This document shows, one piece after another, positions 1 to 64,000 of a DNA stretch of 64,000 bases. Every line of letters starts with the position of its first letter. Position 1 is the first letter of the stretch. The translations under genes and the position numbers were made by a program. The stretch spans positions 1,550,001-1,614,000 of the forward strand of contig JANJGN010000071.1 in the NCBI GenBank assembly GCA_026770705.1, in the 5' to 3' direction. The notes below the pieces were generated by a model that saw nothing but the letters and a program-made list of their open reading frames with translations, ran no database searches and was not told the DNA's origin. The stretch comes from Isurus oxyrinchus (taxonomy: Eukaryota).

Positions 1-39
1 AATACTGACTCTCCGACAGTGCATCATGGACTCATAGAC

Positions 40-1780
40 TCATAGACACTTACAGGACAGAAGGAGGCCATTTAGCCCACAATATCCATGCTGGTCAGCA
101 ACTCCCTCCCCAAGTGCATCACCTCACACTTTTCCAGGTTGAATTCCATTTGCGTCGTGATCATTCCCCCTATATTTAAGTCCAATTCATTTATATACAC
201 CACAAACAGCAAGTGCCCCAGCACTGAGCCCTGTGGAACCCCACTGGAAACAGACATCCAGTCACAGAAACATCCCTCCACCATCACCCTCTGCTTCCTG
301 CCTCAGCCAATATTGGATCCAACGTGCCACTTTGCCTTGGATCCCATGGGCTCTTACTTTCTTGGCCTCTCTGCCAAGAGGCACCTTATCAAAAGCCTTC
401 CTCAGCCCATGTCGACCACAACAAAGGCATTACTCTCATCAACACTCCTGGTTACCTCCTCAAAAGATTTGATCAGGTTTGTCAAACATGACCTTCCCTT
501 AACAAATCCATGCTGAATATCCCAGATTAATCCTTGTCTCTCCCAGTGCAGATTCATTCTGTCCTTCAGAATTCTTACTAGTAACTTCCCCACCACCGAG
601 GTTAGACTGACTGGCCTGTAATTTCCTGATCTATCCCTTCCTCCCTTTTTTAATAATGGGACAACATTAGCCATCCTCCAGTCCTCTGGCACCTCACCTG
701 TGGCCAGAGAGGATTTGAAAATTACTGCCAGGGCCCCTGATATCTCTTCCCTTGCCTCCCTCAACAGCTTTGGATTCATCTCATCCAGGCTTGTGGATTT
801 ATCCACTTTTCAGGCCACTAAACCCACTAGTACCTCCTTTCTCCGCGTTAATTTCCTCTCATATTTCACTGCCCTCCACCCTGATGTTATACCTGCATCA
901 TCCTTTTCCATTGTGAAGACTGATGCAAAATATTCATTGAGGACTGTACCCACGTCTTCCAGGTCCACACACACATTACCTCGATAGTCCCTAATCGGCC
1001 CCACTCTTTACCGAGTTATTCTCCTGTTCTTTACATATTTAAAAAACCCCTCTGGGTTTTGCTTTATTCTACCCACCAGTGCTTTCTCATGCACTCGCTT
1101 ATCTTTCCTAATGTCCTTTTTCAGTTCCCCTCTGCACTATTTATACTCCTCTAGGGACTCTGCTGTATTGAGCCCTCAGTATCTGCCATAAGCTTCTCTT
1201 TTTTCTCAATCCTAACCTTTATGTTCCTTGTCTTCCAGGGTTCTCCAGACTTGGTCTCCCTCTTTGTCTTTACAGGAAGATATCTGCTCTGTACTCTCGC
1301 TATTCCCTCCTTGAATGCCTCCCACTGCTCTGACACAGTTTTATCTGCAAAGAGCTTCTCCCAGTCCACTTGGGCCCAATCATATCTCATCTTAGTAAAA
1401 TTAGCCTTTCCCCAGTTTAGAATTTTTATTCCCAGCACAAACTTATCCTTCTCCATAACTGTCCTAAATCCAATTGAGTTCCAGTCACTATCTCCCCTAC
1501 TGATACGCTTTCCAACTTCCCCGACGCTTTTCCATATATTAGGTCCAGAACTGTACCCTCCCTTGTTGAGCTTTCTATGCACAGGCTAAAAATCTTCTCC
1601 TGGATGCAACTTCAGAATTTTTCTCCCTCCCTACCTTGCTCACTAAAGCTGTCCCAGTTAATATTTGGGTAGTTAAAATCCCTGAGTATTACTGCTTTGT
1701 TATTCTTACACATCTCTGAAATGTGATCACATGTTGGATTGTCCATCTCTCCCTGACTGTTTGTTGGTTTTATATCTTGA
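40..1780 (-). mobile_element. CR1-type LINE ORF2 fragment (degraded, internally deleted)
   Basis: RT-like peptides VPEDWRMANVVPLLKKG..NYRPVSLTSVVGK, QHGFVKGRSCLTNL, SGVPQGSVLG; frameshifts. Confidence 0.9.
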
Positions 1781-1844
1781 GTCTATGAGTTCACTGGTTG
1801 ATTAAATTCGAACTGCACTGCTTCACATACACTTGTTAGTTGAT

Positions 1845-2048
1845 AAAAACAAAAAAACTGCGGATGCTGGAAATCCAAAATAAAAACAGAATTACCTGGA
1901 AAAACTCAGCAGGTCTGGCAGCATCGGCGGAGAAGAAAAGTGTTGACGTTTCGAGTCCTCATGACCTCAGTTCTGTCGAAGGGTCATGAGGACTCGAAAC
2001 ATCAACTCTTTTCTTCTCCCCCGATGCTGCCAGACCTGTTGAGTTATT
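1845..2048. mobile_element. Penelope-like derived inverted-repeat element
   Basis: ~1903-1966 is the reverse complement of ~1982-2045; related pieces at 14380-14515, 19120-19225, 30450-30535. Confidence 0.55.
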
Positions 2049-2309
2049 CTTAGCTGATGCTCGCTATCAATAACCAAGAGAGACCGACATTAGAACAAGC
2101 TGATTATTTATTGTAACAGAGGGCAGAGCACTAAATCCTTGCCTGCTCCCACAGCCACCTCCAGCTCTAGACTTACAGTTAACCAGTGGCCCACACTGTC
2201 CAGTGATTGGTCAGTACTGTCACATGGTTTATCCACTTGTATTCTCTTAAAGGTACCTGGCACTCCACATTATCACAGGAGGCCTATAGTACACACATAA
2301 CAGCATGTT

Positions 2310-2660
2310 TGCCTCCTCAGCACTGACCCTTCTACAGTGCAGCACTCCCTCATTACTGTCTCTCTAATAGTATAATGATCCCTCAGTAGTGCTCCTCCAA
2401 CATTGCACTGGTCAATCAGAACTGACGCTCTGACTGTGCAGTTTTACCTCAGCAGTAACCCTCCTACAGTGCAGCACTCCCACAGTACTGTCCCTCCTAC
2501 AGTGCAGCACTCCCTCAGGACTGACCCTCTGACAGTGCAGCACTCCCTCAGCACTGAACCTCTGGCAGTGCAGCACTCCCTCAGTACTGACTCTCTGACA
2601 GTGCAGCACTCCCTCAGTACTGACCCTCTGACAGTGCAGCACGCCCTCAATACTGAACTG
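2310..2660 (+). repeat. 33-bp minisatellite (ACAGTGCAGCACTCCCTCAGTACTGACCCTCTG)
   Basis: Tandem copies; produce spurious TVQHSLSTDPL ORFs. Confidence 0.9.
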
Positions 2661-2788
2661 AAGTGTCTGCCAGGATTACGGACTATGTGGTGAAAGAACC
2701 TACATTGACATCACACCTTTCACATTCTCAGTGTCTTTCAAAGTGCTTCACAGTCAGTGTAAGTTAACTGATCTGTATTTGTTTTTAG

Positions 2789-3070
2789 ACGCACCACGGA
2801 ATCTCTCAATTACTTCTCCAGATATGATGAACGCTTCATCGATCAATATAATTGAGGGGAATTCTGCAGTGATAATCTGCTCTGTCGAGAGCTTCCCAGC
2901 TTCTAACCTGATGTGGCGACATCTTAATGTCCCAATGAACAGAACAAGTTCCAACAATGAGCTGTGGTTGGTGATTCCTCACGTTACATCCAGGGACACT
3001 GGAGACTATCAGTGTGTGGCAGAGAATGAACATGGAGCAGTGGAGGGGTCCATAACCATTACTGTGGAAT
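2789..3070 (+). CDS. Gene A C2 Ig exon (activating-type Siglec-like; upstream exons not seen in window)
   Basis: 282 nt, ag|AC...T|gtgagt, open, near-identical to gene D repeats; upstream intron 2655-2788 matches 54490-54625. Confidence 0.82.
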
Positions 3071-4774
3071 GTGAGTGTACACAGACTTTAAAATTTCTCT
3101 CATCTCCGAACACATATACTCAGATGCTCTCCCACGCACACACACACAAGCACTCACAAATGTACAGACCCAAAGTGCATGCACACACACAATCCCACAC
3201 TCATGAGCACACAGAAAGACACACTCACACACAAACACAGTAGTACACACTTCCCTGTGAGTTACCTGACCTCCCTCAGTACTGCACTGGAGAGTTCTCC
3301 TGGATTCTGGGATATGTGTTCCCATTCATATTTATCGAAGAATATCCAAATTACAAAGTCTATTCCAGAAACTCACATGCACAAAGATTCCAACTGATAC
3401 TCCCCACCTCTCTGTGTATCTCTCTCCTCCTTTAAGAAGCTTCCTAATCCGTAACTCTTGCCTGTCCTAACTCCTCCTTATAATGCCCTGTGTCAAATTT
3501 TTTGTGTATCTGAGAGAAAGGGAGAGATACGGAAGTTTAGGAAGGGATTTCCTTTTAGTGAAGAGCTTACTTCTTTTTCTCACCTTTCCAGTGTTCAGTT
3601 TTGCCATCATGTCCAATGACCCTGTTTATAATGGGGGCATCCTATGTAAACGTCACACTGTCTTTACATCCTCCCATCAGTGGTGGCACTGTGGTGCTTA
3701 AGCTTGCACCTCCCAGCTTTTCAGCCAACTTCACTTCACAATTTGCTACATATGGTGTAAGTTCATCGAAATTAACATATATCAAACGGTAGATTTGATA
3801 ATACAGTTTATTGAAAGGTTCATCCGCGCTCTGGGAAGGGTTTACACTCTCCAGGAAGCAGGAATAGGCTGGATGTTGGGGAGTTCATCTTTTCCCAGAG
3901 AGTAGGGATACTCGGGAATGTGCTGTCAGTGGGTGTGGTGGTTGCTGTCTCTCTGTTGCCTTCAAGAGGGATCTGGAGTGGTTACTAACTGGGGGAGAGA
4001 TCATGGAAGCGGAGAATGATACAGCACAGGAGGAGGCCATTCAGCCCATTGTGCCTGTGCCAGGTCTTTCAATGTTCTATCCAATCAGATCCACTAACCA
4101 CCACTCCACTTTGCCCCCACCTTCTTCCTTCAAGTGTTTATCCAATTTCCCTTTTGAAAGTTCCTGTTGAATCTGCTTCCACCGCCCTTTCAGGCAGCAC
4201 CTTCCAGATCACAACAACTCGCTCTGTCAAAACAAATTCTCCTCATCTCCCCCTCCGGTTCATCAATCTGTGTCCCTCTGGTTACCGACCCTCCTGCCCC
4301 TTAAATACATTGATACTGTTCACCTCGACCACTCCCAGTGGGAGCGAGTTCCACATTCTCCCCTCTCTCTGGGTAAAGATTGGAACTGTTTATTAAGCGG
4401 GGGGTGTAAGTTCATGGGGGAGTCCATCTCGATCCTGCCTGATTTGCACACGCGTCCGAGATGGATTTCCACCCTGCACTAAACGTTTCCAGAATTTTCT
4501 ACAGCACAATCCTGTACACAGCGATGGAGAGAAACATTGGACAGGGAGTCCAACAGCACAATGATCCATTCTCACCAATGTTCCACGCTAAGGGGAAAGT
4601 TCCGATTGTCCACTCTTAGAGTGTTTACAATGAAAACATTCATTCCACATTGAATCCCAGTGGATGGGTCAATATTACAGCAAATGTTGCAGTGATATGA
4701 AGCTTGATTGTTCAGCCAGAGTGAGAGATTGAAAGCGGAGAGTCAGTGATGATTTCTTTCTGTGTGTTCTCTAG

Positions 4775-4914
4775 ACAGTGGAGGAGAGATTCTGCACGTG
4801 ATCCTGATCCTGGGAATACGAGCTGTGATATTCCTTGTGGCTGTGGTTATCACTATCGCTGGAGTCTGTGTCTGGGAGAGACAAACAGTGACAGGAAGTC
4901 GACAGACTGTTTGA
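4775..4914 (+). CDS. Gene A TM plus short tail exon with intramembrane Arg
   Basis: ctctag|AC; YSGGEILHVILILGIRAVIFLVAVVITIAGVCVWERQTVTGSRQTV*; phase matches the C2 exon; Arg codon 4819-4821; no Tyr motif in tail. Confidence 0.8.
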
Positions 4915-5044
4915 AGCTTTGTACAGCAACAATCTGGTCAGTCAGTGCGGACAAATAACGTGTGATGTTGGGTTAAATAGTAAAGAAACTGGTCAGTGTC
5001 CTGGTTAGAATCACCTTCGTATCAGAGAGGCATTCCAGCACAGT

Positions 5045-5635
5045 GGGAGCCCATTCAGCCCATTGAGTCCATGCTGTCTCTCTGTAGAGCAATCCAGTCA
5101 GTCCCATTCCCCCGCTCTATCCCTGTATCCCTGTGAGTTTATTTCCCCTCAAGTGTCCATCCAATTTCCTTTTGAAATCGTTCATCGTCTCCACTTCCAC
5201 CATCCTCGTAGGCAGCGAATTCCAGCTCATTACCACTCGCTGTGTAAAAAAGTTCCTTCTCACATCCCCCCTCTGCCCAAAACCTTCAATCTGTGTCCCC
5301 CAGTCCTTGTCCCATCAGCTAATGGCAACAGCTTGTCTTTGTCTACATTATCTAAACCCATCATCATCTTGTACACCTCGATCAGATCCCCCCTCAATCT
5401 CCTTTGCTCCAAGGAGAACAACCCCAGCTTCTCCAACCCAACCTTGTAGCTAAAATCCCTCATCCCTGGACCCATTCTGCTCAATCTCCTCCCCACCCTC
5501 TCAAGGACCCTCACTTCCTTCCCAAAGTGGGGAGACCAGAACTGGACACAATACTCTAGTTGTGACCTAACCAGAGCTTTATAAATGTTCAGCATAACCT
5601 CCCTGTGTTTGTATTCAATCCCTCGATTTATGAAA
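5045..5635 (-). mobile_element. CR1 LINE 3' fragment
   Basis: LVRSQLEYCVQFWSP..LGLFSLEQRRLRGDLIEVYK. Confidence 0.88.
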
Positions 5636-6329
5636 AGCTTATTCTTTCCATCAGCACAAACAGCAATTTCCAAGCGGACTCCCATCAGCAGACAGAGTGC
5701 AATGAAACATCGGCATGCCTGCTTCTTAATGTACGGAGAGAAACCTGGAACGAGAGATTCTCCTTCTTCTCCTCAGCAAGCTGAAACTTTTCCTTATACC
5801 TGGTGCTCCCCAGTCCTGCTGTGTGGACACATCATAACCACGGCATTGTCTGGCTGTGTGCAGCCAACATGGTCGAATAGGAATGAACAGAAATGTGACG
5901 TTGCTAAACTCTGTTCTCTGATTGGAATGTGCTTTCTGAATGCTGCACCTTTTTCATGCTGCGATAGATTGTAAGAAGCATTTGGGTTATGAATAAAATT
6001 ACATTGATTAACACAAGTGATTAAAATGCTCAGCCTGTTCTGTAGATACTTATGGATTAAAATTCTTATTTTGCTGCCAGATTCTTGGCTCAAAGACATT
6101 ACTTCATGTTGTCACTTTTTCCAGTCAGATGAATTCCTTTATAATGGAAATTTTCAATGTAAACACGTCACATTGCAGCTGCACACAATTGCCAGTAGGT
6201 GGTGTGATATCAAAGCTGTCTTGCTGCTCAGAAAGAGAGAGAAATATTCCTGATAAATGCATGAACTTCATGTGTGCATCAGACACTGACATCAGATGCA
6301 ATTTTGTGCAATTTGTGCAATGTATTTTA

Positions 6330-6680
6330 GACAGTGCAGCACTCCCTCAGTTTAGACCCTCCAGCAGTGCAGCACTCCCTCAGTTCAGACCCTCCAATGG
6401 GTGCAGCACTCTCTCAGTTTAGACCCTCCAACAGTGCAGCACTCCCTCAGTTCTGACCGGCCGACAGTGCAGCACTCCCTCAGTGCCAACACTCTGACAG
6501 TGCAGAACTCCCTCACAGCTGTCCCTCAAACAGAGCAGCACTCCCTCGCTGCTTATCCTCCATCAGTGCAGCACACCTCAATACTGACGCGCCAACAGTG
6601 CAGCACTCCCTCAGTACTGACCCTCTGACAGGGTAGCACTCCAACAATACTGACCCTCCGACAGTGCAGAACATGCTTAG
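6330..6680 (+). repeat. 33-bp minisatellite
   Basis: Tandem copies. Confidence 0.85.
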
Positions 6681-6859
6681 TATTTCTCCTCCAACAGCAT
6701 TTTTAAATATAAACCCTCAGAGCCATGGTAGAAATTTGAAGTTAACAAACAGCAAACAGAAAGATCACAGAGTCATGATGAATTGCCAACAGTTTGATTC
6801 TGTTGTAACGCATTGTGAAATTACGGACTCACTCCTACTGCCTGTTTACTCACTCCTTT

Positions 6860-7002
6860 GCTACTTCCCCATTTTGTCTCACAGAGACACATCAACCCTT
6901 TCTCACTAAATACACAGAGGGGGCAGCACAGGAAGAGGTCATTCAGCCCAAGCAGAGCGTGTGGGCAGTTCCTCCCCAGGCGAGCAGTCGGACAGGTCCT
7001 GG
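6860..7002 (+). promoter_or_regulatory. Gene B putative promoter and non-coding exon
   Basis: Homologous to 12055-12195 and 59805-59945; ETS core ACTTCC; donor G|gtaagt. Confidence 0.45.
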
Positions 7003-7336
7003 GTAAGTAACGGAACGATTGGAATTCACTTCCACGACCAACACCGTCCTTTGTTGATGTTGTGACTTAATAAAGACAGATTCCAATGATTGATGCCTTT
7101 GAAAGATTTCTACTGATTATTGAGATCAGGGTGTGAGGCTCAAGTCTGTTGTACAGAAAATCTTTCTAGCTCAAGGGATGAGGGAAGTGCAGAGACATGA
7201 GCTTGGGGGCGTCCTGAGGTGGTGAAAGGTGCTATAGAAATGCAAGTCTTTCATTGTTTTTCTTTCTTAAAGCCTTGTAACTCTCTGCAGAGCAACTATC
7301 ATCCCACAGAGAATCAAATTAGTCTGTGAAGACATT

Positions 7337-7974
7337 GGGCTGAATTTCCAGCCTGTCGAGCGGGTGGGCCTGACCCAATCTCCAGCGGGCGGGGAGCCAA
7401 TCCCCACCGGAGAAGCGGGCCCCGCCGCCATTTTAAGTGGGCGTGCCAATTAAGGCCCACCCAGCGTGATGTCCGGCGGGAAGGGCTATGCCCTTCCTGT
7501 GTGGGCCGGGGGTGGGGGGTGGGTGGTGGGGACATTCCCCAAATGCAAGAGTGCGCTCTGTCACACATGCGCATGATAAAGCCCACATCACCCTGAGGCT
7601 TGGTGCTGCCTCAGGGAGATCGCTGAAAGGTTTTCAAACAATCAAAATAGAAAAATAAAAAAATCCTCAACATGTCCCCCTCACGTGACAATGTCACTCG
7701 AGATGGGACATGTTAATAAACTGCACCAAAACTTGAATAAACTCTTTTAAAACCGACATGAGTCCTCGTCCCGCCGGTGGATGAGGTTTCATGTTTTCTC
7801 TAGTTGTCGCTGGAGCTCCTGCCCTGCCCACCAGCATTAAGGTTAGACCGGCAGGTCGGTTCATTGTTTAAATGTTCCTGTCAATGGCTTCAATTGGCCA
7901 TTGACAGGTCGGCGGGCCCTCAGCTGATTTCACTGCACCCCTGTCTCCTGCTCACCGACAGTGAAACTCTGCCC
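7337..7974. mobile_element. Non-autonomous DNA transposon (PIF/Harbinger-like MITE)
   Basis: Termini GGGCTGAATTTC...GAAACTCTGCCC, 3-bp duplication ATT; empty site GACATTGTC in paralog C near 12517. Confidence 0.7.
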
Positions 7975-8093
7975 ATTGTCTAAAAGCAGTTCTGATCTCT
8001 GGAGAGCTGTCGGACAAGAGGTGAGGTCTCATTAACTCCTTTCTTTTTCACAGCTTGAGAGTGAGAAGCTGATGAAATATCTGCGAGTGGACA

Positions 8094-10936
8094 ATGATCT
8101 TACTTCCTCCTGTCACTTCTCCAAGGTAATATCATCGTCAGCTCGGACAGATTTATGGTTAATAGTCTTTGTAAAAGATCATTCTTATTGAGCTGTGATT
8201 GGGAACCGATTCAGCAGTGAGCCAGTGTACAAACTCACACCAATTCCCATTCACCCATCACCCCTGTGATCACTGATATACACTGACTCCCTGTCTGACA
8301 GCAACAGAAAATTAAAATCCAGGTCATCCTGTAGAAATCCCTCCAAAATTTTGCAACTCTCCCTATCCATGTTACCTCCTCCAGCCCATACCAACCTCCC
8401 TATCTCTGTAACATCTTCCAGCACATATATTACTCCCTACCTCTGTAACCTTGCCCTGCTCCTACAATCCTCCCTATCTCAGTAACCTCCTCCAGCCCCT
8501 ACCACTCTCCCTAACTCTATAACCAACTCCAGCCCCTATATCCTTCGCTATCTCTGTTAATTTCTCCAGCCCCTACAAACCTCCCTTTCTCTGTAACCTC
8601 ATCCACCATTACAACCCTCCCTATTTCTGTAATCTCCTCCAGTACCTACAACCCTCCGAGATCTCTGCACTCCTCCAATTCCAGCATCTTGACCATCCCC
8701 CGATTCCCAACATTCCATTATTGGCGGCCGTGCCTTCAGCTGCCTGGGCCCCGAGCTCTGGAATTCAAAATCAAAATTCAGGGATGAATAAACTCCAATA
8801 TTCCATTCCCTGAGAGGCCATGATTACATCACAGCAGCATTCAGAATAGACAGAGGGTCCAGCCCTCACACTTCTTGCACAGTTTCACCATAATGAAATG
8901 AATTAACTGAAAGGTAAACCGTCAGTGCAGAGAGATGAGATATTTACACAGTTTCCCTGTGTATCTTGTAGACACTGTGTTGGGTGGAAGACTGGCTTCA
9001 CTAAACAGGGTCCTGAGGACCATGAGCCAATGTAGAATGAACTTGTCCACTCCTGTGTCCAGGATTCTCTTCCATCCATTGTGAAAACTTGGGGAGTTCC
9101 TTGTGTGTCCTGTAGATGGTCCACACTGCAGCCACTGTGCCCCAGTGATGGAAGGGGTGGATATCGAGTCTAGTGAAGCTACAAAACATCCAGAGTTAAA
9201 TATTGATATTTCTCTCCCCAGTTGGACTGTCACAAGAGTGGAAAGGTGACACTCCACGAGAGGTGACAGCGCAGGAATATTCGTGTGTACAGATTCCATG
9301 TCATTACAGCTACCCATCGTGTCTGGAAAACCAACTGCAAATTGGAATCTGATTTAATGACAAAGTCTTGATAAGATTCTTTATAGCCTTTCACTCCAAG
9401 GATAATAATCGCGAGTTACCACTGTTCCAGCATCGGACCCGGCTGTCTGGAGACCTGAAAGATAGTGACTGTTCCCTGATTATAAACAACATCAGACGGG
9501 AAGATGCAGGACCTCATTTTTTCAGCATAAAATTTGACAATGGTCCGAGCCATAACTATTACCCTGCAACCCGGCTTCACATTTCTGGTATGTGCGGTGT
9601 TATAATTACTCAACAATCCACATTCAACACTCAATGGGAATGAACACAAACTCTGACGTTTACATAATAACACTGTTATGACATGGCAGGTGATGTGTGC
9701 CAAGTGGAGAGAATCCACAAAGGGAACTTGGCCAAGCATAATTTCCAACTACACACCCCCTTGAAGGCAACAATCCCAATAAATCTTAAATGGAAATGGG
9801 AATCCGGCAAGGTTACTGCAGCACCCACTTGACAGTGTAATTCCAAAGTCTTTTAACACACCTTTAAGTACTGGAGCAGCAAAAGTGAACAGAAACGTTT
9901 TACCCAAGGCTGCTTCACCTACTGTACCTTTCAAGAAATTCATGTCCCCCTCCCACATAACATTCCATCCTTCTTTATGTTGGTTTCTCTCTCTCCAATG
10001 TATAAAATCCCATTGTTGCACCTTTCTTGGGAAATACACTTTTCCCAAAATATAAAAATCTTTCATGTTGTCAATATGGCCCATTCCTTTTGGGAAGAAT
10101 ACACATAATAACCTTGCCCTGGTTATCTTGTTAATTATAAACACCCAACTACCCTTTGACAATCAAACATTCTCTTTACTGATCTAAAATTTCATTTACA
10201 GCTTTTCTGTGGAACCCTCATCCTAGCTTGTCCATCCCCATTTCAGAAGTCTGCTTTGCACCAAACTCTATTGATAATTTTAACCTCATAGTTGATCTGA
10301 CTCAAATTCAATTAAATCAGACCCACAGACGGAACCATCCACATTCATTCCCATAAGCCGACAATATTATTCTGAAAAATATCATAGTTTCATCACAACA
10401 TAAAACACAGTTTAGTATAACGCAGAGTCTGATTCTCAATAACCTGGTGATAGCTTCCATTCAGTCCAAAAGCAACCTCTAATACTCACTTTAATATCAA
10501 TGATTAAATGTATTGAATGTGTCCATCAATGTTATCAGGTCATCCACTCCCATCTATCTCTAATCTTAAGGCTGTGATTTCTATTTGAACTGATGCTTCA
10601 CGTTATATTTCTCTAAAAGGATCCATTCTCTGTCTGTTAGATTTCACAGATAAACCCACGATATTCCCTGCTGAAATTATTGCAGGAAAGCGTGTGGATG
10701 TAAGCTGCACCTTCAACACAACGTGCAATGGAACAGCAGCACCTGTCTTAACCTGGGACACTCCCACTGACGTACCTGGATCAGTCTCAAACACTGTAAC
10801 TCAGCATGGTGTCACTCTGACCTATACTTCTGTTCTGACCCTGATCCCACACTCAAACACCACGGACACACTCTCAGCTGCAGAGTGAGATATCCATCTG
10901 TTTCATCGGAGCGGACCCTCGTACTAACTGTGCAAG
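8094..10936 (+). pseudogene. Gene B: truncated Siglec-like pseudogene (leader 8094-8125, V 9222-9587, D2 10641-10936)
   Basis: 8-nt deletion in leader, TGA at 9350-9352 in V, essential Arg replaced by Ser (FFSIK), 1-nt deletion in D2; no C2 or TM exon before the gene C 5' flank. Confidence 0.88.
9674..10397. mobile_element. Solo LTR-like insertion in gene B intron
   Basis: TGTTATGA...TCATCACA ends, near 4-bp TSD (ACAC/ACAT), absent from paralogs C and D; related to 37768-38658 and 60462-61275. Confidence 0.6.
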
Positions 10937-11149
10937 GTAAGAACGGACACCCTTCATTATACATTCGCTGGAACAGTCTAGATGACGCACAGCCGGATCC
11001 CATAGAAAGGTATTCTGATGACAATCAGATAATCTGTTTTTTAAAGAAAATGGTGACCAGAATACAATTAATAACAGTTTCTGAACATTAACATAGGGGC
11101 TTTTATGTCCAGCCAAGGGGCTGATAGAGCAGAGCAGGAATCGCAATGT

Positions 11150-11815
11150 ACTCACCCCCTGACAGTGCAGCACTCCCTCAGTACTGACCCTCTGACAGTG
11201 CAGCACGCCCTCAATACTGAACCTCTGACAGTACAACACTCCCTCAGTACTGACCCTCCGACAGTGCAGCACTCCCTCAGTACTGACCCTCTGACAGTGC
11301 AGCGCTCTCTCAGTACTGACCCTCCAACAGTACAACACTCCGTCAGTACTGACCCTCCGACAGTGCGGCACACCCTCAGGACTGACCCACCGACAGTGCA
11401 GCACTCCATCAGTACTGACCCTCCAACAGTGCAACAATTCCTCAGTACTGTCCCTCTGACAGTGCAACACTCCCTCAAAACTGTCTCTCCGACAGATTAG
11501 CACTCCCTCAATACTGTCCCTCTAACAGTGTAGCACTCCCTCAGCACTGACCTTCCGAGAGCGCAGCACCCCCTCAATACTGACCCTCTGACAGTGTAGC
11601 ACTCCCTCAGTACTGATCCTCCGAAAGTGCAGCACTCCCTCAGTACTGTCCCTCTGACAGTGTAGCACTCCCTCAGTACTGACCCTCCGACAGTGCAGCA
11701 CTCCCTCAGTACTGTCCCTCTGACAGTGTAGCACTCCCTCAGTACTGACCCTCTGACAGTGCAGCACTCGTTCAGTCCTGACCCTCTGACAGTGCAGCAC
11801 TCCCTCAGTACTGAC
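11150..11815 (+). repeat. 33-bp minisatellite
   Basis: ~20 tandem copies. Confidence 0.9.
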
Positions 11816-12054
11816 ACTGGGGAATTTCAGTCTACTCTGTGGGGCAGGCATCTCCTGAATGGGGTCTTGAACCCCAGAAAATTCTACAACATACTGACTC
11901 CCTGAGTTCGGGTGTGAAACCCACTGACCCACAGGAGAAACTCCTGGTTAATGACTGTCCATCAGTGAGCAGAAATATCACCACAGGGTCAGGACACAAA
12001 GCGTTAACAGTTCACCAACATCTCAAAACATGAGCTGCTCTGTCACTTTGATCC

Positions 12055-12195
12055 AACTTCCTCATTTTGTCTCACAGAGACACATCAACCCTTTCTCATT
12101 AAATACACAGAGGGAGCAGCACAGGAAGAGGTCATTCAGCCCAAGCAGAGCGTGTGGGCAGTTCCTCCCCAGGCGAGCAGTCAGACAGGTCCTGG
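12055..12195 (+). promoter_or_regulatory. Gene C putative promoter and non-coding exon
   Basis: AACTTCCTCATTTT (PU.1-like) at 12055-12068; donor G|gtaagt. Confidence 0.45.
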
Positions 12196-12638
12196 GTAAG
12201 TAACGGAACGATTGGAATTCACTTCCACGACCAACACCGTCCTTTGTTGATGTTGTGACTTTATAAAGACAGGTTCCAATGATTGATGCCTTTGAAAGAT
12301 TTCTATGATTATTGAGATCTGGGTGTGAGGCTCAAGTCTGTTGTACAGAAAATCTTTCTAGCTCAAGGGATGAGGGAACTGTAGATACTTTGGGATGCCC
12401 TGATGTGGTGAATGGTGCTATAGAAATGCAAGTCCTTTGTTGTTTTTCATTCTTAAAGCCTTGTAACTCTCTGCAGAACACCTATCATCCCACAGAGAAT
12501 CAAATTATTCTGTGAAGACATTGTCTAAGAGCAGTTCTGATCTCTCGAGAGCTGGTGGACAAGAGGTGAGGTCTCATTAACTCCTTTCCCTTTCAGAGTT
12601 TCAGAGTGAGAAGCTGATGAAATATCTGGGAGTGGATA

Positions 12639-15600
12639 ATGATTGGAAAATCTTACTTCCTCCTGTCACTTCTCCAAGGTAATATCATCGACAGCTCGGT
12701 CAGATTTATGGTTAATAGCCTTTGTAAAAGATCATTCTTATTGAACTGTGATTGGGAACCGATTCAGCAGTGAGCCAGTGTACAAACTCACACCAAGTCC
12801 CATTCACCTATCAACCCTAAACTATCTGACTCCTGGTCCTACAACATCTCAAACTTAAAATTCACATCTCTTTGTTCAAATGCATCCATTGCCTCACACT
12901 GCCTCCTTATCTCTGTAACCTCCTGCAACTCTCCCAACCAACGTCCCAGATCTCTGTGTTACTCCAATTCCGGCCTCTTGACAATCCCCCGATTCCCATC
13001 ACTCCAATACTGGCGGCCGGACCTTCAGCTGCCTGGGGCCTGAGCTCTGGAATTCACTCCCTAAACCTCGGGGATGTAGGAGATCAGAGGGTTTCATTTT
13101 ACTGAAAATCACCACGACCACATCACAGCTGCAGTCAGAATAGACAGAGAGTCCAGCCCTCGCACTTCCTGCACAGTTTCACCATAGCAACCACAATAAG
13201 GAAGTAAAATAACTGAAAGTTAAACCGAAGCTCAACCAGTCAGTGTAGAGAGATGAGATATTTACACAGTTTCCCTGTGTGTCTTGTAGACACTGTGTTG
13301 GGTGGAAGACTGGCTTCACTAAACAGGGTCCTGAGGACCATGAGCCAATGTAGAATGAACTTGTCCATTCCTGTGTCCAGGATTCTCTTCTATCCATTGT
13401 GAAACACTGGGGAGATCCCTGTGTGTCCTGTAGATGGTCCACACTGCAGCCACTGTGCCCCAGTGATGGAGGGGGTGGATATCGAGTCTAGTGGATCTAC
13501 AAACCATCCAGAGTTAAATATTGATACTTCTCTCCCCAGTTGGACTGTCACAAGAGTGGAAAGGTGACAGTCCACGAGAGGTGACAGCGCAGGAAGGTTC
13601 GTGTGTACAGATTCCATGTCATTACAGTTATCCAGCACATTTGGAAAATCAACCGCGAGGTGAAGTCTGGTTTAATAATGAGAATCAGATTCCCTGGGCT
13701 CCCATTGCCTTTCACTCCAAGGATCACAGTCACGAGTTACCATGGTTCCACCATCGGACCCGGCTGTCTGGAGACCTGAAAGATGGCGACTGTTCCCTGA
13801 TTATAAACAACATCAGATGGGAAGATGCAGGACCTTATTTTTTCAGAATAAAATTTGACAATGGTCGAGCCATAACTATTACCCTGTAACCCAGCTTCAT
13901 GTTTCTGGTAAGTGCTGTGTTATAATTACTCAACAATTCACATTCAACACTCAATGGGAAATAACACAAAGTGTGACGTTTACATATTAACACAAAACAC
14001 AGCTTATTATAACACACTGTCTGATTCTCAATAACCTGGTGATAGCTTCCAGTTCAGTCCGAAAGCAACGTCTAATACTCACTTTAATATCAATGATGAA
14101 AAGCATTAACTGTATTATCAGGTTATCCACTCCCATCAATCTCTCCTGTCCTGTTTAAAAGTCTGACGTATCGATAAAAGAAAGATGTGCATTTCTGCAG
14201 CGCAATTTACCACCTCAGGAGGATCCAAATCCATTCACAGCCAATGAAATTATTCCTGAATTGTAGTCACAGATGTTAAACACAGCAGGCAGTTTGTGCA
14301 CAGCAAGATCCAACAAACACAATGTAATAAATCACCCAGATCACTGAGGAAATGAGAAGCCAGTGAACTCAAACCTCTGGTCTGATGAAGAGTCATACGG
14401 ACTCGAAACGTTAACCCTGTCTTCCTCTCCACTGATACTGTCAGACCTGCTGAGTCTTTCCAGCAATTTTTGTTTTTGTTTCAGATTTCCAGCATCCGCA
14501 GTATTCTGCTTTTAACTCCAATCTCTGGTCTGAGCCTCTTCTCTCATCCAGTGTTCTCAATTCACATGTCTCGGAGTGAACGTGTATTAAGCTGAGAGAC
14601 AGAAACACTACTGCCAAAGAGCAAGAAAATCTTTCCTGATCATTGTAACCTCTCAGTTCTGATATCATCCTTGTAAAAGTGCTTTCTCTTGTGGGACTGT
14701 GGTTTCTATTTGAACTGATGCTTCACATTATATTTCTCTAAAAGGATCCATTCTCTGTCTGTTAGATTTCACAGATAAACCCACGATATTCCCTGCTGAA
14801 ATTATTGCAGGAAAGCGTGTGGATGTAAGCTGCACCTTCAACACAACGTGCAATGGAACAGCAGCACCTGTCTTAACCTGGGACACTCCCACTGATGTAC
14901 CTGGATCAGTCTCAAACACTGTAACTCAGCATGGTGTCACTCTGTCCTATACTTCTGTTCTGACCCTGATCCCATCACTCAAACACCACGGACACACTCT
15001 CAGCTGCAGAGTGAGATATCCATCTGTTTCATCGGAGCGGACCCTCGTACTAACAGTGCAAGGTAATTACATACACCTTTCATTCTACATCAGCACTCCC
15101 TCAGCGCAGACCCTCTGACAGTGCAGCCCATTCTCAGTATCCACATTCTAAGGCCTCTCTAAGTGCTTCAAAGTCGATAGAAGTTAATTGATCTTTATTT
15201 GATTATTGCTGAATGAAGAGACAAGCTGTCTAAACTTTACATCTCGCACACACCATTCTCCATGGCAACACCTCCACCTATCAGAGTCCACTTGCCAACC
15301 AATCAGCACTCTCTTCCCATTAAGTATAAATTGTTGTTCACTTTCTGTTGATAATCCTGTGAACGGGCTTCTTGATTCCTGCCATGACATCTGAATGTCC
15401 AAATGAACAGAACAAGTTCCAACAATGAGCTGTGGTTGGTGATTCCTCATGTTACATCCAGGGACACTGGAGACTATCAGTGTGTGTCAGAGAATGAACA
15501 TGGAGCAGTGGATGGGTTCATAACCATCAGTGTGGAACGTGAGTTACACAGACTTCAACATCTCTCTCAGATTTGAACACTACACAAACACCATCGAACA

Positions 15601-17346
15601 TACACACCTAAATAGACACGTGCAGACACACATATATGACCACACACAAAGACACACTCACACACAAACACTAACACTCACTCCCTCATGGGTTACCTGA
15701 CCTCCCTCAGTACTGCACTGGAGGTTGGCCTGAATTCTGGGATTTGTGTTCCCATTCATATTTATGGAAGAATATGGAAATTACTATTACAGACACTCAG
15801 ATGCATAGAGGCTCTCACAGATACTCTCTGCGTCTCCAACTCTCTCTCTCCTTTTAAGAAGCTTCCTGAAACCTAACCCTTTGACGAATCACCAACCTAA
15901 TTCTTCCTTATCTGATTCTGTGTGATTTTCTTTGTGTATCTGAGAGTAAGAGAGAGTTGGAGAGGTTTAGGAAGAGAATTCCTGCTGGTGAAAAGCTTAC
16001 ATAATGTTCTCACTATTTCCGTGCACATAATTCCCATTATGTGCAATGCCCCTGTTTATAATGATGACTGCCTATGTAAACGTCACGCTGTAGTTACAGC
16101 CTCCCACCAGTGGTGGCATTGTAGCCCTTCATCCTTGTGTTTCCCAGCTTTCCCAGCAACTCCACTTCCCAGTTTGCTACACAAGCTGTGAGTTCATCGG
16201 AATTCAATTATTTCTCAAACGGTGGATTTGATGTCATTTTATTGAAAACTTCCTCAGCGCCTCCCTGAAGGGTTTACACTCTCCGGGTGGCAGGAATAGG
16301 CTGGATGTTGGGGAGTTCATCTTTTCCCAGAGAGTAGGGATCCTTGGGAATGTGCTGTCAGTGGGTGTGGTGGTTGCTGTTTCTCTGTCACCTTCAAGAG
16401 GGATCTGGAGTGGTTACTGACTGGGGGAGAGATCATGGAAGCGGAGAATGATACAGCACATGAGGAGGCCATTCAGCCCATTGAGACTGTGCCAGGTCTT
16501 TCAATGTTCTATCCCATCAGATCCACTAACCACCACTCCACTTTGCCCCGATCTTCCTCCTTCAAGTGTTTATCCAATTTCCCTTTTGAAAGTTCCTATT
16601 GAATCTGCTTCCACCGCCCTTTCAGGCAGAACCTTCCAGATCACAACAACTCGCTCTGTCAAAACAAATTCTCCTCATCTCCCCCTCCGGTTCGTCAATC
16701 TGTGTCCCTCTGGTTACCGACCCTCCTGCCCCTTAAATACATCGATACTGTTCACCTCGACCACTCCCTGTGGGAGCGAGTTCCACATTCTCCCCTCTCT
16801 CTGGGTAAAGATTGGACCTGTTTATTAAGCGGGGGGTGTAAGTCCATGGGGGAGTCCATCTCGATCTTGCCCGATTCGCACACGCGTCCGAGATGGATTT
16901 CTACCCTGCACTAAACGTTTCCAGAATTTTCTACAGCACAATCCTGTACACAGCGATGGAGAGAAACATTGGACAGGGAGTCCAACAGCACAATGATCCA
17001 TTCTCACCAATGTTCCACGCTAAGGGGAAAGTTCCGATTGTCCACTCTTAAAGTGTTTACAATGAAAACATTCATTCCACATTGAATCCCAGTGGATGGG
17101 TCAATATTACAGCAAATGTTGCAGTGATATGAAGCTTGATTGTTCAGCCAGAGTGAGAGATTGAAAGCGGAGAGTCAGTGATGATTTCTTTCTGTGTGTT
17201 CTCTAGACAGTGGAGGAGAGATTCTGCACGTGATCCTGATCCTGGGAATACGAGCTGTGATATTCCTTGTGGCTGTGGTTATCACTATCGCTGGAGTCTG
17301 TGTCTGGGAGAGACAAACAGTGAAAGGAAGTCGACAGACTGTTTGA
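12639..17346 (+). pseudogene. Gene C: disrupted activating-type Siglec-like gene (leader 12639-12678, V 13540-13907, D2 14766-15062, C2 remnant ~15385-15538, Arg-TM 17207-17346)
   Basis: 1-nt deletion near V exon end gives TAA at 13887-13889; 5' half of C2 exon replaced by repeat-like sequence; leader, D2 and TM exons intact. Confidence 0.8.
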
Positions 17347-18680
17347 AGATTTGTGCAGCAACAGTCTCATCATGGAACAGAAGGACGGCATTCGGCCCAT
17401 CGACTCCATGCTGTCTCTCTGTAGAGCAATCCAGTCAGTCCCATTCCCCCGCTCTATCCCCGTATCCCTTCAAGTTTATTTCCCCTCAAGTGTCCATCCA
17501 ATTTCCTTTTGAAATCGTTCATCGTCTCCGCTTCCACCATCCTCGTAGGCAGCGAGTTCCAGCTCATTACCACTCGCTGTGTAAAAAAGTTCCTCCTCAC
17601 ATCACCCCCTGTCCAAATCCTTCAATCTGTGTCCCCCAGTCCTTGTCCCATCAGCTAATGGCAACAGCTTCTCTTTGTCTACCTTATCTAAACCCATCAT
17701 CATCTTGTACACCTCGATCAGATCCCCCCTCAATCTCCTTTGCTCCAAGCAGAACAACCCCAGCTTCTCCAACCCAACCTTGTAGCTAAAATCCCTCATC
17801 CCTGGACCCATTCTGCTCAATCTCCTCCCCACCCTCTCAAGGACCCTCACTTCCTTCCCAAAGTGAGGAGACCAGAACTGGACACAATACTCTAGTTGTG
17901 ACCTAACCAGAGCTTTATAAATGTTCAGCATAACCTCCCTGTGTTTGTTCTCAATCCCTCCATTTATGAAAAGCTTATTCTTTCCATCAGCACAAACAGC
18001 AATTTCCAAGCGGACTCCCATCAGCAGACAGAGTGCAATGAAACATCGGCATGCCTGCTTCTTAATGTACGGAGAGAAACCTGGAACGAGAGATTCTCCT
18101 TCTTCTCCTCAGCAAGCTGAAACTTTTCCTTATACCTGGTGCTCCCCAGTCCTGCTGTGTGGACACATCATAACCACGGCATTGTCTGGCTGTGTGCAGC
18201 CAACATGGTCGAATAGGAATGAACAGAAATGTGACGTTGCTAAACTCTGTTCTCTGATTGGAATGAGCTTTCTGAATGCTGCACCTTTTTCATGCTGCGA
18301 TAGATTGTAAGAAGCATTTGGCTTATGAATAAAATTACATTGATTAACTCAAGTGATTAAAATGCTCAGCCTGTTCTGTAGATATTTAAAGATTAAAATT
18401 CTTATTTTGCTGCAAAATTCTTGGCTCAAAGACATTACTTCATGTTGTCACGTTTTCCAATCAGATGATTTCCTCTGTCCATCTTTATAATAGAAATTTC
18501 CAATGTAAACATGTCACATTGTAACTGCACACTCTTGCCAGTGGGTGGTGTGATATCAAAGCTGTCTTGCTGCTGAGAAACAGCGAGAAATATTCCTGTT
18601 GTGTGCATGAACTTCATGTTAGCATGAGACACAGGCATCAGATGCAATTTTGTGCAATTTGTACAATGTTCTTTAGACAG
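15130..18680 (+). repeat. Segmental duplicate of ~2715-6330 (3' half of activating gene)
   Basis: Colinear high identity including introns, TM exon, LINE insertion and AATAAA (5992-5997 and 18328-18333). Confidence 0.9.
17370..17972 (-). mobile_element. CR1 LINE 3' fragment (co-duplicated with 5045-5635)
   Basis: Same peptide and same junction with downstream unique sequence. Confidence 0.88.
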
Positions 18681-19125
18681 CGCAGCACTCCCTCAGTACT
18701 GACCCTCCAACAGCGCAGCACTCCCTCAGTTCAGACCCTCCTACAGTGCAGCACTCCTTCAGATCAGACCCTCCGACAATGCAGCACTCCCTCAGTTCAA
18801 ACCCTCCGACAGTGCAGCACTCCCTCAGTTCAGACCCTCCGACTGTGCAGCACTCCCTCAGTTCAAACCCTCAGACAGTGCAGCACTCCCTCAGTTCAGA
18901 ACCTCCGACAGTGCAGCACTCTCTCAGTTCAAACCATCCGACAGTGCAGCACTCCCTCAGTTCAAACCCTCCGACAGTGCAGCTCTCCCTCAGTTCAAAC
19001 CCTCCGACAGTGCAGCACTCCCTCAGTTCAGAGCCTCCGACAGTGCAGCACTCCCTCAGCTCAGACCCTTCGACAGTGCAGCACTCCCTCAGTACTGAAC
19101 CTCCGACAGTGCCGCACTACCTCAG
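18676..19125 (+). repeat. 33-bp minisatellite
   Basis: Tandem copies. Confidence 0.9.
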
Positions 19126-21879
19126 TTCTTCTCCGCCGATGCTGCCAGACCTGCTGAGTTTTTCCAGGTATTTCTGTTTCTGTTTCTGTTTTGGATTTCC
19201 AGCATCTGCAGTTTTTTTGCTTTTAGTGCTGGGCAGTTCCTCAGCAAGGATTCGGGCCACAAAACATTGCGAGTGCTGTGGGTCTGCGCCACGATTTAGA
19301 GAGCTGTGCTTGGCACGCCTATTCTAGTCCCAGTCCAGTGTGGTGGGGACAGCCTGGCAGTCCTGGGTTGGTGGTGCCCAGCATGGTGTGCAGGACGTGG
19401 TCAGTCCCTCACACACGTCGGTCCTGGGGGTGGGTGGCTTGATACTAGGCCGCAGGTGGCACAATCCCAGTCAGGGGAGGCATCTGCAGCCTGTCAGTGG
19501 GGAGCAGGTAATATAGAGAGTAGGGGTGGGGGTGGGAATCGAGGGGGGCCGGTGGTCTCTGTAAGTCACAGTACAATGGGCCTCTAGTTGGAGAGAGGTC
19601 AGGTCTACATGGGGCATTGGGATGTCAACATCAGACAGTCTAGGGAGGAGGACTGGGATGTCAACCCCGAACACAATAAGATCAAGGATTAGAGAGGAAG
19701 GGAAGAGACTGATTGGAAGGAGGGGAATGTGCACATTATGCTCCTCCAGCACGATGGGAGGGACTGTGTTGGTTACGGGGGTTGGGGGGGAGTGAAGTGG
19801 GAGGGGATAGAAGCTTACCTGGTGGTATTGCCTCAGCCTCACCCTTTTTCAAGCTGATCCAATGTCGCAGTTGAAGAATAAGCTACAAAACAAATTGGCA
19901 GGGGAGGTCTCCCAGGGCCTGTGGGAGACATCACCCACTGCATCTTCGGCCTGTTTGAAGGGGCACCCGAACAATTCCGGCTTTTCCAAATGATGAGGAA
20001 GACACAGCTGCACCCCGAGTCCCCTACTGGGGTTCCAGAAGGTTGCAATAGTGCTGCGAGGGACTCATGGGCTCCACAGTGACTCCCTAATTAGCGACTG
20101 GAAGGTTTATGTTCATTTATCTTTATTATCCGTTCATATTGAGCAATGGAGCTCCTGATTTGTCACCTTTCTGTACCTCGTCCAATGCTTCTGTTATCAG
20201 GACTTCCACATCGATGTGAAAGAGCCATGATGATAGCAGACAGTCGCACAATGGGAATGGCACTAGGCCAGTGATCCAGAGGCCCAGGTGAATGCTTTGA
20301 AGGCACGGGTTCAAATCCCTCCACGGCAGCTGGAGGAATTTCAATTCGATTAATCAATAAATTTAATTGATTGATACATTTTTTTCTTATTCATTTCAGG
20401 GATGTTGGTGTCGCTGACTAGGCCAGTATTTGTTGCCCATCCCCAATTGCCTTTGAGAACATCTGGATATCTGAGTTAGGATCAGGAGTAGGTCACTCAG
20501 TCCCTCGAACCTGCTCCGCCATTCAGTAAGATCATGGCTGATCTGATTGTCACCTCAACCTCACGTTTTTGTTTTGGATTTCCAGCATCCACAGTTTTCT
20601 TTGTTTTTATAGAGAAATGCAAGTCCTCTTTGTCTTTCACTTGATCCTCTAAGGTGTCTGTTGATTAACCAGCCTCTCGGTGTATGATGTAGGCCTGGTT
20701 ATAAACTGTTAGAAGGATCAAATATCAAAAGTGCTTTGGCTGACAGTCAAACCGATTGTGCATTCGGAGAGATTAGATACGGTCTGCGCACAATGACTCC
20801 AGTCTCTGGCACTGACTGCCGCCTGGGGTCTCCCTTCCACATAACACTCACAACTTGCATTTACACAGCGCCTCTGACATTGCAAAATGTCCCAACCCAC
20901 ATTACCGGAGCGTAAATCAGAGAGAAGTCTAACACTGAGTCACATATGGAGATATTAGGGATAGGTGACCAAAAGCTTGGTCAAAGATGTCAGTTTTTAA
21001 GGAGCGTCTTAAAGGAGAGAGAGAGAGAGAGGCAGAGAGGTTAAGGGAGGGTATTCCGGAGCTCAGGGCCCCAGGCAGCTGAAGGCACGGCCACCAATGG
21101 TGGAGCGATGGGAATCAGGGGGACCCGGGAGATGCAGGAATTTCAGAGATTTTGGAGGAACATCGGGACCGGAGGAGGTGTTCTCCTGCTCCATATCTCT
21201 CTCTCTCTTCCTCTCATCCACTCCTCCTCTCCCTGTCTCTCTCTCTCCTACTCTTCCGCTCAATTGCCCTCTCTCCCAATCTTTCTCTCCTCTCTCCCTT
21301 TTCCTGTCTCTCTCCCTCTCTCTCCCCTGTCTCCTTCTCCCACTCTGTATCTCTCCCTCTCTCTCACACTATTTTTGTACCTTTCGCTCACTCTGTAACT
21401 CTCCCTTTCCTGTTAATTTCTCTCTCTTGGACAATCTCTCTTCCCTTTTCACTTTCCCTCACTCTGCATCTCTTTAATTTCTCCCTCTGTCACTCTCTCC
21501 CACCTATGTTCTTTCCCTTTCACCCCTCCCCGTCCCACTCTCTGTCTCTCTCTTCCAATCCCTCCCTCCCCCATTCCATCCCTCTCTCCGACTCTCGACT
21601 CCCAGCCTCTCTTTAACCCACTCCCAGGCTGGATCAGTCTCCCTCTCACTATTCCCGGCGTGGGTTACATTTAAAATTCCTGTGGGGATATGTTCACTTC
21701 CTTGGAATTGCCTCTTCCCAGCTTTGCAAAAAAAGGGGGCGGGGGGGGTTCGATTTCAAACATGCCTCCTGAGTATAACCGAGACAGACTGCCACTGAAA
21801 TCAGCTTGAAATCAGAAAACTTTCTGTGGAAGAAACGAGCAGGGAGAAACCTTAAAATAAGGAATGAATTTCCACCTAC

Positions 21880-21936
21880 CGTGTCCGGGGAATCCACAGA
21901 TTTCTCAATCGTCGAAGAACCTAAAGCAGTGTCAAC
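21880..21936 (-). CDS. Putative exon 2 of the same gene (VDTALGSSTIEKSVDSPDT, propeptide-like)
   Basis: ctttttgcag| 57 nt |gtaggt, phase 0-0. Confidence 0.45.
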
Positions 21937-22344
21937 CTGCAAAAAGAAAGAATTTATCAGGGAGAAAGTGAGAGGAGGATTGAGGGAGAGGGAGAGAGAG
22001 AGAGAGAGGTACAGGAGAGAGAGGGGGAGGAGGACAGACTTGCATTTCTCTAACGCCTTTCACCACATCCCAAAGCATTTCACAGCCACTGAAGGATGTT
22101 TTTGAAGTGCACTCACACTGTAGGAAATGTGGCAGCTGATTTGTGCACAGCAAGATCCCACAAATAGCAATGTGATCATGGCCTAGATCATCTGTTTTTG
22201 GTGATGTTGGGTGAGGGATAAATATTGGTCCCAGGACACCGGGGAGAACACCCCCTGCTCTTCCTCCAAATAGTGGCTGTGGGATCTTTCACACCCGCCC
22301 GAGAGGGCAGACGGGGGACTCGGTTTAATGTCTCATTCAACATT

Positions 22345-22690
22345 GTTGTGCTCCCTCAGTACTAACCCTTTGACACTGCAGCACTCCCTCAGTATTAACC
22401 CTTCGATAGTGCTGCGCTCCCTCAGTACTGTCCCTCCGTCAGTGCAGCTCTATTTCAGTACTAACCCTTCGACACAGCAGCACTCCCTCAGTACTAACCC
22501 TTCGATAGTGCTGCACTCCCACAGTATTGTCCCTCCGTCAGTGCAGCGCTCCCTCAGTACTGACCCTCCGACACAGCAGCACTCCCTCAGTACTGACCTC
22601 CGACAGTATAGCACTCACTCAGTACTGTCCCTCCAATAGTGCAACACTTCCACACTACTGACCCTGTGACAGTGCAGCACTCCCTCAGCA
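22345..22690 (+). repeat. 33-bp minisatellite
   Basis: Tandem copies. Confidence 0.85.
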
Positions 22691-22754
22691 CGGAGTGTTG
22701 ACCGACGTTATGGGACTGAATTCCCTGGAGTGAGACACAGACCAGAGATTTAGG

Positions 22755-23610
22755 TAGGGTTGTTCCGGCTGGAGGAGGTTACAGAGATAGAGAGGGTTGT
22801 AGAGGCTGTAGGAGGTAACAGAGATAGGGAGGGTTCTAGAGGCTGTAGGAGGTGACAGAGATAGGGAAGGTTGTAGGGGCTGTAGGAGGTTACAGAGATA
22901 GGGAGGTGAGTAGGGGCTGTAGGAGGTTAGTGAGATGGGGGGGGTTGTGGGGGCTGGAGGAGGTTACAGAGGTAAGGAGGGTTGTAGAGGCTGGAGGAGG
23001 TTACCAAAATAGATACTGCTGTAGGGGCCACAGTAGGTTACAGAGATAGGGAGAGTTATAGTGTGGAGAGGACGTTATAGAGTTCATGAGCATTGTAGGG
23101 GCTGGAGGAGGTTACAGTGATTCTGAGGGTCGTGGGGCCTGGAGGAGGTTACAGAGATAGGGAGGGTTGTAGGGTCTGGAGGAGGTTACAGAGATAGGGA
23201 GGGTTGTAGGGTCTAGAGGAGGTTACAGTGATCATGAGGGTTGTGGGGCCTGGGGGAGGTTACAGAGATAGGGAGGTTTATACGGGCTGGAGGAGGTTAC
23301 AGAGATAGGGAGGGTTGTAGGGGCTGGAGGAGGTTACGGAGATAGGGAGTGTTGTAGGGGCTGGAGGAGGTAACAGAGATAGGGACAGTTGTAGGGGCTG
23401 GAGGAAATTACAGAGATGGGGATTGTTGTAGGGACTGGAGGAGGTTACAGATATAGGGAGGGGTGTAGGGGCTGGAGGAGGTTACAGAGATAGGGAGGGT
23501 TGTAGCGGCTGGAGGAGGTTACAGAGATAGGGAGGGTTGTAGGGGCTGGAGGAGTTTACAGAGATAGGGAGGGTTGTACGGGCTGGAGGAGGTTACAGAG
23601 ATAGGGAGTG
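22755..23610 (-). repeat. 37-bp minisatellite (CTGTAACCTCCTCCAGCCCCTACAACCCTCCCTATCT)
   Basis: Tandem copies; also 8360-8660 and 26260-26510 on the plus strand. Confidence 0.9.
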
Positions 23611-23809
23611 GCTGAGGAGGGATTGAAAACAAGAATGAGAATTTCAGGGGAAACGACAGAAGGAAATGATGTTAAATTCATAGAGGGCGACAATATTAAA
23701 GGCACGAACATAATAATATCAAACTGCGGAAGTGACCAGTCTATCTGGGTGGTAGATGTAGAGTCATGTGCAAGAAACACCTCACCCAGAGGGACATCTC
23801 TTAGCTTAC

Positions 23810-23887
23810 CCTCGACAAGGAGAAGAAGTGACTCAGCTGCAGGGAGAGCAGCAAAGTCAGAGTGAACAAGACAAGTCGCCATTTCAT
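23810..23887 (-). CDS. Signal-peptide exon of a small secreted-protein gene (MKWRLVLFTLTLLLSLQLSHFFSLSR), hepcidin-like candidate
   Basis: 78 nt, phase-0 donor AGG|gtaagc, TATAAGA ~90 nt upstream; different frame from the ORF track call. Confidence 0.55.
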
Positions 23888-23972
23888 CTGGGAGCTTCCC
23901 ATCTCTGCCTGTCTCTTCTGATCTTCTGGCTCTGCTTTGATGCTTTGGTTTGTAACTAGAGGAGCTTCCTGC

Positions 23973-24185
23973 TCTTATACCTGAAACACTTGAAGGGGAC
24001 AGCCGGGGGCGGTTTGCTGTGTGGTATCACACCCATTTCTGGATATTGCAGTGTCGATGTTCCCTGTCCCACTGGCCTGGGACCAGCAGTAAGGTCACTG
24101 GGACATTGACTGTCTGGCGCCGAGAACTGTCAGTCCCTCCGCAACGCCCTTCACCTTGTGCAAATATGTGTTCATATTGACGCAA
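23973..24185 (-). promoter_or_regulatory. Promoter: TATAAGA, GC box, GGCGCC (BMP-RE-like) next to GTCT, C/EBP-like sites
   Basis: TATA 23973-23979; GGGGGCGG 24005-24012; TGTCTGGCGCC 24111-24121; TTGTGCAA 24156-24163; TTGACGCAA 24177-24185. Confidence 0.45.
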
Positions 24186-24559
24186 CACAACATAGCAAAA
24201 ACAGAGGGGCTGGTTCTTATGTCGGCAAATCAGGTGAAGCGCACGCCCCCTAACCCCTTACTCCTCTCATTGCTACACTTACTATTTTACAAATTGTGTG
24301 CGTTGCTTTTATTTTGGACAAGGGGCCTCGAGGGGGAACTGATTTACGCTGAGGTTTCAGGGTTAACAGCCATGTCATGTGTTGATCGGTCAGTGTTTAC
24401 CATGTGGAGACTGTCTGTCACCAGCTTTGTTCATGGTTTATCCAGGAACATTGAAGGGCATGAACGTTCTTGCTTTGTATGGAACAAGTCACCAACTGGG
24501 TTCAGTCTTCGACTCAGACTCACATCAACATAAACTGGCTTCTGACAGGTAAGTTTCTA

Positions 24560-25190
24560 TTACATGAGGGTAGGAGGAGGCCATTTGGCCCCTCGAGCCT
24601 GCTCCACCATTCAATGAGATCATGGCTGATCTGCAAACTAGCCCCATATGGCTTTGTCCCATCTCCTTTAATACCTTTGGATAACAAAAATCTATCAGTC
24701 TCACAGGTTTAAAATGAACAACTTGATCGTGCATCAGTTTCAGTTTGGGGAAGACCGTTCCAAATTTCTCCCACCCTTTGTACTTCCTAATTTCACTCCT
24801 GAAAGGTCAGCCTCTCCTTTTTAGGCTCTGACCCCGAGTCCCAGACTCCCCCCAACCAGGGGAAATGGTTTCTCTTTATCGCCCCCGATCTGTTCCCCTT
24901 AATATCATGCAAACTTTCATCAAATCTCCTGCTTAACATTCTAACTTCCAGGGAATACAAGCCGAGTTTGTGTTTAATCTCTCCTTGTGATTTAACCCTT
25001 GGAGTCCCGGTCTCATTCTGGTAAACTGACACTGCTCTCCCTCCGAGGTCAATATATCCTTCCTAAGGTGTGGGGCCCAGAATGTCTCACAGTGACTCCA
25101 GGTGTGGTCTAGCCAGGGCTTTATGTAGACTGAAGCATGACCTCTGCCCCCTTATATTCTAATCCGTGAGATAGAAAGGGCAGAGTTCCA
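24560..25190 (-). mobile_element. CR1 LINE 3' fragment
   Basis: Degraded ORF2 C-terminus (GLEYKGAEVMLQ; LGLYSLE) and 3' UTR. Confidence 0.75.
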
Positions 25191-26789
25191 GAATTGTTGT
25201 GTTTATTCGACAACAGAATAACAGAGGAAGGTTTCCTCTCTGCCCTCTTCAGCCCCACTGGGAAGGTCAGGATGAGAAGGTTGGGCTGGGTCCCCTGTAC
25301 TGGACACTCGCTGAATCTTCCAATGATAGTTCTGGGCTGGATTTCAAAACGCATAGACAAGGATTCAGTGTTCCATCACATTCTGCCTTTGTCTCTTTTC
25401 CTCTCGTTCTCTTTCTCTACCATCCTCTCTCTCTATCTATCTATCTTTCTCCTCATTCTCTCCTGCTTCATCTCTATCACTTTCTTTCTACTTCTTTGTG
25501 TGTCTCTGTCTGTCTCTCTCTGTCACTCTTTCTTTCCTTGTCCTTATCTCTTTCAGTGTCTCCCTCTTTCTCTCTCTCTCTCTCTCTCTAAATGTGCCCC
25601 TCTCTAACAGTTTGGCCCAGTACTCTTATTTCCCTGTTTTACTGGTGTTCCATTTGAAGGTATACAAGACCAGATCAGACCAGAATGTTTATTTTCCAGT
25701 GTTTACTGTGTTTTTTTCATTCTGGGTGTCTCTCGACTCTGTCTGTCCCTCTCTGTCCTTTTATTTCATTCTTTCATGTGATGTGGACATCACTGCCCAG
25801 GCCAGCATTTATTGCCCAACCCTAATTGCCCTTGTTCAGAGGCCACTTTTTAAAAGTGAACCACATTGCTGTGGGTCTGGAGTCACATGTAGGCCAGACC
25901 AGGTAAGGACAGTAGATTTCCCTCCCTAAAGGGCATTTGTGACCCAAATACAAGAATCGGCAATGGTTTCCTGGTCATCATCGGACTTTTAATTCCAGGT
26001 TTTTATTGAATTGAAATTCCACCAACTGCTGTGGTGAGATTCTAACCAGGGTCCCAGGACCATTACGCTGGGTCTCTGGATTACTGGTCCAGTGAAAATA
26101 CCATCAGGCCACCACCTCCCCACTCTTCCCTTCCACCATCTTTCACACTTGTTCTGTCTCTCTCTCACTCTCCTTCTCTCTTCTCCCTCTCTCAGCCTCT
26201 GTCTGTCTCTCAATCTCTCTATCGCTCTCTCTCTCCCTGTCGCTCTCTCTCTGACTGTCTCCCTCCCTATATCTGTAACCTCCTCTCTCTGTCCCTTTCC
26301 TCCAGCCCCTACAACCCTCCCTAAGGCAGCCTCCACCTGCCTCTACAATCCTCCCCATCTCTGTAACCACCTTCAACCCCTACACCCCTCCCTATACCTG
26401 TAACCTCCTCCAGCCACTGTAACCCTCCCTATCTCTGTAACCTCCTCCAGCCCCTGTAACCCTCCCTATACCTGTAACTTCCTCCAGCCCCTGTAACCCT
26501 CCCTATCTCTTGAAGGGTTCTCAAAATTCCCACATTTTCCATATCATCAACAAGGATATCACTTTTGCACCTTTAAACTGCTGAGTTAAGTGGAAAACCC
26601 TGCAGACAGGAGGCTGGGCCCATGAAGGCCTGGGGCTGCACATGTCCGGGCTTATTGAGAGCAGTGTGGAATGTTTGGCCTGAAACCAGACAACGAGAGG
26701 AGACAGAATACGCATTCTTCCCTTTAATACAATCAACCCAGAGAAAGACTTCACTTCACACGCAACTGAAGCCCATCTAAATCTTGCAT

Positions 26790-27722
26790 CAATTATCGCT
26801 CCTAACTTCTGAGGCCGGCAATTTATTTATGCGAACCCATCAATACTCCACACATACAATGGCTTTCAGTTCAAAACTAGTTACTGGGCAGGAAGACAAT
26901 GATAAACATCATGCGAGCCCATTAACAACAACGAGACATCAATCACCTGGGGAAGCCCACCAAAGACAAACAAAGAACGAACCTGGATTTGGATTGCGAT
27001 AAGAAACTCGAAAGGCAGTATAACTGGGCAGTCAGTTGGGAGAGAAACCAGCCAGCAGAAGGGTTGCAGTGTTGAAAGCTGACACAGGGCAGTGAGCAGT
27101 TGGGAGCGGTTGAAACAGAGTTTAAGCAAGGAGATCTGGAGGTTTGCAGGCCCACAGGCAACATCACGGTGAGGGGCACGGGGTGGCAGGCTCAACCGAA
27201 GACAACAAGGCCACAACCGCTGCCGTCCATGAAGATCGACCACCCACAACCGCGCCCTCCACCCAACTGAAGACCCTTCACAGATTCCACAGACCAGGAC
27301 CACGTGGGGATGACAGGCCCCAGAGGACACTAAGAGCGTCCCCCAAAACTGCAACCGGCTTACCTGGCTGGATTTCCACCTGTCAAGGAACCCTGGGTTG
27401 GTGAGCGTGACCCCTGACCTCTCCTAGTGCAATTTAGTTAGGGATGGGGGATGGGACAAGGGTAAGGGCATTAGTAGCGTGATTCTCCCTCGTTATGCCA
27501 TGTGTTCCCTATTCTTAACTCAGTGTACTTTGTAAGTCTGTATAATCTCAGTGTCATCCTAATGTTAGAAGTTCATTTGTGACTTCAGTAAACTCAGTTT
27601 TTGTCTTGCACCAAAACCAGTTGTCTGCTGTACTTTGTGACAAGCCCCGAATAAGTCCAAGGTCTAGAACCCAGGGAGTGGGAGTGATTCAGACGGCTCA
27701 GAAGTCGCAGGTGAAGCTGACA
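26790..27722. mobile_element. LTR-like segment adjoining the Gypsy fragment
   Basis: Non-coding block ending in TGACA next to gag-pol remnant; family not identified. Confidence 0.35.
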
Positions 27723-27739
27723 CACACCACCACACCCTA

Positions 27740-28195
27740 CAAGGGGCTGAATGGCCTCCTCCTGTTCCTGTGTAACGGGCATCAGTGGCTGAATGGGCCT
27801 CGTCCTTTTTCTGTGTAACAGGCTCAATGTGGCTGAATGGGCCTCCTCCTGTTCTTGTGTAACAGGCTCGAGGGGGCTGAATGGGCCTCCTCCAGTTCTT
27901 GTGTAACAGGCTCGAGGGGGCTGAATGGGCCTCCTCCAGTTCCTGTGTAACAGGCTTGAGGAGCTAAATGGGCCTCCTCCAGTTCCTGTGTAACAGACAT
28001 CAGTGGCTGAATGGGCTTGCTCCTGTTACTGTGTAACAGTCTTGAGGGGGCTGAATGGCCTCTTCCTGTATCTGTGTAACAGGCTCAATGGGCTGAATGG
28101 CCCCCTTCTGTTCCTGTGTAACAGTCTCGAGGGGGCTGAATGGGCCTCTTCCTGTTCCTGTGTAACAGGCTCGACGGGCTGAATGGCCTCCTTCT
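27740..28195 (+). repeat. ~40-bp minisatellite (GGGGCTGAATGGGCCTCCTCCTGTTCCTGTGTAACAGGCTCGA)
   Basis: About 11 tandem copies; unit resembles a CR1 3' terminus. Confidence 0.85.
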
Positions 28196-28399
28196 GCTCT
28201 GTAAAATTGTTGTGATACTGTAACTGCCTCTTTGGTTTCATTCAGCTGAATCTTCAGCTCTTCAGTCTCTTCCTTGTATCTCTTGCCTTCCTCCTGGAAC
28301 ATTGGACATGGTTGGGTCTTCCCTGCCAACTGTTTCTTCAGTTTGCTCAGAGCGGCACAGAATTCGCTTTCTTTCTCTTCAGGATTTTCCAGTGGAACC

Positions 28400-29137
28400 A
28401 ACTCTGACCTGAGGGACACTTGCAGCCTGTGAGGATGCTTCAATTCTTCAAACTCATTCCGAGATACACTCTCATATTCCCCCAGCAACTCAGCAACTCC
28501 TCCAGTGAAACATTTCAGAGCAGCTGAGCTTGGTTTTCTGGAACCAGTCTCGGCCCAGAAGACTAGGGCCCTCACCTGTCGCTATGATCACTGGAAGCTG
28601 GGCTGTCTGCTGCCTGTAGGACACAGGTACTGGGATGAGGTCCTTTCCCTGTATGGATTCTCCAGTGTGTGTCTTCAGCTGATCCATTGTTTGCTCTAAA
28701 TTCAGCGTCTGGGTTCCTTCATTTAGCTGTTTAAATGTGGGCTCTTCCACCACTGTGTCTGAGGCTCCCGTATCTGCCCCATTACTAGTGGCTGCCCATT
28801 CACTTGGGTTGTGATGGTTATAGGTTCAGTTTTTACCACTGTGACATTGGACAGGGAATAGACATCGGTATCAGCAGCTTCAGGCTCTGTGATATTATTC
28901 ACTTCCATCATGTTGGTGCACTGCCTGATGGGCTGTCTCGATTTCACCCTGCATTGCTTTATTACCCGCCCCTTTCTTGTGGCAGTGATGGCATTCTGCC
29001 CCCTTGAACCCGCAGGTGTCCGGTACGAGCTCAATGCCCCCCACATCGAGAACAGACCAACTTCGGAGTTGCTGCTGAAATACTCCCACGAAACCTTTTA
29101 GTTTCTGGAGCGGCAGAGACTGTCTCTCGCTTGGCGG

Positions 29138-29172
<35 letters not shown>

Positions 29173-29570
29173 GTTTGAGCCTCACGCCCGGTGGTTGTTT
29201 CCTGTCCCAGCTGAGGACTGGTGCCATGTTGTACATCCTGTAAATCCCGCCAGTCTCTCCCAGCACTTTCCATGCCTGGCGCTATTTCCATGGTGCGCTT
29301 CAAATCGATGTCGGCTTCTGCAAATAAACGGCTCTGAATGGCGTTGGGGTGAACGACACAAACCAATCGGCCCCGCAACATGTCATTGAGTGTGTCTCCG
29401 AGGTCCCAGTGCTCAGTCACCTGCTTCCACTTCACTGTATAGGTTGCGATGGACTCACCCGGGGCCCTTACTCTGGAGTTAAACTTAAACCTCTGCATTA
29501 TTACCCACGGCTTCAGCTGAAAACACATCTTCATGAGGACGACTAATTGGTGAAAAGATTTAGAATTGGG
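28400..29570 (-). mobile_element. Ty3/Gypsy gag-protease remnant
   Basis: QRFKFNSRVRAPGESIATY..DMLRGRLVC, zinc-knuckle-like CSRCGGH and CHHCHKKG, protease end GEGPSLLGRDWF; frameshifted. Confidence 0.85.
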
Positions 29571-29571
29571 T

Positions 29572-30726
29572 GTAATACACGTCACTGTCTTCAGCTCTGA
29601 GACTGTCAATCCTCACCAAACAATTCTTCCCTTCCAAGTTCCCAATTATTTTAGCACGTCCCACGAATGTGGCCACCCCATAATTGGGATCTTTGGTGTA
29701 TGTGATGGTATATTTCCATCTATACCAATATTTATACCAAGCTCCGTGCAGTGCTGTGTAAGAGTGGGAAGGAAAGTCAAAGCTACACGGAATAACCACA
29801 CAAGAGCTGCTGATGGCCCTCCGAGGCAGCGCCTTCATAGACCATCCCTCTGACGTCACTCCTGAAAGGCAACGAGGGAGGGGACTGAACATCAAAAAGC
29901 AGAATATTACTTCAATGGAGAGAGGCAGCAGAATGCGGTACAGAGGGATCTGGGTGTCCTTGTACATGAATCACAGAAAGTCAGCATTCAGGAACAGCAC
30001 AGAATGAGGAAGGCAAGTGGAATGTTGGCCTTTATTGCAAAGGGATGGAGTATAAAAGGAGGGAAGTCTTGCAACAGCTGCACAGGGCGTTGGTGAGATT
30101 GTATCAGGAGCAGTGTGTACAGTTCTGGTCTCCTTACTTAGGGAGGGATAGACTCTGCATTGGAGGCAGTTCAGAGGAGGTTCACTGGGCTGATTCCTGG
30201 GATGAAGGGGGTTTGTCTTATGAGGAAATGTTGAGCAGGTTGGGCCCTGTATCCATTGGAGTTTAGAAGAATGAGAGGTGATCTTATTGAAACATATAAG
30301 ATTCTGAGGTGGTGGGGGGTTTGACAGGGTGGATGCTGAGGGGATGTTACCCCTTGTGGGGGAATCCTGTGAAGCAATAAGGATGTTTTACTGCATTAAA
30401 GGGCTATATAAATGCACTGTCATTCCTATTGAAACAAGCTCTCTGATGCACAAACAGAAAATGCTGGAAAAACTCAGCAGGTCTGACAGCATCTGTGGAG
30501 AGAGAAACAGAGTTGTTGTTTCGAGTCCGTATGAGGCTTTTGCTTTTGCTAAATTCTCTGACTCGCTATTCGCTCACTCTCTGTGTGATCACTAACCCTG
30601 TTCTTTAAAATTAAATGTTCACTTCCTCATTCCAGGAAAGAATCCAATTCCCTGAGTTCTGATCAGTAATGAATTTGTACCTTGCAGCAAGCTGATGAAG
30701 ATCAATATCAGACCGACCTCTCCCAT
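29572..30726 (-). pseudogene. Gene E: MAG/sialoadhesin-like Siglec fragment (leader 30726-30681, V exon from 29861, broken at ~29572)
   Basis: MGEVGLILIFISLLQ|GVTSEGW...SSCVVIPCSFDFP...HGAWY...FVGRAKIIGNLEGKNC...EDSDVYY, then runs into Gypsy gag sequence with a stop at 29560; no downstream Ig exons found. Confidence 0.78.
29890..30365 (+). mobile_element. CR1 LINE 3' fragment
   Basis: MEYKRREVLQQLHRALVR..CVQFWSPYL. Confidence 0.8.
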
Positions 30727-30989
30727 CTTCAGTTCCTCATCTAAATGGAAATGATAAAGACAGAGACTTTTTCATAAATTGTCCCCAGCGTTTCTTCCTC
30801 AAACAACAACTTGTGGTTAAATGGCACCTTTCAGTGAGTTAAACAGCCCCAGGGAATAAACTAATGTCAAGACAAGGAAGGAGAGATTGAGAAGGGACAT
30901 CGCAAACCGATTCACCAAACACGGCAAAAATTCATTGTTCCCTCACTCCCTGTGCTGGGTGTCCAGCTTTTTCTCTCAGTGAGTTTAGT

Positions 30990-32226
30990 CCTCACAATCT
31001 CTATCTATCGCACTCTTCTGCTCTATCTCTCTCTCACACACACATTCTCTCTCTAACACTCACAATCTCTCTCTATCACACTCTTCTGCTCTATCTCTCT
31101 CTCTCTCACACTCACACATTCTCTCACTAGCACTCACTATCTCTCTCGATCACACTCTTCTGCTCTGTCTCTCTCTCTCTCTCACACACATTCTCTCTCC
31201 AACACTCACAATCTCTATCTATCGCACTCTTCTGCTCTCTCTCTCTCTCTCTCACACTCACATTCTCTCTCTAACACTCACAATCTCTCTCTATCGCACT
31301 CTTCTGCTCTATCTCTCTCTCTCACACACACACATTCTCTCTCTAATACTCACAATCTCTCTCTATCGCACTCTTCTGCTCTATCTCTCTCTCTCTCACA
31401 CACACACACATTCTCTCTCTAACACTCACAATCTCTCTCTATCACACTCCTCTGCTCTATCTCTCTCTCTCACACACACACATTCTCTCTCTAACACTCA
31501 CAATCTCTCTCTATCACACTCTTCTGCTCTCTCTCTCTCTCACACACACACACATTCTCTCTCTAACACTCACAATCTCTCTCTATCACACTCCTGTGCT
31601 CTATCTCTCTCTCTCACACACACACATTCTCTCTCTAACACTCACAATCTCTCTCTATCGCACTCTTCTGCTCTATCTCTCTCTCTCACACACACACACA
31701 TTCTCTCTCTAACAAACACAATCTCTCTCTATCGCACTCTTCTGCTCTCTCTCTCTCTCACACACACACATTCTCTTTCTAATACTCACAATCTCTCTCT
31801 ATCACACTCTTCTGCTCTATCTCTCTCTCTCACACACACACATTCTCTCTCTAACACTCACAATCTCTCTCTATCGCACTCTTCTGCTCTATCTCTCTCT
31901 CTCACACACACACATTCTCTCTCTAACACTCACAATCTCTCTCTATCACACTCTTCTGCTCTATCTCTCTCTCTCTCACACACATTCTCTCTCTAACACT
32001 CACAATCTCTCTCTATCACACTCTTCTGCTCTATCTCTCTCTCTCACACACACACATTCTCTCTCTAACACTCACAATCTCTCTCTATCACACTCTTCTG
32101 CTCTATCTCTCTCTCTCTCTCACACACACACATTCTCTCTCTAACAAACACAATCTCTCTCTATCGCACTCTACTGCTCTCTCTCTCTCTCTCACAAACA
32201 CAATCTCTCTCTATCGCACTCTACTG

Positions 32227-32257
<31 letters not shown>

Positions 32258-34535
32258 TCTCTCTCTAACACTCACAATCTCTCTCTGTCACACTCTTCTG
32301 CTCTCTCTCTCTCTCTCACACACACACATTCTCTCTCTAACACTCACAATCTCTCTCTATCACACTCTTCTGCTCTATCTCTCTCTCTCACACGCACACA
32401 TTCTCTCGCTAACACTCACAATCTCTCTCTATCACACTCCTCTGCTCTCTCTCTCTCTCTCACACACACACATTCTCTCTCTAACACTCACAATCTCTCT
32501 CTATCACACTCTTCTGCTCTATTTCTCTCTCTCTCTCACACACACATTCTCTCTCTAACACTCACAATCTCTCTCTATCGCACTCTACTGCTCTCTCTCT
32601 CTCTCACAAACACAATCTCTCTCTATCGCACTCTTCTGCTCTCTCTCTCTCACAAACACACATTCTCTCTCTAACACTCACAATCTCTCTCTATCGCACT
32701 CTTCTGCTCTATCTCTCTCACACAAACACACATTCTCTCTCTAACACTCACAATCTCTCTCTATCACACTCCTCTGCTCTATCTCTCTCTCTCACACACA
32801 CACATTCTCTCTCTAACACTCACAATCTCTCTCTATCACACTCCTCTGCTCTATCTCTCTCTCTCACACACACACATTCTCTCTCTAACACTCACAATCT
32901 CTCTCTATCGCACTCTTCTGCTCTATCTCTCTCTCTCTCTCTCTCACACACACATTCTCTCTCTAACACTCACAATCTCTCTCTATCACACTCCTCTGCT
33001 CTATCTCTCTCTCTCACACACACACACATTCTCTCTCTAACAAACACAATCTCTCTCTATCACACTCCTCTGCTCTATCTCTCTCTCTCACACACACACA
33101 CATTCTCTCTCTAACACTCACAATCTCTCTCTATCACACTCCTCTGCTCTATCTCTCTCTCTCACACACACATTCTCTCTCTAACACTCACAATCTCTCT
33201 CTATCGCACTCTTCTGCTCTATCTCTCTCTCTCTCACACACACACATTCTCTCTCTAACACTCACAATCTCTCTCTATCGCACTCTTCTGCTCTATCTCT
33301 CTCTCTCACACACACATTCTCTCTCTAACACTCACAATCTCTCTCTATCACACTCTTCTGCTCTATCTCTCTCTCTCTCACACACACACATTCTCTCTCT
33401 AAAACTCACAATCTCTATCACACTCTTCTGCTCTATCTCTCTCTCACACACACACATTCTCTCTCTAACACTCACAATCTCTCTCTATCACACTCTTCTG
33501 CTCTATCTCTCTCTCATACACACACATTCTCTCTCTAACACTCACAATCTCTCTCTATCACACTCCTCTGCTCTATCTCTCTCTCTCTCACACACACATT
33601 CTCTCTCTAACACTCACAATCTCTCTCTATCGCACTCTTCTGCTCTCTCTCTCTCACAAACACACATTCTCTCTCTAACACTCACAATCTCTCTCTATCA
33701 CACTCCTCTACTCTATCTCTCTCACTCACACACACACATTCTCTCTCTAACACTCACAATCTCTCTCTATCGCACTCTTCTGCTCTATCTCTCTCTCTCT
33801 CACACACACATTCTCTCTCTAACACTCACAATCTCTCTCTATCACACTCCTCTGCTCTATCTCTCTCTCTCACACACACACACATTCTCTCTCTAACAAA
33901 CACAATCTCTCTCTATCACACTCCTCTGCTCTATCTCTCTCTCTCACACACACACACATTCTCTCTCTAACACTCACAATCTCTCTCTATCACACTCCTC
34001 TGCTCTATCTCTCTCTCTCACACACACATTCTCTCTCTAACACTCACAATCTCTCTCTATCGCACTCTTCTGCTCTATCTCTCTCTCTCTCACACACACA
34101 CATTCTCTCTCTAACACTCACAATCTCTCTCTATCACACTCTTCTGCTCTATCTCTCTCTCTCTCACACACACACATTCTCTCTCTAAAACTCACAATCT
34201 CTATCACACTCTTCTGCTCTATCTCTCTCTCACACACACACACATTCTCTCTCTAACAAACACAAACTCTCTCTATCGCACTCTTCTGCTCTCTCTCTCT
34301 CACAAACACACATTCTCTCTCTAACACTCACAATCTCTCTCTATCACACTCCTCTACTCTATCTCTCTCACTCACACACACACATTCTCTCTCTAACACT
34401 CACAATCTCTCTCTATCACACTCTTCTGCTCTATCTCTCTCTCACACACACACACATTCTCTCTCTGACACTCACAATCTCTCTCTATCGCACTCTTCTG
34501 CTCTCTCTCTCTCTCTCTCACACACACATTCTCTC
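30990..34535 (+). repeat. ~70-bp CT/CA-based satellite, ~50 copies
   Basis: CTCACAATCTCTCTCTATCACACTCTTCTGCTCTATC(TC)n(AC)nATTCTCTCTCTAACA repeated; degenerate CT/CA tail to ~35020. Confidence 0.95.
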
Positions 34536-36349
34536 TGTCTCCCTCCCTCAAATACATTGTCTCTCTCTCTCTGACACAAACACTCTCTCACACACTCACA
34601 CACTTTCCCTAAAACTAACACAATCTCTCTTTCTGTCAAGCACACACTCTCTCTCACACACACACACTCTCTCTCTCAGACACACACATTCTCTCTCTCT
34701 CAAACATTTAACATTTCTCTTCATCTCGATCTTCTGCTGTCTCCCTCTTTCTCTCCCTCGCACACACACACACTCTCTGTCACAAACACACTCTCTCTCC
34801 CACACAATCTCTCTCACAGACACTCTCTCTCACACACTCACACTCTCTGTCACAAACACACGCTCTCTCCCACACACTCTCTCTCACACACTCTCACATG
34901 CACACTCTCTCCCTCATATACAAACACTCTCCCTCACACATGCACACTCTCTATCTCTTTTTCTCTCTCACACAGTCTCTCTGTCTCTCTCTCTCTCTCA
35001 GACACTCTCTCTCTCTCTGATACAGAATGTTTTAAGACCTGCTCATGATTTCAGCTCAAAACCCAGGTAGATTCTCCCCAGTGAGGGAGTAGTGAGGGAG
35101 TGCTGCACTGTCAGAGGATCAGTACTGAGGGCGTGCTGCACTGTCAGAGGGTAAGTACTGAGGGAGTGCTGCACTGTCGGAGGATCAGTACTGAACACAA
35201 TGTCCATTCAGAACAGCTCGGTCCCCGATCAGAGAAACAGCATCAGACAGAACCAACTGATGCTCGAATCCATACAATTCATCAACGTGTTGGGAGTTAG
35301 TTTGATGTCGGAGATGGAGTGTTACTGGGAAGGATGGAACCCGTCAGGATGAACAGCTCGATGTACGACAAGGAAAGGATGAGCTAAGAGGGGTTGGTCA
35401 CGGACAGACGGAGCATGTGAAGACTCAACAAGCTAATGGCAGGTGAAGAGCTGGAAAGGTGTCTTTTCAACACAAGGTTTAGACACAGAACTCGATGTTT
35501 GATCGGGTATTTCAAACCAGAGAAACTCTTTACAGGGTGACTGGACCTTGTCAATAATCCATCCAGCCAACCTCGCCTGGAGATTAGTCCAATATTAGAC
35601 ACTAAACCGAGTCCCCCGTCTGCCCTCTCGGGCGGGTGTGAAAGATCCCACAGCCACTATTTGGAGGAAGAGCAGGGGGGAGATCTCCCCGGTGTCCTGG
35701 GACCAGTATTTATCCCTCAACCAACATCACTAAAAACAGATGATCACATTGCTGTTTGTGGGAGCTTGCTGTGCGCTAATTGGCTGCTGCGTTTCCTACA
35801 TTACAACAGTAACCACACTTCGAAAAAAGGGTGAACTCACTTGTAAAGCGTTCTGGGACATCCAGAGACCATGCTGTACAGAAGAGATTTGACAGGAGCA
35901 GCAAGTGTTTTACTTACAGGAGAATGAGTCCCCAGGGTTGTAGAGTCAATCCTGTCAGATGAATGTCTAACTGGAGACACTTCAGGGAGCTGATCTAATT
36001 CTGGAAATGTTCAGTTTACCAGGATCGGAGGAGAGATGATCTTCCTCTCCTGACTGCATCGGACGCGAGGTGAACTGGCTCTGGGAGGAGGGTCAGTGTT
36101 AACCCAGTTTTTCTGTGTTTGAGGGAGATGTGAAACTGGGGAAGTCACGTGGTTTTTTGGTGTGGTAACTCCATGTCTTTATTTGGTGCAGCACTCATTT
36201 AGTTCATGTCGTTGTTTCAATGCTACAAAACCACAGTGCATTCTGGACTATTTCTGCCTGACCTGCTGTCAGATACACACAGTCTGACAGAGAGGCGGAA
36301 AAGTGGTCCCTAGCAACGTGTGTAACTGTGAACTCGGCTCAGTCAGAAT

Positions 36350-36385
<36 letters not shown>

Positions 36386-36909
36386 ATGCACACTCACACA
36401 TGCACACATACCCTCAAACACACACTCTTTTGCACAAACACTTTCTCTTTCACACACACACATACACACACACACTCTCTCTCTCACACACATGTTCTCT
36501 CTCACTCCCTCTCTCAAACGCACAATCTCCCTTTCTCTCAATCTCACACACACACTATCACATACACAAATACTCTCTCACAGACACACACTCTCTTTTG
36601 CACGCAAACTATCTCACACATACATTCTCTCTCTATCTTTCTCTCTCACACGTATACTCTCTCTCACTCTCACATAGACATTCTCTTTCTCTCACACACT
36701 CTCTCACACACACAAGCTACCTCCCTCTCTCATGCACACACACTCTAACTCTCTTTTGCTCTCTCACACATACACACTCAGTCTCTCACACATACATTGT
36801 CTCTCTCTCTCTCACACAAACGCACTCTCTCTCTTCGAGATGGAAGGTTGGTGTTTTGAGACCATGTCAAGGTTTCAGCTCAAAATGCGGACGGACTCTC
36901 CCCAGTAAG

Positions 36910-37135
36910 GGAGTGCTGAGGGAGTGCTGCACTGTTGGAAGGTCAGTACTGAGGGAGTGCTGCACTGTCGGAGGGTCAGTACTGAGGGAGTGCTGCACTC
37001 CCAGAGGGTCAGTACTGAGGGAGTGCTGCACTCCCAGAGGGTCAATGCTGAACGAATGCCACACTGTCAAAGGGTCAGTGCTGAGCGAGTGCTGCACTGT
37101 TGGAGGGTGAGCGTTGAGGAAGTGCTGCACTGTCA
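36910..37135 (-). repeat. 33-bp minisatellite
   Basis: Tandem copies; a shorter array at 35093-35195. Confidence 0.85.
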
Positions 37136-37164
37136 CTGTCACTGACCATCCGACAGTGCACTGT

Positions 37165-38760
37165 CACCTAGGCAGGTGGAGATTATTCCATCACACTCCT
37201 GACCTGTGCCTTGAGGTTGATGGACAGGCTTTGGGGAGTCAGGAGATGAGTTACTCACCACAGGATTCCCAGCCTCTGGCCTGCTCTTGTAGTCACAGTG
37301 TTTATATGGCTAGTCCAGTTCAGTTTCTGGTCAACGTTAACCCCCAGCGTGTTGAGAGTGGGGGATTCAGCAATGGTGATGCCATTGGACATTAATGGGA
37401 GATGGATATATTCTCTCTGGTTGGAGATGGTCATTGCCTGGCACTTGTGTGGCATGAATGTTACTTGCCACTTGTCAGGCCAAGCCTGGATATTGTCAAG
37501 GTCTTGCTGCATTTGGACATGGACTGCTTCAGCATCTGATGAGTCATGAATGATGTTGAACGTTGTGCAATCATCAGCGACCTTCCATAATTCTGACCAT
37601 CTGATAGAATGAATGTCATTGATGAAGCAGCTGAAGATGTTTGGGCCTAGGACACTACACTGAGCAACTCCTGCAGTGATATCCTGGAACTGAGATGATT
37701 GACCTCCAACAACCACAACCACCTTCCTTTGTACTTGGTATGAATCCAATGAGTGGAGAGTTTTCCCTGTGACATGACATGGCAGATGATGTGTGCTTGG
37801 TGCTCCAAATCCACAAGGGAAAATTGGTCATGCTATCACAATAGTTTTGCAATTTGTATTTATTATAAGAAGCGTGCACTGAATTCAGGAGTAATGAGAT
37901 GACCACAACCTTTAGAGATTTTAAAAATTGGATTAAGATATTTATTAACAAAATAAAAGATTTCAAGCACAGACATAATACCACAGTTAGTTACAGCTAA
38001 AATATATTCTCAAATTCCTAATTAACCTGACTCCCAGTTACAGAGCCCGTTTAATGCAACAGTCGAAAATAAGATTTTAGATTAAAAACAAATCCAGTGA
38101 GTTAACACAGCACACACTTGACAGTGGAATTCTAAATGGATTTCTCCAACTTTATTTACTGAACATAACAGACTTATGCACAAATGCCTGGAGGCTTCTT
38201 CAAGCCTGTTTCACACACTCCTGTTAGATCTTACATGGCCCCAACATAGTCTTTCATTCTCCTTTATACATGTTTCTCTCTCTTTGATGTAAATTCTTTG
38301 GAACTGTACCTTTCCCATAATATAAACTTTCATGTTGCCAATATTGTCAATGAAGTTTGGGTAAAATTAAAAAAAACTCCTTAGCTTTGCTTATTGGGCT
38401 TGTCCTAAACAGACCAACATCCCTTTGAAATCAAAACAACCCCTTCACACCTTACATGTTAACACAGCCTCCATGTGTTCTCATTAGCATTTCAAGTACA
38501 TTTCTACATCTAGCTTCTTTTGATAATCTCAAGCTTGCAGTCTACCTGACTCCAGATGTAATTAAACCACACAGACAAATCCATCTACACTCACACTCAT
38601 AAACCTACTTTAAAACAAACCAGGAAAATATTAAGCAAATTATTATACTTTCGTACCACCCCTGATTCCCATTGACTCCAGTTATGCTCGGGCTCCTAGA
38701 TGCCACACTCGGTCAAATGCAGCCATGATGTCAAAGGCAGTCATTCTCGTCTCACCTTGT
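37165..38760 (-). mobile_element. CR1/L2-type LINE RT fragment split by a solo LTR (37768-38658)
   Basis: ITAGVAQCSVLGPNIFSCFIND..ADDCT..QQDLDNIQAW; LINE sequence resumes after the insertion. Confidence 0.78.
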
Positions 38761-38949
38761 ATTAACAGATGTAACATTATACATAATTCATAAGCTTCTC
38801 ACAATCTTTGACAGCATGGAAAAAGGTGCAGCATTCAGAAAGCTCACTCAGAACCAATAAAAAAAAGTTGAGCAACATCATATTTCTGTTCATTACTATT
38901 TGGCCATGTTGGCTGCACACACCCCACAGCCCCGCTCCCTGTTTCACAC

Positions 38950-39198
38950 TCAGTTTTTCTGGAACCTGATCTGTGCGTATTCCGTGTCCTCGCTCCTGTG
39001 CACAGTCCTGTCACCGCCGGGCAGCTTTGAAAAGTTGATGTTGGCGTAGAAAAGCTCATCTGGTTTGTCGGAGTTCCCATGTCCAACATCGCCTCCCACT
39101 GGACCTTCAGAGAGACCCCGGGGAGCTGGGGTCTCCCCCTCACTAGTTGTGTCTCTGGTTGTGTTCCGGGGCTCAGTAATCAGCACGTTCTGTTTACC
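38950..39198 (-). CDS. Gene D terminal exon with ITIM (LFYANI) and ITSM (TEYAQI)
   Basis: ctctgtag|GGT; ...DELFYANINF...EDTEYAQIRFQKN*, the motif arrangement of CD33-related Siglec tails. Confidence 0.88.
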   Translation of the reverse strand, partial: GKQNVLITEPRNTTRDTTSEGETPAPRGLSEGPVGGDVGHGNSDKPDELFYANINFSKLPGGDRTVHRSEDTEYAQIRFQKN

Positions 39199-63460: not shown

Positions 63461-64000
63461 TTGTTGCCGTGCAATGCATTTATTGCGAGGCTGTTGCACA
63501 CACGCCCTGTCGATGGACCCTCCGAATTACCATTCTGAATCGAGGCAAATCAACTTTCCTGCAACAACTTGCATTTATATGGCACACTTAATGTAACAAA
63601 CTGTCCCAAATCTCTTCAGGGGATTGTTACCTACATATAAATCCATCTCAGAGACACATAATGAGGTATTAGGGACAGGTGACAAAAAGCTGATTTCACA
63701 AAGCCAGTTAATNNNNNNNNNNNNNNNNNNNNNNNNNNNNNNNNNNNNNNNNNNNNNNNNNNNNNNNNNNNNNNNNNNNNNNNNNNNNNNNNNNNNNNNN
63801 NNNNNNNNNNNNNNNNNNNNNNNNNNNNNNNNNNNNNNNNNNNNNNNNNNNNNNNNNNNNNNNNNNNNNNNNNNNNNNNNNNNNNNNNNNNNACTGAATC
63901 TCTGTCCCCAATGACTCAGCATCAAGTCGTCACTGGGGAAACATTTCATTCCAAACCACACCAACCACAGACCCATTCAGTCCCTTCCTCCCTCTCTCCC

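Follow-up and report, generated by a model that had tools for sequence, protein, structure and literature searches.

An arginine-containing transmembrane exon ends an intact CD33/MAG-like Siglec gene within a large paired array of Isurus oxyrinchus

What kind of receptor ends in the arginine-containing transmembrane (TM) segment encoded at 4775-4914 (+ strand), and which signalling adaptor might it use? Positions refer to the window, the whole 64,000-nucleotide stretch of Isurus oxyrinchus DNA analysed here (G000:C71:1550001-1614000), unless a contig is named. A preliminary description had read, from an acceptor at 4775 and in the phase set by a C2-set exon, a hydrophobic segment of about 26 residues with one Arg, followed by a stop, and both the frame and the TM character were supported. 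The acceptor (...TTCTCTAG, ending immediately before 4775) has the top pyrimidine tract (16/19) among the 16 AGs in 4690-4810, and the second C2 Ig exon of the gene at 2789-3070 (+; 282 nt, AG/GT ends, phase 1, open frame, GTGAGT donor) is joined to it in frame as ...ITVE-Y-SGGEILHVILILGIRAVIFLVAVVITIAGVCVWERQTVTGSRQTV, followed by the TGA at 4912-4914. The terminal exon encodes a short stalk, the helix of about 26 residues with Arg345 (codon CGA, 4819-4821) and an 11-residue tail without tyrosine. A 19-residue Kyte-Doolittle maximum of 2.95, together with the AlphaFold2 model of a close homologue (P0003), in which a single helix (residues 228-262) runs across the segment, supports membrane insertion. 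The ORF track missed the exon, as had been pointed out; the cause is its stop-to-stop frame of 53 aa, which makes the term 'hidden' correct though trivial. No donor bypassing the stop codon was found in 4775-4960.

The proposed splicing is backed, beyond the clean acceptor and the in-frame junction, by a 674-nt contig of run X7 that joins 3069 directly to 4775, exactly as predicted. This run carries a different organism code, its RNA origin is a guess, the match begins at 2918, as it does in paralogues with half a C2 exon, and a 1-nt deletion at 4803 is found in the same run; the contig therefore shows use of these splice sites within the family rather than expression of the 4775 copy itself. 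Contigs of 4 of the 23 listed runs, all guessed to be RNA, were aligned over 2300-6400, and the depth in the TM bin compared with that in the preceding intron bin, each summed over paralogous contigs, was 11,863 vs 1,079, 253 vs 7, 85 vs 0 and 198 vs 0. With a homologous exon ending the Siglec models of nine elasmobranch species and the RNA-type junction contig, the exon at 4775-4914 is confirmed as real rather than a chance reading.

The signal, V and first C2 exons (L011) are found a short way before the window, at G000:C71:1546944-1546983, 1547877-1548245 and 1549561-1549857. All five coding exons, the splice sites (canonical throughout) and the start codon of the gene ending at 4914 are intact, and the assembled protein is an open frame of 375 aa comprising signal, V, C2, C2, TM with Arg345 and the 11-residue tail. 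Among named proteins, the closest are Siglec-like Carcharodon carcharias models with 86-90% identity across V-C2, and these end in the same exon. Pfam V-set, Ig_CD22 and C2-set_2 matches were obtained on the exons of the window, in the type I order of an N-terminal V-set followed by C2-set. For P0003, the top PDB sequence matches were CD33, MAG and Siglec-5 (E 1e-26), with bit scores of 97 for CD33 and 90 for MAG, and the best fold-search match was again CD33 (E 2e-18); Siglec-15 (E 8e-11, against 1e-26 for CD33) fell outside the top PDB matches. The essential F-strand Arg is present within the motif GPYFFR in the 375-aa gene, is aligned to that of CD33 in P0003, and its motif is kept in 39 of the 45 intact V exons of the array described below. 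The gene is thus a CD33/MAG-like Siglec, with a V-C2 ectodomain carrying the essential V-domain Arg, and sialic-acid binding may be expected of its product. The unusual cysteines of Siglecs (B-E intra-sheet and V-C2 inter-domain) likewise align with those of CD33 in P0003, and would form the B-E and V-C2 disulfide bonds in the shark protein.

Downstream of the terminal exon, a stretch of 3' UTR containing polyadenylation hexamers (5810-6038, +) shares homology with an ITIM gene in the same window, over the stop codon and 3' UTR of the latter (38962-38733, -); identity is 80% over 169 nt, and the match is also seen in a local alignment. This homology suggests that the Arg-TM exon was placed ahead of the former 3' end of an ITIM gene. 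The inhibitory-type partner runs from 59372 to 38950 (-). Its ectodomain exons at 42090-59372 (-) comprise signal (59372-59333), V (56201-55836), C2 (55464-55168) and then 12 tandem C2, 11 of which were assembled into the open frame, and are followed by an uncharged TM exon (41179-41275, -), a first cytoplasmic exon (40218-40299, -) and a last exon (38950-39198, -) with an ITIM (LFYANI) and an ITSM (TEYAQI). Over 331 ectodomain residues it is 87% identical to the activating-type gene, so that linked genes with similar ectodomains end either in an ITIM tail or in a short tail with a basic TM residue, as paired receptors do. The 12 tandem C2 exons (42090-54489, -) are about 90% identical to each other, and the 12-C2 gene is repeated 45 kb away (C71:1633848-1650815) at about 99% identity.

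Two further genes of the window are damaged. A paralogue fragment at 6863-10944 (+) has a V exon with a stop codon, a C2 exon with a frameshift and no TM exon. The second, at 12639-17346 (+), consists of signal (12639-12678), V (13540-13907), C2 (14766-15062), half a C2 (15386-15538) and an Arg-TM exon (17207-17346), the last having been described beforehand as the duplicate of 4775-4914. The single protein change reported between the two, T to K, was found again; the genome holds more than 200 copies rather than two, and the gene of this duplicate is frameshifted. It is likely a pseudogene, since its V exon (368 nt) is out of frame and its second C2 has kept just the 3' half. This half-C2 relic has kept its donor, and no open in-frame acceptor was found among the 14 AGs tested; one RNA-type contig appears to use the donor, which would yield an aberrant transcript. 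Besides the dead state of the duplicate, the preliminary description had overlooked the ITIM-bearing partner, how large the array is and the occurrence of the exon in a SLAM-like gene.

In the explanation that we favour, the Arg-TM exon anchors in the membrane, and supplies with a short tail, an intact CD33/MAG-like Siglec that stands beside ITIM-bearing near-twins, and the conserved Arg of the exon would dock onto the aspartate pair of an FcR-gamma dimer, making the receptor the activating half of a paired-receptor system; activation through ITAM and Syk could follow, as could defence against microbes taking advantage of the inhibitory twins. We consider this activating, FcR-gamma-docked receptor the probable one. 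That the receptor uses an ITAM adaptor of some kind is very likely from its sequence; given such an adaptor, FcR-gamma or zeta is the better candidate, and DAP12 a distinctly weaker one. The earlier claim of an activating-type, spliced terminal TM exon with a conserved Arg held, and each of the outcomes named beforehand as fatal to it (orthologous exons without the Arg, no splicing, no TM) came out in its favour, whereas the opinion that its adaptor is undecidable from sequence was too flat.

Counted down to the first residue with a charge on the cytoplasmic side, the Arg has a spacer of 18 residues in 14 of 17 rows, and the Asp of L099, by the same count, one of 15, which places the receptor Arg three residues above the Asp, the offset of Fc-alpha-RI and Fc-gamma, with depth counted from sequence only. 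L099 is one of three zeta/gamma-family TM exons (PF11628) in G000: L098 best matches CD3-zeta and L099 FcR-gamma, and the peptide of L100 equals that of L099. The FcR-gamma-like identification in this genome rests on the TM exon of L099/L100, and a 2014 survey reported no FcR-gamma in the shark genomes it covered (PMC4016189). L099 (C1723) and L100 (C1648) lie on separate small contigs. According to PMC1440944, Fc-gamma partners carry Arg in the N-terminal TM segment, with the Fc-alpha-RI Arg at position 3 and the Fc-gamma Asp at position 6, and the corresponding statements in PMC13107469 and PMC8102735 agree with the Arg/FcR-gamma rules. A complex predicted from the TM peptide and a pair of L099 TMs spoke neither for nor against assembly (ipSAE 0.08, mark 0.34).

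The strongest competitor is the same activating Siglec coupled to DAP12 (or DAP10) in the manner of mammalian Siglec-14, -15 and -16, which we hold to be possible, at appreciably lower probability. Siglec-14 couples to DAP12 although its TM residue is Arg. Activating Siglecs are described as DAP12-coupled in PMC13358205, PMC13233462 and PMC6288428, and the shark Arg, preceded by about eight further hydrophobic residues, is ninth from the N-terminal end of its hydrophobic run, so its depth could be nearer position 9 if the helix sat differently. The DAP12 Asp and the KIR Lys are both at position 9 and DAP12 partners range from 7 to 12 (PMC1440944). In the same source, however, the type I partners of DAP12 carry a central Lys, Lys-to-Arg replacement lowers DAP12 assembly to 15%, and Lys/Arg swaps impair assembly, whereas the residue here is Arg, 18 residues from the cytoplasmic end and thus high in the bilayer. 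As regards DAP10, a single weak Pfam match in G000 (E 0.4) contains a stop and was rejected as spurious. The identity and depth of the Arg (18 vs 15) therefore lean towards FcR-gamma, though tentatively, because known activating Siglecs use DAP12.

Conservation of the Arg was assessed across species with a TM profile built from 5 of 21 homologues, in which the Arg is invariant. After 7,997 candidates were scored, the Arg was kept in all 21 matches, which come from Carcharodon, two Scyliorhinus, two Chiloscyllium, Hemiscyllium, Rhincodon, Mustelus and Hypanus and so span four elasmobranch orders, lamniform, carcharhiniform and orectolobiform sharks and the order of the stingray Hypanus, whose TM is only 34% identical. 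The TM Arg is conserved across species, and it is this, not the within-genome count, that supports it. Of the checks put forward in the preliminary description, the search for the Arg in other chondrichthyans was thus informative, while dN/dS was not so within the genome. Among 130 further representative proteins none exceeded 12 bits with the TM profile, and the homologues were all elasmobranch, which is weak evidence on their range. In their grouping the ectodomains follow lineage, not signalling type, those of Hypanus activating receptors falling with those of Hypanus inhibitory ones (P0103 left out), and a single clade of activating ectodomains was rejected by the AU test (p 2e-42; 9 vs 10 rows).

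Another rival is a non-signalling tether or decoy, in which the Arg would snorkel at the outer face and a shorter helix behind it would anchor the protein. The stretch of 18 residues following the Arg is by itself sufficiently hydrophobic (window mean 2.5), and some skate Siglecs (P0049, P0057-P0059) have a different, uncharged, short-tailed TM without a buried basic residue. Yet the Arg is invariant from sharks to ray while its flanking residues vary, and paired receptors are defined by just this combination of a short tail and a basic TM residue next to ITIM twins, which makes a tether improbable. A multi-V model from a catshark and C2-rich models from bamboo sharks, CD22-like or sialoadhesin-like, also terminate in the Arg-TM (among P0093, P0094-P0096, P0099 and P0101). 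A label of 'unrelated family' for P0094-P0096, P0099 and P0101 was dropped, and these were named CD22-like, CEACAM5-like or sialoadhesin-like; P0095 matched FCRL5, CEA and CD22.

The activating-type gene belongs to a paired array of hundreds of copies with ITIM/ITSM or Arg-TM ends. Exact patterns matched 218 Arg-TM-type exons across the genome, 213 of them with a CGN codon (reversed control, 0); the corresponding totals are 194 for uncharged TM exons and 187 for ITSM exons. Along 934 kb of C71, 15 Arg-TM, 24 uncharged-TM, 31 ITIM-exon and 47 V matches are interleaved in both orientations. A protein search for the Arg-TM exon, with 150 of 240 candidates scored, returned copies 96-100% identical on 14 contigs. 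Uncollapsed haplotypes as the source of the copies on C52 and C71 were rejected, 1 of 40 C52 loci matching the 934 kb of C71 at >=99.5% over 9 kb. The number of C2 exons varies from 0 to 12 across the array; in G000:C71:1110001-2044000, tandem V exons (two or three) occur in many genes and duplicated pairs of cytoplasmic and ITIM exons in several, and in one tail type LYANPQV replaces the canonical ITIM while the ITSM is kept.

The state of the activating copies was sampled in 55 of them, 40 being those that head the C52 list and 15 those found in the 934 kb of C71. V and C2 exons were intact in 20 and failing in 35; a half-C2 relic was present in 45 and a full second C2 in 9. For the 20 with intact V and C2, the signal exon lay beyond the 9 kb read in 14 and failed in 4, so that signal, V and C2 all passed within the 9 kb in just 2 of the 55 copies, the 4775 gene among them. 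The 45 intact V exons (23 activating, 22 inhibitory) encode 44 different proteins with a mean identity of 82% and variation concentrated in the loops, and the two classes are interleaved in their tree, which suggests that ectodomains were spread by duplication and gene conversion. In a crude pairwise count, no positive selection was seen on the V loops, pN/pS being below 1, loops included (0.212/0.342).

Within the genome, divergence from the majority was 0.0060 per site in the exon and 0.0055-0.0064 in the intron, and the Arg-TM copies show 14 distinct non-synonymous and 3 synonymous codon variants. The CpG of the Arg codon is changed in 1 of 51 copies, other exon CpGs in 5, 13 and 2 of 51, and intron CpGs in 4, 0, 1 and 6 of 52. 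Since the exon is no better conserved than the intron, the genomic copy count reflects recent duplication, and within-genome retention of the Arg was discarded as proof of selection. That the 4775 copy is an unexpressed passenger of segmental duplication, with few functional family members, would agree with this equality, with the mostly broken sampled copies, with the V-domain pN/pS below 1 and with the 0 reads tied specifically to this copy, but is most doubtful of all given its wholly intact exons, splice sites and start codon, its place among the two passing copies and a contig depth higher in exon bins than in unique intron bins in all four runs.

One pattern match lies far from the array, at 89.45 Mb of C21, and is a homologous terminal exon, 67% identical to the Arg-TM exon over 434 nt that include about 295 nt of the upstream intron. 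The V and C2 exons there match a Mustelus 'SLAM family member 9-like' protein (P0105; C2 68%) that itself terminates in this TM. A neighbouring V exon, which is intact, matches SLAMF6 and SLAMF5 (E 7e-7 and 0.003), and the best hits of the C2 exon are CEA/CEACAM; a SLAM label for the C21 gene is likely on these matches. The Isurus copy, with a stop in V and a Glu in the TM, looks decayed. In a tree of 43 columns with a midpoint root, both SLAM-linked TMs group together (100/99) within the shark Siglec TMs and away from that of the ray, which suggests that the TM exon moved before the two shark orders split, the direction, from Siglec to SLAM, being our inference. This region (L142-L146, G000:C21:89407546-89457545) holds two SLAM-like V-C2 genes; it is the downstream gene that terminates in the Arg-TM exon and whose V carries the stop. 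On small contigs there are many more distant C2 paralogues.

Primates are known to have paired Siglecs that undergo gene conversion (PMC5701461), and the Siglec-5/14 and Siglec-11/16 pairs resemble the shark genes in having a V-set and C2 ectodomain nearly common to an ITIM/ITSM gene and a short-tailed, basic-TM gene, in the homogenisation of ectodomains and in many null copies (PMC13358205, PMC5701461). They differ in number, the 15 Siglecs of humans including two pairs while the shark has about 200 + 200 signalling-end exons, and in adaptor, DAP12 there against a predicted FcR-gamma here; the shark TM exon predates the shark-ray split, and orthology with the primate pairs has no support. Fc-alpha-RI/CD89, NKp46, KIR2DL4 and the activating KIRs of macaques also have an Arg high in the TM helix and a short tail, and the macaque KIRs gained their TM by recombination (PMC8102735), but the ectodomains of CD89-type partners are not of Siglec type, and the QN motif one turn above the Arg of CD89 (PMC13107469) is absent in the shark. 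Siglec-15 is likewise activating, with a basic TM residue, and present in fish (PMC7226832), yet it has Lys rather than Arg, uses DAP10/12 and forms one conserved gene, not an expanded array of pairs; the same study, centred on teleosts, describes fish genomes as devoid of CD33-related inhibitory Siglecs. NCBI models of Carcharodon and Scyliorhinus named 'sialic acid-binding Ig-like lectin 12/13/14' or 'CD33-like' already include the exon, with the same C-terminal exon 82-93% identical. Their names are automatic, and most join the TM exon to the first C2, whereas the 4775 gene keeps a second full C2.

A wider reading, to which we give somewhat less than even credence, is of an elasmobranch paired-Siglec system, older than the shark-ray split and grown to several hundred genes in Isurus, that would signal in its activating arm through FcR-gamma and not DAP12. 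The Arg-TM exon would then be a portable activation cassette, set before what had been the 3' end of an ITIM gene, in use in bamboo-shark genes of CD22-like and sialoadhesin-like type and copied with its intron onto a SLAM-family gene before the lamniform/carcharhiniform split. An ITIM/ITSM and Arg-TM array in sharks and rays would put the paired-Siglec design at the base of jawed vertebrates, by descent or convergence, with a gene number more than ten times that of humans; coupling to FcR-gamma, if real, would break the Siglec-DAP12 rule, and one TM exon common to different receptor families would make exon shuffling of activating receptors traceable. The logic of paired receptors is already known; what is new is how old and how large the system is, the adaptor predicted for it and the sharing of the exon. 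Among the papers listed in searches of the open-access literature, none dealt with activating Siglecs of sharks, with their array or with the exon shared between families; PMC8455134 mentions Siglecs once.

The remainder of the window contains an isolated, divergent Siglec-like V exon (29817-29572, -), 28% identical to the array V, which lies beside a retroelement-like frame and seems to end in a stop. LINE reverse-transcriptase fragments occur, for example, at 405-1585 and 37258-37827. Intronic minisatellites with a unit of about 33 nt are found at 2447-2640, 6330-6660, 11148-11815, 18676-19139 and 39380-40009, and one with another unit at 22743-23608.
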